From: a virus
Reading direction: 5' to 3' (one strand)
Virus record (IMG/VR): IMGVR_UViG_3300027777_000034
Span: 8,394-72,393 of that record
Length of the DNA stretch: 64,000 bases
A program made the translations under genes and the position numbers. How positions within the stretch are numbered: the stretch's first letter is position 1; every line of letters starts with the position of its first letter. Of this stretch, positions 1-64,000 are shown one piece after another. Under the pieces are notes generated by a model that was not told the DNA's origin, did not search any database, and saw only the letters and a program-made list of their open reading frames with translations.

Positions 1-2636
1 ACAATGTGGGAGACTTTAGCCACAGACCAGTGCTTGCTGCTAATATGATTCTGTTATGGGAAAACTCGGTTAAGGGATCTCGCAGAGTATCCATACTCAC
101 AGATGATGAAGGTGAGCGATTTGTACTGGCTGATATTAGTATAGTTGAGGGTGTATAAAATAGGGATTTAAACTTTTTAAAGGAGATATAAAATGACATC
201 AATAGAAGATAAACCTGTTAAAGCTGGAAGAAAAGTAGTTGCCGATAGCACAATACTTTACAACTTATATAATATTGTAGATCGTGTAGAAAATACTATA
301 AAAGAATCAGTCATCAATGTTTATGCAGATAGATATCGTGTAAACATCTGGCAGGGAACAGACAATCCTTTCTTGCCAAAGGCTGGAACTATAGCTGCAA
401 GCTACTTTATATCTGTTGATTCAAGCGGTAAAATAAAGATGTTCAACAACTAGAAAGCAATCAGATGAAAATAGATGAGGCAATTGCTATGCTTAATCAA
501 GCAAAGGATAGCGGATCAAAAGATGTTATCTTTGCTTTTTGGGAAGCTAAAGAATTTAATAGAAAAGCAAAGAAAACATTTACCAACAATATTGTTTGGT
601 CAAACATAGCTGATTACATACACGACAACATGGATTGGAAGTACATACATAATGAACTACAAAAAATGATAGATAAAATAAAAGTTAAAAATGAGTAAAT
701 ATTTTCATGTGACAAACGAATAAGTAATTAGAAAGGAGATAAAATGATTTTTTGGGAAGAAGAAATCGTTGATCATATATGTTACATAACAGGAGCCACT
801 AGAGATGTTGCCCATGCAATGGTAATGTCAAAAAGCTTTATATTCATACAAGGTTGGTCAATGGGCGAATCAGCATTAAATATAGCTAACAGGATTTTAA
901 AGGAGTATGTCGATGAAAAAATTAGAAAGTCAAAAACAATTGTTTGAAGATGTCTTTGCAGTAGAGCATATACATTCAAGCAAAAAGAAATTGGTTATTC
1001 GTACTGATGTGTTTGAAGATGGTATTATTGTGCAAAAAGTATCTGCTAATTGCACGATGATTTACATCAATGACCTTGATTATATGGCTAAAGGCGATAT
1101 TCTTGATGGGAGCATTCAGATAATATTCTTTCCAATATCGCACAAAGAATTGGACAAAAGATTTAAATTACTTGCGGAATGTATTTCAAAAAAGGAGGAA
1201 CTATGTGGTACGAAAACAGAGAAAATTTAGTGGCTCTAGCCAATTACCTTAAGGATGATGGAGAGTGGCGAGATTATAGCACTAAAGAACATAAAGATGA
1301 TCCTATCAAGCGAATGATCTACTTTTTATCTAAACCTTGGAAGTGGCAAGAAGAGTGGGAAATGTTTCAGAAAACCAAAACTTTTATTGGGAGGAATTAA
1401 AAAATGACAGAAGAAACATCATACGAAGAATGTATAGCCCTACCAATAGGTATTGGAGATATGAAAATATATGAACTTTTTGACGGATTAGTTCTTAAGA
1501 TGGATGCAAAAATGAAGTCTTCCTTAAACACTAAGGCAAACTACTTGGTTTGGAGCAATTATCAATTTTTGGGATTGTTCTTCACAAGCAAAGAAGTTTC
1601 TGCACAGCTTAACTCACAAGGAGAAAAACATGAAAAACAGAAGGATTAGTATTACATCAAGCATTGTGAATGGCATTGAACAAATGCTAGAAAGCGATAG
1701 TATTGATCAAAACAATTTTCAACCTATTTTAGAATGGGTTCAAAACATCAAAAGATTTCCAATGCAAAAATACTCAGACCTATTTTTTGCAAAAGGGCTG
1801 TTAGATAATTTAAATCTTCTCAAGACTTTCTACTATCGTCATGTAGAGGAAAAGAATGGTCTTGTATATCATAAAAGCGTATTGGATGCGTTTATGTATA
1901 TAGACAAAGTTAATGAAAAGTATGGGGAAGTAGCTCCAGTTGCTGCTGAAGTTGAACAAGAATAATGTGCGTCTTTTCTAAACTAGGAGGGTTTGTGATG
2001 ACGATGAGGATTTTAATATGCTTTGCTTCTATCTGTGCGTTTGGATGCGGAACGATAGAGCAGAGCGTTTCTACTAGCATTAGCCCATATGACAGTAGAG
2101 AAATAGAGAAGGTAAATGTAAGTTTTAAACATTGTTATGTTTTTCCAACAAGGTGATTTATGCCAATAGAAAAAAATAAATTTATCTCTAGCGATACTGG
2201 ATTGATATATTCAATGTCTAAACCTAAATGGAAAAAGTATTTAAAACTAATGCTTGCCCATAAGTTATCTTTGTTAAAGAAAAAGCAATTACCAGCACCA
2301 GAAATAAAAAAGGAGGACATTAAATTAATTGCGTACAATGTATTTGATATTGATAGATTGAAGAATGATGACTGTATAGATACTGTGAAATCAGAACTTT
2401 TAAAACTAGGAAAATAAAATGAAAATGTATTTAGTTAATGGGTATAAAGATGCTACTATCAGAGCAGGATTTTTAGAAAAAGAGTGGACTAGTAAATCTG
2501 GAAAGAAACTAGTAACACTTAAAATACTTGATCACTACAAGGAACATTCAACAGTTTTTAGAACATATCATCGTGATAAGTTATCTGTAATGAAAGTTCT
2601 TGATGTTGATGATGATTTATTAGCAAAGGAGAAAAA

Positions 2637-2909
2637 ATGAGCAATTTAAGCGGATGGAAACAAAACAGAAGCATTACACCAGAAGAGTTTGTAAAAGCTT
2701 TTACCGAAAATGATACCTATGAGGCAATTGCAACAAAGCTAAACATTAGCGTATCAGCAGTAAGGAACAGGGCTTATGCTTTAAAGCGATCTGGTGTTAA
2801 CTTAAATACTAGTAAGAAGAAAGCCAGCGGTTCTTTTTTTGGCTCAAAAAAACTTGATGAAAAAAATGTTTTAGAGCTAAATAAAATCATCGATGACTCG
2901 AATAAGTAA
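2637..2909 (+). CDS. Small helix-turn-helix DNA-binding protein
   Basis: 'TYEAIATKLNISVSAVRNRAYALKR' has an HTH pattern; AAGGAG RBS upstream. Confidence 0.6.
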   Translation: MSNLSGWKQNRSITPEEFVKAFTENDTYEAIATKLNISVSAVRNRAYALKRSGVNLNTSKKKASGSFFGSKKLDEKNVLELNKIIDDSNK

Positions 2910-2923
2910 TTGTAATAATTGTA

Positions 2924-2943
2924 TGGGGCTAGCAATAGCCCCA
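2924..2943. promoter_or_regulatory. GC-rich hairpin with GCAA tetraloop in an intergenic gap
   Basis: TGGGGCTA-GCAA-TAGCCCCA, perfect 8-bp stem; no U-tract on the + strand, so function (stabiliser or terminator) is unclear. Confidence 0.5.
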
Positions 2944-3306
2944 AAAATACCAAGGAGGAACAAATGGACTTCAAAAAGATTGCAAAAAAGAATGTTAAAG
3001 AGTTTATTGAGTCAGTAGATCAGTTTCATTCATATGCGAGTAATTTGTTACATCTCTTGAAGAGTGTAAAATCATCCTTAAAAAACAATGAAACATGTTT
3101 TAATATTATGGAAGTACAGTCTAATGTTGAAACATTAAATACTTTTATGGTTAACATGAATAGATTTTATGACAGAGTTGAATTTATTGAAGAACTACAA
3201 TTCGAAAAAGAGTTTCAAAAATGAACAAAGATGCAATGACTTTTATTCTGATATGTTCTATTATAATTGGTATTATTAAAGGCATATTTCCAAGCAATGG
3301 TGATTA

Positions 3307-3900
3307 ATGGCTTTTAGATATCAAACTTCTAATATTTTTTCTTATGAAAATATAGAACTTGTTGCACAAATAAAACTTAAATTTTATAGAAATCAAATGG
3401 ATCAAGATAATGTAATAATGGCAAATTATGAAGGTAAATTAGAATATTTTTATGCAAAAAATATATTTTCTGATGATAAAGATTTTGATATATATGATTA
3501 CTTACAATATTTGCCAATTATAAATGTTGAAAATTATACTGAATGTAAGGATATTTCAGAAATATGTTTAAATAGAAAAATGGGAACACTTGAAAGTTTT
3601 TTATATTATAAAAAGTCTCAAGAAGAACTTTTTTCTACTTTTCCAGAAGTGACTACAACAACAAGTACAAGCACAACAACCACAACCGTTACAACAACGC
3701 CATGTCCAACAGGTGTATCAAGTAGAGTATATTACATAAATGCAACAAATATTTGTGCAGTTTGTGTAGCAACAAATGAATTTGTGTGCAGCCCATATGA
3801 AAATTATAATTATGTAAATTGTTTAAATTCAGTAAATAGTATTAATAAAGGAAATACAAATTGTACAACAAGTCCAGAACCAACAACACCTATGCCTTAG
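3307..3900 (+). CDS. Hypothetical protein with Thr-rich linker and Cys-rich C-terminus
   Basis: 'VTTTTSTSTTTTTVTTTPCP' followed by several Cys and 'TTSPEPTTPMP'. Confidence 0.5.
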   Translation: MAFRYQTSNIFSYENIELVAQIKLKFYRNQMDQDNVIMANYEGKLEYFYAKNIFSDDKDFDIYDYLQYLPIINVENYTECKDISEICLNRKMGTLESFLYYKKSQEELFSTFPEVTTTTSTSTTTTTVTTTPCPTGVSSRVYYINATNICAVCVATNEFVCSPYENYNYVNCLNSVNSINKGNTNCTTSPEPTTPMP

Positions 3901-3909
3901 ATATAAAAA

Positions 3910-4377
3910 TTATTGTTTAGCCATATATTCTTTGTGTTTTTTTTCAAATTCAATTATTTTATCTTTTGGCCCAACATATGTAAATTCCTCTTTTTTATAA
4001 TGCCTTATAAGGGTTAAAACATGATTTGAAAATAGTTTTAAAATCTTTTGTGCATCACTACTAAGTAAAGCATCTGGCCAAACTTCTTGGCCCATAAGCA
4101 TTGCTAAACCAAGATCATTATTTTCAGCAGTAACAGGATAAAACATGAGTCCAAGATTATTCGGCCTAATTTCTTCGCCACCAGGAATTAAGTTTAAAAT
4201 GTACGCACAAGACCAATCACGACATATGTTTGGCCTAGTGTCATACACACCACAACCACCATGATCTGCTCTATCTTTGCAATTGCAGAATGCTGGCTTG
4301 TTAAGTTCTCGAACTTCTAAGATGTTGCAACACACATCACAATTGCCACAGGTGTTTTCTACTTGTTTAAGTTCCAT
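3910..4377 (-). CDS. YkgJ-like cysteine-cluster (Zn/Fe-chelating) protein
   Basis: 'CGNCDVCC...C.C...GCGVYDTRPNICRDWSC'; start moved to MELKQ. Confidence 0.7.
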   Translation of the reverse strand: MELKQVENTCGNCDVCCNILEVRELNKPAFCNCKDRADHGGCGVYDTRPNICRDWSCAYILNLIPGGEEIRPNNLGLMFYPVTAENNDLGLAMLMGQEVWPDALLSSDAQKILKLFSNHVLTLIRHYKKEEFTYVGPKDKIIEFEKKHKEYMAKQ

Positions 4378-4432
4378 AATTAACCTTGTTTGAATTTGTT
4401 TAAAAGTATAATATATATAAAAGGAGATCAAT

Positions 4433-4723
4433 ATGAAATGTTTTTTTTCAGCAATTAGTTTTATTTTACTGGTTTCTACATCAAATGCTCAACAGATTAT
4501 GTATAAGCCATTGCAACAACAAGCTTATAGTTATAACAATTATAATAACTATAACAATGCTCAGAGATATTATCCAATTAATCCTATTCAGAAAACTCCA
4601 ACTGGATATTTGTATTATCCATTGACTAATTTACCACCATTACAATCAAATGGATACACATTACAAAATACTCAACCGTATATTGGAATGTATTACTATA
4701 GTCCTAGTTTATGGTTACAATAA
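4433..4723 (+). CDS. Small secreted Tyr/Asn/Gln/Pro-rich protein
   Basis: Signal peptide ending SNA/Q, low-complexity mature region, AAGGAG RBS. Confidence 0.55.
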   Translation: MKCFFSAISFILLVSTSNAQQIMYKPLQQQAYSYNNYNNYNNAQRYYPINPIQKTPTGYLYYPLTNLPPLQSNGYTLQNTQPYIGMYYYSPSLWLQ

Positions 4724-5470
4724 ATGTTTAACGAAGATGATTTAAATAAGTGGAAAAACTCAAAACCATTTAATCATTTAGTAATAGACAATTTTTTAGA
4801 AAACTCATTGGCTATGCAAATAGCTGATGAGTTTCCTTCTATTAATGATGACTTTTGGTTTTATTACAACAATGCTGTTGAAGTTAAAAAAGCCTGTGAT
4901 ATGTGGTGTAAGTTCCCAAAATCAATATACAAAACAATATTTGAATTAACGAGCAAAGAATTTGTAGACTCTCTATCTAACTTAGTTGGTAAACAAGTTT
5001 GGGCAGACTATGGGTTAAATGGCGGTGGTATACACGCTATGGGCAATTCTGGAAAATTAAACCCACATTTAGACTACAGCATACACCCAAAGCTTGGACT
5101 ACAAAGAAAGATAAATTTAATAATATACTTAACAAAAAATTGGGATACCTCTTGGGGTGGAGCTATAGAGCTATGGTCACACGATGAAGAGAATAATAAA
5201 CCAAAACAGGTTGAAGTTAAAATAGATTCCACTTTTAATAGGGCTTTATTGTTTGATACAACTCAAAATTCATGGCATGGCATATCAGATCAAATCACAT
5301 GTCCAATCGACAAATCAAGAAATTCAATAGCAATATACTATGTTTGTGAGCCAGAGATTGGAAGCGAAGATAGGAATAAGGCTTTGTTTGCCCCAACAGA
5401 GGATCAAAAGGGCGATAAGTTAGTTGAAGAACTTATAAGACAAAGACTTTTGGGGAAATACAAAATATAG
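4724..5470 (+). CDS. 2OG-Fe(II) oxygenase (prolyl-hydroxylase-like)
   Basis: 'KPFNHLVIDNFL', HxD 'PHLD', 'WGGAIELW', 'SWHG', 'RNSIAIYY'. Confidence 0.85.
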   Translation: MFNEDDLNKWKNSKPFNHLVIDNFLENSLAMQIADEFPSINDDFWFYYNNAVEVKKACDMWCKFPKSIYKTIFELTSKEFVDSLSNLVGKQVWADYGLNGGGIHAMGNSGKLNPHLDYSIHPKLGLQRKINLIIYLTKNWDTSWGGAIELWSHDEENNKPKQVEVKIDSTFNRALLFDTTQNSWHGISDQITCPIDKSRNSIAIYYVCEPEIGSEDRNKALFAPTEDQKGDKLVEELIRQRLLGKYKI

Positions 5471-5990
5471 TAAATATTAATGTTACTTAAGCGAATAGCT
5501 TTTTGTACAAAACATTTACTTTTATAGGAGGATACAATGGAATCAAAAGCACCAATCGAAATCAATGGAGAAAAATATCTGCTGTTTGCAAGCGAGAATG
5601 TTAAAAGACTTTTAAGAAAGAATAAGGTTGCAGCAGTGACCATTCTTGAAGAGTTTATTAATAAACCATTCACAAAGCTTGGAACATCTAATATTAAAAG
5701 GATTGCAGAAACAAACTTAAACATCTTAAACATTCAAGCAACAGAGTTTGAGTCTCAAGAAGAAATCAAATGTTTTATATTGCACTGTGTTGGTAATTAT
5801 ACGCAAATGCTGCCGATATATCCAAAGAAGTGGTCGGTAATGTTGGAATGTGGGCATAAAGCAATCTTTGATGAAACAGTTGACTACATCTGTAAAGATC
5901 ATGTGGTCACATGTTTTAAGTGCAATAAAAATAATTAATGCTTTTTAATCTGTAAGAAAAACGCATACATATTTCTTACAAGGAGGTTTG

Positions 5991-6890
5991 ATGTTAAAAC
6001 TATATGATATGTTTTCGGGGATAGGTGGATTTGCTTTAGGGTTTCAAAAGGAAGGTTTTGAAGTAACTGCTTTTGCAGAGTTAGATAAGTATCCTTCTGA
6101 AGTTTTAGCAAAGAATTTTCCAAATATCCCTAATTATGGAGATGTAACAAAAGTAAAGTATAAAAAAGATCAGTTTGATTTGATTGTTGGGGGTTTTCCC
6201 TGCACAGACATATCTATAGCAAGTCAATCAAAGGAGGGCATATATGGAAAAAGATCATTCTTGTGGAAAGAATTCTTCCGAGCAGTTAAAGATGTTCAAC
6301 CAAAATATTGTGTCATTGAAAATGTCTTTATGCTGCTTGGAAGAGGGCTTGAAACGGTACTTCAAGACCTTGCCAGCATCGGGTACGATGCGACTTATAC
6401 AACGCTCGATGCCCAATACTGTGGAACAGCCCAAAGAAGGCGTAGAGTTTACATTTTGGGAGTCCGTGATGGAATCACCTCCAATAGCGATATACTCCAG
6501 TTTGGCCCTCGTAGTACTAGAACCTGTCAACAAAGCGTGGAACTTGTCAAAAAGAGCTTTGAATGGAATTTTAAAAAGAGCATGTGGTTCAAAGAAACCT
6601 TTGCCTACTTTACTCGCCAAAGAAGTGATCAGTTTGATGAATGCGGAGTGTCATCAACCCTAACAAAAAGAGATTATAAGTCTTTTACAGATTTAGTAGT
6701 ATCTGATGGCAACATACGCAGAGTAACACCTACAGAAAGGCTTCGCCTTATGGGTTTTCCTGACGATTGGCATATTGAAAATGCTTCAAGTACTGATAAG
6801 TATAAATATAACGGTATGCATGTACCTTCAGTTCAATACATAGCAAGATGTTTAAAGGAGTACGAAAGATGTTTGAATTTGCAAAAATAG
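5991..6890 (+). CDS. C5-cytosine DNA methyltransferase homolog with atypical motif X
   Basis: Motif I 'DMFSGIGGF', IV 'GGFPC', VI 'ENV', VIII 'QRRRRVY', IX 'ERLRLMGFPDDW'; AGGAGG RBS. Confidence 0.9.
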   Translation: MLKLYDMFSGIGGFALGFQKEGFEVTAFAELDKYPSEVLAKNFPNIPNYGDVTKVKYKKDQFDLIVGGFPCTDISIASQSKEGIYGKRSFLWKEFFRAVKDVQPKYCVIENVFMLLGRGLETVLQDLASIGYDATYTTLDAQYCGTAQRRRRVYILGVRDGITSNSDILQFGPRSTRTCQQSVELVKKSFEWNFKKSMWFKETFAYFTRQRSDQFDECGVSSTLTKRDYKSFTDLVVSDGNIRRVTPTERLRLMGFPDDWHIENASSTDKYKYNGMHVPSVQYIARCLKEYERCLNLQK

Positions 6891-7501
6891 CAGAAAAATT
6901 TGACGAACATTTAGCTGGACAATTATATTGGCATAGCAATTTCGTTAATCATTTCTTGCCTGAGATTGCATCTGTCTTTATGGCAGAAGGAACAAATGTA
7001 TATGATTTTGGTGCATCAACAGGTAATGTAGAAGTGGCTTTATCAAGTATGATTAAGTCAAGGAGCATAGATTTTATACCTGTGGAAAAATGTAAAGAGA
7101 TGGCAGAAAGATATAAGGGAGAAAGCGAAGTGGTTGTTGATGATTTTTTAAATGTGTATATGGAAGAGTTTTCATTTGCTACATGTATTTTGTCTTTATG
7201 TTTTATCCATCCATCAAAAAGAGAAACATTTATTGATTCTTTAAAAAATAATTGTATGATTGGCGGTGCTTTTATAGTTTTGGAGAAAATGAAATCCAAG
7301 GGTGGATATTTAGGAACAGCTTTAAATAGAGTCACATGGCGTAATAAGATTGAAAATGGTGAATCTTTAAAGATGGTAATCAATAAAGAGCTTTCTCTAA
7401 GTGGTGTGCAGTATCCGCTAAGTGAAAAAGAACTTGAAGGATTTGAGTTAATATGGGCTTATGGTGATTTTCGTGCTTATATTTGGTTAAAGGAGTTTTA
7501 A
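6869..7501 (+). CDS. CmoA-like class I SAM-dependent enzyme
   Basis: 'FEFAKIAEKFDEH' resembles the CmoA N-terminus; 'VYDFGASTG', 'LSLCFI', 'GGAFIVLEK'; overlaps the methyltransferase 3' end. Confidence 0.7.
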   Translation: MFEFAKIAEKFDEHLAGQLYWHSNFVNHFLPEIASVFMAEGTNVYDFGASTGNVEVALSSMIKSRSIDFIPVEKCKEMAERYKGESEVVVDDFLNVYMEEFSFATCILSLCFIHPSKRETFIDSLKNNCMIGGAFIVLEKMKSKGGYLGTALNRVTWRNKIENGESLKMVINKELSLSGVQYPLSEKELEGFELIWAYGDFRAYIWLKEF

Positions 7502-7747
7502 ATGGAAGAAGAATTAGATTATCATTGTTCTGAGTGCGGTGTTCAAATTTCAGAGTGGATGCTTAGAGATGTCGATGGCGTTACAATTGATACATGTTTA
7601 AATTGTGCAATTAAAACATCATTAATGTTATGCCCTGTGTGCGACATAAACATAGGAATAACGAATGTAGATCGTGCAAATAGAATACTTGGTGAGGGAT
7701 GGGAAGAGATGTGCGAAGACTGTGCAAAAGCATTTGTTGAAAAATAG
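7502..7747 (+). CDS. Zinc-finger protein
   Basis: Four CxxC pairs (CSEC, CLNC, CPVC, CEDC). Confidence 0.6.
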   Translation: MEEELDYHCSECGVQISEWMLRDVDGVTIDTCLNCAIKTSLMLCPVCDINIGITNVDRANRILGEGWEEMCEDCAKAFVEK

Positions 7748-7782
7748 CCAAGTTTTATTGTGCTAACAATGGGGTATTTATA

Positions 7783-7920
7783 ATGGAAGACTTTAAAAAA
7801 TGGTACATTTGTTCTTACTGTGCATTTAAATTTTACTGGGAAGGCTTAGAAGATCCAACACAATGTCCAAAATGTAGATGTGAAGAAATTATTTTAATAA
7901 AAGAAAATAAAATTTTGTAA
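7783..7920 (+). CDS. Small zinc-ribbon protein (45 aa, absent from ORF track)
   Basis: Own translation: MEDFKKWYICSYCAFKFYWEGLEDPTQCPKCRCEEIILIKENKIL; two CxxC pairs; fills the gap between genes. Confidence 0.55.
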   Translation: MEDFKKWYICSYCAFKFYWEGLEDPTQCPKCRCEEIILIKENKIL

Positions 7921-7937
7921 AACTTTATGGAGCATAA

Positions 7938-8882
7938 ATGACAATCAACAGAAGAATTTTTTATGCTTGCCAAGCAGTTGGAATTGGTGACAAAGACGGT
8001 GCAAATTTTACTGTTGCTCATGGTGTTCAGAGTGTTGGCATAAATACACAGTTTAACTTAGAACAAATTTTTGAAGTTGGGATGATTTCAATTTATGAAA
8101 ATGTTGAAAATGTTCCTGATGTTGAAGTAACATTAGAAAAAGTATTAGATGGAAGAGATCTTCTTTACAATTTAGCAACATCAAGTGCTGTTGGAACTAC
8201 CTTATCGGCAAAATCAGTAGCACAATGTTCTGTAGCATTAGCCATTTTTGATGATACATCTGTAGCTGCAACTGGTACAGCAAAAGCTGGTTGTGTAATG
8301 AAAAAGTGTGTTGTAAGCCAAATAACATACAAAGTGGCAGTTGAAGGAAATGCAACAGAATCTATAACTCTTGTTGGAAATGAAAAGATTTGGTCAAACA
8401 GTTTAAATCCATCAGATGGAGAATGGTATATAAATAATTTTCCAGAAACAAATGTTCCAGACGATAAGCCAGATTTGACTATACAAAGAAGACAGCATGT
8501 TAATATTGGTGCTTCAAAAATACCAAATTGCATACCAGCAATATCATCATTCCAATCAATAACTGTTGGTGCAAATATAACTAGAGAAAAAATACTTGAG
8601 CTTGGAAGTAAAGTTCCATATTTTAGATATGCGAAATTTCCAGTAGAAGTAACAGCACAATTTGAGATTATAGCAAAAAAGGGCGATCAAATAGGCGTTG
8701 TTGAGGATACAAACAATCTTACAGATGAAGAAATAAAATTGGTTTTTTTAAATGGAACAACAATAGACCTTGGAAAAAAGAACAAGTTACAATCTGCAAA
8801 CTATCAAGGTGGCGGTACAGACGGTGGTAATGCAACAATAACATATAGTTTTAAGACATTTAATGATTTTACGGTAACATAA
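7938..8882 (+). CDS. Putative tail tube / major tail protein
   Basis: Beta-rich, Thr/Val/Gly-rich; 'GVQSVGINTQFNLEQIFEVG' and a second related half 'FQSITVGANITREKILELG' fit a duplicated tube fold. Confidence 0.55.
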   Translation: MTINRRIFYACQAVGIGDKDGANFTVAHGVQSVGINTQFNLEQIFEVGMISIYENVENVPDVEVTLEKVLDGRDLLYNLATSSAVGTTLSAKSVAQCSVALAIFDDTSVAATGTAKAGCVMKKCVVSQITYKVAVEGNATESITLVGNEKIWSNSLNPSDGEWYINNFPETNVPDDKPDLTIQRRQHVNIGASKIPNCIPAISSFQSITVGANITREKILELGSKVPYFRYAKFPVEVTAQFEIIAKKGDQIGVVEDTNNLTDEEIKLVFLNGTTIDLGKKNKLQSANYQGGGTDGGNATITYSFKTFNDFTVT

Positions 8883-9701
8883 TGAATACTACTGAACAAA
8901 AACAAATCAAAACTTTGGAAGATTTTAATTTTGAATTGCAATTTCATTTTACATTACAATACGAAAGAATTAAAAAGCTTGAAGAAGCAATAAAAACTCA
9001 TCAAGAAGAAATGGAAAATCATTGGTTATATGCTGGTATAGATAAAAGACAAGTTCCCGATTGGGATACCAATAAAAAACTATGGGATTGTTTATAAACA
9101 TATGGATAGTGATGATTCATATACTATTGTGTTCACAAACGAAATGCTTAAGTCTATTGGTATAGACACAGATCAAAATGATATTGATGTAAAAATAGTT
9201 GTTGAAAATGGAACTATTAAAGTATTGAGAAAAGAAGATGTTGGTTGATAACTACATTTGTGCATTTTTTCAATATATATGTTATACAATATTGTATTTG
9301 CTTATAATAAAATTAATGAAAGAAATATTAAATGAGGATTCTGATAAATTTTTTTGAGTGTTGAACGAATAACAATATGTGTAAGGAATACATAACCCAA
9401 GGAGAAAAGATATGATGATTTACAATTGGCTTTTTGGCAAGGAAAAAAAGAATTGTGGAGGTTGCAAATTAAAGCAACAAGATAAATCAATAGCAGAATT
9501 TGTTTCTGAGCTTAACTTATTAAAAGCTAAATTTAATGATTTAGAGTTAGATTATATTGAGTTAGAAAACATTAATGCTTCTTTAAGTTCTGATAATGAG
9601 GAACTAAAAACTAAAAACAACGAACTAATATCTATGCTATTAAAAGTATCTGATATAGCAAGAGTTGGTGTTGAATGTAATAAAAAAGGATATTAACTGA
9701 A

Positions 9702-9773
9702 ATTATAAGGTGTCTGGACCAATGACGGTGGGAAAGGTCTTACTAGTTGTGTTGACTAGAGACACCTTGTAAT
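9702..9773 (+). promoter_or_regulatory. Three-way-junction RNA structure upstream of csrA
   Basis: P1 9702-9715/9760-9773 (14 bp, one G-U), P2 9716-9720/9736-9740, P3 9743-9748/9754-9759. Confidence 0.55.
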
Positions 9774-9792
9774 AAACTTAGGGGGAATTAAT

Positions 9793-10023
9793 ATGGAAAT
9801 TGGAAGTTTGGTTTTTGCTAGAAAATTGAATGAAGCTTTTACTATTTATACCGATTCTGGTAATATAGAGGTTACCATTAAAGAAATAAATACATATTCA
9901 AATCAAGTTAGATTGCGTATTAAAGCACCAAAAAACATTAAAATCATGCGAGATAATGCAGTTGATTTAAAACCAAAAGATATATTGTTCACACCAACAA
10001 TTCCAAGATCGGAGAAAAGATGA
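9793..10023 (+). CDS. csrA: Carbon storage regulator CsrA-like RNA-binding protein
   Basis: 'LVFARKLNEAFTI...IEVTI...NQVRLRIKAPKNIKIMRD' matches the CsrA pattern. Confidence 0.8.
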   Translation: MEIGSLVFARKLNEAFTIYTDSGNIEVTIKEINTYSNQVRLRIKAPKNIKIMRDNAVDLKPKDILFTPTIPRSEKR

Positions 10024-11297
10024 ACAGAAGACATTTTATAAAACATACGGCTGGTATTTCTGCACTTTCTTTTGTGGGCAAAGTTAAAGCACAAGAAGAA
10101 ACACTTAAAAAGTCTGGAAAAAAACTTATTGTGTTGTGGATGGGCGGTGGTCCTAGTCATATGGATCTTTGGGATTTAAAACAGGGGCAAGCAAATGGTG
10201 GTGAATTTAAACAAATACTCACTTCAGCAAATGGAGTTAGCATTAGTGAAGTTCTTCCAACAATCGCTTCTCAGTTTCACAATTTAGTTGCTGTTCGATC
10301 TCTTGTGACCAACGAAGGAAGTCATGAGAGAGGAACCGTTTTAATGAATACTGGGCATCAACCAAGCGTTGTTGTGCAGTATCCATCCATTGGATCGGTA
10401 ACATCTTCTCTTTTAACATCAAAAGAACTACCACTGCCAGGATTTATTGGTATTGGAAATTCAGCACAAAGAATTGGGCCAGGATTTTTAGGAACAAACC
10501 TAGCACCATTTACAGTACAAAATGCTGGAACTCCACCAGAAAACATTAAAGCACCAAAGGAAATAGATGATGAAGAAAGACTTAGGAGAAGACAAAGACT
10601 GTTTTATACATTGGAAGACGATTTTTCGGAAAGAATTGCACCTCATATTAAAAATAGTGTGGCTAGAGAAGCTATGGGCAATCATGCTCAATCTCATTCT
10701 AATATCTATGGCAAAGCCTTTGATCTTACACTATCTCCGTTAAAAACAATATTTGAACTAAAAGACGAAAATCCTAAAACGATTGAGTCTTATGGTGGTA
10801 GAGGAAATAACTTTGGAATGGGTTGTCTTCTTGCTAGAAAGTTAATTTCTAAAGGAGTTAGCTGTGTACAAATCGATTTGGGTGGATGGGATAATCATAG
10901 CAATATCTTTAGTGCTATTAGGAATGGGAATGGGAATCGTCTTGATATGGGCATGGGATATTTGGTCAAGGACTTGGTAGATATGGGTATGTGGAAAGAT
11001 ACTGTAGTTATGTGGATGGGAGAGTTTGGTCGTACACCCAAGATTAATCAAAATGGTGGGCGTGATCATTGGGCCAGATGTTGGTCTGTGGTTCTTGGTG
11101 GTGGTACTATCCAAGGTGGACAGGTTTATGGTTCTACAACCGCTGATGGTATGGATATTAAAGACAAACCTTGCAGTATTTCAGATGTTTATGCTACAGT
11201 ATACAAAGCTTTGGGTTTAGACCCAATGTTCCAAATTAGGGATAATTTAGGGCGACCAATACCTATATCAGAAGGAAAGGCTTTAGATATATTTTGA
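10020..11297 (+). CDS. DUF1501 family protein with Tat signal peptide
   Basis: 'MNRRHFIK'; 'LWMGGGPSHMDLWD', 'CLLARKLI', 'GGWDNH', 'GEFGRTPKIN...GRDHW'. Confidence 0.9.
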   Translation: MNRRHFIKHTAGISALSFVGKVKAQEETLKKSGKKLIVLWMGGGPSHMDLWDLKQGQANGGEFKQILTSANGVSISEVLPTIASQFHNLVAVRSLVTNEGSHERGTVLMNTGHQPSVVVQYPSIGSVTSSLLTSKELPLPGFIGIGNSAQRIGPGFLGTNLAPFTVQNAGTPPENIKAPKEIDDEERLRRRQRLFYTLEDDFSERIAPHIKNSVAREAMGNHAQSHSNIYGKAFDLTLSPLKTIFELKDENPKTIESYGGRGNNFGMGCLLARKLISKGVSCVQIDLGGWDNHSNIFSAIRNGNGNRLDMGMGYLVKDLVDMGMWKDTVVMWMGEFGRTPKINQNGGRDHWARCWSVVLGGGTIQGGQVYGSTTADGMDIKDKPCSISDVYATVYKALGLDPMFQIRDNLGRPIPISEGKALDIF

Positions 11298-12262
11298 TTA
11301 ATTACTCTTTATGTTTATTTGGTCAATTTGAAAATTCTGTTGAAGAATCTACAAATAGTTTGCGTAGGTATTCAACAGGATTACTTGAGCATTTTTTAAA
11401 ATTAAACCATGTTGATTTAAAAGTTGTTCAATTTGATTGGAAAACAGAGCACAATCCAGAAAAAACTTTTGAAAAAATTCCAAAGTGCGATTTTTTATTA
11501 ACAACTCTATACACATTAAATGTTTTAAATAATCATCATTTAGCAAAAGAAAAAGTTAATTATAAAACCTCAACATTTTTAGAAAATAAAAGTTTGTGGG
11601 ATTATTCATTTGGAAATCTAAGGGAAAGTTCTCCAGATTGCTATATCCCATACCCTTGTTCAAAAAAATTTTTTAAATATAAAGAAAAAATACCAAAAAC
11701 AATTCTTTTAGATGACCATAATCCAGAAATAGGTTTTGGAAAAGACATATCTGTAGAAATAACAGATTGGTTAACTGAACTTGTAGAACAAGGTTATAAA
11801 CTTTATCAGCTAACAAAAAAAAATGATGTGCCAAATTCAAAAATTATAGAACCAATATTTAAATGTAATTATAAAGAGTACATGGAAAAAACATCTCAAA
11901 TTGAATCGTTTATAATGACTCATCCCGGAGCTTATGAGAATTCTGTAATAGATATGGTTCCAAGAGGAATAAGAGTATTAGTTCCCATAGATCAGGGAAC
12001 ATTTAAAAGATATGATAAGACAGAAGGTTTTATTCCAATGGAAATAATCAAAGATTTTGAATTAGGCACATTTAAAAATAAAGAACAATTAATAAATTTA
12101 ATTAAAAAACCAATTGACAATTCAAATGTTGAAAAGCATATATCTATGATGACAGATATAGAAGAAGTTGTTTTAACAATAGACAAAGTTTTTCAAGATA
12201 TAGTAAAAAAAATAGCAAAACATATTGATTATAAAATTTTTTTTGATAACCTAAATCTTTAA
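11294..12262 (+). CDS. Hypothetical protein, possibly GT-B fold
   Basis: Weak GT4-like C-terminus 'THPGAYENSVIDMVPRGIRVLVP'. Confidence 0.35.
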   Translation: MINYSLCLFGQFENSVEESTNSLRRYSTGLLEHFLKLNHVDLKVVQFDWKTEHNPEKTFEKIPKCDFLLTTLYTLNVLNNHHLAKEKVNYKTSTFLENKSLWDYSFGNLRESSPDCYIPYPCSKKFFKYKEKIPKTILLDDHNPEIGFGKDISVEITDWLTELVEQGYKLYQLTKKNDVPNSKIIEPIFKCNYKEYMEKTSQIESFIMTHPGAYENSVIDMVPRGIRVLVPIDQGTFKRYDKTEGFIPMEIIKDFELGTFKNKEQLINLIKKPIDNSNVEKHISMMTDIEEVVLTIDKVFQDIVKKIAKHIDYKIFFDNLNL

Positions 12263-12336
12263 CAGGAAGAACGAATGTGTTAGTATCTAACATATTGTTT
12301 TGTTAGAAAGTTTAAAACCTTTAAGGAGGAAGATTT

Positions 12337-12552
12337 ATGTTTGATTTATTGTTGGCAACATCGATTGCCTTTGGTTCTGAATCTGTTAATGCTATTGGAC
12401 TTCGTTCTAAGTCCAGTTGTTCTGGTGGCGTTTGTTCATCTTCTGCACCTATTGCAGTTGAATCTAATAAAAAACCAGAAACAAAGGTTGTTGTTGATTT
12501 GCAAAAACAATCTAAATTTAAAAGCATTATTCGTGGAAAGAAATGTAAGTAA
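12337..12552 (+). CDS. Small secreted protein with CxxGxC motif and basic tail
   Basis: AAGGAGG RBS, hydrophobic N-terminus, 'SCSGGVCSS', followed by a terminator. Confidence 0.55.
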   Translation: MFDLLLATSIAFGSESVNAIGLRSKSSCSGGVCSSSAPIAVESNKKPETKVVVDLQKQSKFKSIIRGKKCK

Positions 12553-12562
12553 AAATAAATGT

Positions 12563-12588
12563 AAAAGGGGGGCTTTTGCCCCCTTTTT
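12563..12588 (+). terminator. Rho-independent terminator, probably bidirectional
   Basis: AAAA-GGGGGGC-TTTT-GCCCCC-TTTTT. Confidence 0.8.
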
Positions 12589-14162
12589 ATATTAAAATGG
12601 ACAGTAAAAATGAAAAAAGAACTAATAAATAGCTGGCAACCTAGCAATAAAAAAAAAATAGATTTAAGCAATTTAAATATTGATGGTTATAAAATAAATA
12701 ATAGCAATGCAACTTTTTTAGGCAAACGATATGAAAAAATTTTTAAACCATTAACAGGACTTTCTTTATATAATATCCTGACAAATGAAGAAGTGTTAAA
12801 ATCATCAGAAGTTTTAAAATCACACATTAAAAAAATTAAAGAAAATAATTCAAGTTTAAAAGATTTTGAAATTTGTGATCTTGAAAATTTTCAAAGAATG
12901 TTAGAAATTTATGGCAATAATGGATTTTGCTTATATTCTTGGTACTAATATGTATAACGCATATATTCAATATATTAACAACAACATGGAAATTTCTAAA
13001 AAACATGTTGGAAAAATAGAAAATTCTGAAGATATAGCCACAAAAGTTATTCAAGACATATATATGTTAGAATATATGTATATGCCAATGGCAATTTTAA
13101 TAGTTGAAGAAGATGGAAAAATAATATTAAAGTATTCAATAGAAAAAATTAATGAAAAGTTTTTTCTTGTTTCGAGGTAAAAATGAACATTGATTCCTTA
13201 GTAGAAAGATTAAATAAAAAAATAAAAGATAGCATTACATTTAGAAAAACAGATGAAAAGATATTATTGATTTATTATAAAAACGAATCATATAAAAGAT
13301 TTTTAACAAATCAAATTTTACAATTCTGCAATGAAAACAAATTAGAAATATTTAATGTATCTCCATATAAATATGATATTGTTAATTCATGTCACTTATA
13401 TAAAGAGAGTGATTTTTATTTAAATATGTTTTATGAAATAAAGATAAGTAAAAAAGCAGAGTATAATAATGTTGTTATTTTTAAGGATATTGATTCTTTT
13501 ATTTCTGATGACAAAACAATTGGTTTAGTAGAATACATAAATGATTTTAAAAGATCTATCAATGATAATACAAAATTTATAATTGTTATGACAAATAAAC
13601 GACAAATAATGAAACCGTTTTGTAAAAGCGATCCAAGTTTTTTGGGCATTGATTTTTATGGTTGTTTAACAGAAGCAGCATTTTTTGATGTTTCTAAAAA
13701 AACTCCAGAAGAATCTTTAAAAGAATTAACTCAAGATGAAAATAAATTAGGAGAAATAAATGAGGATTGATGTTTTGTCAAGAATGAGTTTTAAATCTGG
13801 AACACTAATCTTAATTCAAATTGAAGACTTGAAAAGATTAATAGATAAAAAAATCAACAAGAAGATAGATGAATATGAAATAATATGTGATGTAGTTGAA
13901 AATGGTGGTGAAATGGTTAGCATGGACCCATACGAAAATGTTTCCATAGGAAAAATGTACACTCTTGATGAAGACGGTGGAAATTCTACAATTTTAAGGG
14001 TTGGACCAGTTATAAACAAATCAAAAAGACTTTTAGATACTGGTGAAAAAACAGCACAAGAATACTGCATATACAAAAAAAACAAGGAAAACATAGACAT
14101 GAGCGAAATAGGAGATTTTTTTATGAAAGAATTAGAGAACTATAAAAGGGAGATGCTTTAAG

Positions 14163-14786
14163 GTGAAAACTGATAAAATAACAACTAGAATTGAAAATGG
14201 TAATAGTTTAGCAGATAAAGTTGCTAAATATTTAAACTTTAGATTTAAGTACGAATTTGAAAAAGCTTCTATTGAAGAAGATAAAAAGTTAATGATTGAT
14301 TATAAGTGCAAAAAGACTAATAAAACTGCACAAATGAAGTGTCGTGAAAATAAATCTGACATTATTTATGAGGCAAAAAGATTTTATTCTACTGATGGTT
14401 CATCTTATGAAGAAGCAAATGGTAGAGATGTTCGAACTGAAGCAACATTGTATGTGTGTTTGTCCGCAGACAAGCGTAAAATCATAGTTGCAGAAACAGA
14501 AGCAATTAAAAAAATAGTTCAAAAAGAAATTCAAAAATTAGAAATAACACTTAATCAAGTTAAACAATACGAAGAAGAATGTCAGAACAACAGAAACAAA
14601 ACAAAAAAACTTTTATCTAATAAATCTAGAATTGAAGTATGGTTTAAAGTTGACGAGGGAGTAGATTCAAGGCATTATAGTAAATTGCTTGTTTTTATAC
14701 CTTATTCTGCTATATTTGAATCTGTGGTAATTGATTTAAAAAGTCACGAAAACATTGAAGATGAAAGGACTTGGAAAAATGGATAA
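14163..14786 (+). CDS. Putative PD-(D/E)XK-fold nuclease
   Basis: 'EEDKKLMIDY...TAQMKCR' fits the D...(Q/E)xK arrangement. Confidence 0.4.
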   Translation: MKTDKITTRIENGNSLADKVAKYLNFRFKYEFEKASIEEDKKLMIDYKCKKTNKTAQMKCRENKSDIIYEAKRFYSTDGSSYEEANGRDVRTEATLYVCLSADKRKIIVAETEAIKKIVQKEIQKLEITLNQVKQYEEECQNNRNKTKKLLSNKSRIEVWFKVDEGVDSRHYSKLLVFIPYSAIFESVVIDLKSHENIEDERTWKNG

Positions 14787-15375
14787 TGAAATCATATTTA
14801 ATCAAAGAATACCTAGTTTGCTTGTTGTTGACAACTTTTATAAAGATCCAGATTGGATAGTTGAAAAAACAAAAGATTTTGATTTTAAAGAAGAAAACAA
14901 ATTCTACAAAGGAAAAAGAACAACAGGTTGTTTGTTTCCTTATGTAAAAGAAGAATTTGAAAAGTTGTTGCAAGTAGAAATAGTAGATTGGTTAAATCAA
15001 CCAATGAATGGTGTTTTTCAAATAACATCTGGAAATGACCCATTAGTATGGCATAGTGATTCACAAGACTATGCAGCAGCAGTATACTTAACTAAAGATG
15101 GCCCAACAAATGCTGGAACATCATTTTGGAAAGATAAAAAATATGGCTGTAGAAGACCACCAAGTCATCCATTGGAAAATAGAGAAGACATAAATGAATC
15201 AGACATATACACACAGCATAGCTTATTAAATGAAGATAGTTGGGAGTTAGTAGACAGAGTTGGGTCTGTATATAACAGACTAGTTCTTTGGGATGGAAAA
15301 ATGATTCACTCAGCCACAATGTACGGTGAGTTTTCTAGGTTAGTTCAACTATTCTTTTTTAATGTGAAAAAATAA
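14779..15375 (+). CDS. 2OG-Fe(II) oxygenase-like protein (DUF6445-like)
   Basis: 'VVDNFYKDPD', 'WHSD', 'AAAVYLT...GTSFW', 'YNRLVLWDG..IHSA', 'RLVQLFFF'. Confidence 0.75.
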   Translation: MDNEIIFNQRIPSLLVVDNFYKDPDWIVEKTKDFDFKEENKFYKGKRTTGCLFPYVKEEFEKLLQVEIVDWLNQPMNGVFQITSGNDPLVWHSDSQDYAAAVYLTKDGPTNAGTSFWKDKKYGCRRPPSHPLENREDINESDIYTQHSLLNEDSWELVDRVGSVYNRLVLWDGKMIHSATMYGEFSRLVQLFFFNVKK

Positions 15376-16626
15376 ATGCCATACTTTTCTATAGTTACGC
15401 CAACGCACAATACTCAATTCCTTGCTAGACTTTCTCGCTCTATAGCAAGGCAAACATTTAAAGATTTTGAATGGGTAATTGTTCCTAATGGAAATGCCAA
15501 TATTGATGTTGAGTCTTTGGATTTTAAACCAAGGATTGTAGTATCAAAAAATCCTGATTCAAAATTAATTGGACTCTTCAAAAAAGAAGGGTCTATGGGA
15601 TCAAATGGCATTGTGGTAGTTGAAGTTGATCATGATGATGAATTAACAGAAGATTGTTTGCAGGAATTATATAACGCATTTAATTCAGATCAAACAATTG
15701 ATTTTGCATATTCAAATTGTGCAGAAATAGACCCTGATGGAAAGCCATTTGTTTACTCTGATTATTATGGTTGGAGAAATAGACCATTTAAATATCATGG
15801 CAAAGATCTTTTAGAACTAATATCATTTGATTCAACTCCAGCATCATTCTCTAAAATTTGGTTTGCCCCAAATCATGTTCGTGCTTGGAAAAAATCGTTT
15901 TACGAAAAGATTGGTGGACATGATGAAACAATGGAAGTTTTAGATGATCATGACATACTTTGCAGGACATACATACAAGGAAATGTTAAACATATAGATA
16001 AGTGCTTGTATATTTACTATAAGCATAAAAACAATACTTGTTACGGTGAAAAGAATGCTTTCATTCAAGAAGAGACATTAAACATTCATGATAGATATAT
16101 CTACGCATTAGCTGAGAAATGGTGTGATCTTAATGGTTTGCTTAAGATAGACCTTTGTGGAGGTTTTAATCCTCCAAAGGGGTACAAGTCAGTAGACATG
16201 CATAACGCAGAAATTATACATGATTTAAACGATCCTTGGCCTTTTAAAGATGGTGAAGTGGGATTGATAAGAGCACATGATGCACTTGAGCATTTAAAAG
16301 ACCCAATTCATGTGATGAAAGAAGCTTATAGATGCCTATGCCCAATGGGTTGGTTTTTAACTCAGACTCCATCTACAGATGGTAGAGGTGCTTTTCAAGA
16401 TCCAACACATATATCATTTTGGAATAGCAATAGTTTCTGGTATTACACAAAAAGAGATCAGGCTAAATACATTGGAACACCAGTAAGATTTCAAGCAAAT
16501 AGAATTAAAAACTTTTATCCAACCGAATGGCATAAGACACACAATATTCTTTATGTAAAAGCTGACATATTAAAAGTTCCAGATGAAGCATTAAAAATGA
16601 GAGTTCCTGGTGAAGTATCAATATGA
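15376..16626 (+). CDS. GT2 glycosyltransferase fused to a methyltransferase-like domain
   Basis: N-half 'FSIVTPTHN', 'EVDHDD'; C-half 'KIDLCGG', 'HDALEHLKD', 'GAFQDPTH'. Confidence 0.8.
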   Translation: MPYFSIVTPTHNTQFLARLSRSIARQTFKDFEWVIVPNGNANIDVESLDFKPRIVVSKNPDSKLIGLFKKEGSMGSNGIVVVEVDHDDELTEDCLQELYNAFNSDQTIDFAYSNCAEIDPDGKPFVYSDYYGWRNRPFKYHGKDLLELISFDSTPASFSKIWFAPNHVRAWKKSFYEKIGGHDETMEVLDDHDILCRTYIQGNVKHIDKCLYIYYKHKNNTCYGEKNAFIQEETLNIHDRYIYALAEKWCDLNGLLKIDLCGGFNPPKGYKSVDMHNAEIIHDLNDPWPFKDGEVGLIRAHDALEHLKDPIHVMKEAYRCLCPMGWFLTQTPSTDGRGAFQDPTHISFWNSNSFWYYTKRDQAKYIGTPVRFQANRIKNFYPTEWHKTHNILYVKADILKVPDEALKMRVPGEVSI

Positions 16627-17180
16627 ATCACATATATCAACTCCCACAGTTTGGAGAAGATTGGTTTAATTATAAAGACTTTTATAAGTCAATGGTTAAA
16701 AAGTTTCCTTATGGAAGCAAATTTATTGAAATTGGATCGTGGAAAGGAAAAAGTTCAGCTTATCTTGCTGTAGAAATTATAAACTCTAAAAAAAACATAA
16801 CATTAGATTGTATAGATACATGGAAAGGAAGTTCTGAACATGTAGCATATGAAAATATAATATCAGATGATTTATACGAATTATTTATTAAAAATATATC
16901 TTCTTTGTTAAGTGTAATTAATCCAGTTAGATTAGATTCTATATCTGCATCAAAAAACTATGAAGATAAAACAATAGACTTTATATTTATAGATGGTAGT
17001 CATGATTATGAAAATGTAAAGGCAGATATAAATGCATGGTTGCCAAAAGTTAAATTTGGTGGAATTATATCTGGTCATGATTATGGTTCTTGGAAAACTG
17101 TAACAAAAGCAGTTGATGAGTTTTTTGAAGATAAAAAAGTTTTAATTATTGGCGACTGTTGGATTTATGAAAACAATTAA
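16623..17180 (+). CDS. Class I SAM-dependent methyltransferase (Methyltransf_24-like)
   Basis: 'IEIGSWKGKS', 'DFIFIDGSHDYENV', 'GGIISGHDY'. Confidence 0.85.
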   Translation: MNHIYQLPQFGEDWFNYKDFYKSMVKKFPYGSKFIEIGSWKGKSSAYLAVEIINSKKNITLDCIDTWKGSSEHVAYENIISDDLYELFIKNISSLLSVINPVRLDSISASKNYEDKTIDFIFIDGSHDYENVKADINAWLPKVKFGGIISGHDYGSWKTVTKAVDEFFEDKKVLIIGDCWIYENN

Positions 17181-17197
17181 ATATTGGAAAAAATAAT

Positions 17198-17563
17198 ATG
17201 ATACATAATGTATTTATTGGAACTGGTGAATTGATTGATAAAATAACAATTTTAAAAATAAAGTGTTCCGTAATAAACAATGAAAATAATATTAATCAAT
17301 TAGAAAGTCTTTTAACTATTTATAATCAAATGCCAGAAAATTTAAGAATTAAAATTATTGAATTTGAAGAAGAATTATTTTATATAAATAAAGTAATATG
17401 GAAATATGAAAATATAGTAAGGTCAAAAGTTAATGATGAAGAAATTTTAAAATCTGCAAAATCTATATTTGAATATAATGATAAAAGAAACAAATTAAAA
17501 AAAACAATAGATGAAGAAACAATTAGTGGATTTTTTGATGAAAAAAAACATGAAATAAATTAA
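17198..17563 (+). CDS. DUF6165-like helical protein
   Basis: 'GELIDKITILKIK...IWKYEN...NDKRNKLKKTI...EKK'. Confidence 0.6.
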   Translation: MIHNVFIGTGELIDKITILKIKCSVINNENNINQLESLLTIYNQMPENLRIKIIEFEEELFYINKVIWKYENIVRSKVNDEEILKSAKSIFEYNDKRNKLKKTIDEETISGFFDEKKHEIN

Positions 17564-18273
17564 TTATTCCAATTTTCTTTAATTCTATTGTAAACCTTTT
17601 CTCTAAAATCAACATGATCTGCAATAGCATTACATGCAGCCAAATGAAATCCAAAAGAATCATTGTTTGTTTTTGACCAATGTTGTTCAACTGAAAATTT
17701 ACAAGCAGTATCGATATCTGCATATTTAAAACCAAAATTTAACATTTGTTTATATATTGTACAACACAAGAAAACATCTTCAGCATGATCACAATATGAA
17801 TCGCCAATAATTTCTGATGCTTTATCCATAAATGCTTTTGACCTTAAACAAAAACCACCATTGCCAACATGATTTGAACCTTTTGGAGATTGAGGCCAAG
17901 AAGCACCAATATAGTCATATTTTAAAAAATCATTTGTCCACTTTTCTGGCTTATAAATTAAACCATCATGTTGAACAATTAGTGCAAATTTTGTTTCTAT
18001 GTGTTTTGAAAATTCTTTAATCATAAAATTGTCATATTCTCTAGCAGACGATATTTTATTTATGTTTACATAATTGATGCCATATTCTTTTAATTTGTAA
18101 TGTTTTATGTCTGAAAAATAAATTGCTTTATTAAAAGTTATTCCGCAATTTGAAAAACAATGAATTATTGATTTTGCAGCATTGTCGTAATTCTTGCAAT
18201 CTACTACACAAATTGTTATATCATTTAAATTGTTCAAAATGCTCCAATCAATTAAATAATTTGACAGATGCAC
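17560..18273 (-). CDS. DUF5672-like glycosyltransferase-related protein
   Basis: 'LIVQHDG', 'YDYIGASW', 'VGNGGFCLRSK', 'AEDVF', 'FSVE', 'FGFH'. Confidence 0.75.
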   Translation of the reverse strand: MHLSNYLIDWSILNNLNDITICVVDCKNYDNAAKSIIHCFSNCGITFNKAIYFSDIKHYKLKEYGINYVNINKISSAREYDNFMIKEFSKHIETKFALIVQHDGLIYKPEKWTNDFLKYDYIGASWPQSPKGSNHVGNGGFCLRSKAFMDKASEIIGDSYCDHAEDVFLCCTIYKQMLNFGFKYADIDTACKFSVEQHWSKTNNDSFGFHLAACNAIADHVDFREKVYNRIKENWNN

Positions 18274-18531
18274 GAATAGTAATATATTACAATTTTAAAG
18301 GAGTTAATCAAGATGAAAGCTATAATAAAAGATTTTGTTGGAAATTATTTTTGTAGAGAACCAGAAGTTGGATTAACAAAAGTAAAAAGTAATGCATATA
18401 TTTTTGATTGTTACAATGAAGAACATTCAAAATTAATATTAGAAAAAACAAAAATGTTTATATCTAATGATGATTTAACCTTAGAGTTTGTAGAAATGAC
18501 AGAAATAAATTTAAATTTTTAAAGGAAAAAA

Positions 18532-19002
18532 ATGAACATATTTGTATTAGATAAAAATCCAAAACAAGCTGCTGAATGGCATATGGATAAACACATAGTT
18601 AAAATGCCTTTGGAAACAGCACAAATTTTATGTACCATTCTTAATGGTCATAGTGTTATGACACCTTATAAGTCAGCATATGTTAATCATCCTTGCACAA
18701 TTTGGGCAGGGAAAAGTATGGGTAATTTTATTTGGTTGTGCGAATTAGGCATATATCTTTGTGATGAGTATTCTTATAGATATGAAAAAGAACACAAATG
18801 TAAAAAAATTATAGAGGAATGTTTGACATTTGCATGTAAGATACCAAATCTTGAGATGACAGAATTTGTTCAAGCTATGCCAGAAGAAATAAAATCAAAA
18901 AATCCAATAGAATCATATAAAATGTATTATATAAAATTTAAATCCCATATAGCAAAATGGAAAAAAAGAGAAGTCCCAAATTGGTACAATGTGATACTAT
19001 GA
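18532..19002 (+). CDS. Pyrimidine-dimer DNA glycosylase-like phage protein
   Basis: 'MNIFVLD...DKHIVKMPLETAQIL', 'NHPCTIW', 'QAMPE', 'KWKKREVPNW'. Confidence 0.7.
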   Translation: MNIFVLDKNPKQAAEWHMDKHIVKMPLETAQILCTILNGHSVMTPYKSAYVNHPCTIWAGKSMGNFIWLCELGIYLCDEYSYRYEKEHKCKKIIEECLTFACKIPNLEMTEFVQAMPEEIKSKNPIESYKMYYIKFKSHIAKWKKREVPNWYNVIL

Positions 19003-19183
19003 AAATTAAAAAGAATAGACAAAAAAAAGCAAGAAGAATAATGATATTGGCATCTATTAGAATGTCAAAAAGCATTGGTGTAAAATTTAATAGAGTTTGT
19101 ATGGAAGATATACGAGATGTTTATATAAACATGTTTGGTGTTGATAGTTTAATTAAAAGATTTGATATAGCAAGCATTGTTGT

Positions 19184-19747
19184 TTAAATATTTATTTTTC
19201 TTTTATCTATAATAAATAGTATGTCATCATTCCTATTTTTTATTTTTCTAAGGTCGTGAATATAAATATTTTTAATTAAATCTTGATGAACATGTTTAAT
19301 CAAAGTATCAATCCAAGAAATGTTTTGAACATCTTCTATTACAATAATTCCGTTTTCATTTAATTTACTTTGATATCCATCTAAAAATGAAATCATACTT
19401 TTTAAAGTGTGAGGACCATCATCAATAATTAAATCAAAGTTGTTTTCTGGAATAGAATCTATAAATTTTTTACTGTAAGCATCTTCATGTATTATTTTTA
19501 ATCTTTCTTTTTCTTTAAAAATGTCGTTTTTATCTTCTATATCTATTCCGTAAATTTCAGCGTTTAAAAAATATTCTTTCCATAACAATATGCTTCCACC
19601 ATGATCAATTCCTATTTCTAAAATATTTTTAGAAGACGATTGTATTTCAGAGAATAGTTCTGAATAAACATGATCAATGTAAGAATGTACTGTATTTTTA
19701 TCAGTATAAAAATGTTTTGAACTATAAGTTTCAGATAATGTTTTCAT
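19184..19747 (-). CDS. Class I SAM-dependent methyltransferase
   Basis: 'TDKNTVHSY', 'ILEIGI..GGS', 'DLIIDDGPH', 'IVIED'. Confidence 0.8.
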   Translation of the reverse strand: MKTLSETYSSKHFYTDKNTVHSYIDHVYSELFSEIQSSSKNILEIGIDHGGSILLWKEYFLNAEIYGIDIEDKNDIFKEKERLKIIHEDAYSKKFIDSIPENNFDLIIDDGPHTLKSMISFLDGYQSKLNENGIIVIEDVQNISWIDTLIKHVHQDLIKNIYIHDLRKIKNRNDDILFIIDKRKINI

Positions 19748-19752
19748 TGTTT

Positions 19753-20187
19753 TTAACCTTTTGGAGATTTTGTTTTTATACCAACTTTATTGTATTCACT
19801 ACGCATTTTTGGATTATCATCTATAGCAAAAAGTATTTTTTCTTTAATACTTTCAGCGTGTTTTTTTTTAGATTCATTTTGATCTTTTGGATTACCGCCA
19901 ATGTTATTCATCATTAAACGATTGTATTTGACTCCAGCTTTTTTAAGAGCTTCTACTGTGTCTTTCCTATCCTTTTCTGGTCTTCCTGTTATTATGTAGA
20001 TTTTATTTTGTTTTGATAACTTATTAACATAATCAACCATTTTTTTAATTGGATATATGCCATTACGCAAAATTGTATTATCTATGTCTACTATAACTAC
20101 TGAACATTTTGTTAAAAATATTTGTATTTGTTCATAAATATTAAACATTAAATATTCCTGTGTTAAATTACCAATCAAGTTTTTCAT
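19753..20187 (-). CDS. HAD-family phosphatase (PNKP 3'-phosphatase-like)
   Basis: 'VDIDNT', 'ITGR', 'AIDDNP'. Confidence 0.75.
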   Translation of the reverse strand: MKNLIGNLTQEYLMFNIYEQIQIFLTKCSVVIVDIDNTILRNGIYPIKKMVDYVNKLSKQNKIYIITGRPEKDRKDTVEALKKAGVKYNRLMMNNIGGNPKDQNESKKKHAESIKEKILFAIDDNPKMRSEYNKVGIKTKSPKG

Positions 20188-20983
20188 AAAAAAAATTAGA
20201 TAAACTATTATCTATGTTATAATAAAAACACCTTTTATTAATCCATTCTTTTAATTTATTCTTATTTTTTTCTAAAATTGCATCTTTTCTTAATTCATCA
20301 AGTTTTTTATCCGTGTCATTGTGATTTCTTTTATCTTTATAATGAAAAGAAAAAACTTTAAAGTTTTTTATTTTTATGTAAGAGCTAAAGAATCTTTCAT
20401 GTATAAATGGAAAAAGATTTAAAGAATAATCTTTAGGATATTTAAATGAAGAATTGTGTATGTTTTTAATATCTTCATCTAATTCATCAAGTGCTTCAAA
20501 ATAATTTGAAAAAATTTCATTATAACCATCCCAAAATTTTTTATTTGCAATAAAGTAACAACAATAAAACATTTCATCAGTGTTCATTGGTTCATAAAGA
20601 TGTTTTAACTCTATTTTCAATAATGGAAAAAATTTTTCTAAAAATTTAATTGATTTTGAGTTTTGAGAATACAAGTTTTCCCAAACATTGTAATAACAAG
20701 CTGAAACATTGTAGAATGGGTTAAAAAAATATATATCATAACCATTATTTTCTTTTATTTTATTTATAATTTCTATTCCAGGAATGTTCATTTTTGATTT
20801 ATAATTAACACTAAAACAACCCCAAAAATTTAAATTTTCTTCAATAGCTTTTTCATAACATATTTTATTTATGTAGTACTCTCTTAATTCTGGTATTAAA
20901 TTTTCTGTATTGTCTAATTTTTCAAAAGATTTATCTAAAATACTTTCTTGATATTTTTTATAAAAACATTGATAAATTTTCAT
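20168..20983 (-). CDS. Glycosylation-associated hypothetical protein
   Basis: 'MKIYQCFY', 'PELREY', 'FIHERFFS'; located in a glycan gene island. Confidence 0.4.
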   Translation of the reverse strand: MKIYQCFYKKYQESILDKSFEKLDNTENLIPELREYYINKICYEKAIEENLNFWGCFSVNYKSKMNIPGIEIINKIKENNGYDIYFFNPFYNVSACYYNVWENLYSQNSKSIKFLEKFFPLLKIELKHLYEPMNTDEMFYCCYFIANKKFWDGYNEIFSNYFEALDELDEDIKNIHNSSFKYPKDYSLNLFPFIHERFFSSYIKIKNFKVFSFHYKDKRNHNDTDKKLDELRKDAILEKNKNKLKEWINKRCFYYNIDNSLSNFFYEKLDW

Positions 20984-20984
20984 T

Positions 20985-21422
20985 TTAACTCAAAGTAAGT
21001 AAATACTTTAATTGAGAAAAAGAACTAAGCATTTCATCTCTTGTATTTAATAAATTTGTTTGCGTGATTGGATTTACATTTTTAGGTATTTCTACAATAA
21101 GAAAATTTTCTGCTTTAGCAATAAATGAAACAATTTCTTCTGAAGTGTTATTGGATACAGAATATGAAGAAAATTGACCATGTGGCATTAAACCATGTTC
21201 ACCTTGCCATTGTTCAATAAAATCATCAATGCTTTCAGATAAATCGTCATAAGCTTCACCAAATGATTTGTGTTGAGCAAAAGATTTGGTGTTCCAATGA
21301 AAAACTTTAAGTTGCGAAAGCAAAAATAAGAAATCTGACTGCGTAATAGTAGCATCTGTTGCTACTTCAGCAGCTTTTGAAAAATAATTGTGAACATGTT
21401 TTGTAAAATTCGAATTTTTCAT
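20985..21422 (-). CDS. Ferritin/Dps-like four-helix protein (DUF5856-like)
   Basis: 'VFHWNTKSFAQHKSFGEAYDDL...DDFIEQWQG', 'LLNTRDEM...KYLLTL'; AAGGAG RBS. Confidence 0.75.
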   Translation of the reverse strand: MKNSNFTKHVHNYFSKAAEVATDATITQSDFLFLLSQLKVFHWNTKSFAQHKSFGEAYDDLSESIDDFIEQWQGEHGLMPHGQFSSYSVSNNTSEEIVSFIAKAENFLIVEIPKNVNPITQTNLLNTRDEMLSSFSQLKYLLTLS

Positions 21423-21469
21423 ATAATATCTCCTTAATACAATATACACCAAAAAAAATATTAACTTTT

Positions 21470-22048
21470 TTAATTGTGTATTCCTATAATTTTTTCAAAA
21501 AAACCAATTTTTAAATTATTTTTTAAACAATGTTTTTCAGCTTCTTTTATAAAATAAAAATCGGAATCATATAATGTTCCCCATATTATTTTTTTTGCAA
21601 TATCTGTTTTAATCATAGCATTTAATGTGTCTATCTCTGCAAGATTAATTTCATTTTTTTTTGGTATGATGCCAGATTTATTGTGCATTATTTTACATAT
21701 TAACATTGCATATTTATTTTCTATTATTTCATTGTTTGAAAAAGATAAGTAATCTTTTTTAATAGTGTTATCGTCATCAAGCCATATCGTGTAATCTCCA
21801 TTGCATTTTAAAATCATGGCATTTCTTTGAAAACTTCCATAATTTTTAACTTTTATTTTTTCTATATGATTATAAATAAAACGATTGTCATTAATATTTA
21901 ATACGCATTTTTCATCTTCTTCACTATATCCATCAGAACAAATTAATACTTCATAGTTATTATAATTTTGATTTAAAACACTAATAATTGCACGATTAAG
22001 TAAATCAACTCTTTTGTATGTTGGAATTATTATTGAAAACTTTATCAT
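21470..22048 (-). CDS. GT2 glycosyltransferase
   Basis: 'FSIIIPTYKR', 'ICSDG', 'WLDDDN'. Confidence 0.8.
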   Translation of the reverse strand: MIKFSIIIPTYKRVDLLNRAIISVLNQNYNNYEVLICSDGYSEEDEKCVLNINDNRFIYNHIEKIKVKNYGSFQRNAMILKCNGDYTIWLDDDNTIKKDYLSFSNNEIIENKYAMLICKIMHNKSGIIPKKNEINLAEIDTLNAMIKTDIAKKIIWGTLYDSDFYFIKEAEKHCLKNNLKIGFFEKIIGIHN

Positions 22049-22393
22049 TTTAAAACCTTTAAAAATTGATTATTATCAAATAATTGCCTATATGTATAAA
22101 ACACCGTTTTTATCATATTGGAGTTCTATGAAATATCTTTATGAAATATGGATACGAATAGAAGAAAAAAATAAAAAAAATAAAGCTTGTATAGATAAAA
22201 ATGGAAGCTGTTGTATTGCACTATGTGCTTCATCAAATAAAGAAGCATTTTTTCTTTTGCAAGAAGTGCTTTTAAGTTGTGATAAAAGGCCAATAGGAAA
22301 TAAAAAGAAAATAAAGCACTTTAGGTTGAAAGGCAGTTGTTCTAAGTATATATTTCTTCTATGTAAGGAAAATGTTGAAAGTTATAAAAGAGC

Positions 22394-22705
22394 ATGTGAT
22401 TAAAAGCAACTGCGTTAACAATTCAAGCATACGGTTCTTCCGCAGTTTTTATACCGAAATGAATCACATCACCAGGGGATAACCCCAAGGATTGCCAGAG
22501 AGTAGCCAAACTCTCAACAGGGTGGCACGAAATAGTTTAGAAAGATTATTATACTAGAATTTGAGTGACCACTTCTCATACTAGACCTGATACTTTACAA
22601 GTACCTTCTTTCTAATGTCCTGTTTGGTCAAAATTTTATAACAAACTGCTTGTTCTAGGAACTTGCTGGTAGTAGTACTATCAGGGAGAAGAAGTGGCTT
22701 ATTGC
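22394..22705. ncRNA. Candidate structured non-coding RNA (unassigned)
   Basis: About 300-nt GC-enriched gap between convergent genes with many complementary segments; no known family recognised. Confidence 0.4.
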
Positions 22706-23013
22706 CTATAAGTAATCTGCTGTTATATCGGAAAAAAACCAAACAACAGTTTTTTCAATAAATCCTTTAGAATTAAAATCATTTACATTTTTACCAATAA
22801 TTGATAGCAATGAAATAAATTCAGATTCTGATATAATACCATTTAAATAAGATTTTCTTGTTATTTTTAACAGTAAATCAAAAGTTTCATTTGAACAAAT
22901 GTCGTTTTTTGATATAGAATTAAGTATTGTTATTGAGTTTGAAAGTTTTTTTGTTAACTTTTTACAAGCATAGTCTATTCTGTTTTTCAAAATTATTTTC
23001 CTTGAGGTTTATA

Positions 23014-23517
23014 ATGGCTAAAAAGAAAAAACAAATTTCAAGTGAAATAAAACTTCTTTTAAAAAAGAACTTAAGATCTATAGTAGAAATAGAAAAGAAA
23101 AATTGCACTATAGAAGATCCAGATTTTGGCGAAATGGTTTCAAAAAAAGCTTGGAATTCATCTAATTTTATTGATTTTGTTAAAAAAAAGAACACATATA
23201 GCTACACAATAAGCGAAGGTTCATTAATTGTTGGATTTTTGCTTTTTGAAGTTAAAGAAAATGAATTATTGATTGAAAGAATATGTGTAGACAAAGATTT
23301 TAGAAGATCAGGATTTGGAAAAGAATTTTTAGATTTTATAAACATTAAAAAATATAGAAATAAAATTATTTTTTATTGTAAAGAAAACGATGTTGCCACT
23401 ATTAAATTTTTTAAAAAAAATGACTTTACAGCTAATTTAGAAAAAAATTATTTTGGAATTGATGATGATGCTATTAAGTTTACAAAGGAGATTTTTTATG
23501 AAGAAAACAAAAGGTAA
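23014..23517 (+). CDS. GNAT acetyltransferase (RimI-like)
   Basis: 'IERICVDKDFRRSGFGK', 'IKFFKKNDF', 'NYF...DDAI'. Confidence 0.75.
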   Translation: MAKKKKQISSEIKLLLKKNLRSIVEIEKKNCTIEDPDFGEMVSKKAWNSSNFIDFVKKKNTYSYTISEGSLIVGFLLFEVKENELLIERICVDKDFRRSGFGKEFLDFINIKKYRNKIIFYCKENDVATIKFFKKNDFTANLEKNYFGIDDDAIKFTKEIFYEENKR

Positions 23518-23669
23518 AATACTTGTAAACTGTTTAGGTTGGTGTAATAAACAATTTTTAAGTTATGATCCAGCAACAAATAGGGTTTGTAAAAAATGCA
23601 AAGAAAAAATAAACAATAAAAAAAATGAAATGGGAAAAAATTATTTTTCTGAAAAAAGAGTAGAGGAAA

Positions 23670-24719
23670 ATGAATAAACCAAAAGTTGCACTTATAACAC
23701 CATCATTAAGCATGGGTGGTGCTGAAAGATGGATAGTTACACTTGCAAAATTTTTTAATAGATTAGATCCTTATTTAATTTTAAATTTAAGTGGTTACAG
23801 TGATTCAATTTTGCTTGAAGATATTCCAAAAACAACAAAAGTTTTATCAAATTTTTATTCAAATGAAAGAAGCATTATAAACGCTTTAAGTGATGCAGAT
23901 GCAGTTGTTTCTTGGTGTTTTAATTTAAATATTAGTTTAAAAAATGAATTAAATTGTCCAACAATAGATGTTTCACATAGTGATCCATCATGGAAAAATC
24001 ATTCATTATTAATAAAAGAATCGTGTAAAAAATCAAAATATCATGTTGGAGTAAGTAAAGTAGCTGCATCAGCATTTAAAGAAAATAATTCGACTGTAAT
24101 ATACAATGGTATAGATACAGAAAGACTTAATCAATTTAAAGGAAGAATCAAACAAAGAGAAGAATGGGGTTGTGAAAATAAAAAAGTTGTTATTTTTTTA
24201 AGTAGATTATCAGAAGAAAAAAATCCAAAAATTATTTTAGAATGCTCAGAACTTTTTGATGAAAGCTGGAAGTTTTTATTTGTTAATATTGGTTTATTAA
24301 AAAAAGAATTTAACACAATAAATAAACCCAATATAAAAATTATTGAAAAAACTAAAAATATTGGAGATTATTATTCTGGTGCAGATGTAGTTGTTCTTCC
24401 TTCAGATATAGAAGGTATGCCATTAGTTTTATTGGAATCTTGGTTTTGTGGTATTCCTGTTGTAACAACTAATTATAATTCTTATTTAGAATTAACTAAC
24501 ACTCATGGAGAATTAGCGTTATCAACAAATATAAGACCAACAGCAATTGAATTTGCAAATAAAATACAACAAGCTTTTTATGAAGGAAGAAATTCTAATA
24601 AAGTTGTTTTAGCAAAAAAAATTGTTGAAAATAATTACACATATCAAACAATGATTAAAAATTGGGAAGATTATATATTTTTAAAAATAAAAGAACATAA
24701 TGAGAACATTAATGCTTAA
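23670..24719 (+). CDS. GT4 glycosyltransferase
   Basis: 'MGGAERW', 'IYNGID', 'SRLSEEKN', 'PSDIEGMPLVLLE'. Confidence 0.85.
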   Translation: MNKPKVALITPSLSMGGAERWIVTLAKFFNRLDPYLILNLSGYSDSILLEDIPKTTKVLSNFYSNERSIINALSDADAVVSWCFNLNISLKNELNCPTIDVSHSDPSWKNHSLLIKESCKKSKYHVGVSKVAASAFKENNSTVIYNGIDTERLNQFKGRIKQREEWGCENKKVVIFLSRLSEEKNPKIILECSELFDESWKFLFVNIGLLKKEFNTINKPNIKIIEKTKNIGDYYSGADVVVLPSDIEGMPLVLLESWFCGIPVVTTNYNSYLELTNTHGELALSTNIRPTAIEFANKIQQAFYEGRNSNKVVLAKKIVENNYTYQTMIKNWEDYIFLKIKEHNENINA

Positions 24720-25428
24720 GTATTTTTTTGGTTTTTTTGGTTCTGATCGTTCTGGTAAATGGTGGACTGTTCGTTGCGAACACATTAAAGATAATCCATC
24801 GTGTATAGGTTGTGGTACAAAAAAAGATGTTCAAGTTCATCATATAATACCAGTTAGTGTTGATGCATCTAAAGAGTTATGTAGAAACAACCTATGTACT
24901 CTTTGCAAATATTGTCATTTTGTTTTTGGGCATTTGCACAATTATAAAAATTACAATCCAGAAGTAATTAGGGATTGCCAAGAGCATTACAAAAGAGTAA
25001 AACAATTTAGAGTTAAGACTTTTCAAAGACCTATTTCTTTATGGAGGACTATTATGGCTAAGTTTTTTGGTTCTATTGCTTTGGTTTTTTTAGGTTTTTC
25101 AATTTATGTTAGTCATATGTATGTGGTAGAGACTAATAAAAATATAACAGTTAAAGAACTTTTTTATGCTGAAAACAGGCTCTTAAAGGATGAGATTTAT
25201 GCAGAGAGAAACAAACCAACTTATGAAAATGGCTATAGAGATGCTATTTTAAGGGCTGGTTCACCAACTGGCTCTGGCTCATACCGTGATGGTTGGGAGG
25301 CTTGTGCGAAGCTTTATGCTGATGGTTCATGGACAAGCGGTTATCATACAGCACTAGAACAATTTGGTTGGAAGAATGAATCAACAGCATTCAAAAATTC
25401 AAACCCTCAAGCTGTTTCTATGAAATAA
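24700..25428 (+). CDS. HNH endonuclease domain in frame with a membrane-anchored protein
   Basis: 'CIGCG...VHHIIP...NLCTLCKYCH'; internal GGAGG RBS and ATG at 25054 before a transmembrane segment. Confidence 0.65.
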   Translation: MRTLMLKYFFGFFGSDRSGKWWTVRCEHIKDNPSCIGCGTKKDVQVHHIIPVSVDASKELCRNNLCTLCKYCHFVFGHLHNYKNYNPEVIRDCQEHYKRVKQFRVKTFQRPISLWRTIMAKFFGSIALVFLGFSIYVSHMYVVETNKNITVKELFYAENRLLKDEIYAERNKPTYENGYRDAILRAGSPTGSGSYRDGWEACAKLYADGSWTSGYHTALEQFGWKNESTAFKNSNPQAVSMK

Positions 25429-25439
25429 TCTTTACTATT

Positions 25440-25472
25440 TTACCCTCATACTGTGTATTAGTATGGGGGTAA
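25440..25472 (+). promoter_or_regulatory. RBS-sequestering hairpin upstream of an endonuclease gene
   Basis: TTACCCTCATACT-GTGTATT-AGTATGGGGGTAA, 13-bp stem (one G-U) covering the GGGGGT RBS. Confidence 0.65.
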
Positions 25473-25474
25473 TT

Positions 25475-25849
25475 ATGAAAAAAAAATCGCACAACAGTAA
25501 GGCTTTTGGTGAAATTTCTGGAAAATATTGGTCTTCTTTAATAAAAAACGCAAAAAAAAGAAGTATAAAAGTAACTGCAACAATAGAAGAAGCTTGGGAA
25601 ATATTTTTAAAACAGAATAGAAGATGTTTTTATACTGGTTTAAAAATAACTCATAAAAAGTATTTGAAAAGAATTAATAATAAAGACATATATTCTTTAG
25701 GAACGGCATCGTTAGACAGAAAAAATAGTGGCCTTAGTTACACTAAACAAAATATACAGTGGGTTCATAAAGATGTTAATTATATGAAAATGAGTTTAAA
25801 CGAAAAGTATTTTATAAAACTTTGCAAGCTTATATCTAGGAGATTCTAA
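25475..25849 (+). CDS. HNH-like (homing-type) endonuclease
   Basis: 'QNRRCFYTG', 'ASLDRKNS..SYTKQNIQWVHKDVNYMK'. Confidence 0.75.
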   Translation: MKKKSHNSKAFGEISGKYWSSLIKNAKKRSIKVTATIEEAWEIFLKQNRRCFYTGLKITHKKYLKRINNKDIYSLGTASLDRKNSGLSYTKQNIQWVHKDVNYMKMSLNEKYFIKLCKLISRRF

Positions 25850-26334
25850 TGCCTTTAAAAAATTGTTCTGAAAATGGTAAAGATGGTTGGAAATGGGGCG
25901 ATCAAGGTAAGTGTTATCTTGGAAAAAATGCTAAAAAACAAGCCATTAGACAAGGAATATCTATTGAAGGTCCAGAAAAATTTGCTAAATTAATGAAATC
26001 TCAATCGCATGAAGATCTTTATATGCAGCTTTCAAATGATGAAAAAGAATTAGCCAATTCACTTATTTCATTATCGCAAAAGGTTGGTCCGCTTGATAAA
26101 GCCGATGGCATTTGGATTGGTTATGAAAATGCAGAGAATAATTCTGTAAAAAACATTGGTGTAAAGTGTGGCAATTGTGCATTGCACAAATCAGAAAATG
26201 CATGTGCAATTATTGATCAACAAATAGAAATGGATGGCGTTTGCAGATTTGCAGTAATACCAGATGGCTATGTTAATGCTATTCAAATAGAAAAGGACAT
26301 AGAAGAATACTTTAATGAAAATAATAATAAATAG
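25849..26334 (+). CDS. Protein with C-terminal HiPIP-like Cys motif
   Basis: 'CGNCALH...CAII....IEMDGVCRF'. Confidence 0.45.
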   Translation: MPLKNCSENGKDGWKWGDQGKCYLGKNAKKQAIRQGISIEGPEKFAKLMKSQSHEDLYMQLSNDEKELANSLISLSQKVGPLDKADGIWIGYENAENNSVKNIGVKCGNCALHKSENACAIIDQQIEMDGVCRFAVIPDGYVNAIQIEKDIEEYFNENNNK

Positions 26335-26800
26335 CCCTGTTTTAAAAACAAAGTGTAAAGAAGTAGATCTAAAAAAAGGAAAGACTATTGCCAAAAGAAT
26401 GTGGCAATTTTTGAACCTTTACAATAAAAAGAACGAAGTAAAAGCTGTTGGTTTAGCAGCAAATCAATTTGGAATAGATGCTTCAGTTGCCATAGTTCTT
26501 AAAAATAATAAACCATTTATTTTAATAAATCCTAAAATAATAAACTTTTCTCAAATAAAAATTTGTAAAAAGGAAGGGTGTTTAAGTTTTCCAGATGAGC
26601 AACTTGATGTTTATAGGCATATGTGGATTGAAGTTGTATGTTTAAATCATCCTGATCTTATTTTCTTTGGAAGTAGACCAGAAGAAAGCAATGATAATTT
26701 TTTAGAAAGCTGTATTGCTCAACATGAAATAGCACACTTAAACGGTTTGACTTTTCATGATTTTCAATGGAATAATTCAATAACACCTAACGATTGGTAA
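26315..26800 (+). CDS. def: Peptide deformylase
   Basis: 'GLAANQFG', 'EGCLS', 'QHEIAHLNG'. Confidence 0.92.
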   Translation: MKIIINSPVLKTKCKEVDLKKGKTIAKRMWQFLNLYNKKNEVKAVGLAANQFGIDASVAIVLKNNKPFILINPKIINFSQIKICKKEGCLSFPDEQLDVYRHMWIEVVCLNHPDLIFFGSRPEESNDNFLESCIAQHEIAHLNGLTFHDFQWNNSITPNDW

Positions 26801-27119
26801 AATGAAAAACCACTATACAAAAGTAAAAAACGCTGTAGATTTTAAAATATACAATGAGCTTGAGAGTTTTGTTTATAACTCTTTAGTTGAAGATGAGTTA
26901 ACATCTGAAGAAAATTTGCGTTCTTTAATTGTTTCTCAGGTAAAAAGAGAACATGGTAGCCTTATTTATTCCAGTATAGAAATAGAAGATACTATAAAAA
27001 ATCTAATTATTAGAAAAATTATTAAAGAAGCAATTGGTATAAAGTTGTCCAAGTTTATTTATAGTCAATAGTTAGGGGTATTTATACATGGGCTTTATCC
27101 TTTTTAAAGGAGGTATCCC

Positions 27120-27293
27120 ATGCAAACTTATTTTGAAGTTTGGGCAACAGAGCCTAATGGCAAAACAAGAATAAAAATAGCAGAGTACGAAGAAATTTAT
27201 TGGCAAAGAGCAGAAAAAAAAGCTTTATCATTAGAAATGCAAGGATATACTAAGATAGTTGTTTTTGAAAAGATGAGGACCACAAACAAATAA
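27120..27293 (+). CDS. Small hypothetical protein (57 aa, absent from ORF track)
   Basis: AAGGAGGT RBS; MQTYFEVWATEPNGK...; fills the intergenic gap. Confidence 0.6.
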   Translation: MQTYFEVWATEPNGKTRIKIAEYEEIYWQRAEKKALSLEMQGYTKIVVFEKMRTTNK

Positions 27294-27300
27294 ATTTTAT

Positions 27301-28383
27301 TTGCATAAGGAGGATATTATGGACATAAATCTCAGTTGCCCAATAAATCAACTTGGTTATGGTGTTGTTGGTTTAAACATTTTTTTAAATTTACAAAAAA
27401 ATCACAATGTGGCACTATGGCCGATTGGGCCAGTAGATTGCGAAGAATCGAAACATGATGCGTTAAGAGCATCTATTGAAAAAACAAAAACATTTAATTA
27501 CACAGCACCAAGTTTAAAAATATGGCATCAGTTTGATATGGCATCTCATGTTGGAAACGGAAAAAAATTTGGTTTAACTTTTTTTGAAACAAATAAAATA
27601 AAAGAAAATGAAGTTCATCATTTAAAATTTTTAGAAAAAGTGTTTGTTACATCTTCTTGGGCAAAAGATGTTCTTATAAATTCTGGTTTGGAAAGTTCAA
27701 AAGTTATAGTTGTAAAACTTGGTGTAGATAAAATAGTATTTCCAGAATCTAAAATCGATGATAAAAAAACAACCAAAATAGTTTGTGTTGGTAAATGGGA
27801 GATAAGAAAAGGTCATGATCTTATTATAGATATTATAGAAAGAACCTTTGATAAAGATGATGATTTTAAACTTGTGATGTGCTGTTCTAATCCATTTTTA
27901 TCAGATGAAGAACAAAATCACTGGATTTCTTTTTTTGAAAAAAGTAAGTATTTTGACAAAATAATTGTTTTAAAAGAAAGATTAAAATCTCAAACAGATG
28001 TTAACAGATTAATGCATGGTTCTGATGTTGGAATATTCCCATATCGTGCAGAAGCTTGGAATTTAGAACTTTCTGAAATGTTGTCTATGGGTAAACATTG
28101 CATTGCTACAAACTATTCTGGCCCAACAGAGTTTGCTAATGATGCTGGTGCAATTTTAATTAATCCAGAAGGCATGGAAAATGCTTATGATGGAAAATGG
28201 TTTGATGGTTCAGCAGAATGGGCTAAACTTGGAAAAAAATATGTGGAAGAATTTTCTTCTGCGTTAAGAAGTATTCATGAACAAAAACAAAAAGGCAACT
28301 TAAAAATAAACTCTAAAGGTATAAGTTATTTTAATGAAAACACTTGGGAAAAATCTTGTGAAACGATAGTGGGTGAATTATGA
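27301..28383 (+). CDS. GT4 glycosyltransferase
   Basis: 'GKWEIRKGHD', 'PYRAEAWNLELSEMLSMGKHCIATNYSG'. Confidence 0.8.
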   Translation: MHKEDIMDINLSCPINQLGYGVVGLNIFLNLQKNHNVALWPIGPVDCEESKHDALRASIEKTKTFNYTAPSLKIWHQFDMASHVGNGKKFGLTFFETNKIKENEVHHLKFLEKVFVTSSWAKDVLINSGLESSKVIVVKLGVDKIVFPESKIDDKKTTKIVCVGKWEIRKGHDLIIDIIERTFDKDDDFKLVMCCSNPFLSDEEQNHWISFFEKSKYFDKIIVLKERLKSQTDVNRLMHGSDVGIFPYRAEAWNLELSEMLSMGKHCIATNYSGPTEFANDAGAILINPEGMENAYDGKWFDGSAEWAKLGKKYVEEFSSALRSIHEQKQKGNLKINSKGISYFNENTWEKSCETIVGEL

Positions 28384-29087
28384 ATTTGACAATATCATTT
28401 TTAATATGCAGAACAGACGAAGGTAAAGAACCATCAATTTTATTTTTAAAAAATGAAAATGGTAATTATGAATTGCCAAGTTTTCAAATGAAAGACGATG
28501 AGTATGATGTTGATGAATTTGTTGGCAGAACATTTAAATCAATCACTGGTGTTCAAGCTATAGATAAAAAAGGTTTCGGCTGGATTAATTTATTTTTGTC
28601 TGGAACCATAGTTTCAAATAAAAAATACAGTTTTGTTTATATGTGCAATCTTCCAAATATTGTAAACACAGAAGGTTATGAATCTATTAAAATGAGTTCT
28701 ATTCTTGAATCAGAAAATTTTGAAGAAGATTACATATCTCAGGTTATTCACTGTTTTAACAACCTATATATTAGATAATATGAAAAATATAAAAATAATT
28801 TTTGATGTAAATTCAAGTGATGTTATAACAACTTTTGTATTTCCAGAAATAATAGACAAAGAAGAGAAATCTGTTTTATCTGAAAAAACAGCATCTTTTC
28901 TTTCTTCTTTGCAAACTGGAAATATGATGACATCAATAATACATGGTGTTGTTGAAGGTGGAATTATTTCTGACGATAAAAGTTTATCTGATTTAATAAT
29001 TAAAAAAATGCTTTCTAATTTTTTAGTTACATCAGATGAAAAACCATTGGTTCTTCCAAGTGAAGCATTTGTTTTTAAGGAAAAATA

Positions 29088-29891
29088 ATGACAATTGAAG
29101 CAAAGATAATTTCAGATTCTATATCTATTCATGATAAAAGAATAACTACTATGGTTATTAAATATCCAAGGTTTATACATTCTGAGTTTATGACACATAG
29201 AATTTTTTCCAGAAATGCCAGTAGTAGCCGAGCTATACCAGTTGATAAAATGATTGATGATATTAAAGAAGATATGGCAAAACCAAGCGTTTGGGCAAAA
29301 AATCAAAAGGGAATGTCATCTGGCGAAAGATTAGAACACAATAAAGAAGTAATGTGTAATCATGTTTGGGAAGAAGCAGCAGATTTTGTTATGAAAAAAT
29401 GTGCATTATTAAAAGAACTTGGTGTTCACAAAAGTATAGCCAATAGAATATTAGAGCCATTTTCGCACATAACAACAATTGTTACTTCTACAGAATGGGA
29501 TAACTTTTTTAAATTACGGATAAGTCCTGATGCACAACCAGAAATATGTGAATTAGCAACAAAAATGAAATTTGTATTAGATGAATCAATTCCTAAGATT
29601 AAAAACTTTGGTGATTGGCACATTCCATTTGGCGATGCTTATGTAGATGACGGTATACCAATAGAAAAAATGCTTAAAATAAGCGTGGCTCGTTGTGCTA
29701 GAGTTAGCTATCTTAATTTTGAAGGCAAAATAGACAATGAAAAAGATTATGATCTTCACGATAGACTTATGAATGAAGGTCATTGGAGTCCTTTTGAACA
29801 TTGTGCTACTCCTACATCATCTGATATTTACAGTGGAAACTTTTTAGGTTGGTTACAATATAGAAAATTTGCGGATAGAAAGAATGATTAA
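29088..29891 (+). CDS. thyX: Flavin-dependent thymidylate synthase
   Basis: 'HSEFMTHRIFSRNASSSRAIP', 'ANRILEPF', 'SVARCARVSY', 'HWSPFEH'. Confidence 0.85.
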   Translation: MTIEAKIISDSISIHDKRITTMVIKYPRFIHSEFMTHRIFSRNASSSRAIPVDKMIDDIKEDMAKPSVWAKNQKGMSSGERLEHNKEVMCNHVWEEAADFVMKKCALLKELGVHKSIANRILEPFSHITTIVTSTEWDNFFKLRISPDAQPEICELATKMKFVLDESIPKIKNFGDWHIPFGDAYVDDGIPIEKMLKISVARCARVSYLNFEGKIDNEKDYDLHDRLMNEGHWSPFEHCATPTSSDIYSGNFLGWLQYRKFADRKND

Positions 29892-30495
29892 AAAAATACA
29901 ATGGTTAAAATGGGAAGATCCACTTACACCAAATAAAGAAGACATTGACCTTGAAACAAAATCTCACAAAGACAGTTTTAAAGAATTTGATGATTCTGAA
30001 GAAAGACATGTTAGATTAGTTGTCGGTCCTTATGGTCTTTTACCATTAAATGAAAATGCTGTAACAGCAAAACTTTATAAGCTTTGGGTTGGTCATTGTA
30101 ATTTTGAAATAACTGATACGGTTAAAGAAAAAATAGAATCTGTTGCTGGAGTAGAAGTTTTACGAATATGGACAAGATATAGATTTTGGTTAGGTGTAGC
30201 AAATCTTTTTGATGACTCAGATGTTCAAAGTAATATTGAAAATCTTTTAACTGAAGAAAAAGAATTAAAGAATAAAAATATTGCACTTAAAGCTTTGATA
30301 AAAGTTTTAAAAAATAAATATAAATTTTGGGCAGTTTTTTTAGAAAAGAATGGCGAATTAAAAACTGTTGGCAGTGAAAATATTGAAGATGTAAAAAAAG
30401 AAACAGAATTGAATAAAAATTTAAACATATTAGCTTGCAGTTGGAAAAATGATTGATATATTATATTTATCCATTACTCAAAAGGAGATTTCGCT

Positions 30496-30756
30496 ATGTC
30501 TGATGTTGTAAAAAGTTTTAATCCTGATCAAGTTGCAAAGTCTGTAGCTATTATTGTGTCTACCTTAAAGTGGGTTTCCACAATTATTCCTGGCGATGCA
30601 GATGATAAAGTAGTTGCTCAAATTGTTAAAATTGCTGAAGAACCTTGGTTTGTTACCGCTTTGACTTTTTTGATCAATAAATTTGAAGGCGATATTAGTA
30701 AAATAAAAGCTGAAGATTTTATCCTCGCTGCTAGAACTGCTCAAGGCAAATATTAA
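30496..30756 (+). CDS. Small amphipathic/membrane-associated protein
   Basis: AAGGAG RBS; two hydrophobic/amphipathic helices around 'IPGDADDKVV'. Confidence 0.5.
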   Translation: MSDVVKSFNPDQVAKSVAIIVSTLKWVSTIIPGDADDKVVAQIVKIAEEPWFVTALTFLINKFEGDISKIKAEDFILAARTAQGKY

Positions 30757-30792
30757 TATTGATTTTTTGTATAAACCATATAGGAAATAAAC

Positions 30793-31572
30793 ATGTTTAA
30801 TAAATCATTGCTTTTTTTATTAGTTTTTTGCAATTTTACTTTTGCAGAAAATTTTGTAATTCCAGAACAAAAAATTGTTGGAGCAGAGGTTCCTATTCCA
30901 TTGGGTGAGCTTGTAGATTTGTCTATAAGCCCAATTCAATCTACGCCAAAGTTTTTAGTTTCAACTACATATTCATGGAAAGTTTTTGATGGTTACATAG
31001 AAAAAAGAATTCGCAATTATGAAAATGGTGTTTTCTTTGGTTCTGGTATACAAGCAAAAAAACTTAAGGTTATTGTTTCAATAACTCATTTATATGTAGT
31101 TAAAGACAATGAAAAACTTTTAGAGGCTGCTACTAGAACTAATTTTATTTCAACAGATGTTTTTATTGGCGAACAAGAGCCTGACACTCCACCAGAGCCA
31201 GAGATTGAACCAGAATTTGGAGAATCAAAGTATCAACTTTCTAAATTTATCTATGAAAATGTTAAGCTTTTAAAAATATCAAAATCAGATAAAGCAAAAC
31301 AATCTGCTGCTATTGCAACATCTTTTGATAGTATGGCTGCTGCTATTGCTGCCGGAACAATTTCAACACTTGAAGACATACTAAAAAAGACAGCAGAATC
31401 AAATAAATTAGCATTAACAAAATCTGGTGGGGATAGAACAAAATGGGAACCATTGTTTACAGAAATACAAGAAAAACTTTTTGACTTGTATAAAACTAAT
31501 AAGATGCAAACTAAAGAAGATTTTGCTATTGCGTGGAGAGAAATATCATCTGGACTTAAATTAATAAAATAG
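30793..31572 (+). CDS. Secreted two-domain protein
   Basis: Signal peptide ending TFA/E, beta-rich domain, 'EPDTPPEPEIEP' linker, helical C-domain. Confidence 0.6.
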   Translation: MFNKSLLFLLVFCNFTFAENFVIPEQKIVGAEVPIPLGELVDLSISPIQSTPKFLVSTTYSWKVFDGYIEKRIRNYENGVFFGSGIQAKKLKVIVSITHLYVVKDNEKLLEAATRTNFISTDVFIGEQEPDTPPEPEIEPEFGESKYQLSKFIYENVKLLKISKSDKAKQSAAIATSFDSMAAAIAAGTISTLEDILKKTAESNKLALTKSGGDRTKWEPLFTEIQEKLFDLYKTNKMQTKEDFAIAWREISSGLKLIK

Positions 31573-31579
31573 GTGAAAC

Positions 31580-32503
31580 ATGTCTGAATTATCAAAGCTT
31601 AATGGTTGGGCAGGAAAAGACAATCCTTCACTTGTTGAAAGTGAATTTAATTTAATTAAAGATGGTGGATCATTTAGAGACTTTAATGTTTATGGTAAAA
31701 GCCAAGACACTAAAGGCAAAAAAATGATGTTATATGAAGTTGTTCGTAAGGTTCTTGGTAAAGATACAGAAAATTATGAACAGCAGATTGGTGATTGTGT
31801 AAGTTTTGGTGCTAAAAATGCTGTTGAGTATTTAATGGCTACTGAAAAACTTATGAAAGGTGATCACGAAAAATTTGAATCTGTTTTTCCACCATATCTT
31901 TATGGAACAGGAAGAGTTTTAATTGGGCGTGGACAACTTCAAGGCGATGATGGTTCTCTTGGTAGTTGGATGGCAGATGCTGTTATTAAATATGGTGTTT
32001 TGCGTAGTGATTTTGATGGTGTTCCTAAATATGCTGGAGCCGTAGCTAAAAAATGGGGAGATAAACCAGGACCAGATAAAAAATTTATTGAAGAAGGAAC
32101 TAAGCACCCAGTAAAGTCGGCTGCTCAAATTAAAAGTTGGGATCAATTGGTTGAAGCTATTGTGAATGGATATCCTTGCACAACCGCTAGTGATGTAGGT
32201 TATGAAATGGAAGCAGAGTCTGATGGATTTCATAGCCAGACAGACAATTGGGGCCACCAAATGTGTTTTATAGGCGTTGATGATAGAGCTAAAGATCCAT
32301 ATGCAATCATTGTTAATAGTTGGGGCGATGCTCATGGTCATCTTAAAGATTTTGATACTGGCGAAAATCTACCCATAGGTGTTCTTAGAGTTAGAAAGAA
32401 AGATGCTGAAAAGCATATTCGGGCTGGAGAAACTTTTGCATATAGTAATTTTGATGGTTTTCCAGAACAGTTGATAGATAAAAAATTATTCATGCTTATT
32501 TAA
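31580..32503 (+). CDS. Papain-like (C1-type) cysteine protease
   Basis: 'QQIGDCVSFG' (oxyanion Gln, catalytic Cys), 'WGHQMCFIG', 'IVNSWG'. Confidence 0.8.
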   Translation: MSELSKLNGWAGKDNPSLVESEFNLIKDGGSFRDFNVYGKSQDTKGKKMMLYEVVRKVLGKDTENYEQQIGDCVSFGAKNAVEYLMATEKLMKGDHEKFESVFPPYLYGTGRVLIGRGQLQGDDGSLGSWMADAVIKYGVLRSDFDGVPKYAGAVAKKWGDKPGPDKKFIEEGTKHPVKSAAQIKSWDQLVEAIVNGYPCTTASDVGYEMEAESDGFHSQTDNWGHQMCFIGVDDRAKDPYAIIVNSWGDAHGHLKDFDTGENLPIGVLRVRKKDAEKHIRAGETFAYSNFDGFPEQLIDKKLFMLI

Positions 32504-32514
32504 GGAAATTTTAT

Positions 32515-33138
32515 ATGATAGATAGATCTGAAGGTTTGCAATATGGTAAACCAGACAAAAATGACCCAAGGAAAACTCCAGCAAAACCAGAAGATCAAAA
32601 AAAGGGTTCTAAAAAAAACCCAAAAGACTCTGCAAATAAGCCAAATAAAAGCACAAAAAAATCTTCGGCAGCTTACTTAAACGAAGAAGTTGATTATTCT
32701 GAGTTTTTAAATTCTATTAAAGATATAATTGTAAAAAGCAAAGAAAAAAGTAAGGCTTTTTTAGATATTAAAAAATATTTTACTAAATCTGCTGAAAGTT
32801 ATGATGCACCAGAATCTGCCAGAAATAACGCAAGAAAAGTTTTAGAATGGAAAGATAAATATGGAAAAGAATGTAAAGGTATGACCGCTGTAGGTTGGGC
32901 CAGAGCTAGAGACTTGGCTGGAAATGCTATGTTATCTGCTGACACAGTAAAAAGAATGGCTCAATTTAATAGACATGGATCTAATTACGAAAAAGCAAAA
33001 TCTAAACCAGAATATAAAACTAAACCTTGGAGTATTCCAGCGGTGGTTGCATGGTTGGGTTGGGGTGGTACATCTGGTATTGAATGGGCAATAAGAACAA
33101 GTCAATCTATTATAAATAATAAAAACAGCAAAAGATAA
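32515..33138 (+). CDS. Putative virion/head-associated protein
   Basis: Basic N-terminus; 'GMTAVGWARARDLA...LSADTVKRM...RH...AWLGWGG..G.EWA' recalled from phage head-module proteins. Confidence 0.5.
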   Translation: MIDRSEGLQYGKPDKNDPRKTPAKPEDQKKGSKKNPKDSANKPNKSTKKSSAAYLNEEVDYSEFLNSIKDIIVKSKEKSKAFLDIKKYFTKSAESYDAPESARNNARKVLEWKDKYGKECKGMTAVGWARARDLAGNAMLSADTVKRMAQFNRHGSNYEKAKSKPEYKTKPWSIPAVVAWLGWGGTSGIEWAIRTSQSIINNKNSKR

Positions 33139-33146
33139 ATATTTTT

Positions 33147-34103
33147 ATGAATAAGATTTTAAATTTCAATAAGTCTAATAATGTTCAAATGTTATTTGAT
33201 GGCAAATGGCATGAAACAACCGATTCATTTTCTTGCACAAAAATGGATAGGACTGAAGATATTAAATTTTCTCCAAGTGGAAAAAAGCTGGCAATAGCAT
33301 CATACACATTGGGTTCAATTTTTATTTTTGATATTTATATTGATGGAAACAACATATCAGTATCAGATTATTATGAAGTAAAATGTAACGACTATAAAAG
33401 TTTTCATGGCGTAGATTGGATAAATGAAAATGTTATTATTATTAGTTCAAGATCTAGTTTTTTGTGCCCTATCGTAAAATTACCATTAAAAAATCCAAAT
33501 CGTATTATTAAATTAAAGCCTGTTAAAATAATAGAAAATTATATGACTGGATCAAGTGCGGTAAAAGTTTTAAATTTAGATGATAACTTAGTAGAATTGT
33601 TTTTTTCTAGCAGTTCTTTAAATATAGTATCTAAACACATATTAAATAAAAATACTTTTGAAATAATTGAAGAAAATATAATTTTAGAAAAACTAAGTTG
33701 CCCTGATGCAATAAATATTAGCAATGATAAAAAATGGATAGCTATTAGTAATCACAATAAAAGCAATGTTCTTATTTATAAAAATGAAAACATTAATAAA
33801 AATAGTGTTCCAAGTGCAATTTTAAGATCTGAAAATTTAATATTTCCTCATGGTTTGTGCTTTTACAACAATAGTTTATTTTTAACAGATGCTGGTAGCA
33901 ATAACATTTTTGTTTTTAAAAACATTAATGGTGATTGGTGTGGAGATATTAATGCTGAATTTAGCATAGAGCCAATGAGCATTGAAGATTACAATATTTC
34001 AAAAATAAACCCTAAAGAGGGCGGTGCTAAAGGATTAGACATTTTTGGAAACATATTGGCTATCACTAGCGGTAATTGTCCATTAACCTTTTTTAGTTTA
34101 TAA
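33147..34103 (+). CDS. Beta-propeller protein
   Basis: Repeated blades 'EDIKFSPSGKKLAIA', 'PDAINISNDKKWIAIS', 'PHGLCFY...LTDAG'. Confidence 0.65.
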   Translation: MNKILNFNKSNNVQMLFDGKWHETTDSFSCTKMDRTEDIKFSPSGKKLAIASYTLGSIFIFDIYIDGNNISVSDYYEVKCNDYKSFHGVDWINENVIIISSRSSFLCPIVKLPLKNPNRIIKLKPVKIIENYMTGSSAVKVLNLDDNLVELFFSSSSLNIVSKHILNKNTFEIIEENIILEKLSCPDAINISNDKKWIAISNHNKSNVLIYKNENINKNSVPSAILRSENLIFPHGLCFYNNSLFLTDAGSNNIFVFKNINGDWCGDINAEFSIEPMSIEDYNISKINPKEGGAKGLDIFGNILAITSGNCPLTFFSL

Positions 34104-34113
34104 AAAATAAATT

Positions 34114-34299
34114 ATGTTAAGCTTAATACTTTTTTTGTTGTTTGATCAAACTATAAGCAAAGAACAATTTGTGCTAATAGAGAAAGATTCTATTTCATTT
34201 TCTAAGCTTATAAATCAATTACCAAAATCAAAAGTGTTCTTACCAGTAATCATAAATGCAAATCAAGAAGAATGTTTTACTTGACGGAGAAGAAAATAA
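34114..34299 (+). CDS. Small secreted protein, candidate selenoprotein (C-terminal CxxU); ends at 34284 if TGA is a plain stop
   Basis: MLSLILFLLFDQ...NQEECFT-TGA-RRRK-TAA; SECIS-like ATGC-GGTC-GCAT with the loop at +19 from TGA. Confidence 0.5.
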
Positions 34300-34646
34300 T
34301 GCGGTCGCATAATAAAATAGAATTAATTTTACAAAAATCAGAAAAAATAAAACATTATGATGCTATTGGAATCATAACTATTATTATGTTGGTCGGATTT
34401 ATAGTTGATGGAATTACAATACTTAAATTTTGCACTTCTAAAAAAGGTGTTGCTTTAATAATTAAAAATGGTGGTCCTTTAGTAAGAATGTTTATAAGAA
34501 GAAATTTATACAACAAAATAATTAAAGCAAATGTTTCAGCAGAACACGCTAAGATTATATCTGATACAATAGTCGAATTGATGCAATCTTTGTCTGTTGA
34601 TGAAATAGTTTCACTTTTGGATATGGTTTATAATGAGAATAGTTAA
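34299..34646 (+). CDS. Membrane protein
   Basis: Transmembrane segment 'AIGIITIIMLVGFIVDGITIL'; GGAG RBS before ATG 34299. Confidence 0.6.
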   Translation: MRSHNKIELILQKSEKIKHYDAIGIITIIMLVGFIVDGITILKFCTSKKGVALIIKNGGPLVRMFIRRNLYNKIIKANVSAEHAKIISDTIVELMQSLSVDEIVSLLDMVYNENS

Positions 34647-35523
34647 AGCTACATATGGTCCAAAAGATGTAACAGAGCATATGCAAAATTGTTTTAAAAA
34701 TGAAAAAATAAATATTTGTGTTTCTAATGATATTTTTGGTGATACAAATCACGGTTTTTTAAAAAAACTAATTGTTGAATTTGATGATGGATCTAAATTA
34801 GAAACAAATGAAAATGAACTTTTAATTTATCCAAAAATATTAAGTGAAAGAATTGGAATTTTTTACACAAACAATGATGATAAAAGAAAAGAAAAAGCAC
34901 TTCATGCTAGTTTAGAAAGTTTAAAAATTGCATCAAAAGAAATGAATAATATAATTACATGCGTATGGAACAAAATACCAAACAATCCCTTTTGTGAAAT
35001 AGTTTCTCAAGTTAAAAACAGCAATCATTTAAATCAAATTTTGCAAATTTTACAATTGCTTTATTTTTTAAGAAGAAATGCAAAAAATATAAAATACATA
35101 AGTTTTTTAGAGCATGACTGCCTTTATCCAGAAAATTATTTTGAATATGATGATTTTGAATGTGATTCTATTTCAAACACTAATTATATAGGATTATGTT
35201 CTTTTGGTTGGCAACCTAATCATGGTGCAGTAAGACCAACATCTCAGGTAACTATGAAATTTGATAGTGCTATTAAACATTTTGAAAACATATTTCCAAA
35301 TGCGTTATTGGAAAATAGTGGCAGTTTAGAGCCTTGGTATTCAAAAGCACAAAGTTTTAAATATATCAATTGGAAAAACAAAGACTGGGTTTGTAAAAAC
35401 CCTTCTGTTCATATAAATCATGGTTATGCATTTACATCACATTTTGAAACTTTTGAAAAAATATTTTCTGAATCAAATGAATATTGGGGAGATTTTTCAG
35501 AATACGCTTATCTTTTTTCTTAA
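34633..35523 (+). CDS. Lectin-like N-domain plus GT-A-like domain
   Basis: 'IVKATYG..DVT...VSNDIFGD...G..KKL.V' then 'FLEHDCLYP'. Confidence 0.5.
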   Translation: MRIVKATYGPKDVTEHMQNCFKNEKINICVSNDIFGDTNHGFLKKLIVEFDDGSKLETNENELLIYPKILSERIGIFYTNNDDKRKEKALHASLESLKIASKEMNNIITCVWNKIPNNPFCEIVSQVKNSNHLNQILQILQLLYFLRRNAKNIKYISFLEHDCLYPENYFEYDDFECDSISNTNYIGLCSFGWQPNHGAVRPTSQVTMKFDSAIKHFENIFPNALLENSGSLEPWYSKAQSFKYINWKNKDWVCKNPSVHINHGYAFTSHFETFEKIFSESNEYWGDFSEYAYLFS

Positions 35524-35618
35524 TTTTTCTACAAAAAACATTTGATTAAAAAGCACAAAATAGTCTTGCTACAATAAAAAAAATAAGTAAGATTTTGATC
35601 TGTCTTACCTACAATCAT

Positions 35619-35710
35619 GGGTGTATTTATTTCCGCTGGTAATCGCCAGTATTACATTCCTTTAAAGTTCCGCTTATCCTTGCGATAGCAGGGCAGATGG
35701 AGTTTTTTTT
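35619..35710 (+). promoter_or_regulatory. Structured leader of the ribonucleotide reductase gene
   Basis: GTGTAT motif, hairpin 35635-35650, second hairpin 35668-35702 pairing the GGAG RBS, followed by T8. Confidence 0.45.
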
Positions 35711-38002
35711 ATGTCTATTAAAGAATTGCAAAAATATACTGCTGTTTCTAAGTATGCTAGATGGATTGAATCTGAAAAAAGAAGAGAAACTTGGGATGAA
35801 ACTGTAGAAAGAATCAAAAGTATGATGATAGAAGTTCATCCTTCTTTGCGTGAAGATATTGAAAAATATTATGGAATGATTAAAGATCAAAAAATATTAG
35901 GTTCACAAAGAGCTTTACAATTTGGTGGAAAACCAATTCTAAAACATAATGCAAGAATATTTAATTGTTCTGCAAGTTATTGCGACAGATTGCGGTTTTT
36001 TCAAGAGTGTTTTTATTTATTACTTTGTGGATCTGGAACTGGGTTTAGTGTACAAAAACATCATGTTGAATTATTACCAAAATTTTCATCAGCTAGATTA
36101 AATTCAGAAACATGTTGTTATGAACATCATATTTATAGAGTTGAAGATTCAATTGAAGGTTGGTCAAATGCTTTAGGTGTTCTTCTTTCTTCATATTTTG
36201 AAACTCCTATAAAAGAATTTAAAAGATATAAAGATGTTGCAGTTGGATTTAGCTATGAGGATATAAGGGAAAAAGGTGCTCCTTTAAGTTGTGGCATAGG
36301 TAATGCCCCAGGTTATCAACCATTAGAAAAAGCTTTAGAAAAAACTAGGGAATTGCTGGATAGATGTATTGCAAATGGGCAAACAGAATTAAGAACAATA
36401 GATGCATTTGATATAGTTATGTTTGCTGCTGATGCAGTTATTTCTGGCGGTGTTCGTAGATCTGCAACCATAGCCTTATTCTCTGCTGATGACGAATTAA
36501 TGATTAATGCAAAAACTGGCGATTGGTACTTTACTAATCCACAAAGAGCTAGGGCAAATATCTCTGCATTACTTCATAGAAAACACACCAACAAAAAAGT
36601 CTTTGAAAATCTCTTTAAGGCAACAAAAGAGTTTGGAGAGCCAGGATTTTTCTTTGCTGATTTTTACGATGTCTTATGCAATCCATGTTGTGAAATATCA
36701 TGGATAACTAGGTATTTCTACAAGAAGGGTAGTCCAGAACTGGCTGAAGCTTTGTCATTATATGAAGGACCAATAACAACAAAAGAGTCATGCAAAGATG
36801 ACATGCCAGAAGATGAGGTCGGTCTTTCTGGTTGGGGATTCTGTAATTTATCAACAATTAACGGAAAAACAGTTAAATCAGAACAAGACTTTTATGAAAG
36901 ATGTGCTGCTGCTGCCTTTATTGGTACATTACAAGCATCTTTTACCAATTTTCCATACTTGGGTCATGTTACAGAACTTATTACTCGTAAAGAGGCATTA
37001 TTGGGCGTTTCAATTAATGGTATGCAACATCATCCTAAAATACTATTAGACCCAATGATTCAACAAAATGGGGCAAAAATAGTTAAAGACACAAACAAAA
37101 AGTACGCAGAAATATTAAACATAAGTCCTGCTGCAAGAACGACTTGTGTAAAACCAGAGGGCAATTCTGCTGCTTTGTTAGGGTCTGCTTCTGGCATTCA
37201 TCCAGATCATTCTAAAAGGTATTTTCGTATTGTTCAAGCTAATCAAATGGAATCTCCATATCAGCACTTTAAAAGCATTAATCCTCAAGCATGTGAAGAG
37301 TCAGTATGGTCATCAAATAAAACAGATGATTGCATACGATTTTGTGTGCAAAGTCAATATGGAACAGTACTTAAGGAAAGCATAGATGCTATATCTATGC
37401 TTGATGATGTTTTATCAACCTATAAAAATTGGGTTGTTGCTGGAAAAAATGAACATCTTTGTGTTAGAAAAGAGTTAAATCACAATGTATCTAATACAAT
37501 ACATGTAAAAGATAATGAATGGGATAAGGTAAAAGAATACATTTTTAATCATCGTGCAGAACTTGCTGGAATATCTCTTATAGCTTCAACTGGCGATAAA
37601 GATTATAACCAAGCTCCATTCACAGCAGTTTATTCAATTGAAGAACAAATAACAAATTGGGGTTTTGAAGCTACATCTAAAGCTTATGAAATTTATCCAA
37701 AATTTTCTGAATATAATTTTAATTCTTTGTGGGATGCATGTTCATGTGTTCTTGGTTATTTTGAACCAAAAGACGATAAACAACAATCTTGGAAAATTAC
37801 GATAAAAAAATATGCAGATGAACATTTTTCTTCTGATATTAAATATGCTACTTATGCACTTAAAGATGCTTACAATTTAGATTTATGGAATAAGTTAATA
37901 AACAATTATTCTGATGTAAACTATTTAAATGCTGTTGAAAATAATTCTACAATAGACATTCAAGGAGAACTTGCTTGTGCTGGTGGAGCTTGTTTAATAT
38001 AA
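35711..38002 (+). CDS. nrdJ: Class II (adenosylcobalamin-dependent) ribonucleotide reductase
   Basis: 'FNC', 'GGVRRSA', 'NPCCEI', 'FCNL', 'TCVKPEG', C-terminal 'CAGGAC'; no beta subunit nearby. Confidence 0.85.
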   Translation: MSIKELQKYTAVSKYARWIESEKRRETWDETVERIKSMMIEVHPSLREDIEKYYGMIKDQKILGSQRALQFGGKPILKHNARIFNCSASYCDRLRFFQECFYLLLCGSGTGFSVQKHHVELLPKFSSARLNSETCCYEHHIYRVEDSIEGWSNALGVLLSSYFETPIKEFKRYKDVAVGFSYEDIREKGAPLSCGIGNAPGYQPLEKALEKTRELLDRCIANGQTELRTIDAFDIVMFAADAVISGGVRRSATIALFSADDELMINAKTGDWYFTNPQRARANISALLHRKHTNKKVFENLFKATKEFGEPGFFFADFYDVLCNPCCEISWITRYFYKKGSPELAEALSLYEGPITTKESCKDDMPEDEVGLSGWGFCNLSTINGKTVKSEQDFYERCAAAAFIGTLQASFTNFPYLGHVTELITRKEALLGVSINGMQHHPKILLDPMIQQNGAKIVKDTNKKYAEILNISPAARTTCVKPEGNSAALLGSASGIHPDHSKRYFRIVQANQMESPYQHFKSINPQACEESVWSSNKTDDCIRFCVQSQYGTVLKESIDAISMLDDVLSTYKNWVVAGKNEHLCVRKELNHNVSNTIHVKDNEWDKVKEYIFNHRAELAGISLIASTGDKDYNQAPFTAVYSIEEQITNWGFEATSKAYEIYPKFSEYNFNSLWDACSCVLGYFEPKDDKQQSWKITIKKYADEHFSSDIKYATYALKDAYNLDLWNKLINNYSDVNYLNAVENNSTIDIQGELACAGGACLI

Positions 38003-38059
38003 TGTCAAAAAGAATTACAAAAATTTTAAAAACTAAAAAAACAAGATTGGTGAAAAAAA

Positions 38060-38923
38060 ATGCCCAAAAAAGGAAAAGTAAAAGGCATAGGTTCCCCTTT
38101 TAATCTTAACTTTTCAAGTTGTTCAAATAATAAACCAAAGTTTTTTGATTGGTCTAATGAAGATTCCGATTTTTCTGTTCTTATGGATTATTCAATTCTT
38201 GATTGTTATAAATATCCAAAGATTAAAAATATTCCTAAATTTGGATGGTTATGTGAATCAATAACAATATTTCAAAATTTGTATGACAAAATAAAATACG
38301 ATTATAAAAAAATATTTAATGACATAGATTACATATTTACTTCTGATGAATACTTACTTTCTTTAGATTCAAGATTTAAGTTTTGTTATTCATGCAGCAA
38401 TATTCCTTGGTCAAAAAAAGAAAATTGGAACATTTATAAAAAAACAAAAAAATGTTCAATGATATGTTCAAATAAATTAAGTTGCAATCTTCATCTTCTT
38501 AGACAAAATATTGCAAAAAATAATATTGAAAAATTTGATTTATTTGGAGGTTTTTTAAATTCTCCTTACACTGGTGAAAAATTTAATGATTTTTATAATA
38601 AAGATAATGCTTTAAAAGATTACATGTTTACAGTTGTTATTCAAAACAATGATCAACCTTATTTTTTTGCTGAAATGTTAACAGATTGTTTTTCATTTGG
38701 AACAATACCTATTTATTTAGGTAATCCTAAAATAGACTTGTTTTTTGATTTAAATGGAATAATATCTATAAGTTCAAAAGAAGATCTTGATAAGATTGTT
38801 CTTAGCGAAGAATTATATTTGTCTAAGCTTGATAGTATAAAAAATAATCTTGAAAAATTGTATACTATGGAAATGAGCGATGATTATCTTTATCAACAAT
38901 GTTTAAATCTTATGGAGGTTTAA
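38060..38923 (+). CDS. GT10-like (fucosyltransferase-like) glycosyltransferase
   Basis: 'CSMICSNK', 'KDYMFTVVIQN...FAEMLTDCF..GTIPIYLG'. Confidence 0.7.
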   Translation: MPKKGKVKGIGSPFNLNFSSCSNNKPKFFDWSNEDSDFSVLMDYSILDCYKYPKIKNIPKFGWLCESITIFQNLYDKIKYDYKKIFNDIDYIFTSDEYLLSLDSRFKFCYSCSNIPWSKKENWNIYKKTKKCSMICSNKLSCNLHLLRQNIAKNNIEKFDLFGGFLNSPYTGEKFNDFYNKDNALKDYMFTVVIQNNDQPYFFAEMLTDCFSFGTIPIYLGNPKIDLFFDLNGIISISSKEDLDKIVLSEELYLSKLDSIKNNLEKLYTMEMSDDYLYQQCLNLMEV

Positions 38924-38924
38924 T

Positions 38925-39161
38925 ATGTCTTTATTTAATATTGGTGATATAGTTGCTTTAAAATCTGGTGGAATGCCAATGACAGTTGTGGCTTTTGGTG
39001 AAGAAACAAAAGAGGTTTTAGTTGTTTATTTTGATTTAGATGCTAATGTTATGCGAGATGGTTTTCCAGCAGAGGCTTTAGAATTTACAGAAAACAGATG
39101 GAAAATGAAATATTGTGTTGATATAAACGAAGAAGATTATACAGATGATGAGGAATTTTAA
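38925..39161 (+). CDS. DUF2158/YodC-like small protein
   Basis: 'FNIGDIVALKSGGMPMTV...F..EAL'. Confidence 0.75.
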   Translation: MSLFNIGDIVALKSGGMPMTVVAFGEETKEVLVVYFDLDANVMRDGFPAEALEFTENRWKMKYCVDINEEDYTDDEEF

Positions 39162-39523
39162 TGCCATACTATGAATTTTTATGTGAGTCATGCGAATACA
39201 ATTTTGAAATTAAACTTTCTTTTTCTGAAAGTCATCCTAAAGATTGTCCAAAATGTAAAAAAGCAAAATTAAATCAAGTTTATGATGGAAATACTATTGT
39301 CTGCATGAAAGGTGGCGATACAATAGGCCAAGTAGGGGAAGCTAATTACAAAAAATCTGGTGGTAAAATTAAAGAACATATGGCCAAAAAACAAGAGTTG
39401 CAAGATTCAAAATTACCTTGGTGGAGATCTGGAAAAGTTAATGGATTAAGTAAAAAGGATAAACCTTTAAACTTATCTAAAATAAAAGATGTTAAAAATT
39501 ACATAGAAACAGGAGAAGAATAA
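39161..39523 (+). CDS. FmdB-family zinc-ribbon protein
   Basis: 'MPYYEFLCESCEYNFE...CPKC'. Confidence 0.8.
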   Translation: MPYYEFLCESCEYNFEIKLSFSESHPKDCPKCKKAKLNQVYDGNTIVCMKGGDTIGQVGEANYKKSGGKIKEHMAKKQELQDSKLPWWRSGKVNGLSKKDKPLNLSKIKDVKNYIETGEE

Positions 39524-41512
39524 TGGGATTAATTCCAAAGTCTGGAGAAGATTCACCACATACAGCTATAGTTAGAATAAATTGGGAAATTCTTCCAACA
39601 AATTCTGACGGTTTATATGGATCAAATCAACCAGTTGATGTTGGTTTAATATTGTTTAGAGCAGATGGTTTGTCGTTTCAAGAGTCAAAAAATAAATTAG
39701 AGGCTTTTTTATCTAATGCTGTTAACGACAAAAATTTTGTGCATATTTGGAAAAGAGGACAGACAATATGAAAATTGAAGATTATGGAAATCTTATTATA
39801 AGTTGTAGCAATTGTAATAAGCCACTTGTTGACTTATTTATAACCAATACGGATGCGGACATTTACTGGAAATGTGTTGCAGAATGTTGCTATTGTGGAG
39901 ATAAAAGTTTTGTAAAAGATGTTAAAGGAATTTTTAGGTCAGGTGGATGCGTTACAATAGACAGAGAAAATCCAGATCATTTTACACAAGACACTCTTTT
40001 AACAGACATTGTTACTGAAGACAATAAAGTTATATTTAAAACTCAGAAAGGAAAAAAATAATGTTTTCTGTAATTGGATTTGATAAAAATGGAAAAGAAT
40101 GTGATCATGAAAATTTTTTGTCTCTTGCTAAAAAAAGCACTGATACAGATTTGAAGAGTGAAAAATTTTGGGTTAAAGTTTGTACTAACGGAATAGATTC
40201 TGGAAAACTTTTTGATCCTTCTTCAAGTTTGTTAGAAGACCTAAAGCGTTTTGATAATCACACAGATAAACATAGGTACTCATACAAAAGCGTAAATAAA
40301 GAATGTTTTAACTTTTACATTTCTTATTTATCAACTAACAATTCTTCATTTTTAAAAAATGCTGAAAGGAATATATCATGACTAAAAAATTTAAAAATGC
40401 TTTTTTGAATGAAATTGAAATATATTTTATTGAGGGCAACTGTTCATCTATGTCTTTGAGTGATGTTGCAGAAAAACTCAACAGAGATGTTGAATTTATT
40501 AAAGATGTTTACGACAAGGCTAGAGTTAAAAAAGCTTTAACATTTCAAACAAAACTTGGAAGCGTAGCCATGACAGCAGCACAATCTAGCAAAGGTGATG
40601 ATATTGTTAGATCAAATGAAAATCCTGCTTATATGAAAAAATTTAAAGATAGTATTCATAAAATATGATTTGCAAAAAATATGACAAAGAATATTTTGAA
40701 GATAAAACTTGTTGGGCAGTAGAATTGTCCAATGGTGAAACTATTTATCAAAATGATGGTTTTGATCAGGCTGTTGAGTTTTCTGCTTGGATTAGACTCA
40801 AAGAGTACTTGCACGAAAACAATTTGAAAATAGAAAAAATGTATGTGAGATTTAGATCGAATATTTTTTATCCTTTAGAAGATTATTGTGAAGGATACTT
40901 TTTCTCTATGGGCATCATTGGTATGATGTCTTCTACGGAAAATATAAATTTTTATATATTGGGTTCTATTAAGAAAGATGTTGTTAATATAAAAAAGATA
41001 AAAGTTCCAGAACTAATAATTTTTGATGAAGAAGAAAGAAACATTTCTGATTGTACTGAGCAACAAGTAATTTTAAATACGAAAGAAAATTATGGCAAAG
41101 GAAAGATCTTTAAACAGTAAATATGAATCTAGGCATGGTGGTGGTTGGATAACTCCAGCACAATTTTTGGCTGAGTTAATGTGTGAGCGTTTTGCTAAAC
41201 AAAATCGTCAAGATATACCTCCAAAATTTTGGGATAAACAACCTTGGAAAAAAGAGTTTTTTAAACAACTTTCTTTAGCAAATAAGCTTTTAGAAAAATA
41301 TGATCCAGCATTAGTTTCTAAGGCATTAAGATCACAAGAAGGTAAAAAAATATTTTCTTTAGGTGCTCCTTGGCTAATAAAGCTTATAGAGTTTGAAGAA
41401 TACAAATTCAAGGAAGCAGATGAGAAAAAGGTTGAGCAAGTAGAATCTCTTCCAGTTAAAATGTCTTTTGTTTTAAAGAAGTCAACACTAAGTAAATTAA
41501 AGGATATTGAAA

Positions 41513-43498
41513 ATGAGTGATGAAGTAGAAAAAATAATTAAAGAAGTATCAAAACAATATGGTGCTGGTATTGCAATAAACGCAAGTGATTTACTAGATG
41601 AAGAAAAGCATGTGATACCACTTTCTCCATCTTTAAACCTTGGTTTACATGGCGGTATACCAGAAGGTTCTTGGGTTACATGTTCTGGTCACCCTAAAAG
41701 CGGAAAAGAACAACCTATTTCTGCTATTGTTTATACTCCAAATGGTCCTAAACCAATTGGTGAATTAATGTTAGCAGAGCATGTATGTACACATGATGGC
41801 AACTCAGCAGAAATTCTTGCTATCTATCCACAAGGGATTAAAGATGTTTATCGAATAAGTTTTTCTGATGGAACATTTGCAGAGTGTGGATTGGATCATC
41901 TTTGGTCAATTAAAACAAAAGACCACAAAGATTTTGTTGTTAGACAACTTAAAGATTTTATTAATGATATTTATTACAAATCTGGAAAAGTAGCAAAATA
42001 TTCTATACCAATTTCTACCCCTGCATTATTTAATGAAACAACCAAAGAAATTTCTCCATACATCATGGGTATTTTTCTTGGTGCTGGAATATTTGGAAAA
42101 AATTCAACATATGTAACTCTTGAAAAAGATTTAGATATTATGAATGAAATGTCTGATAGCGATAAAAAATATATAGTTTATGATAATGAATCTAAAAAGA
42201 TTTCTGCTAAAAATTCCAATCCTTTTATAAAGCTTGGGCTTTTTAATATTGCAAATAATCAAAAGTTTATTCCTCCAAAGTATTTGTTTGATGGCGTTTA
42301 TAATCGAACAAAACTAATAACTGGTATTTTAAAAGTCGCTGGATATTTAACCAAAGACAAAAGCTTAACTATTACAGTATCAAGTCAAAGGCTTGCAGAA
42401 GACATTGTTACATTGGTACAATCTTTGGGGGGCATAGGTAACTATTCTGTCCACAAGAACAAAGATTCAAAAAGATATGTTTGTATATTAAAACTTAATA
42501 TTTTACAAAAAAGAAAAAACAAATTTGAAAGAAAAATAACATCTGTAAAAAAAGTAAGAAAAGAAGAGTGTGTTTGTATTACTATAAACACAAAAGATGG
42601 TTTATATTTAACCAATAACTTTATAGTTACACATAATACATTAACCTCACTTTCTTTTGCTGCACAGTGTCAAAAACCTGAGAATGGTGGTAGGCATGTG
42701 TATTATCTGAACATTGAAGGTCGATTGAAGCCTATGAATCTAAAGGGCATAGCTGGCTTAAATTTAGACAAAATGACAATCTATAGGTCTACTCAAGATA
42801 AGATTCTTTCCGCAAAAGACTACCTAAATTTGGCGTTTAAAGCTATTAATACCCATCCAGGAAGTTTGATCATCATAGATAGTGTTTCTGCCCTATGTGA
42901 TGAAAAAGAAATGGATGAAGGGATTGGCTATGAGAATAGAGGGGCTGGCAATAAGCTTTTTGCTGGTTTTTGTAGACAAGCAGCCAATATAGTGCCAGTA
43001 CAAAATTGTATTGTTTGGGCGATTATGCACTTAACGCAATCTCAGGGCATGTATGGCGGTTATACAGAAAAAGGTTCTAGAACATTGCAATATCAAGCAG
43101 ATGTTCAAATGAGAGTTAAATTTGATAAGGCTTGGAATGTTGGGATAGAAGGCAAAGAAAAACAAATTGGACAACAGGTTCATTGGTTAATTGAATCCTG
43201 TGCTTTAGGATCACCAGGAATGGAAATTGATAGCTATATTCGTTACGGCATTGGTATTGATAATACATATGAAGCCATAAATCTTGGTTGTCAACTTGGC
43301 CTTATAGCTAAAGCTGGTGCTTGGATGACACTTGATTTTATGCAAAGACATTTAAAATTGTTAGATTCAAAAGAATGGGATGATGCAACAATAAGAAAAG
43401 TAAAAACTCAAGGTGCAGAAAAACTTTATAGGCTATTACTTGAAAATCCTTTATGGGTAAAAGTTCTTGAGCAAGAAATAAAAGGTCTTCTATCATGA
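41513..43498 (+). CDS. recA: RecA/UvsX-like recombinase containing an intein
   Basis: 'LNLGLHGGIPEG', Walker A GHPKSGK/T interrupted by the intein, Walker B 'IIIDSVSAL', 'YGIGID'. Confidence 0.85.
   Translation: MSDEVEKIIKEVSKQYGAGIAINASDLLDEEKHVIPLSPSLNLGLHGGIPEGSWVTCSGHPKSGKEQPISAIVYTPNGPKPIGELMLAEHVCTHDGNSAEILAIYPQGIKDVYRISFSDGTFAECGLDHLWSIKTKDHKDFVVRQLKDFINDIYYKSGKVAKYSIPISTPALFNETTKEISPYIMGIFLGAGIFGKNSTYVTLEKDLDIMNEMSDSDKKYIVYDNESKKISAKNSNPFIKLGLFNIANNQKFIPPKYLFDGVYNRTKLITGILKVAGYLTKDKSLTITVSSQRLAEDIVTLVQSLGGIGNYSVHKNKDSKRYVCILKLNILQKRKNKFERKITSVKKVRKEECVCITINTKDGLYLTNNFIVTHNTLTSLSFAAQCQKPENGGRHVYYLNIEGRLKPMNLKGIAGLNLDKMTIYRSTQDKILSAKDYLNLAFKAINTHPGSLIIIDSVSALCDEKEMDEGIGYENRGAGNKLFAGFCRQAANIVPVQNCIVWAIMHLTQSQGMYGGYTEKGSRTLQYQADVQMRVKFDKAWNVGIEGKEKQIGQQVHWLIESCALGSPGMEIDSYIRYGIGIDNTYEAINLGCQLGLIAKAGAWMTLDFMQRHLKLLDSKEWDDATIRKVKTQGAEKLYRLLLENPLWVKVLEQEIKGLLS
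41708..42637 (+). mobile_element. Class 3-type intein (310 aa) with degenerate LAGLIDADG domain
   Basis: Starts EQPISAIVYTPNG, block B 'DHLW', block F 'ECVCITI', ends 'FIVTHN' before Thr+1. Confidence 0.85.
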
Positions 43499-43899
43499 AA
43501 ATAAAAGGTTTAGATGGAAGAATGCATTCTTGGTCATTCTATGGTCAAATGCCAGATATAAGCGATGAAAGAAAAAGATCTGAATTACACATAAGAACAA
43601 GAGCCTTGCTTAAATCTTTATATCCAGTAGATAGAATACTTGAAGAAGTTCATTTGCCTGGTTCTGGAAATTTGTACGCAGATTTTTGGTTGCCATTAAG
43701 AAATAAGATGATAGAAGTTCATGGGGAACAACATTATAAATTTGTTCCTTTCTTTCATGGAACACAGCTAAACTTTTTAGCATCAAAGGCGAATGACAAC
43801 AAGAAGAGAGAATGGTGTTTAATCAACGGAATAGTTCTTGTGGAGTTACCATTTAATGAATCAACCGAGCAGTGGCAGTCAAGAATTGAACTTGACTGA
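43495..43899 (+). CDS. Vsr/DUF559-like endonuclease
   Basis: 'EEV...YADFWLP...IEVHGEQHY...DNKKREWC..NGI'. Confidence 0.7.
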   Translation: MKIKGLDGRMHSWSFYGQMPDISDERKRSELHIRTRALLKSLYPVDRILEEVHLPGSGNLYADFWLPLRNKMIEVHGEQHYKFVPFFHGTQLNFLASKANDNKKREWCLINGIVLVELPFNESTEQWQSRIELD

Positions 43900-44779
43900 A
43901 GAACAAAAGATTGATCTTGCTTTAGAAAAATACGAATTGACCATTGGGTTAACACCAATTCCTTCTGACAAAGAGTTTACATGCATAAAATACTTATACT
44001 TATCGCAGGATGATTTATCAAAAATGAGCAGTGAACAATGCTCAGAGTCATGTGTTTTACTTAATAGCTTTTCTTTTCATATAAGCAGAGTTATAAATAA
44101 AGAAAAAACAAAATTAAGGTGGTGTAATGAAAAGATTTTAAGTGTTATAGCAAATAATCTTTCAGACTACAGATATTTTTCAGCAGAAGAAAGAATGGCT
44201 TTATGCATAAAAGATAATGATTATGCAAAAAAAATAAAAAAACTTTCTACTTTAATACAAGCAAGAATAGATAGAATTGAATATTTGCCGATTAGACTTG
44301 AAAAAGTTGCTGAATCTTTGTTAAATTTAGCTTACTCAAAAAGGAGAAACAATGAATCTCGTTAACATGTTGAAAACAGCAGTTGAAAATAAAGATTGGG
44401 CATTAGTGTCAAAAGCATTAGATATTTTAACTGGTGATGAAGAATTTATTGTTTTAACACATCAACCATCTACTCCAGCTAAACAAGTTAATTTTTCATC
44501 TAATAAAGCTTCTGTCAGTAGTAAGTCTTTAGTTCCACCAACAGCCAATAAGTTTGTTGATGATTTAACACTTGAATCGGGCTTTATAGAAAAGAGTCAA
44601 AAAGTTTCTAATAAAAGTTATAGACAACCATTTAAAGAAGGCGATCATTTTTGCGAAGTAAAATGCTCTAAGTGTGGATGCGGTATGAAGGTAACAAAAG
44701 AAGAACACAAGTTTAGAACAATTGATTCTGAGTCAGCACCATTTACATGCATTAAGTGCATTAGAAATTCGAGTAGATA

Positions 44780-46243
44780 ATGAACGATGTTGCATCTGAA
44801 AGAGTTATATTGGCTGCTCTTTTTCAAAAAGGCTATGATTGCTATATTGAAATTTGTGATATTGTTGATGAAAACAGTTTTAGTTCTGATGAAACATCTG
44901 CGATATATAAATGCTTGGTAAAAATAGTAAATGAAAAAGATTCAAAAGCCGATATACCATCAATTATAGCTGTAGCAAATTCTTTAAAAATACAGCAATT
45001 TTTTCAAAAAGATGATCAGGCTAAGTATCTTAGGTCTTTAACATTATTGCCAGTTGAAATAGTTAATGCTAAAAAGGCAGCAGCAAAATTAAAAAAGATG
45101 CAAATTGCTAAGACTTTAGCATACAACTTATCTAATTGTGCAACTGAATTATTAGGCATGACAGGAGATGAGCCTATTTCACAAATAGTTTCTCTTGCAG
45201 AAGCAACTGTATTAGATCAAACTTTTAAAATTTCAAATGCAGAAGACCCAAGCCCAAAAGAAATATCTGAAGGTTTAGATGATTATGTAAAATTTCTAGA
45301 AGATAATCCAATATCTCAACTTGGTATTTCATCAGGGTTTAAAGTTTATGATAGGGCTATTGGGGGCGGTCTTAGGCCAGGAACAGTTAATTTAATTGGT
45401 GCAAGAATGAAAACAGGCAAATCATTTTTTGCAGATAATGTTGCAATGAATGTTGCTAAACAAGGTATACCTGTTTTAATGTTTGACACTGAAATGACAG
45501 CGAAGGATCATTGGCATAGATTATTGGCTTGTATTGGAAATATTAAAATTGAAGAAATTGAAAATGGTTCTTTTTCAAAAGATTCATCAAAAAAGAAAAG
45601 AGTTCACGATGCTTCAAAAGCATTGAAAGATATGCCGTTTAAGTACAAGTCCATTGCTGGAAAAAGTTTTGATGAAGTTTTAAGTCTTGCTAGAAGGTGG
45701 GTTATAAAAGATGTTGGTTTAGATGATTTTGGTAAAGCAAAGCCATGTTTGATAGTTTTAGATTATATAAAATTGATGGATGATGGAACAATATCAAAAA
45801 ATATTGCTGAATATCAAGCGTTGGGTTTTTTAATGACAAGCTTACACAATTTTATGGTTCAGTATGGTGTCGCTTGTTTAGCCTTTACTCAATTGAATAG
45901 AGATGGCATAACAAGAGAAGATACAGATGTTGCATCAGGGTCCGATAGAATTTTGTGGTTGTGCAGCAATTTTTCAATATATAAGCGTAAAACGGAAGAG
46001 GAAATGGCAGATGAAAGCGTTTCTCAGAATAATGTTTCATATAATTTAAAACTAATACCAGTTGTTGCAAGACATGGTAAAGGGATTGATGCTGGTGATT
46101 ACATAAACATATCTGGAAATTATGAATATGGAAGAATAACAGAAGGACCAACTAGAAATGAATTTCATCAACTTAGATCAACAAGAATTAATAACGGTTT
46201 TCAAATAGAGGAATTACCAGATGAAATCTCAGCAACAAATTGA
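44780..46243 (+). CDS. dnaB: Replicative DNA helicase
   Basis: 'GGGLRPG', Walker A 'GARMKTGKS', 'DTEM', 'VLDYIKL', 'TQLNR'. Confidence 0.9.
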   Translation: MNDVASERVILAALFQKGYDCYIEICDIVDENSFSSDETSAIYKCLVKIVNEKDSKADIPSIIAVANSLKIQQFFQKDDQAKYLRSLTLLPVEIVNAKKAAAKLKKMQIAKTLAYNLSNCATELLGMTGDEPISQIVSLAEATVLDQTFKISNAEDPSPKEISEGLDDYVKFLEDNPISQLGISSGFKVYDRAIGGGLRPGTVNLIGARMKTGKSFFADNVAMNVAKQGIPVLMFDTEMTAKDHWHRLLACIGNIKIEEIENGSFSKDSSKKKRVHDASKALKDMPFKYKSIAGKSFDEVLSLARRWVIKDVGLDDFGKAKPCLIVLDYIKLMDDGTISKNIAEYQALGFLMTSLHNFMVQYGVACLAFTQLNRDGITREDTDVASGSDRILWLCSNFSIYKRKTEEEMADESVSQNNVSYNLKLIPVVARHGKGIDAGDYINISGNYEYGRITEGPTRNEFHQLRSTRINNGFQIEELPDEISATN

Positions 46244-47336
46244 TTTTAAATTAGCAAATAAAATAATTTCAAAAAACATAGATGTTGTTTTAAATCACTT
46301 CGATATTGAATTAAATTATACAGATGCTTATCTTTCTGGTCCATGCCCAATACATGGTGGAGATAATAAGACTGCATTTAATATTTTTACATCTGGTAAT
46401 ACGCATGTTGGAAATTGGATATGTTACACGCACCATTGTGAAAAAAGTTTTATAAATAATACCATTGGTTTTATTAGAGGTTTGATAAGTCATAGTAAAT
46501 ATAATTGGTCAAAATCTGGAGACAAAATAGCATCATTTGCAGAAACATTGTACTTAATAAAAAGTTTGTACGACTTTTCAATTGATGATACTTTATCTAC
46601 AAATAAACCTAAAAACATATTAGAATCTTCTGCATTTACAAAGACTACAAGAGAAAAACAAGATAAGTGGAGTAAGACTTCTGTGAGATCAAGCTTATTA
46701 ATACCATCTAAATATTATCTTTCTAGGGGTTACACTGAAGAATGCTTAAATAATTATGACATAGGAGAGTCTAATTCTTCTGTTGGAATTTTTAAAGATA
46801 GAGTAGTTGTTCCAGTGTATGACACAGATGGGAAATTTATAGTTGGATTCACAGGAAGAACAAAGTATAAAAAGTGTGAAGCATGTAAACATTATCATGA
46901 ACAAGAAGCTAGTTGCAATGGTTATGTTCATATGTCTAAATGGTGTCACAATAAAGGTTTTTCTAAGAAAGATTATTTATATAATTATAATTTTGCAATT
47001 GAATCTATTAAAAAAACTGGTGTTGCTATATTGGTAGAAGGACCAGGAGATGTATGGAGAATTGCTGAATCTGGAATTAAAAATTCATTAGCTGTATTTG
47101 GATCGTCTTTAACAGATGCACAACAGATTTTATTAGAGTCATCTGGAGCTTTGCACTTAATACTATTATTTGATTCAGATGAGGCTGGTTTAAAGGCTGG
47201 TAATAGCATAGAATCTTCTCTTGGTAGAATGTTTAAAATAATTAAACCAAAATTGCCCAATGGTTTTAAAGATATTGGTGAGATGAGTGTGCATGATGTT
47301 AAAAGTTTTTTAGTGCCTATTATGGAAAAAATATGA
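46221..47336 (+). CDS. dnaG: DnaG-type DNA primase
   Basis: Zn-binding 'CPIHGGDN...CYTHHC', 'RVVVPV...GFTGR', TOPRIM 'VEGPGD' and 'FDSDEAG'. Confidence 0.85.
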   Translation: MKSQQQIDFKLANKIISKNIDVVLNHFDIELNYTDAYLSGPCPIHGGDNKTAFNIFTSGNTHVGNWICYTHHCEKSFINNTIGFIRGLISHSKYNWSKSGDKIASFAETLYLIKSLYDFSIDDTLSTNKPKNILESSAFTKTTREKQDKWSKTSVRSSLLIPSKYYLSRGYTEECLNNYDIGESNSSVGIFKDRVVVPVYDTDGKFIVGFTGRTKYKKCEACKHYHEQEASCNGYVHMSKWCHNKGFSKKDYLYNYNFAIESIKKTGVAILVEGPGDVWRIAESGIKNSLAVFGSSLTDAQQILLESSGALHLILLFDSDEAGLKAGNSIESSLGRMFKIIKPKLPNGFKDIGEMSVHDVKSFLVPIMEKI

Positions 47337-47980
47337 TACAAAAAATAATTGGATTTTCTGGAAAAAAAGGTTCTGGCAAAGACACTATTGCTGGATTTCT
47401 TTCCTTTAATTCTGTGGCTCTTTTTGGTTGTAGTTCATCCATTTATTCTTTTGCACAACCAATGAAAAAAATAGCTATTGATTTTTTTGGATTAAGGCAC
47501 AAACAAGTTTTTGGATCATTTGAAGATAAAAAAACTTTGACAAACTATTTATGGGAAGATCTTCCACATTACGAAGAAATTAAAATTCGAGAAGAAGTAG
47601 CTCCAACAGGCAAAATGACAGCTAGAGAATTTTTGCAGGAATTTGGAACTGGTATAGCCAGAAGAATGTGTAAAGATGTACACATAAATGCTTGTTTTAA
47701 CGAAATAAGAAATGGTCATTGTCCATTGAATTTTATTACTGATGCAAGATTTGAAAATGAAATAGATAGTATTAAAGCAAACGGTGGAATTGTGATAAGG
47801 TTAACAAAAAGCACAGAAGATGATTACCACATAAGCGAAAATGAGTTGGACAATAGTGAAAAATTTGATATTGTTTTAGACAATCAAAAAATGACAAAAG
47901 AAGAACAAAAAACAGAAATTTTAAAAATTCTTAAGAAATTAGATTGGATAAAGAGTGATTATAACTTACTTAAGGTCTAG
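47333..47980 (+). CDS. Deoxynucleoside monophosphate kinase
   Basis: 'GFSGKKGSGKDT', 'REFLQEFGT', 'TDARFENE', 'HISE'. Confidence 0.85.
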   Translation: MIQKIIGFSGKKGSGKDTIAGFLSFNSVALFGCSSSIYSFAQPMKKIAIDFFGLRHKQVFGSFEDKKTLTNYLWEDLPHYEEIKIREEVAPTGKMTAREFLQEFGTGIARRMCKDVHINACFNEIRNGHCPLNFITDARFENEIDSIKANGGIVIRLTKSTEDDYHISENELDNSEKFDIVLDNQKMTKEEQKTEILKILKKLDWIKSDYNLLKV

Positions 47981-48983
47981 TTCTGTATCATCATACTCTT
48001 GGTGTCAACACAAGTATTGGTTAACCTACAATCTTGGGTTTAAAGATGACTCCAATAAAAAAGCAGAAAAGGGCAATGTTGTACATAAAGGTTTAGAATT
48101 GTTGGCAAATAAAAAGCTTTGCCTACAAAATGGAACAATTTCGTTTTCTGATTCTGAATTAGGTATGGAATTTATAACATCAGAAATGTCACCAGAAACA
48201 GCAATATTGGCTGGTTTTAATCATTATAAAAACAAAAGCACACATGAGTGGACAGATGTTGATTTTAAAGAATGCACTAAGTGGTTGTGGGATGTTTTAT
48301 TATTTAATAATGGCATGTTTTCACCATTAACTAGAAATATTGTGATGCCAGAACAGTATTTTGATATTGAAATTGATAAACCTTGGGCAAATTATGATTA
48401 TTTTCTTCCAGATGGGCAAATAATTTCTGGAAAGTTGCGAATAAAAGGAACTATGGACTTAATAACAAGGGTTGATTCAAAAACAGTAGAATATGTTGAT
48501 TGGAAAACAGGAGAAAGAAAGAATTGGTCAACAGGAAAAGAGAAGGGTTATGATGATTTATACAATGATTTTCAGCTTAGATTGTACCATTATGCTTTAA
48601 ATGAATTGTACCCAAATGAAAATATGATAATTATGACAATATTTTTTGTTAAAGCTGGTGGACCATTTTCTTTGTGTTTTCAAAAAGATGATATAAAAAC
48701 AACCGAAGAAATGATAAAAAAAGAATTTGAAAAAATTAAGAATTGCAATAAACCATCAAGAATAATAGACTATGGAAAAGACAAATGGAAATGCATTAGA
48801 CTTTGTAGTTTTTACAAAGATAAGCATAAAGATTCTGAAAATAATTCAATATGCGACCATATGCATCAAGAATTGATACAACTTGGTATTAACAATGCGT
48901 ATGTTAAACATGCCAAAAAAGATACTGTAAAATCTTATGGCGATGGTGGCGGTCAATCTAATAGGGAGAATCAAAATGGCTGA
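47955..48983 (+). CDS. PD-(D/E)XK exonuclease (Cas4/RecB-like)
   Basis: 'GNVVHKGLE', 'KGTMDL...VDWKTG', 'QLRLY', Cys at both termini. Confidence 0.8.
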   Translation: MIITYLRSSSVSSYSWCQHKYWLTYNLGFKDDSNKKAEKGNVVHKGLELLANKKLCLQNGTISFSDSELGMEFITSEMSPETAILAGFNHYKNKSTHEWTDVDFKECTKWLWDVLLFNNGMFSPLTRNIVMPEQYFDIEIDKPWANYDYFLPDGQIISGKLRIKGTMDLITRVDSKTVEYVDWKTGERKNWSTGKEKGYDDLYNDFQLRLYHYALNELYPNENMIIMTIFFVKAGGPFSLCFQKDDIKTTEEMIKKEFEKIKNCNKPSRIIDYGKDKWKCIRLCSFYKDKHKDSENNSICDHMHQELIQLGINNAYVKHAKKDTVKSYGDGGGQSNRENQNG

Positions 48984-49674
48984 TTGGAGATGGGAAGATA
49001 TTGTTTTTACTAATAAAAAAGAAGAAGTTACAACGACATCAACTTCTGCACCAGAAACTGTTAAATATGAATCTAAGTACAATGGAGAAAAAGTTCTTGT
49101 TATTAAAACTGATATATTAAAAAATGATTCTTTTCAAGGATTTATTACTGGAATTGAAGCAAAAAAATTGCGTGATAAAATTCTTTCAGTAGACAATATA
49201 TTTTATATTGATCGTAATATTGCAGAAAATGATAAATCTTATAAACAAGTTATACCATACTGTTTGATCAATCGTGGAGATTCAACATTTTGTTATCAAA
49301 GATCTAAAAAAGCATCTGAAAATAGATTGCATGATTTATGGTCATTGGGCGTTGGTGGGCATGTTAACCCATGCGATGGATTGAATAGTGAAACTATTAC
49401 CAATGCGTGTAAAAGAGAAATTGAAGAAGAGGTAGAGTTTTCAAATTTAAAAAATGCAAACTTTGTAGGACTGATAAACGATGATTCAAATGATGTAAGT
49501 TCTGTTCATTTTGGGATTGTTTACAGTGTAAATCTTCAAGATCATTCAACCTTTAAGGTTAAAGAAGAAGCATTAGCAGAAGGTTCTTTTGTTAAAAAAG
49601 ATATTATTAAAGTTGAAGAAAAGAACTGGGAAAATTGGTCTAGTTTAATTGTAAAAGAATATTTAAGAAAGTAA
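48976..49674 (+). CDS. NUDIX-family phosphoesterase
   Basis: 'ENDKSYKQVIPY', 'SLGVGGHVN', 'REIEEEV', 'VHFGIV'. Confidence 0.8.
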   Translation: MADWRWEDIVFTNKKEEVTTTSTSAPETVKYESKYNGEKVLVIKTDILKNDSFQGFITGIEAKKLRDKILSVDNIFYIDRNIAENDKSYKQVIPYCLINRGDSTFCYQRSKKASENRLHDLWSLGVGGHVNPCDGLNSETITNACKREIEEEVEFSNLKNANFVGLINDDSNDVSSVHFGIVYSVNLQDHSTFKVKEEALAEGSFVKKDIIKVEEKNWENWSSLIVKEYLRK

Positions 49675-49692
49675 AATTTTTAGGAACAGCAC

Positions 49693-51606
49693 ATGAATAA
49701 TTGGACAGCACTACATTGTCATTCTCATTATAGTCTTTTAGATGGTTTAACAAAGCCAGAATCTATGGCAAAAAGAGCCAAAAGCCTTGGACACAAGTCT
49801 ATAGCTCTTACGGATCATGGAACTATTTCTGGCTCTATTTCTTTTAATAAGGCATGTGTTGCAGAAGAAATAAAACCAATAATAGGGTGTGAGTTTTACA
49901 TATGTGGTCAAAGTGCTTTGATTCATGATAAGACTAATTCTAAAAATTCTCACTTATGTGTCCTTGCTAAAAACATTTCTGGCTGGTATGAGCTTATAAA
50001 ACTTTCATCTTTATCAAACAATAAAGATTATTTTTATTATAAGCCTAGACTAAGCTTGGAAGATTTTGCACCGTACTCAAAAAACTTAATAGCGTTTTCT
50101 GGACATCCAGGAACACAATTGGCCAGATGTATTTTTCCAGATGAAGCATACAAGTGTGCTAGTCCAGAAGAAGCAAGAGCTTTAATCAAAGATGATTGGT
50201 TTGAAGAATCTAAGAAGTTATGTTCTAAGCACCAAGACATTTTTGGCAAAGAAAACTTCTTTATTGAAATACAACTTTTTGATAAAGACAACTTGCATTG
50301 TTCTGTAGTCCTTGCTGAATGCCTTAGAAAACTATCTAAAGAAACTGGCATTAAGGCAATAGCTACTCCTGATGCTCATTACGCTAAACAAGAGGATGCT
50401 TCTGATCAAAGAATAATTTTGTGTGCATCTATGGAAACAACTCTTTCTAAGGTAAGGTCATCTTTAGATAAGCATGAAGATTTTGGATTATCTAGCTTTT
50501 TTAAATCAAATAGGTATTACATTCCATCTACTGAAGAGATTTTAGCCCTTCATGAACCAGAAGAGTTAAAAAATTGTTTATTAATTGAAGAGATGTGTGA
50601 AAATTATTCTTTAACAAAAAAGTCAGTACTTCCAAGTTTTCAATGTCCAGAAAGCAAAAATGAACATGATTATTTAAGAGAGCTTTGTAGAAATGGATGG
50701 AAAGAAAAGTTTTCAGACTTAGAAAAAGATTCATCAAAGTTTGAAAATTATGTTGGAAGAATTAAAAATGAGCTTTCTGTTATAGGCGATGCTGGTCTTG
50801 AAGGCTACTTTTTAATTGTTCAAGATTATTGTAATTGGGCTAGAAAACAAGGATGGTTAACAGGAAGAGGGCGTGGATCAGGTGCTGGTTGTATGGTTTC
50901 TTATTTACTTGGAATAACTCAAGTAGATCCAATTGAGCACAATTTAGTTTTTGAGCGTTTTTACAATGCAGGAAGAAATGTTCCAGGCCATGTAAGTCTT
51001 CCTGATATAGATTGCGATTTTCCAATTACTAAAAGAGATAAGGTAATTGATTACATTAAATCAAAGTATAACGAAGAAAATGTTTCGCAAATGATAACAT
51101 ATAGTAGGATGCAGGGCAGGGGTGCTTTAAAAGATGTGTTAAGGGCACATGGTTTTTCGTTTGATGAAAGTAATGCTATTACAAAAAATATACCTGATGA
51201 AGCTGAAATATCTGAACAGCTTCAAGAAATGAAGGAAGATGGTGGAGAATCATCAATCATTGGTTGGGCATTAGAAAATATACCTTCAAAACTTAAAGAT
51301 TATTGCGAGATAGACGAACATGGTAATATAACAGGAAAGTTGTCAAAAGAGTTTTCACAAGCTATTAGACTTGAAGGAACTAAGCGTAGTCAAGGAAAAC
51401 ATGCTGCTGGAATTGTTATAAGTCACACTCCGTTAAAAGATATCTGCCCTATGATCTATGATAAAAAGAATAAGCAAATGATTGCTGGTCTTGAAATGTC
51501 AGATCTTGAATCAATTGGTTTAGTTAAGTTTGATATTTTGGGGGTTGCTGTTTTAGATAAGATAATGGGTTGTATAAATTTATTGAAAGGAAAAGAAAAT
51601 GAGTGA
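49693..51606 (+). CDS. dnaE: DNA polymerase III alpha, N-terminal part (PHP + palm/thumb)
   Basis: 'HCHSHYSLLDG', 'TDHG', 'GRGSGAG', 'FERF', 'PDIDCDF', 'HAAG', 'KFDILG'. Confidence 0.9.
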   Translation: MNNWTALHCHSHYSLLDGLTKPESMAKRAKSLGHKSIALTDHGTISGSISFNKACVAEEIKPIIGCEFYICGQSALIHDKTNSKNSHLCVLAKNISGWYELIKLSSLSNNKDYFYYKPRLSLEDFAPYSKNLIAFSGHPGTQLARCIFPDEAYKCASPEEARALIKDDWFEESKKLCSKHQDIFGKENFFIEIQLFDKDNLHCSVVLAECLRKLSKETGIKAIATPDAHYAKQEDASDQRIILCASMETTLSKVRSSLDKHEDFGLSSFFKSNRYYIPSTEEILALHEPEELKNCLLIEEMCENYSLTKKSVLPSFQCPESKNEHDYLRELCRNGWKEKFSDLEKDSSKFENYVGRIKNELSVIGDAGLEGYFLIVQDYCNWARKQGWLTGRGRGSGAGCMVSYLLGITQVDPIEHNLVFERFYNAGRNVPGHVSLPDIDCDFPITKRDKVIDYIKSKYNEENVSQMITYSRMQGRGALKDVLRAHGFSFDESNAITKNIPDEAEISEQLQEMKEDGGESSIIGWALENIPSKLKDYCEIDEHGNITGKLSKEFSQAIRLEGTKRSQGKHAAGIVISHTPLKDICPMIYDKKNKQMIAGLEMSDLESIGLVKFDILGVAVLDKIMGCINLLKGKENE

Positions 51607-51868
51607 AAAAGAAGAAATTGAATTAATAGCAAAACTAGTATCTCAACAAATGGGATTAGTTCAAGCTGTTTCAGAATGTCAAAATTCAAAAAATCAACTT
51701 TCTTTACAGTTTATAAAAATACTTAAAGCAATTGTTTTAAAAAACAACGGTAATTTTGTTATAGAAAAAGAATTTTTTGACTCTGCTGATGACAATGATT
51801 TTAAATTAGATATCACAACTGATGATGAAGAATCAATAGTTTTACAATTTTTAGAGAATGAGGAATAA

Positions 51869-52507
51869 ATGTATAGTAATACAATTATGGTTTTTGATTT
51901 TGAAACAGGTTCTTTAGATATAAATAAGTGTGAAGTAATTCAAGTTGCAGCTATGGCAATAAATAGAAAAACTCTTGAACCAATCAAAGATGGTATTTTT
52001 GAAACATTAATAAAACCAAGAGACTTTAATAATCTTCAAGATGAAGCTCTTGCAATAAATAAAAAAACAAGAGAAGAATTGAAGCTTGCACCAAGCATTG
52101 ATGCTGTTTGGAAAAAGCTTGCAGATTTTATTTCGATGTTTAATAACGGCAAAGGAAATATCTCTGCACCAATTCCAGCAGGGAAAAACATAAGACATTT
52201 TGATATGCCTATTTTTCAAAGAGTTTGCTCAGAACTTGGTTATGTAGATAAGAATGGAAATCAGAATTTATTAAATAGAAGAAGCATGTATGACCTTGAT
52301 GAAATAATGATGTTATGGTTTGATAATACTACAGTGGTTCCAAACTATAAGATGGATACACTTAGAGATTTCTTTGGACTATCTAAAGCTAATGCTCATG
52401 ATGCTTTAACTGATGTTATACAGACTTCTGATATTATTTTACATTTTTTAAAGTTGCACAGAAGCATTTTCCCAAAAATTAAATTTAAAGATGCATTTAG
52501 AAAGTAA
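51869..52507 (+). CDS. DEDDh 3'-5' exonuclease (DnaQ-like)
   Basis: 'VFDFETG', 'NIRHFDMP', 'AHDALTD'. Confidence 0.85.
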   Translation: MYSNTIMVFDFETGSLDINKCEVIQVAAMAINRKTLEPIKDGIFETLIKPRDFNNLQDEALAINKKTREELKLAPSIDAVWKKLADFISMFNNGKGNISAPIPAGKNIRHFDMPIFQRVCSELGYVDKNGNQNLLNRRSMYDLDEIMMLWFDNTTVVPNYKMDTLRDFFGLSKANAHDALTDVIQTSDIILHFLKLHRSIFPKIKFKDAFRK

Positions 52508-52509
52508 TT

Positions 52510-54132
52510 ATGAAATATTATAAGTTTGAATGTGGCTGTTCTTGGCCAATAATTGAAGAATCTAAGATAGAAGGTGCTTTACCATTGATGGAAGTTGATC
52601 CATTAAAATTGCCATACTGTCAGTCAACTTGGGATTTGTTTGCTAGAGGTGATACAAAAGGCGTATTTCAGCTTGAATCAGATCTTGGTAAACAATGGAG
52701 CAAGCGATTAAGGCCAAAGAACGCAGAACATCTATCTGCCATTGGTGCATTAATTAGGCCGGGAACACTTCGTGCATTAGACGAAAACGGCATTAGCATG
52801 ACCGCCCACTATTGCAAAAGAGCCAACTTTGAAGAACCAGTTGAGTCATATCATCCTGTTGTTGATGAAATTTTAAAATCAACATATGGATCATTGGTGT
52901 TTCAAGAACAGGCTATGGAGTTATCTAAGTCTGTCGCTGGCTTTACTCTGCAAGAAGCTGATAAGCTAAGAAAGGCTATGGGTAAAAAACTTGCTAGTGA
53001 AATGGCAAAATGTAAAAAAATATTTATTGAAGGTGCTAAAAAGGCTGAAATTGTAAGCGAAAAACAGGCTGAAGAAATATTTAGTTGGATTGAACAAAGT
53101 CAAAGATATTCATTTAATAAAAGTCACAGTTGTTGTTATGGTTTAACTGGATATGATACTGCTTATTTAAAAAGTCATTTTCCAGTTCAGTTTTATTGCA
53201 GTTGGTTATATTACGCAAAAGATAAACTTGATTCTCAACTTGAGATAATGGATCTTGTTGAAGATGCAAGAAAGTTTAATATAGATGTTTTAGCACCAGA
53301 TGCTTTTAAACTAAATAAAAATTTTGCAACTGATGGTTTAAACATATGGTTTGGTATTACTGATATTAAGGGGATTGGTGAATCACAATTTAATAAACTT
53401 AAAGCATCTATGGAAAAGAATAAAGACAAGCTAAATACTTGGGAAAATTTTGTAGTATTTTGTTCTGATGAAATACCAAGTTCTACTATAATAAAACTAA
53501 TATCTGTTGGTGGATTTAAAAGATATAATACATGTAGACAAAAACTTTTAGCAGAATATAACTCTTGGGTGCAGTTAACGGATAAAGAAAGAGAATGGAT
53601 TAAAATTAATTTTACAGAATCTACCATAGCTGAATTAATATCTTTAGCAGCAAAACCAAAAAAGGAAAATGGCGGTTGCTCTAATCAGAACAGAGTATTG
53701 TTTTTGAAGGACTTGGCTAATTTGCTCATTAATCCACCATCTCCACATATTGATCTTCCTCAATGGTTAATTTGGTCAGAAAAGGATGCTTTAGGCATTT
53801 CTTTGACTTGTAATGCAATTGATTCATGCGATACTGCACAAGCCAATACTACATGTAAAGAATTTTTAAATGGAAAAACTGGTTTTATGATTTTTGGAGT
53901 TGAAATACGAAGATGTAAAGAAGTTGTTACAAAAGCTGGTAAATCTCCAGGATCTAAAATGGCTTTTATGTCTATATCAGATTCAACTGGAAAAGTAGAT
54001 GATGTAATATGTTTTCCAGACTCGTACAAAGATAGTTGGTCTTTGTTAAAAGAGGGCAACACTGTTTTAATTCATGGTGAAAAAAGTAGGGGCAGTGATT
54101 CTCTTTTAGTTAAAAAAGTTTTTCAAATTTAG
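52510..54132 (+). CDS. dnaE: DNA polymerase III alpha, C-terminal part (fingers, HhH, OB fold)
   Basis: 'GVFQLES', 'ALIRPG', 'FQEQ', 'LRKAMGKK', 'YSFNKSHS', 'IKGIG', OB 'MAFMSISD.TG'. Confidence 0.9.
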   Translation: MKYYKFECGCSWPIIEESKIEGALPLMEVDPLKLPYCQSTWDLFARGDTKGVFQLESDLGKQWSKRLRPKNAEHLSAIGALIRPGTLRALDENGISMTAHYCKRANFEEPVESYHPVVDEILKSTYGSLVFQEQAMELSKSVAGFTLQEADKLRKAMGKKLASEMAKCKKIFIEGAKKAEIVSEKQAEEIFSWIEQSQRYSFNKSHSCCYGLTGYDTAYLKSHFPVQFYCSWLYYAKDKLDSQLEIMDLVEDARKFNIDVLAPDAFKLNKNFATDGLNIWFGITDIKGIGESQFNKLKASMEKNKDKLNTWENFVVFCSDEIPSSTIIKLISVGGFKRYNTCRQKLLAEYNSWVQLTDKEREWIKINFTESTIAELISLAAKPKKENGGCSNQNRVLFLKDLANLLINPPSPHIDLPQWLIWSEKDALGISLTCNAIDSCDTAQANTTCKEFLNGKTGFMIFGVEIRRCKEVVTKAGKSPGSKMAFMSISDSTGKVDDVICFPDSYKDSWSLLKEGNTVLIHGEKSRGSDSLLVKKVFQI

Positions 54133-54140
54133 GAGCAGAA

Positions 54141-54512
54141 ATGAATATTTGTAGTTTTATGGGTCGTTTAACTAGAGAACCAGAATATGTGCAATTACAA
54201 AATGGAAAAAATGTAATAAATTTTTCTATGGCTGTTAGAAACCCAAACACTAGCAGTAAAGATAAAGCAGATACAACATTTATTGATTGTGTAGCTTGGG
54301 AAGGAACCGCTGATTTAATAAATAAATATTTTAAAAAAGGTTCTAGGATATTAGTGCATACATCTGCAAAAACAGATAACTGGATTGATAAAGATACTGG
54401 AAAGAATAGATATAAAATTAAATTTCTTGTGCAAAAATTTTGGTATGTAGATCAAAAACAAGAAGATTCGTATTCAAGCATTGAAAATGTTGACGAAGAA
54501 GAAGTAATTTAA
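54141..54512 (+). CDS. ssb: Single-stranded DNA-binding protein
   Basis: 'MGRLTREPE', 'FIDCVAW', 'KKGSRI', acidic tail. Confidence 0.9.
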   Translation: MNICSFMGRLTREPEYVQLQNGKNVINFSMAVRNPNTSSKDKADTTFIDCVAWEGTADLINKYFKKGSRILVHTSAKTDNWIDKDTGKNRYKIKFLVQKFWYVDQKQEDSYSSIENVDEEEVI

Positions 54513-54513
54513 T

Positions 54514-56013
54514 ATGCAAAAAAGAAAAGTCCTTCTTGTTGGTGAAGCCTCCTATCTTAATTCTGGATATGCCAATTATGGTTTTCAGATAATGAAAAGG
54601 CTTTATGACACTAAGGACTTTGATCTTGCTGAAATAAGTTGTCATGGAAGTGATAATAGATCAGATGAGATACCTTGGAAAAGTTATGTTGTTCCTCAAA
54701 AATCAAACATTTTTGGTGAAGACATATTTAATGATGTTTTAATTGATTTTAAACCAGATATAGTTTGGTCATTTAGAGATCCTTGGGTAGATGAGTTTAT
54801 TGGTGATTCTGTATTAAGGAATAATTTTAAATGGGTCTACATGCCAACTATTGATGCTTTACCATTAGATGTTGACTGGATTGATACAATAAGCAGAGCA
54901 GATTATGTTTTGACATATTCTGATTGGGCAGCAGAAGAACTTAAAAGCTTGTATCCTAATATAAACATTTTAGGTTCAGCATCCCCAGGATTTGATAATA
55001 ATTTTAAACCTGTTGAAGATAAAATTAAATTTAAAAAACAAAATGGAATAAATGAAGAATCATTAATTATTGGTTCTGTAATGAGAAATCAAAAAAGAAA
55101 ACTTATTCCAGATTTACTTGATGCATTTTCTGAGTTTTTAGATAAAGCACCAAAAGAAATTTCTGAAAAATGTTTTTTGTATCTTCACACAACTTATCCA
55201 GATGTTGGTTGGAATATACCTAGACTTATTGCAGAAAGACCAAAAATATCCAACAAGGTTCTTTTTTCTTATAATTGCAACAATTGTTTTAAACTTTCAA
55301 TCTCTTCTTTCTGTGGTGCAATTATCCAATGCAACAATTGTAAACAGGTCAATTGTACATTCCCTAGAGTTTCAAAAGGCTCAAAAAGAGATGATATGGT
55401 TATGGTGTATAACCTTATGGATCTGTATGTGCAATACTCTTGTGCAGAAGGTTTTGGTATGCCACTAGTTGAAGCAGCATCATGCGGTGTACCAGTTTGT
55501 GCTGTAGATTATAGTGCAATGACTGATATAGTTAAAAAACTAGAAGGTTATCCAATAAAAGTACAAAGATATACATATGAAGTTGAAACAAACAGAAAGT
55601 TTGCTTTGCCAGACAATTCTAGTTTTAGCGATATTTGTATAGATTTTTTTAAAAAACCATATCCTATAAGAAGAGCAATATCTAATAAAACAAGAGATTT
55701 AGTTGTTAAAAATTATACATATAAAAAAACATTTGAAAAAATTAAAAACATTTTTTATTCAATAGAACAAGAAAACAAATGGGATTTGCCTTTAAAATTT
55801 GTTGAAATGCCAAAAGATTTTAAAGACTGCAATTCTAACAACGAAATTGTTGAAAAGATTTTTAAAAAAATGCCAATAAATATGGGTCATATTAAACAGA
55901 AGTGTTTGTTTAAATTAAACAATAGGATGCACGATAAACAAAAGATTTTAAAAGAATTAAATTCAATATTTGATTCTTATAATCATTATGAATCTTTAAG
56001 GGTAAAAAAATGA
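54514..56013 (+). CDS. GT4 glycosyltransferase
   Basis: 'SGYANYG', 'MRNQKRK', 'EGFGMPLVEAASCGVP'. Confidence 0.85.
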   Translation: MQKRKVLLVGEASYLNSGYANYGFQIMKRLYDTKDFDLAEISCHGSDNRSDEIPWKSYVVPQKSNIFGEDIFNDVLIDFKPDIVWSFRDPWVDEFIGDSVLRNNFKWVYMPTIDALPLDVDWIDTISRADYVLTYSDWAAEELKSLYPNINILGSASPGFDNNFKPVEDKIKFKKQNGINEESLIIGSVMRNQKRKLIPDLLDAFSEFLDKAPKEISEKCFLYLHTTYPDVGWNIPRLIAERPKISNKVLFSYNCNNCFKLSISSFCGAIIQCNNCKQVNCTFPRVSKGSKRDDMVMVYNLMDLYVQYSCAEGFGMPLVEAASCGVPVCAVDYSAMTDIVKKLEGYPIKVQRYTYEVETNRKFALPDNSSFSDICIDFFKKPYPIRRAISNKTRDLVVKNYTYKKTFEKIKNIFYSIEQENKWDLPLKFVEMPKDFKDCNSNNEIVEKIFKKMPINMGHIKQKCLFKLNNRMHDKQKILKELNSIFDSYNHYESLRVKK

Positions 56014-57143
56014 AGGTTCTTTATATAGGCGTTTATCGTGATGGAACAGGTTATGGTCAAGCAGCAGAAGATTATATTCTTTCTTTAAATTCTGTTGGCG
56101 TTGATGTTGTTTGCAGACCTTTAAAACTTAATAAAATAGATCATGTTCCTAATTCAATAGTATCTAAACTTGAATCTAAAAGTTTAAAAAATTGCGATAT
56201 TGTTATTCAACATATGTTACCAGTACACATGCAATACAATGGAAATTTTGACTGTAATATTGGTCTTTTTGCTTATGAGACTAGCAATTTTAAAATGTCT
56301 GGATGGAAAAACAATTTAAATTTAATGGATGCCAATGTTGTAATAAATAAACAAATGATTGATTCTTGTTTAAGTAGTGGAATAAATACGCCATTACATG
56401 TAGTTCCTCATGCTAGAGATTTTTCTAGATATATTGAAAAATATGAAAAGCTTGAAAAAATAACATCTCAAGTTTCAGATTCTGATTTTATATTTTATAC
56501 AATTGGTGAAACAACAAAAAGAAAAAATTTTTCTGCGTTGTTGAAAGCTTATTTTACCGAGTTTTCTGAATCTGAACCTGTTTGCCTATTAGTTAAAACC
56601 AATAAATCAACTTATGAATTTTATGACTATTGTGGAAAAATACTTGATGGTCTTTGTATAAAAAATCCACCAAAAGTTATTACTATTACAGAAAGAATGT
56701 CAGATGAAGAAATAAGCAGACTTCATTATACATGCGATGCTTTTGTACAACCTTCTTATGGTGAAGCTTGGGGTATACCAGCTTTTGATGCGATGGCTTT
56801 TGGTAAAACTCCAATTGTCACTAATTGCACTGGATATGTTGAATACATAGACGAGTCCGTTGGTTGGTTGGTTAACGGTTTTGAGGAACCAGTATTTGCT
56901 GCTGATAAACAAACAGATGACATATATACATCTGGTGAAAATTGGTTTTCAGTAGACATATTGGATTTAAAGAGAAAGATGAGAGAGTGTTACGCAAAGG
57001 AAGGAATTAGGAGGTCAAAAGCTGCAAATGCTTTAGATCGTGCTTACGAATTCTCCCATGAAAAAGTGGGTTCAATCTTTCTTGAGGTATTAAAAAATGT
57101 CACAAAAGAAAAGAAAACAGAATTGGTTAGAAGAAGCTACTAA
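56010..57143 (+). CDS. GT4 glycosyltransferase
   Basis: 'TGYGQAA', 'RKN', 'PSYGEAWGIPAFDAMAFGK'. Confidence 0.85.
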   Translation: MKVLYIGVYRDGTGYGQAAEDYILSLNSVGVDVVCRPLKLNKIDHVPNSIVSKLESKSLKNCDIVIQHMLPVHMQYNGNFDCNIGLFAYETSNFKMSGWKNNLNLMDANVVINKQMIDSCLSSGINTPLHVVPHARDFSRYIEKYEKLEKITSQVSDSDFIFYTIGETTKRKNFSALLKAYFTEFSESEPVCLLVKTNKSTYEFYDYCGKILDGLCIKNPPKVITITERMSDEEISRLHYTCDAFVQPSYGEAWGIPAFDAMAFGKTPIVTNCTGYVEYIDESVGWLVNGFEEPVFAADKQTDDIYTSGENWFSVDILDLKRKMRECYAKEGIRRSKAANALDRAYEFSHEKVGSIFLEVLKNVTKEKKTELVRRSY

Positions 57144-57843
57144 CGCAGAAGTAGAAAAAACCATTTCTTGGAGAGATGAAAGGGATAAAGCTGCTGATGA
57201 GCAAAAAGAAAATACTAATAGCAATAAGTTAAAAGCAAAAACAAAAAATCAAGAAATATACATAAGTTCTGTATACACTAAAACTGTAACAATATGTTCT
57301 GGTGTTGCTGGAACAGGTAAAACATATATAGCTTGTGGAATAGCAGCAGAAATGCTCATTGATTTAAAGATAGAAAAAATAATTATTGCTAGACCATTAG
57401 TTGAATGTGGTCAAAGACTTGGTGCATTCCCAGGAGATTTAAAAGAAAAAACAGAGCCATTTATGACAGCTATGCTTGAAGTATTTGGCAAATTTATGAC
57501 TAAAACAAAAATGCGTAAAATAAAAACTGATGAGGTTTTAGAAATATGTCCATTAGAAATAATGCGTGGAAGAACATTTCACAACTCTGTAATTATTTTA
57601 GATGAAGCACAAAATGCCACTAGAAGACAATTGAAAATGTTTCTTACTAGATTTGGACAAGAGTCAAAGGTTATTATTTGTGGCGATCATACTCAAACGG
57701 ATTTACCGCACTCAGAAGGAAATACAATGAATTGGTTGCTTGATAGACTTGACCACAATGATATTGGTAAGGTATTCTTGACATCTGAAGATGTTCAAAG
57801 ACATGGCCTTATTCGATATATAATAGAACAGCTTGGTGAATAA
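57097..57843 (+). CDS. phoH: PhoH-family ATPase
   Basis: 'GVAGTGKT', 'ARPLVE', 'MRGRTF', 'ILDEAQN', 'GDHTQTDL'. Confidence 0.92.
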   Translation: MSQKKRKQNWLEEATNAEVEKTISWRDERDKAADEQKENTNSNKLKAKTKNQEIYISSVYTKTVTICSGVAGTGKTYIACGIAAEMLIDLKIEKIIIARPLVECGQRLGAFPGDLKEKTEPFMTAMLEVFGKFMTKTKMRKIKTDEVLEICPLEIMRGRTFHNSVIILDEAQNATRRQLKMFLTRFGQESKVIICGDHTQTDLPHSEGNTMNWLLDRLDHNDIGKVFLTSEDVQRHGLIRYIIEQLGE

Positions 57844-58823
57844 TGCACCATAGTGTCAGCAACATATTACGATCTTCGACTAGAAAATCTGGTCAAAGAC
57901 TTAATATTTTAACCTTTTCTACTCATGAAAGATATCAGTCTAATATGTCTGATGTTAATGCTAATTTTTGGGTTATCAATAATCCTAAAATTAAAACTTG
58001 GAATTTAAACTTTTCAGACATTCCTAAAAATCATACTATGTTAAATAACATATCGCTTTTAAGTGATATACCAACATATATAGATTTTGATTTAATAATT
58101 TCTCAAAGCAAATTTGTGCAATTTAATTTAGCTGTTCAAATAGCAGACTATTTAAAAATTCCACTTGTTTGTATTGAACATACTGAAATGTTTGAAGATA
58201 GGAAAAAATTTAAACACATGATTGGCGATACAAACATATTCATATCTGATTATTCTGCTAAAACATGGGAGGCAGATTATGCGTACTATGTTATTGATCA
58301 TGGTATAAACAGTTCTTTATTTCACAATAAAAATATAAAAAGAGAAAATCAAGTATTGAGCATTGTAAACGATTGGATAAATAGGGATTACGAATGTGGT
58401 TTTACACTTTGGAAAGAAGTAACAAAAGATCTTCCAGTTTATGTAGCTGGTGATACACCCAACTTTTCTAAACCAGCCAAAAACACAGAAGAACTTATTG
58501 ACATTTACAATAGAAACTCTATATTTTTAAATACTTCTATACATAGTCCAGTTCCAACCACCTTGCTTGAAGCTATGTCTTGTGGTTGCTGTGTTGTTAC
58601 AACCAAAAATGAAATGATAGACTCATTTATAGAAAATGGTAAAAATGGTTTTGTTTCAAACGACAAAAATGAAATCAGAAAAAATTTAGAAGTTTGTTTA
58701 AATAATCCAGTCATGTGTAGGGAAATTGGAAAAAATGCTAGACAAACAATCATTGATAAGTTTTCTTTGAAGACATTTACAGAAAAATGGGATTATGTTT
58801 TAAATAGATCTTTAGGTAAATAA
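57843..58823 (+). CDS. GT4-like glycosyltransferase
   Basis: 'HGIN', 'FLNTS..SPVPTTLLEAMSCGC', 'IENGKNGF'. Confidence 0.8.
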   Translation: MHHSVSNILRSSTRKSGQRLNILTFSTHERYQSNMSDVNANFWVINNPKIKTWNLNFSDIPKNHTMLNNISLLSDIPTYIDFDLIISQSKFVQFNLAVQIADYLKIPLVCIEHTEMFEDRKKFKHMIGDTNIFISDYSAKTWEADYAYYVIDHGINSSLFHNKNIKRENQVLSIVNDWINRDYECGFTLWKEVTKDLPVYVAGDTPNFSKPAKNTEELIDIYNRNSIFLNTSIHSPVPTTLLEAMSCGCCVVTTKNEMIDSFIENGKNGFVSNDKNEIRKNLEVCLNNPVMCREIGKNARQTIIDKFSLKTFTEKWDYVLNRSLGK

Positions 58824-58824
58824 A

Positions 58825-59295
58825 ATGAAAATAAACATTTGTTTTGGAAATTCAAACGAATATTTAAATGGTTATGTTAATACTAATTTTATTAAAAATG
58901 ATAAGTTTGAAAATTGTCACCCTGAGAATTTAGATTTGATTGTAGATGATGGTGAAGCAGATGAAATATTAGCTATTAATGTTTTAAATTATATTGAATT
59001 TAAAAAAACAAAAGATGTTTTGATTAATTGGTACAAAAAATTAAAATACGATGGTACAATTGTTATATCTTTTTTTGATTTTGAAGAAATATGCAGAGCT
59101 TTAACTTCTGGACAATTAGATGTTTTAGATGCAAAGAAACTTATTTATGGTGAACAAAATGAAGGTTGGCAATTTTTTAAATCTGGATCTTCATTAATTG
59201 AATTAAAGAAGTTTTTTTTATCGATTGGTTCTAAGATAGAATATTGTAAAATAGATGGTTTTATTTCACATATTAAAGTTAGGAGAATTAAGTGA
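58825..59295 (+). CDS. Methyltransferase-fold protein (divergent)
   Basis: 'KINICFG...GYVN', 'DEILAINVLNY', 'WYKKLKYDG'. Confidence 0.55.
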   Translation: MKINICFGNSNEYLNGYVNTNFIKNDKFENCHPENLDLIVDDGEADEILAINVLNYIEFKKTKDVLINWYKKLKYDGTIVISFFDFEEICRALTSGQLDVLDAKKLIYGEQNEGWQFFKSGSSLIELKKFFLSIGSKIEYCKIDGFISHIKVRRIK

Positions 59296-60094
59296 GCAAT
59301 TTGCACACAAGCTGTAGGGATTGTTTTTATGCAATTTATGAAGAGTCTGAAAAAACTCAAATTGGTTGTCATTTTAATAAGTTGGAAAAACTTAAAGAAA
59401 ACAATATTGCAATAACAGAATCTTATGATGATGAAAAAGAATTTTTTGTTCTAGAAAAACATGCTTGTATGGCTTATAGAACTAAGTCATCTATGATTGC
59501 TGCTAATCAAGATGTTAAAGAAAGCATGGAGTTAACTAGAAAACAAATGTCGCCTAAAATTGCTGCTGTTATAAATGTATTTAATAAAGACATGGAAGGC
59601 TTAAAGAAAACAATTCAGCAGATATCTGATCAAGATATTCAATTTTATGAAGTTATTTTTTGTGTTTCATCAGGTATAAAGCCATCAGAAATTATATCCA
59701 TGATTCATAAGCTAAACTGTACATTTAAATGGAATATAAAACAAATAGTAGATGAATATTGGTTGGGTTCTAGAGCAATAAATGTTTCTGTTCAAAATAG
59801 CAAGTCTACATATTTTGCACTTTTTAATTGTGGGTTTGATATACCCAAAGCTTTTGTCAAAGAAATTGATGAGGCTATTTGTGATCAGATGAAAAGATTT
59901 ATTGTGCTTCATGGCGTTGATGAAGAAGGAAATGGTTCTGTTTATCAAACATATGCTTTTAATGCACTAAGGGGCAATGAAGAAGCTTTTATTGAGCAAG
60001 AAAATGATAAACCAGCACATACTTTTTTAGAAAAATTAAACTATCTTGCAGCCCAAAGTGATTTAATGCACTTACTTAAGAAATGCGAAGAAGT

Positions 60095-60865
60095 ATGTCC
60101 TTGCATGAAAAACCACTAGTATCCATAGTAATACCAAATCATAATTATGGTAAATGGATAGAAGATGCCATAGATAGCGTTGTATATGATGATTATTCTA
60201 ATAAAAGAATAGTTGTCGTAGATGATGGTTCTACCGATGGATCAGCTAAAAAAGTTTACAATCTTTTATTAAATCCAAAAGCTTCTGAAGCATCTGGAAT
60301 ATCTGGTATAACAGGAAAATATAAAACAACAGATGTTGAAATAACATTAATAGCTTGTAATGAGTGCAGAGGCCCATCTGCTGCAAGAAATATAGGAATA
60401 AAGTTTTATTGGGAAAACACTGATGTTTATTCTTTTTTAGATTCTGATGATATGCACATAAATGGAAAATTAAAAGAAACTTTATCCGTTTTAATTAGTG
60501 GATGGGGATCAATTGGTGCTGTATATTGCGATTATATAAATTTTGATTATAAAAACAATATAAATTTTCAACAACATAAAGAAGCTTTTTGTTCTGAAAG
60601 AATATTGGAAGAATGCATAATGCCATCATGCAATTTAGTTCCTAAATATGTTTTTGATAAAATAGGTTTTTATGATGAAACTATGCGTGTTGCAGAAGAT
60701 TGGGATCTTTGGATAAGAATGTCTAAGCATTTTATTGCTTATCATATTCCAAAAACTTTTACAATAATGAGAACAGGAAGCTATAATTCTACTAATACTG
60801 TTTCTGAGGAAGTGTGGTCTAAAAACTGGCAAAGAATATTAGAAAAAATAAAAAATGACAAATGA
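60095..60865 (+). CDS. GT2 glycosyltransferase
   Basis: 'VSIVIPNHN', 'VVDDGSTD', 'GPSAARN', 'FLDSDD', 'EDWDLW'. Confidence 0.88.
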   Translation: MSLHEKPLVSIVIPNHNYGKWIEDAIDSVVYDDYSNKRIVVVDDGSTDGSAKKVYNLLLNPKASEASGISGITGKYKTTDVEITLIACNECRGPSAARNIGIKFYWENTDVYSFLDSDDMHINGKLKETLSVLISGWGSIGAVYCDYINFDYKNNINFQQHKEAFCSERILEECIMPSCNLVPKYVFDKIGFYDETMRVAEDWDLWIRMSKHFIAYHIPKTFTIMRTGSYNSTNTVSEEVWSKNWQRILEKIKNDK

Positions 60866-61541
60866 TATATGCATTATTATACCAGTTGCTGGTCTTGGCA
60901 AAAGAATGAAGGCATATGGCCCCAAAGCATCAATACGCATAGATAAAGAAGAAACAGTATTAAGTAGACAAATTAAGATATTAAGAAATTTTTTTCCAAA
61001 ATCAAAGATAGTTGTAGTTTGCGGTTTTCAAAAAGAAAAAATATTTGAAATAATTGATAAAGATGTTATTTGTGTTGAAAATAAAAAATATAAAAATTCT
61101 AATGTTTGTCTTTCAATTAAGATAGCACTAGATAAATGTCATTCCAAAAAGATTTTAATAGTCAATGGCGATTTAGTTTTTACTAATGAAATATTTAATA
61201 CAATGCCAAAAAACACATCTTGGATTGCTATTGATACTAACATAAATCAAAGATCTTCTGAAGTTGGCGTTAACATAGTAGAAGGTCAAATAACTAATTT
61301 CTGCTATGGATTAAATCCTAAGTGGGGTCAAATAGTTTATTTAATAGGAAAAGAAACTGAGCTATTTAAAAAAATGATTGTTTTAGAAAGGTCTGAAAAA
61401 AAATTCTCTTTTGAAATATTAAATGATGTAATAGATATGGGCGGTATTATAAAACCACAAATAAACAAGAAGTGGAAGCTTGTTGAAATAGACACATCTA
61501 AAGATATAGCTAGAGCTAAAAAGCTTGTAAGGAAGGTTTAA
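60855..61541 (+). CDS. Sugar/phosphocholine nucleotidyltransferase (LicC-like)
   Basis: 'IPVAGLGKRM...PK', 'VNGDLVF', 'EIDT..D'. Confidence 0.8.
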   Translation: MTNDICIIIPVAGLGKRMKAYGPKASIRIDKEETVLSRQIKILRNFFPKSKIVVVCGFQKEKIFEIIDKDVICVENKKYKNSNVCLSIKIALDKCHSKKILIVNGDLVFTNEIFNTMPKNTSWIAIDTNINQRSSEVGVNIVEGQITNFCYGLNPKWGQIVYLIGKETELFKKMIVLERSEKKFSFEILNDVIDMGGIIKPQINKKWKLVEIDTSKDIARAKKLVRKV

Positions 61542-62420
61542 ATGAATGTTCTATGCGACATGGAATATCCATTAGATGAAAAAGAAATGTTTGGATGGGG
61601 CAAAGCATTTTCCTCAATAGATCATAATTTCTTTTTTTTAAACAGAAAAGAAAAAGCAATAATTGATGCTTTTGAAGAAAAAAAACCTTCTATATTTATA
61701 ACCCATGCAGCATTATTAAATAGAGCATCATGCAAAGCTATTATTAAAAATGAATATTGTAAAACATTTGTTTTTATTGATTCGGAAGAAGATAAAGAAA
61801 AACTTAAAGATAAATTAAATGTTTTTTATATTTCAAAAAATGAAAATTTAAATTGTATGTTTGTAGAAAAATCTTGTGATATTTATTTATCGCTAAAACC
61901 AAAAACAAATATAAATATGATATCTGACATATGTTACATAGGTGATTATGTAAAAGAATGCATTCTTTCAAAGTGTTTTTCTATGTTTAGAGTTAAATGT
62001 TGGGGAAATACAAAATGGCCTTTTACAACATACTTAGGAAAAATTAAACCAGATAAAATGAAAGATGCAATATGTTCTTCAACAACATCTTTATATTTAG
62101 ATGATTTAAATAATAAAAGCTGGCCACTATATACATACCTATGCAATAGACCGATACTTTCCTATAAAAGCGGATGGTTAAAAAGCATTTTAAAAGATAC
62201 ATCTTTATGTTTCTCAGACGAAGAATCTTTTTTTGAAAATCTTTTAAATATAATTAGAAATCCAGAAATCGCATATGAAAATGTAAAAATCAATTCGGAA
62301 TTTATAAAAAATAATCATTTGTCACATCATAGAGTTTCAGCTATACTAGATGCTATAGGACTTAAGGAGGATTCAATAAGATGTATAAATGTTGCGATGG
62401 ATCTGATAAAGAAGTACTAA
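61542..62420 (+). CDS. Divergent CgeB-like glycosyltransferase
   Basis: 'SDICYIG', C-terminal 'FIKNNHLSHHRV' resembles the CgeB-type terminus. Confidence 0.4.
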   Translation: MNVLCDMEYPLDEKEMFGWGKAFSSIDHNFFFLNRKEKAIIDAFEEKKPSIFITHAALLNRASCKAIIKNEYCKTFVFIDSEEDKEKLKDKLNVFYISKNENLNCMFVEKSCDIYLSLKPKTNINMISDICYIGDYVKECILSKCFSMFRVKCWGNTKWPFTTYLGKIKPDKMKDAICSSTTSLYLDDLNNKSWPLYTYLCNRPILSYKSGWLKSILKDTSLCFSDEESFFENLLNIIRNPEIAYENVKINSEFIKNNHLSHHRVSAILDAIGLKEDSIRCINVAMDLIKKY

Positions 62421-63069
62421 GCATTTTATTGGGGTATGGTCAATCTCCAGATGTTATTAAAAAATCTTTATGGTGGATATCTGAAGAATTAAATAATAAC
62501 GAATATAATGTAATAGTTATAGATGATGGACAATGTGGTGACATAGCAAAAGAAATGTCTAATTATGTTGCAAGAATATGTCCAAAAATAATAAATATAA
62601 ATAATTCAGCACTTTTAGAACATTATAAAATAGACTCTATAAAAAAAAGCAAAAAACTTGCTTATGCAATTTGTGAAAAGTTTTCTTCTAATAAAAGGGT
62701 TTATATAAGCCCAAGATCAATATGCTATGGACAATCATTTAAATCATTTTGTGATCAAATACAAGGTGATAAGGTTGTGCAAATGAGATCATATTTAGTG
62801 CCCTTATATGTTCAAGAGGCAATAAGTGATTACTCTTCAAATTTTTGTAAATTTTTAGCTGATGAATGCAAAAAATATCCAATATATAATGAAAACTATC
62901 CTGAGAAAAGCATAGATTATATAACACAATCAACAGTCAATTCATTAGATGGCAAAGAAATATTATTTTCAGAACACGAATGCTTCTATTTAGAATCAAA
63001 AGAACCTGATCCAAAAGAACACCTTGAAATAATAGATTTAGAATTAATAAATAAAATCTTGGAAAATTA

Positions 63070-63804
63070 ATGATAATATATAAAGTACCAAAACCAATTT
63101 CTATAATTGGAGATTGTTCAACAAAAAGCATGATTTTTTCATCGTGCAATTTTAGTTATTTAAGTAAATTTGGAAATGTTAAATCTTTTTTTATAGACAA
63201 AAAAACAAAAAATTTTTACAAAAGATGTTTTAAAAATTATAACACAGTAAAATCAAAATTATTAAATTTAATAGAGTCTGACGATTTCCCCTCTTGCTAC
63301 ACATCTATATTTGGAAAATTTAATTACATAAGTAAAACTACAACAATATGGAACAATATAGAAATAGATAGCTCTAGCGATTTTTTTAACAACATGTTAA
63401 TATTTCACATAAGAAGAAAATATTTTAAATACAATAAAATAAAACCAATAGAAAATTTTAATAATGAAATTATTAATAAAATGGTAGATGATGCTTATAA
63501 TGCATATGTAGATAATGATTTTAAATTCATGGGAAAATTAATAGATTCTTATTGGAGAATAAAAACTCAACTAGACCCAAATTCTGCAAATGAATTTATT
63601 TATAAAATTTATTCTGATTGTAGATTGGCTGGTGCTTGGGGTGGAAAAATGGATGAGAATACAATGATTATTTTAGCACCAAAAGAAAAACACGAAGAGA
63701 TATGTGTTATTATGAAAGATCATATAAGATTAAACTCTTCTGTTAATACAACAGGAATAGTAAGAGAGGAACTGTTTAGTGGAAATAGCAATTGCTGTAA
63801 ATAA
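63070..63804 (+). CDS. Degenerate GHMP kinase-like protein (HddA-like C-terminus)
   Basis: 'MGKLIDSYWRIKTQL...AGAWGGK'; Gly-rich motifs missing. Confidence 0.5.
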   Translation: MIIYKVPKPISIIGDCSTKSMIFSSCNFSYLSKFGNVKSFFIDKKTKNFYKRCFKNYNTVKSKLLNLIESDDFPSCYTSIFGKFNYISKTTTIWNNIEIDSSSDFFNNMLIFHIRRKYFKYNKIKPIENFNNEIINKMVDDAYNAYVDNDFKFMGKLIDSYWRIKTQLDPNSANEFIYKIYSDCRLAGAWGGKMDENTMIILAPKEKHEEICVIMKDHIRLNSSVNTTGIVREELFSGNSNCCK

Positions 63805-64000
63805 AATTAAAAGAGATCAGCTTCTTTTTGATATAAGAAATCAATGTTCAAAACACAACATTGTCGTATATTCAAACAAAGAGATGTTTCTTAATAAAAG
63901 CTTTGGCTTTAGTATACTTACATATTATCACATGTGGTATTCAAATGCTGATTATCATATAGCTACATGCCTATATTCTGCTAAAAACATGTTGTTAAAT

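What the first reader, a model, noticed from the sequence alone, without database searches (positions are those of the whole stretch)
34114..34313. Candidate phage-encoded selenoprotein: C-x-x-TGA followed by an fdhF-like SECIS
Seen: an ORF missed by the ORF track (ATG 34114) has a hydrophobic signal-like N-terminus and ends ...NQEE-C-F-T-TGA(34282-84)-R-R-R-K-TAA. That TAA overlaps the next gene's ATG (TAATG at 34297-34301), a junction style common in this window, which fits read-through of the TGA. Downstream is ATGC-GGTC-GCAT (34299-34310), with the GGTC loop at +19 to +22 after the TGA. Established: the E. coli fdhF SECIS has its GGUC loop at the same +19 to +22 spacing, and CxxU is a common selenoprotein redox motif. 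The hairpin puts CGG and TCG codons, unusual for this AT-rich sequence, at the start of the next gene, which suggests an RNA-level constraint. Inference: the phage uses host SelB/tRNA-Sec to make a small secreted CxxU protein within the protease/membrane cassette, and the SECIS covers the downstream start codon, so selenium status could influence its translation. Caveats: the stem is only 4-5 bp, and the GGAG in the read-through segment is also the next gene's RBS.
Basis: partly seen in the sequence, partly recalled or inferred. Interest (0 to 1): 0.85.

Follow-up and report, generated by a model that had tools for sequence, protein, structure and literature searches.

The report
Conserved UGA plus SECIS-like start-site hairpin
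A tiny gene of an uncultured lake phage always ends Cys-x-x-UGA just ahead of a small co-varying RNA hairpin that closely resembles the bacterial selenocysteine signal, so it may encode a selenium-containing tail, but an ordinary stop beside a translation-control hairpin is nearly as likely.

Summary
ORF 34114-34284 ends C-F-T-TGA. Four more codons and a TAA follow, overlapping ATG 34299. That ATG opens the hairpin ATGC-GGTC-GCAT, whose loop lies at +19 to +22.

Inside one window this pattern is near chance. The comparative evidence is not:
- The small ORF is a real gene.
- Its stop is TGA in the window and in all 35 related places with an intact copy, while the stops of neighbouring genes change.
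- The hairpin has three versions (ATGCG-GT-CGCAT, ATGTG-GT-CACAT, ATGCA-GT-TGCAT). The pairs change together and the apical GU never changes.
- In deep lineages the stem is 5-6 bp and starts 11-13 nt after the UGA (11 in three of five), as in the E. coli minimal SECIS.
- One auxiliary gene points to Planctomycetota as host. Five such genomes have SelB, SelD and tRNA-Sec. Their SECIS apexes are of the GGU type, and one has the same GC-GGUC-GC core.

Against selenocysteine:
- No homolog has Cys at the UGA position; Gly or Tyr occur there.
- The read-through tail is only 1-4 variable residues.
- The window's stem is 4 bp (-3 kcal/mol).
- Host SECIS elements are mostly longer and lie farther from the UGA.

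Verdict: a SelB-type recoding element at about 0.42; an ordinary stop plus a start-site hairpin at about 0.38. This scan met the same family before on other DNA, and two follow-ups favoured the ordinary stop.

The parts
34114..34284 (+). Small ORF of 56 codons plus TGA. It has a hydrophobic N-terminus, an invariant F-x-L-I core and an invariant Cys three codons before the stop.
   Evidence: The ORF is conserved with in-frame indels in related loci. Variable sites by codon position are 14/8/23 over 37 codons in 9 sequences. Gene callers predict it in 36 protein clusters.
34273..34275 (+). TGT, the only invariant Cys of the small protein (C54).
   Evidence: It is invariant in alignments A5 (21 sequences) and A7 (16 sequences).
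34282..34284 (+). TGA: either the stop of the small ORF or a candidate Sec codon.
   Evidence: TGA is present in the window and in 35 of 35 related places with an intact small ORF. The stops of the neighbouring genes vary in the same loci.
34285..34299 (+). Possible read-through tail CGG AGA AGA AAA followed by TAA. The TAA shares one base with the next ATG.
   Evidence: In relatives the tail is 1-4 codons: RRRK, WRKK, RRR, R or K.
34286..34289 (+). GGAG, the Shine-Dalgarno sequence of the downstream gene, 9 nt before ATG 34299.
   Evidence: It is invariant in the main clade.
34299..34310 (+). Hairpin ATGC-GGTC-GCAT, which can also be read as 5-nt inverted repeats around an apical GT. It contains the start codon of the next gene.
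   Evidence: Folding gives 4 bp at -3.0 kcal/mol here, and 5-6 bp at -4.9 to -7.3 kcal/mol in deeper lineages. Two base pairs show compensatory changes and the apical GT is invariant. All 65 protein clusters start MRSH, MWSH or MQLH, which are hairpin-compatible codon pairs.
34299..34646 (+). Downstream gene: a 115-aa protein with one predicted hydrophobic (transmembrane-like) segment. It belongs to no known family.
   Evidence: The family is closed: 65 clusters, all with E<1e-31. Pfam gives no match and the ESM Atlas gives nothing usable.

Best explanation
The junction is a compact recoding and control element of the bacterial SelB/SECIS type.

Proposed mechanism:
1. The conserved UGA that closes the small gene sits 11-14 nt upstream of a small hairpin with an exposed apical GU. 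That hairpin mimics the upper stem-loop of a bacterial SECIS.
2. In a Sec-competent host, probably a freshwater planctomycete, SelB carrying Sec-tRNA binds the hairpin.
3. A fraction of ribosomes then decode the UGA as selenocysteine. The micro-protein gains a C-terminal tail C-x-x-U followed by 1-4 mostly basic residues.
4. These ribosomes terminate 1-4 codons later, at or near the next gene's AUG. In doing so they open the hairpin that holds that AUG. Translation of the downstream membrane protein is thereby tied to the host's Sec-decoding capacity.

Shown: conservation of the UGA, the spacing, the hairpin, the apical GU and the Cys; co-variation of the stem; the Sec machinery and GGU-apex SECIS elements in the putative host group.

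Inferred: SelB binding, Sec insertion, the coupling to the downstream gene, and the identity of the host.
For: 1. UGA conservation. The window and all 35 related places with an intact small ORF end in TGA. These comprise 20 distinct sequence versions and about six deep lineages. In the same loci the downstream gene's stop is TAA, TAG or TGA, and the upstream gene's stop is TAA or TGA. TGA is a minority stop here: 20 of 85 ORFs in this contig and 43 of 115 in a deep-lineage phage.

2. Spacing. The TGA-to-ATG spacer is 14 nt in most loci, 13 nt in L038-40, L045 and L046, and 12 nt in L036. Where the stem is 5-6 bp, its base lies 11 nt after the UGA in L036, L038 and L045, 12 nt in L014 and 13 nt in L041. 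Review PMC8659212 gives 11 nt for the E. coli minimal 17-nt SECIS, with U17, G23 and U24 as the conserved bases. In the window G23 and U24 coincide exactly.

3. The hairpin is selected at the RNA level.
- There are three versions, with compensatory changes in two pairs and an invariant GU apex.
- In one search, 90.5% of cells are paired, against 8-56% when the partners are slid. Two pairs change on both sides, and 1 of 500 shuffles reaches the observed covariation score.
- The encoded residues change radically (R/W/Q and S/L), and rare codons are used.
- All 65 clusters of the downstream protein start MRSH (35), MQLH (26) or MWSH (4).

4. Host.
- The phage DUF1501 gene is 53-73% identical to genes of Planctomycetota MAGs in 46 of 52 loci returned, and 28-32% in the other six. 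By their titles, 51 of the 52 records name planctomycete lineages.
- Of five such genomes, 5/5 have SelB over the curated cut-off.
- 5/5 have SelD, four of them with an in-frame TGA.
- 5/5 have tRNA-Sec over the cut-off.

5. Host SECIS apexes are of the GGU type.
- selD has GCA-GGU(U/C)(C/U)-UGC.
- A formate dehydrogenase has a GGUCU loop with G23/U24, the same distance as in the phage.
- Sec-containing peroxiredoxin-like genes have GGUC-type loops, and one has the same GC-GGUC-GC core as the phage hairpin.

6. The small ORF is a translated gene with an invariant Cys next to the UGA. Deep lineages carry a GGTG-type Shine-Dalgarno sequence before it.

7. TGA is otherwise an ordinary stop in this phage, so global recoding does not explain the pattern.
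Against: - No homolog has Cys at the UGA position: 0 of 36 clusters and 0 of 9 representative clusters. The sense residues seen there are Tyr (P0006, on a 578-nt contig) and, by alignment, Gly in the C-x-x-G-F-R-TGA lineages (L041, L043, P0093, P0097).
- The frame after the UGA is only 1-4 codons long. It varies in length and sequence and is also the next gene's Shine-Dalgarno region. Coding past the UGA therefore cannot be shown.
- In the window's clade the stem is only 4 bp (-3.0 kcal/mol). There is no bulged U17 (an A is there) and no lower stem.
- Rfam gives no SECIS match at E<=10.
- Most host SECIS elements examined are longer (5-15 bp). They usually have 5- or 6-nt loops, and their apical G lies at 29-39 rather than 21-23.
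- The host assignment rests on one auxiliary gene. The phage has about 30% GC against 42-58% in the host loci. No spacer-like match was found in 267 genomes of that order.
- In the deep lineages the neighbouring genes also mostly end in TGA (7 of 9 control stops). This weakens the stop-conservation argument there.
- L020 carries a deletion that breaks the small ORF but leaves the junction intact.
- None of 4 related phage genomes encodes a tRNA-Sec over the cut-off. This is neutral if the host supplies it.
- Two earlier follow-ups of this scan on the same family favoured an ordinary stop.
Confidence: 0.42

Rival explanations
1. The UGA is an ordinary stop. The hairpin is a translation-control element of the downstream gene. 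It holds that gene's AUG and, in deep lineages, part of the spacer. Translation of the 115-aa membrane protein would then be set by upstream translation, by an unknown RNA-binding protein, or by hairpin stability. On this view the likeness to a SECIS is coincidental.
For: - The hairpin always contains the (likely) start codon, with the Shine-Dalgarno sequence just upstream.
- It is universal in the downstream protein family, 65 of 65 clusters. It therefore travels with that gene.
- No Cys homolog of the UGA position exists.
- The tail is 1-4 variable codons.
- A natural variant with a broken small ORF keeps the junction (L020).
- The in-window pattern is near chance expectation.
- Two earlier follow-ups of the same family on other DNA reached this reading.
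Against: - It does not predict an invariant TGA (window plus 35 of 35 places) while neighbouring stops turn over.
- It does not predict the constant 11-14 nt distance from the stop.
- It does not predict the invariant apical GU across three stem versions.
- It does not predict the match to the GGU-type SECIS apexes of a Sec-using putative host group.
- In L041 and L043 an upstream ATG with its own Shine-Dalgarno sequence may be the start. The hairpin would then lie inside the ORF.
Confidence: 0.38
2. The element depends on the UGA or on SelB, but makes no functional selenoprotein. One possibility is that SelB binds the hairpin purely as a translational repressor of the downstream gene, as at the E. 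coli selAB leader. Another is that leaky UGA read-through by an ordinary tRNA carries ribosomes to the second stop at the AUG, which opens the hairpin and allows re-initiation.
For: - In E. coli a SECIS-like hairpin 3 nt from the selA Shine-Dalgarno sequence is bound by SelB with GTP and Sec-tRNA and represses selAB (passage read in PMC13449736).
- The second in-frame stop lies at or within 7 nt of the AUG in every lineage. It is TAATG in the main clade and in L041.
- The tail has no conserved length.
- Gly or Tyr at the UGA position in some lineages argues against a catalytic Sec.
Against: - A SelB repressor site needs no upstream UGA at SECIS distance, yet the UGA and its spacing are conserved.
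- If SelB with Sec-tRNA sits at that distance from a UGA, Sec insertion is the expected outcome.
- The invariant Cys beside the UGA is unexplained.
- Near-cognate read-through has no known need for a GU-apex hairpin in bacteria. This last point is recalled and was not tested.
Confidence: 0.13
3. The motif is a DNA-level palindrome, such as a binding site for a dimeric protein or a nuclease or methylase target. Alternatively it is a chance feature with no function.
For: - The motif is a 5+2+5 inverted repeat.
- A copy identical to the L014/L015 version lies at 5901-5912 in the window, inside another gene.
Against: - Both compensatory changes can pass through G-U wobble intermediates on the sense strand, as expected for RNA. 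This is an inference.
- The central GT is not itself palindromic, yet it is invariant.
- With up to 2 mismatches the motif has 4 matches in the window against 0.89 expected, and two of the four are the site itself on both strands.
- Conservation across 65 of 65 clusters excludes chance.
Confidence: 0.05

Closest known systems
E. coli fdhF-type bacterial SECIS read by SelB
   Same: A UGA is followed by a hairpin with a GGUC apex. G23 and U24 (U of UGA = 1) fall at exactly the same positions in the window. In three deep lineages the hairpin base lies 11 nt after the UGA, as for the 17-nt minimal SECIS (review PMC8659212, passages read).
   Different: The stem is only 4-6 bp. There is no bulged U17 and no lower stem. 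The hairpin lies outside the small ORF and spans the next gene's start codon. The candidate Sec would be 1-4 residues from the C-terminus. No Cys homolog is known.
SECIS elements of Sec-using Planctomycetota MAGs (selD, a formate dehydrogenase and peroxiredoxin-like genes) found here
   Same: The apex is of the GGU type. One has the same GC-GGUC-GC core (L117), and one has the same UGA-to-apex distance (formate dehydrogenase of G008).
   Different: The host elements are longer and more stable. They usually have 5- or 6-nt loops (GGUCU, GGUUC, GGUCUU), and most place the apical G at 29-39. All lie inside long ORFs, with U in U-x-x-C or G-U-A-G-K motifs.
E. coli selAB leader SECIS-like element (translational repression by SelB)
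   Same: A SECIS-like hairpin lies next to a Shine-Dalgarno sequence and start site, so SelB binding could control initiation (PMC13449736, passage read).
   Different: The selAB element has no associated UGA. Here the hairpin contains the AUG itself and a conserved UGA lies upstream at SECIS distance.
Phage translational operators such as the MS2 coat-protein/replicase start hairpin
   Same: A small hairpin contains the start codon of a downstream gene in a phage.
   Different: No binding protein is known here. The loop and the upstream UGA have no counterpart in those operators.
Other phage selenoprotein candidates of this scan (e1-5362015, e1-5998498, e1-5778751; AI notes, not checked here)
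   Same: Each is a small phage gene with a conserved UGA followed by a co-varying hairpin of the bacterial SECIS type.
   Different: Those reports state that the UGA aligns with Cys in relatives and that the ORF continues past it. Neither holds here.

Membership tests
Bacterial selenoprotein gene with SelB-type SECIS | The UGA is conserved at the same codon in homologs. | tested here: met
   TGA is present in the window and in 35 of 35 related places with an intact small ORF. No differences are listed for 34259-34312 in variant contigs of three further runs (34 further difference rows were not shown). The stops of neighbouring genes vary.
Bacterial selenoprotein gene with SelB-type SECIS | Homologs carry Cys at the position aligned with Sec. 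| tested here: not met
   0 of 36 clusters and 0 of 9 representative clusters among 1.84 billion proteins. Tyr occurs there in P0006. By alignment, Gly occurs there in L041, L043, P0093 and P0097.
Bacterial selenoprotein gene with SelB-type SECIS | The reading frame and protein conservation continue past the UGA. | tested here: inconclusive
   Only 1-4 codons lie before the next stop. Their sequence is also constrained by the Shine-Dalgarno sequence.
Bacterial selenoprotein gene with SelB-type SECIS | A hairpin lies at SECIS distance with G (and U) at the apex. | tested here: met
   The apical G is at position 21-23. The stem base is 11-14 nt from the UGA. The GU apex is invariant. The E. coli reference values come from PMC8659212.
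Bacterial selenoprotein gene with SelB-type SECIS | The hairpin has the size and stability typical of a SECIS, including a bulged U in the E. coli type. | tested here: inconclusive
   The window's clade has 4 bp at -3.0 kcal/mol. Deep lineages have 5-6 bp at -4.9 to -7.3 kcal/mol. Position 17 is A in the window (read), and no U bulge appears in the folds of the other lineages. bSECISearch was not available. Rfam gives no match.
Bacterial selenoprotein gene with SelB-type SECIS | The stem shows co-variation. | tested here: met
   Two pairs have compensatory double changes, and 1 of 500 shuffles reaches the observed score. All 65 protein clusters have hairpin-compatible N-termini.
Bacterial selenoprotein gene with SelB-type SECIS | The host has selA/selB/selC/selD. 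| tested here: inconclusive
   SelB, SelD and tRNA-Sec are present in 5 of 5 Planctomycetota MAGs that carry the closest DUF1501 homologs. selA was not searched. The host identity is inferred from one gene only, and no spacer match was found.
Bacterial selenoprotein gene with SelB-type SECIS | Selenium is incorporated in a SelB-dependent way. | not testable with these tools
   This needs 75Se labelling, mass spectrometry or a reporter assay.
Start-codon hairpin / translational operator of the downstream gene | A hairpin holds the start codon and is conserved together with the downstream gene. | tested here: met
   The ATG lies in the 5' arm in all 46 rows, and 65 of 65 clusters fit. In L041 and L043 an upstream ATG may be the true start.
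Start-codon hairpin / translational operator of the downstream gene | The hairpin has an effect on initiation, or a cognate binding protein is known. | not testable with these tools
   No binding protein is known. Reporter assays would be needed.
Global TGA reassignment (genetic codes 4 or 25, or phage late-gene recoding) | In-frame TGAs occur inside many genes, and ORFs merge when TGA is read as sense. | tested here: not met
   The ORF count stays at 85. Coverage rises only from 0.794 to 0.817. Nine of the 20 TGA stops are ATGA overlaps with the next gene. The window has no tRNA.

The most novel reading that the evidence does not exclude
A bacteriophage encodes a micro-selenoprotein whose selenocysteine sits in a C-terminal C-x-x-U tail. 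Its SECIS is reduced to a 4-6 bp GU-apex hairpin that lies outside the ORF and doubles as the start-site hairpin of the next gene. Host SelB and selenium status would then set both the form of the small protein and the translation of the downstream membrane protein.
Probability: 0.4. Interest if true: 0.85.

Novelty: new variant of a known kind. Interest (0 to 1): 0.58.

Why it matters
None of the 27 papers listed from three full-text searches has a title or abstract start that describes a selenoprotein encoded by a virus of bacteria; the third search sought SECIS base positions and listed one review. If this element is read by SelB, three things would follow.
- A SECIS could be cut down to a tiny apical hairpin.
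- A SECIS could lie outside its ORF, in a neighbouring gene's start region.
- A phage could couple expression of a gene to the host's selenium-decoding capacity.

It would also add a C-terminal Sec tail, an arrangement known from eukaryotic proteins, to the bacterial-type system.

If the UGA is only an ordinary stop, the finding is still useful. It is a clean, co-varying start-site hairpin whose sequence dictates the first four residues (M-x-x-H) of a phage protein family. It is also a cautionary look-alike for SECIS searches.

Tried and rejected
- Global TGA recoding is rejected.
- A tRNA-Sec or suppressor tRNA carried by the phage: none in the window. None is over the cut-off in 4 related phage genomes. 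The best hits there are tRNA-Leu.
- Rfam scan of 33900-34600 at E<=10: only a chance GibS hit.
- Phage database by DNA: no match. The DnaE protein matches no cultured phage above 34% identity, so this gives no host clue.
- Pfam, PHROGs, the ESM Atlas and AlphaFold gave no function for the small protein or the 115-aa protein (pLDDT 56, so no fold search was made). PHROGs was run on ten other window proteins only.
- A second copy of the hairpin motif at 5901 lies inside another gene in another frame. I take it as chance.
- A frameshift that fuses the small ORF to the next gene: I saw no slippery heptamer, so I did not pursue it.
- A -35/-10 promoter reading of TTGACG: the spacing is wrong and the motif is not conserved in relatives (by eye).
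- Long-range pairing of UGA(C) with downstream UCA, or with the hairpin's 3' arm, gives 3-4 bp and is not conserved. I rejected it by eye.
- Spacer-like matches of 20 kb of the window in 267 genomes of the putative host order: none. There was one 73-nt hit at 74% identity.
- Searches for DNA of further lineages (P0093, P0094) in viral contigs found nothing. The MQLH clade is absent from viral contigs. The downstream gene family is absent from genome contigs.
- Laying contigs of four runs showed no difference between 34259 and 34312. One RNA-library contig spans 34130-34343. Contigs drop rare variants and RNA libraries can hold DNA, so I do not count this as evidence of transcription or of absence of variants.
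- Supplementary files of papers were not consulted.
Full report
WHAT IS THERE

The window is part of a 72,393-nt phage contig. It has about 30% GC and nearly all its genes are on the + strand.
- ORF 34114-34284 encodes 56 residues ending N-Q-E-E-C-F-T, followed by TGA at 34282-34284.
- CGG AGA AGA AAA TAA follows. The TAA shares its last A with ATG 34299.
- That ATG opens a 115-aa gene running to 34646.
- GGAG at 34286-34289 is that gene's Shine-Dalgarno sequence.
- ATGC-GGTC-GCAT at 34299-34310 can form a 4-bp hairpin, with GGTC at +19 to +22 after the TGA.

CGG and TCG, the second and third codons of the downstream gene, are very rare here. CGG is 7 of 614 Arg codons and TCG is 47 of 1436 Ser codons.

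IS THE PATTERN MORE THAN CHANCE?

Inside one window it is not. A TGA in any frame followed at exactly +19 by a 4-bp stem closing an N-G-T-N loop is expected 0.9 times per window, and two were seen. The case therefore rests on comparison with relatives.

RELATED SEQUENCES

I fetched 45 related loci holding the junction.
- They represent 36 distinct places on 35 contigs.
- Nine contigs were fetched twice.
- One 222-kb contig carries two copies of the cassette.

Protein searches gave the following.
- 36 clusters of the small protein.
- 65 clusters of the downstream protein.
- Only 9 representative clusters of the small protein in a profile search of 1.84 billion proteins.

Both families are confined to this group of uncultured freshwater phages.

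THE SMALL ORF IS A REAL GENE
- It is conserved with in-frame indels.
- Variable sites fall 14/8/23 on codon positions 1/2/3.
- Deep lineages have GGTG-type Shine-Dalgarno sequences before it.
- The invariant residues are M1, K16, F19, L21, I22 and the single Cys three codons before the stop.

THE UGA
- Every copy with an intact small ORF ends in TGA: the window plus 35 of 35 places, in 20 distinct sequence versions.
- In the same loci the downstream gene's stop is TAA, TAG or TGA. It differs even between the close pair L041 and L043. The upstream gene's stop is TAA or TGA.
- TGA is the stop of 20 of 85 ORFs in this contig and of 43 of 115 in a deep-lineage phage.
- A caveat applies. In the deep lineages 7 of 9 control stops are also TGA. 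The argument is therefore strongest for the main clade and L014.
- TGA is otherwise an ordinary stop. Reading it as sense does not merge ORFs, and 9 of the 20 TGA stops are ATGA overlaps.

THE HAIRPIN

Three versions exist.
- ATGCG-GT-CGCAT in most loci.
- ATGTG-GT-CACAT in L014 and L015.
- ATGCA-GT-TGCAT in L041, L043 and L045.

Two pairs change on both sides while the apical GT never changes.
- In one search, 90.5% of cells pair, against 8-56% when the partners are slid.
- 1 of 500 shuffles reaches the observed covariation score.

The encoded residues change radically: R-S, W-S and Q-L. All 65 protein clusters begin MRSH (35), MQLH (26) or MWSH (4), which are exactly the codon pairs compatible with the hairpin. 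The His is simply the complement of the ATG. The constraint is therefore on RNA, not on protein.

The stem is weakest in the window's clade, at 4 bp and -3.0 kcal/mol. In deeper lineages the flanking TC and GA extend it to 5-6 bp, at -4.9 to -7.3 kcal/mol.

GEOMETRY
- The spacer from TGA to ATG is 14 nt in most loci, 13 nt in L038-40, L045 and L046, and 12 nt in L036.
- The base of the extended stems lies 11 nt after the UGA in L036, L038 and L045, 12 nt in L014 and 13 nt in L041.
- Review PMC8659212 (passages read) describes the E. coli minimal SECIS as a 17-nt upper stem-loop 11 nt from the UGA, in which U17, G23 and U24 are the conserved bases.
- In the window, G23 and U24 fall exactly on the apical G and T.
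- Position 17 is an A, not a bulged U.

HOST AND ITS SECIS ELEMENTS

- That gene is 53-73% identical to genes of Planctomycetota MAGs in 46 of the 52 loci returned, and 28-32% in the other six. By their titles, 51 of the 52 records name planctomycete lineages, many of them Gemmataceae from lakes.
- In five such genomes SelB is over the curated cut-off in 5/5.
- SelD is present in 5/5, four of them with an in-frame TGA.
- tRNA-Sec is over the cut-off in 5/5.
- selA was not searched.

Their Sec codons are followed by hairpins with GGU-type apexes.
- selD has GCA-GGU(U/C)(C/U)-UGC, with the G at 37.
- A formate dehydrogenase has a GGUCU loop with G23/U24, the same distance as in the phage.
- Sec-containing peroxiredoxin-like genes were also examined. 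One has a 7-bp stem with the same GC-GGUC-GC core as the phage hairpin.
- Host elements are, however, mostly longer. They usually have 5- or 6-nt loops, and their apex lies at 29-39.

The host assignment rests on one gene.
- The phage is much more AT-rich than those genomes.
- No spacer-like match was found in 267 genomes of that order.

WHAT FAILS

The hallmark of selenoprotein families is absent: no homolog has Cys aligned with the UGA.
- One singleton on a 578-nt contig reads Tyr there and continues to the second stop (P0006).
- Two lineages end C-x-x-G-F-R-TGA (L041 and L043, P0093, P0097). Either a Gly replaces the UGA position, or nine bases were inserted before it. Either way C-x-x-U is not universal. 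In L041 and L043 the TGA still lies 14 nt before the hairpin.

Other weak points:
- The read-through frame is only 1-4 codons (RRRK, WRKK, RRR, R, K) and coincides with the Shine-Dalgarno region. Coding past the UGA cannot be shown.
- L020 has a deletion that breaks the small ORF but keeps the junction.
- Rfam finds nothing.
- 'Secreted' is not supported. The hydrophobic start is too short for a standard signal peptide, and the structure model is poor.

READING

The constant UGA, the constant distance, the invariant GU apex on a co-varying stem, and the match to the E. coli minimal SECIS and to SECIS apexes of a Sec-using putative host are together hard to ascribe to an ordinary stop next to an unrelated hairpin.

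The failed Cys test, the tiny tail and the weak stem are equally hard to square with a classical selenoprotein.

I therefore rank the explanations as follows.
- A SelB-type recoding and control element first, at about 0.42. Some ribosomes would insert Sec and run on to the second stop at the AUG, opening the hairpin.
- An ordinary stop plus a start-site hairpin close behind, at about 0.38.
- SelB binding or plain read-through without a functional selenoprotein, at about 0.13. For this reading the E. coli selAB leader is the precedent (PMC13449736, passage read).
- A DNA-level palindrome or chance, at about 0.05.

PRIOR WORK

None of the 27 papers listed from three full-text searches has a title or abstract start that describes a phage-encoded selenoprotein; the third search sought SECIS base positions and listed one review. 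I saw listings and abstract starts only. I read passages in PMC8659212 and PMC13449736.

This scan has met the same family on other DNA. Two follow-ups (e1-5990682, e1-6154114) judged it more likely an ordinary stop beside a control hairpin. I could see only their summaries, so I do not know whether they used the kinds of evidence that move my odds upward:
- the putative host's Sec machinery;
- the host's SECIS apexes;
- the 11-nt geometry of the deep lineages;
- the AGUU version of the loop.

LIMITS

The DNA of four further lineages (P0006, P0092-P0094) could not be examined. Supplementary files of papers were not consulted.

Noticed in passing
window 5901-5912: ATGTGGTCACAT, identical to the L014/L015 version of the hairpin, lies inside ORF 5537-5938 in another frame. 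It encodes D-H-V-V-T-C in a Cys-rich C-terminus. This is probably chance.
   Followed up: partly
window 33147-34103: The 318-aa gene, which gives only weak beta-propeller-like Pfam hints, sits between the 207-aa gene and the small ORF only in the window and L001. In all other main-clade loci the 207-aa homolog directly precedes the small ORF. The gene therefore looks like an insertion.
   Followed up: partly
L045 and L046 (one 222,482-nt metagenome contig): One large phage contig carries two copies of the cassette (small ORF, TGA, hairpin, 120-aa gene). One copy has the GGTC loop and an MRSH start. The other has the AGTT loop and an MQLH start.
   Followed up: partly
L020:1200-1515: A 7.5-kb contig has a deletion that shifts the N-terminal half of the small ORF into the frame of the downstream gene, with no stop between them. 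This is either a natural fusion variant or an assembly error.
   Followed up: no
window 10020-11294: The phage DUF1501 gene is 53-73% identical to genes of freshwater Planctomycetota/Gemmataceae MAGs in 46 of 52 loci returned. This points to a planctomycete host for an AT-rich phage of about 30% GC.
   Followed up: partly
L104-L108, L114-L123 (Planctomycetota MAGs): These lake planctomycetes carry several selenoprotein genes. They include SelD with U in C-A-G-U-A-G-K, a formate dehydrogenase, and at least four kinds of peroxiredoxin- or thioredoxin-like genes with U-x-x-C motifs. Most of their SECIS loops are of the GGU type.
   Followed up: partly
window 29869-30756: ORF 29869-30456 ends in TGA, and the same frame stays open for 99 more codons. 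This is probably a separate same-frame gene rather than read-through. I did not examine it.
   Followed up: no
window 34130-34343: A 222-nt contig from a riverine metatranscriptome library covers the small ORF, the TGA and the hairpin of a relative, with 11 differences. DNA carry-over cannot be excluded.
   Followed up: no
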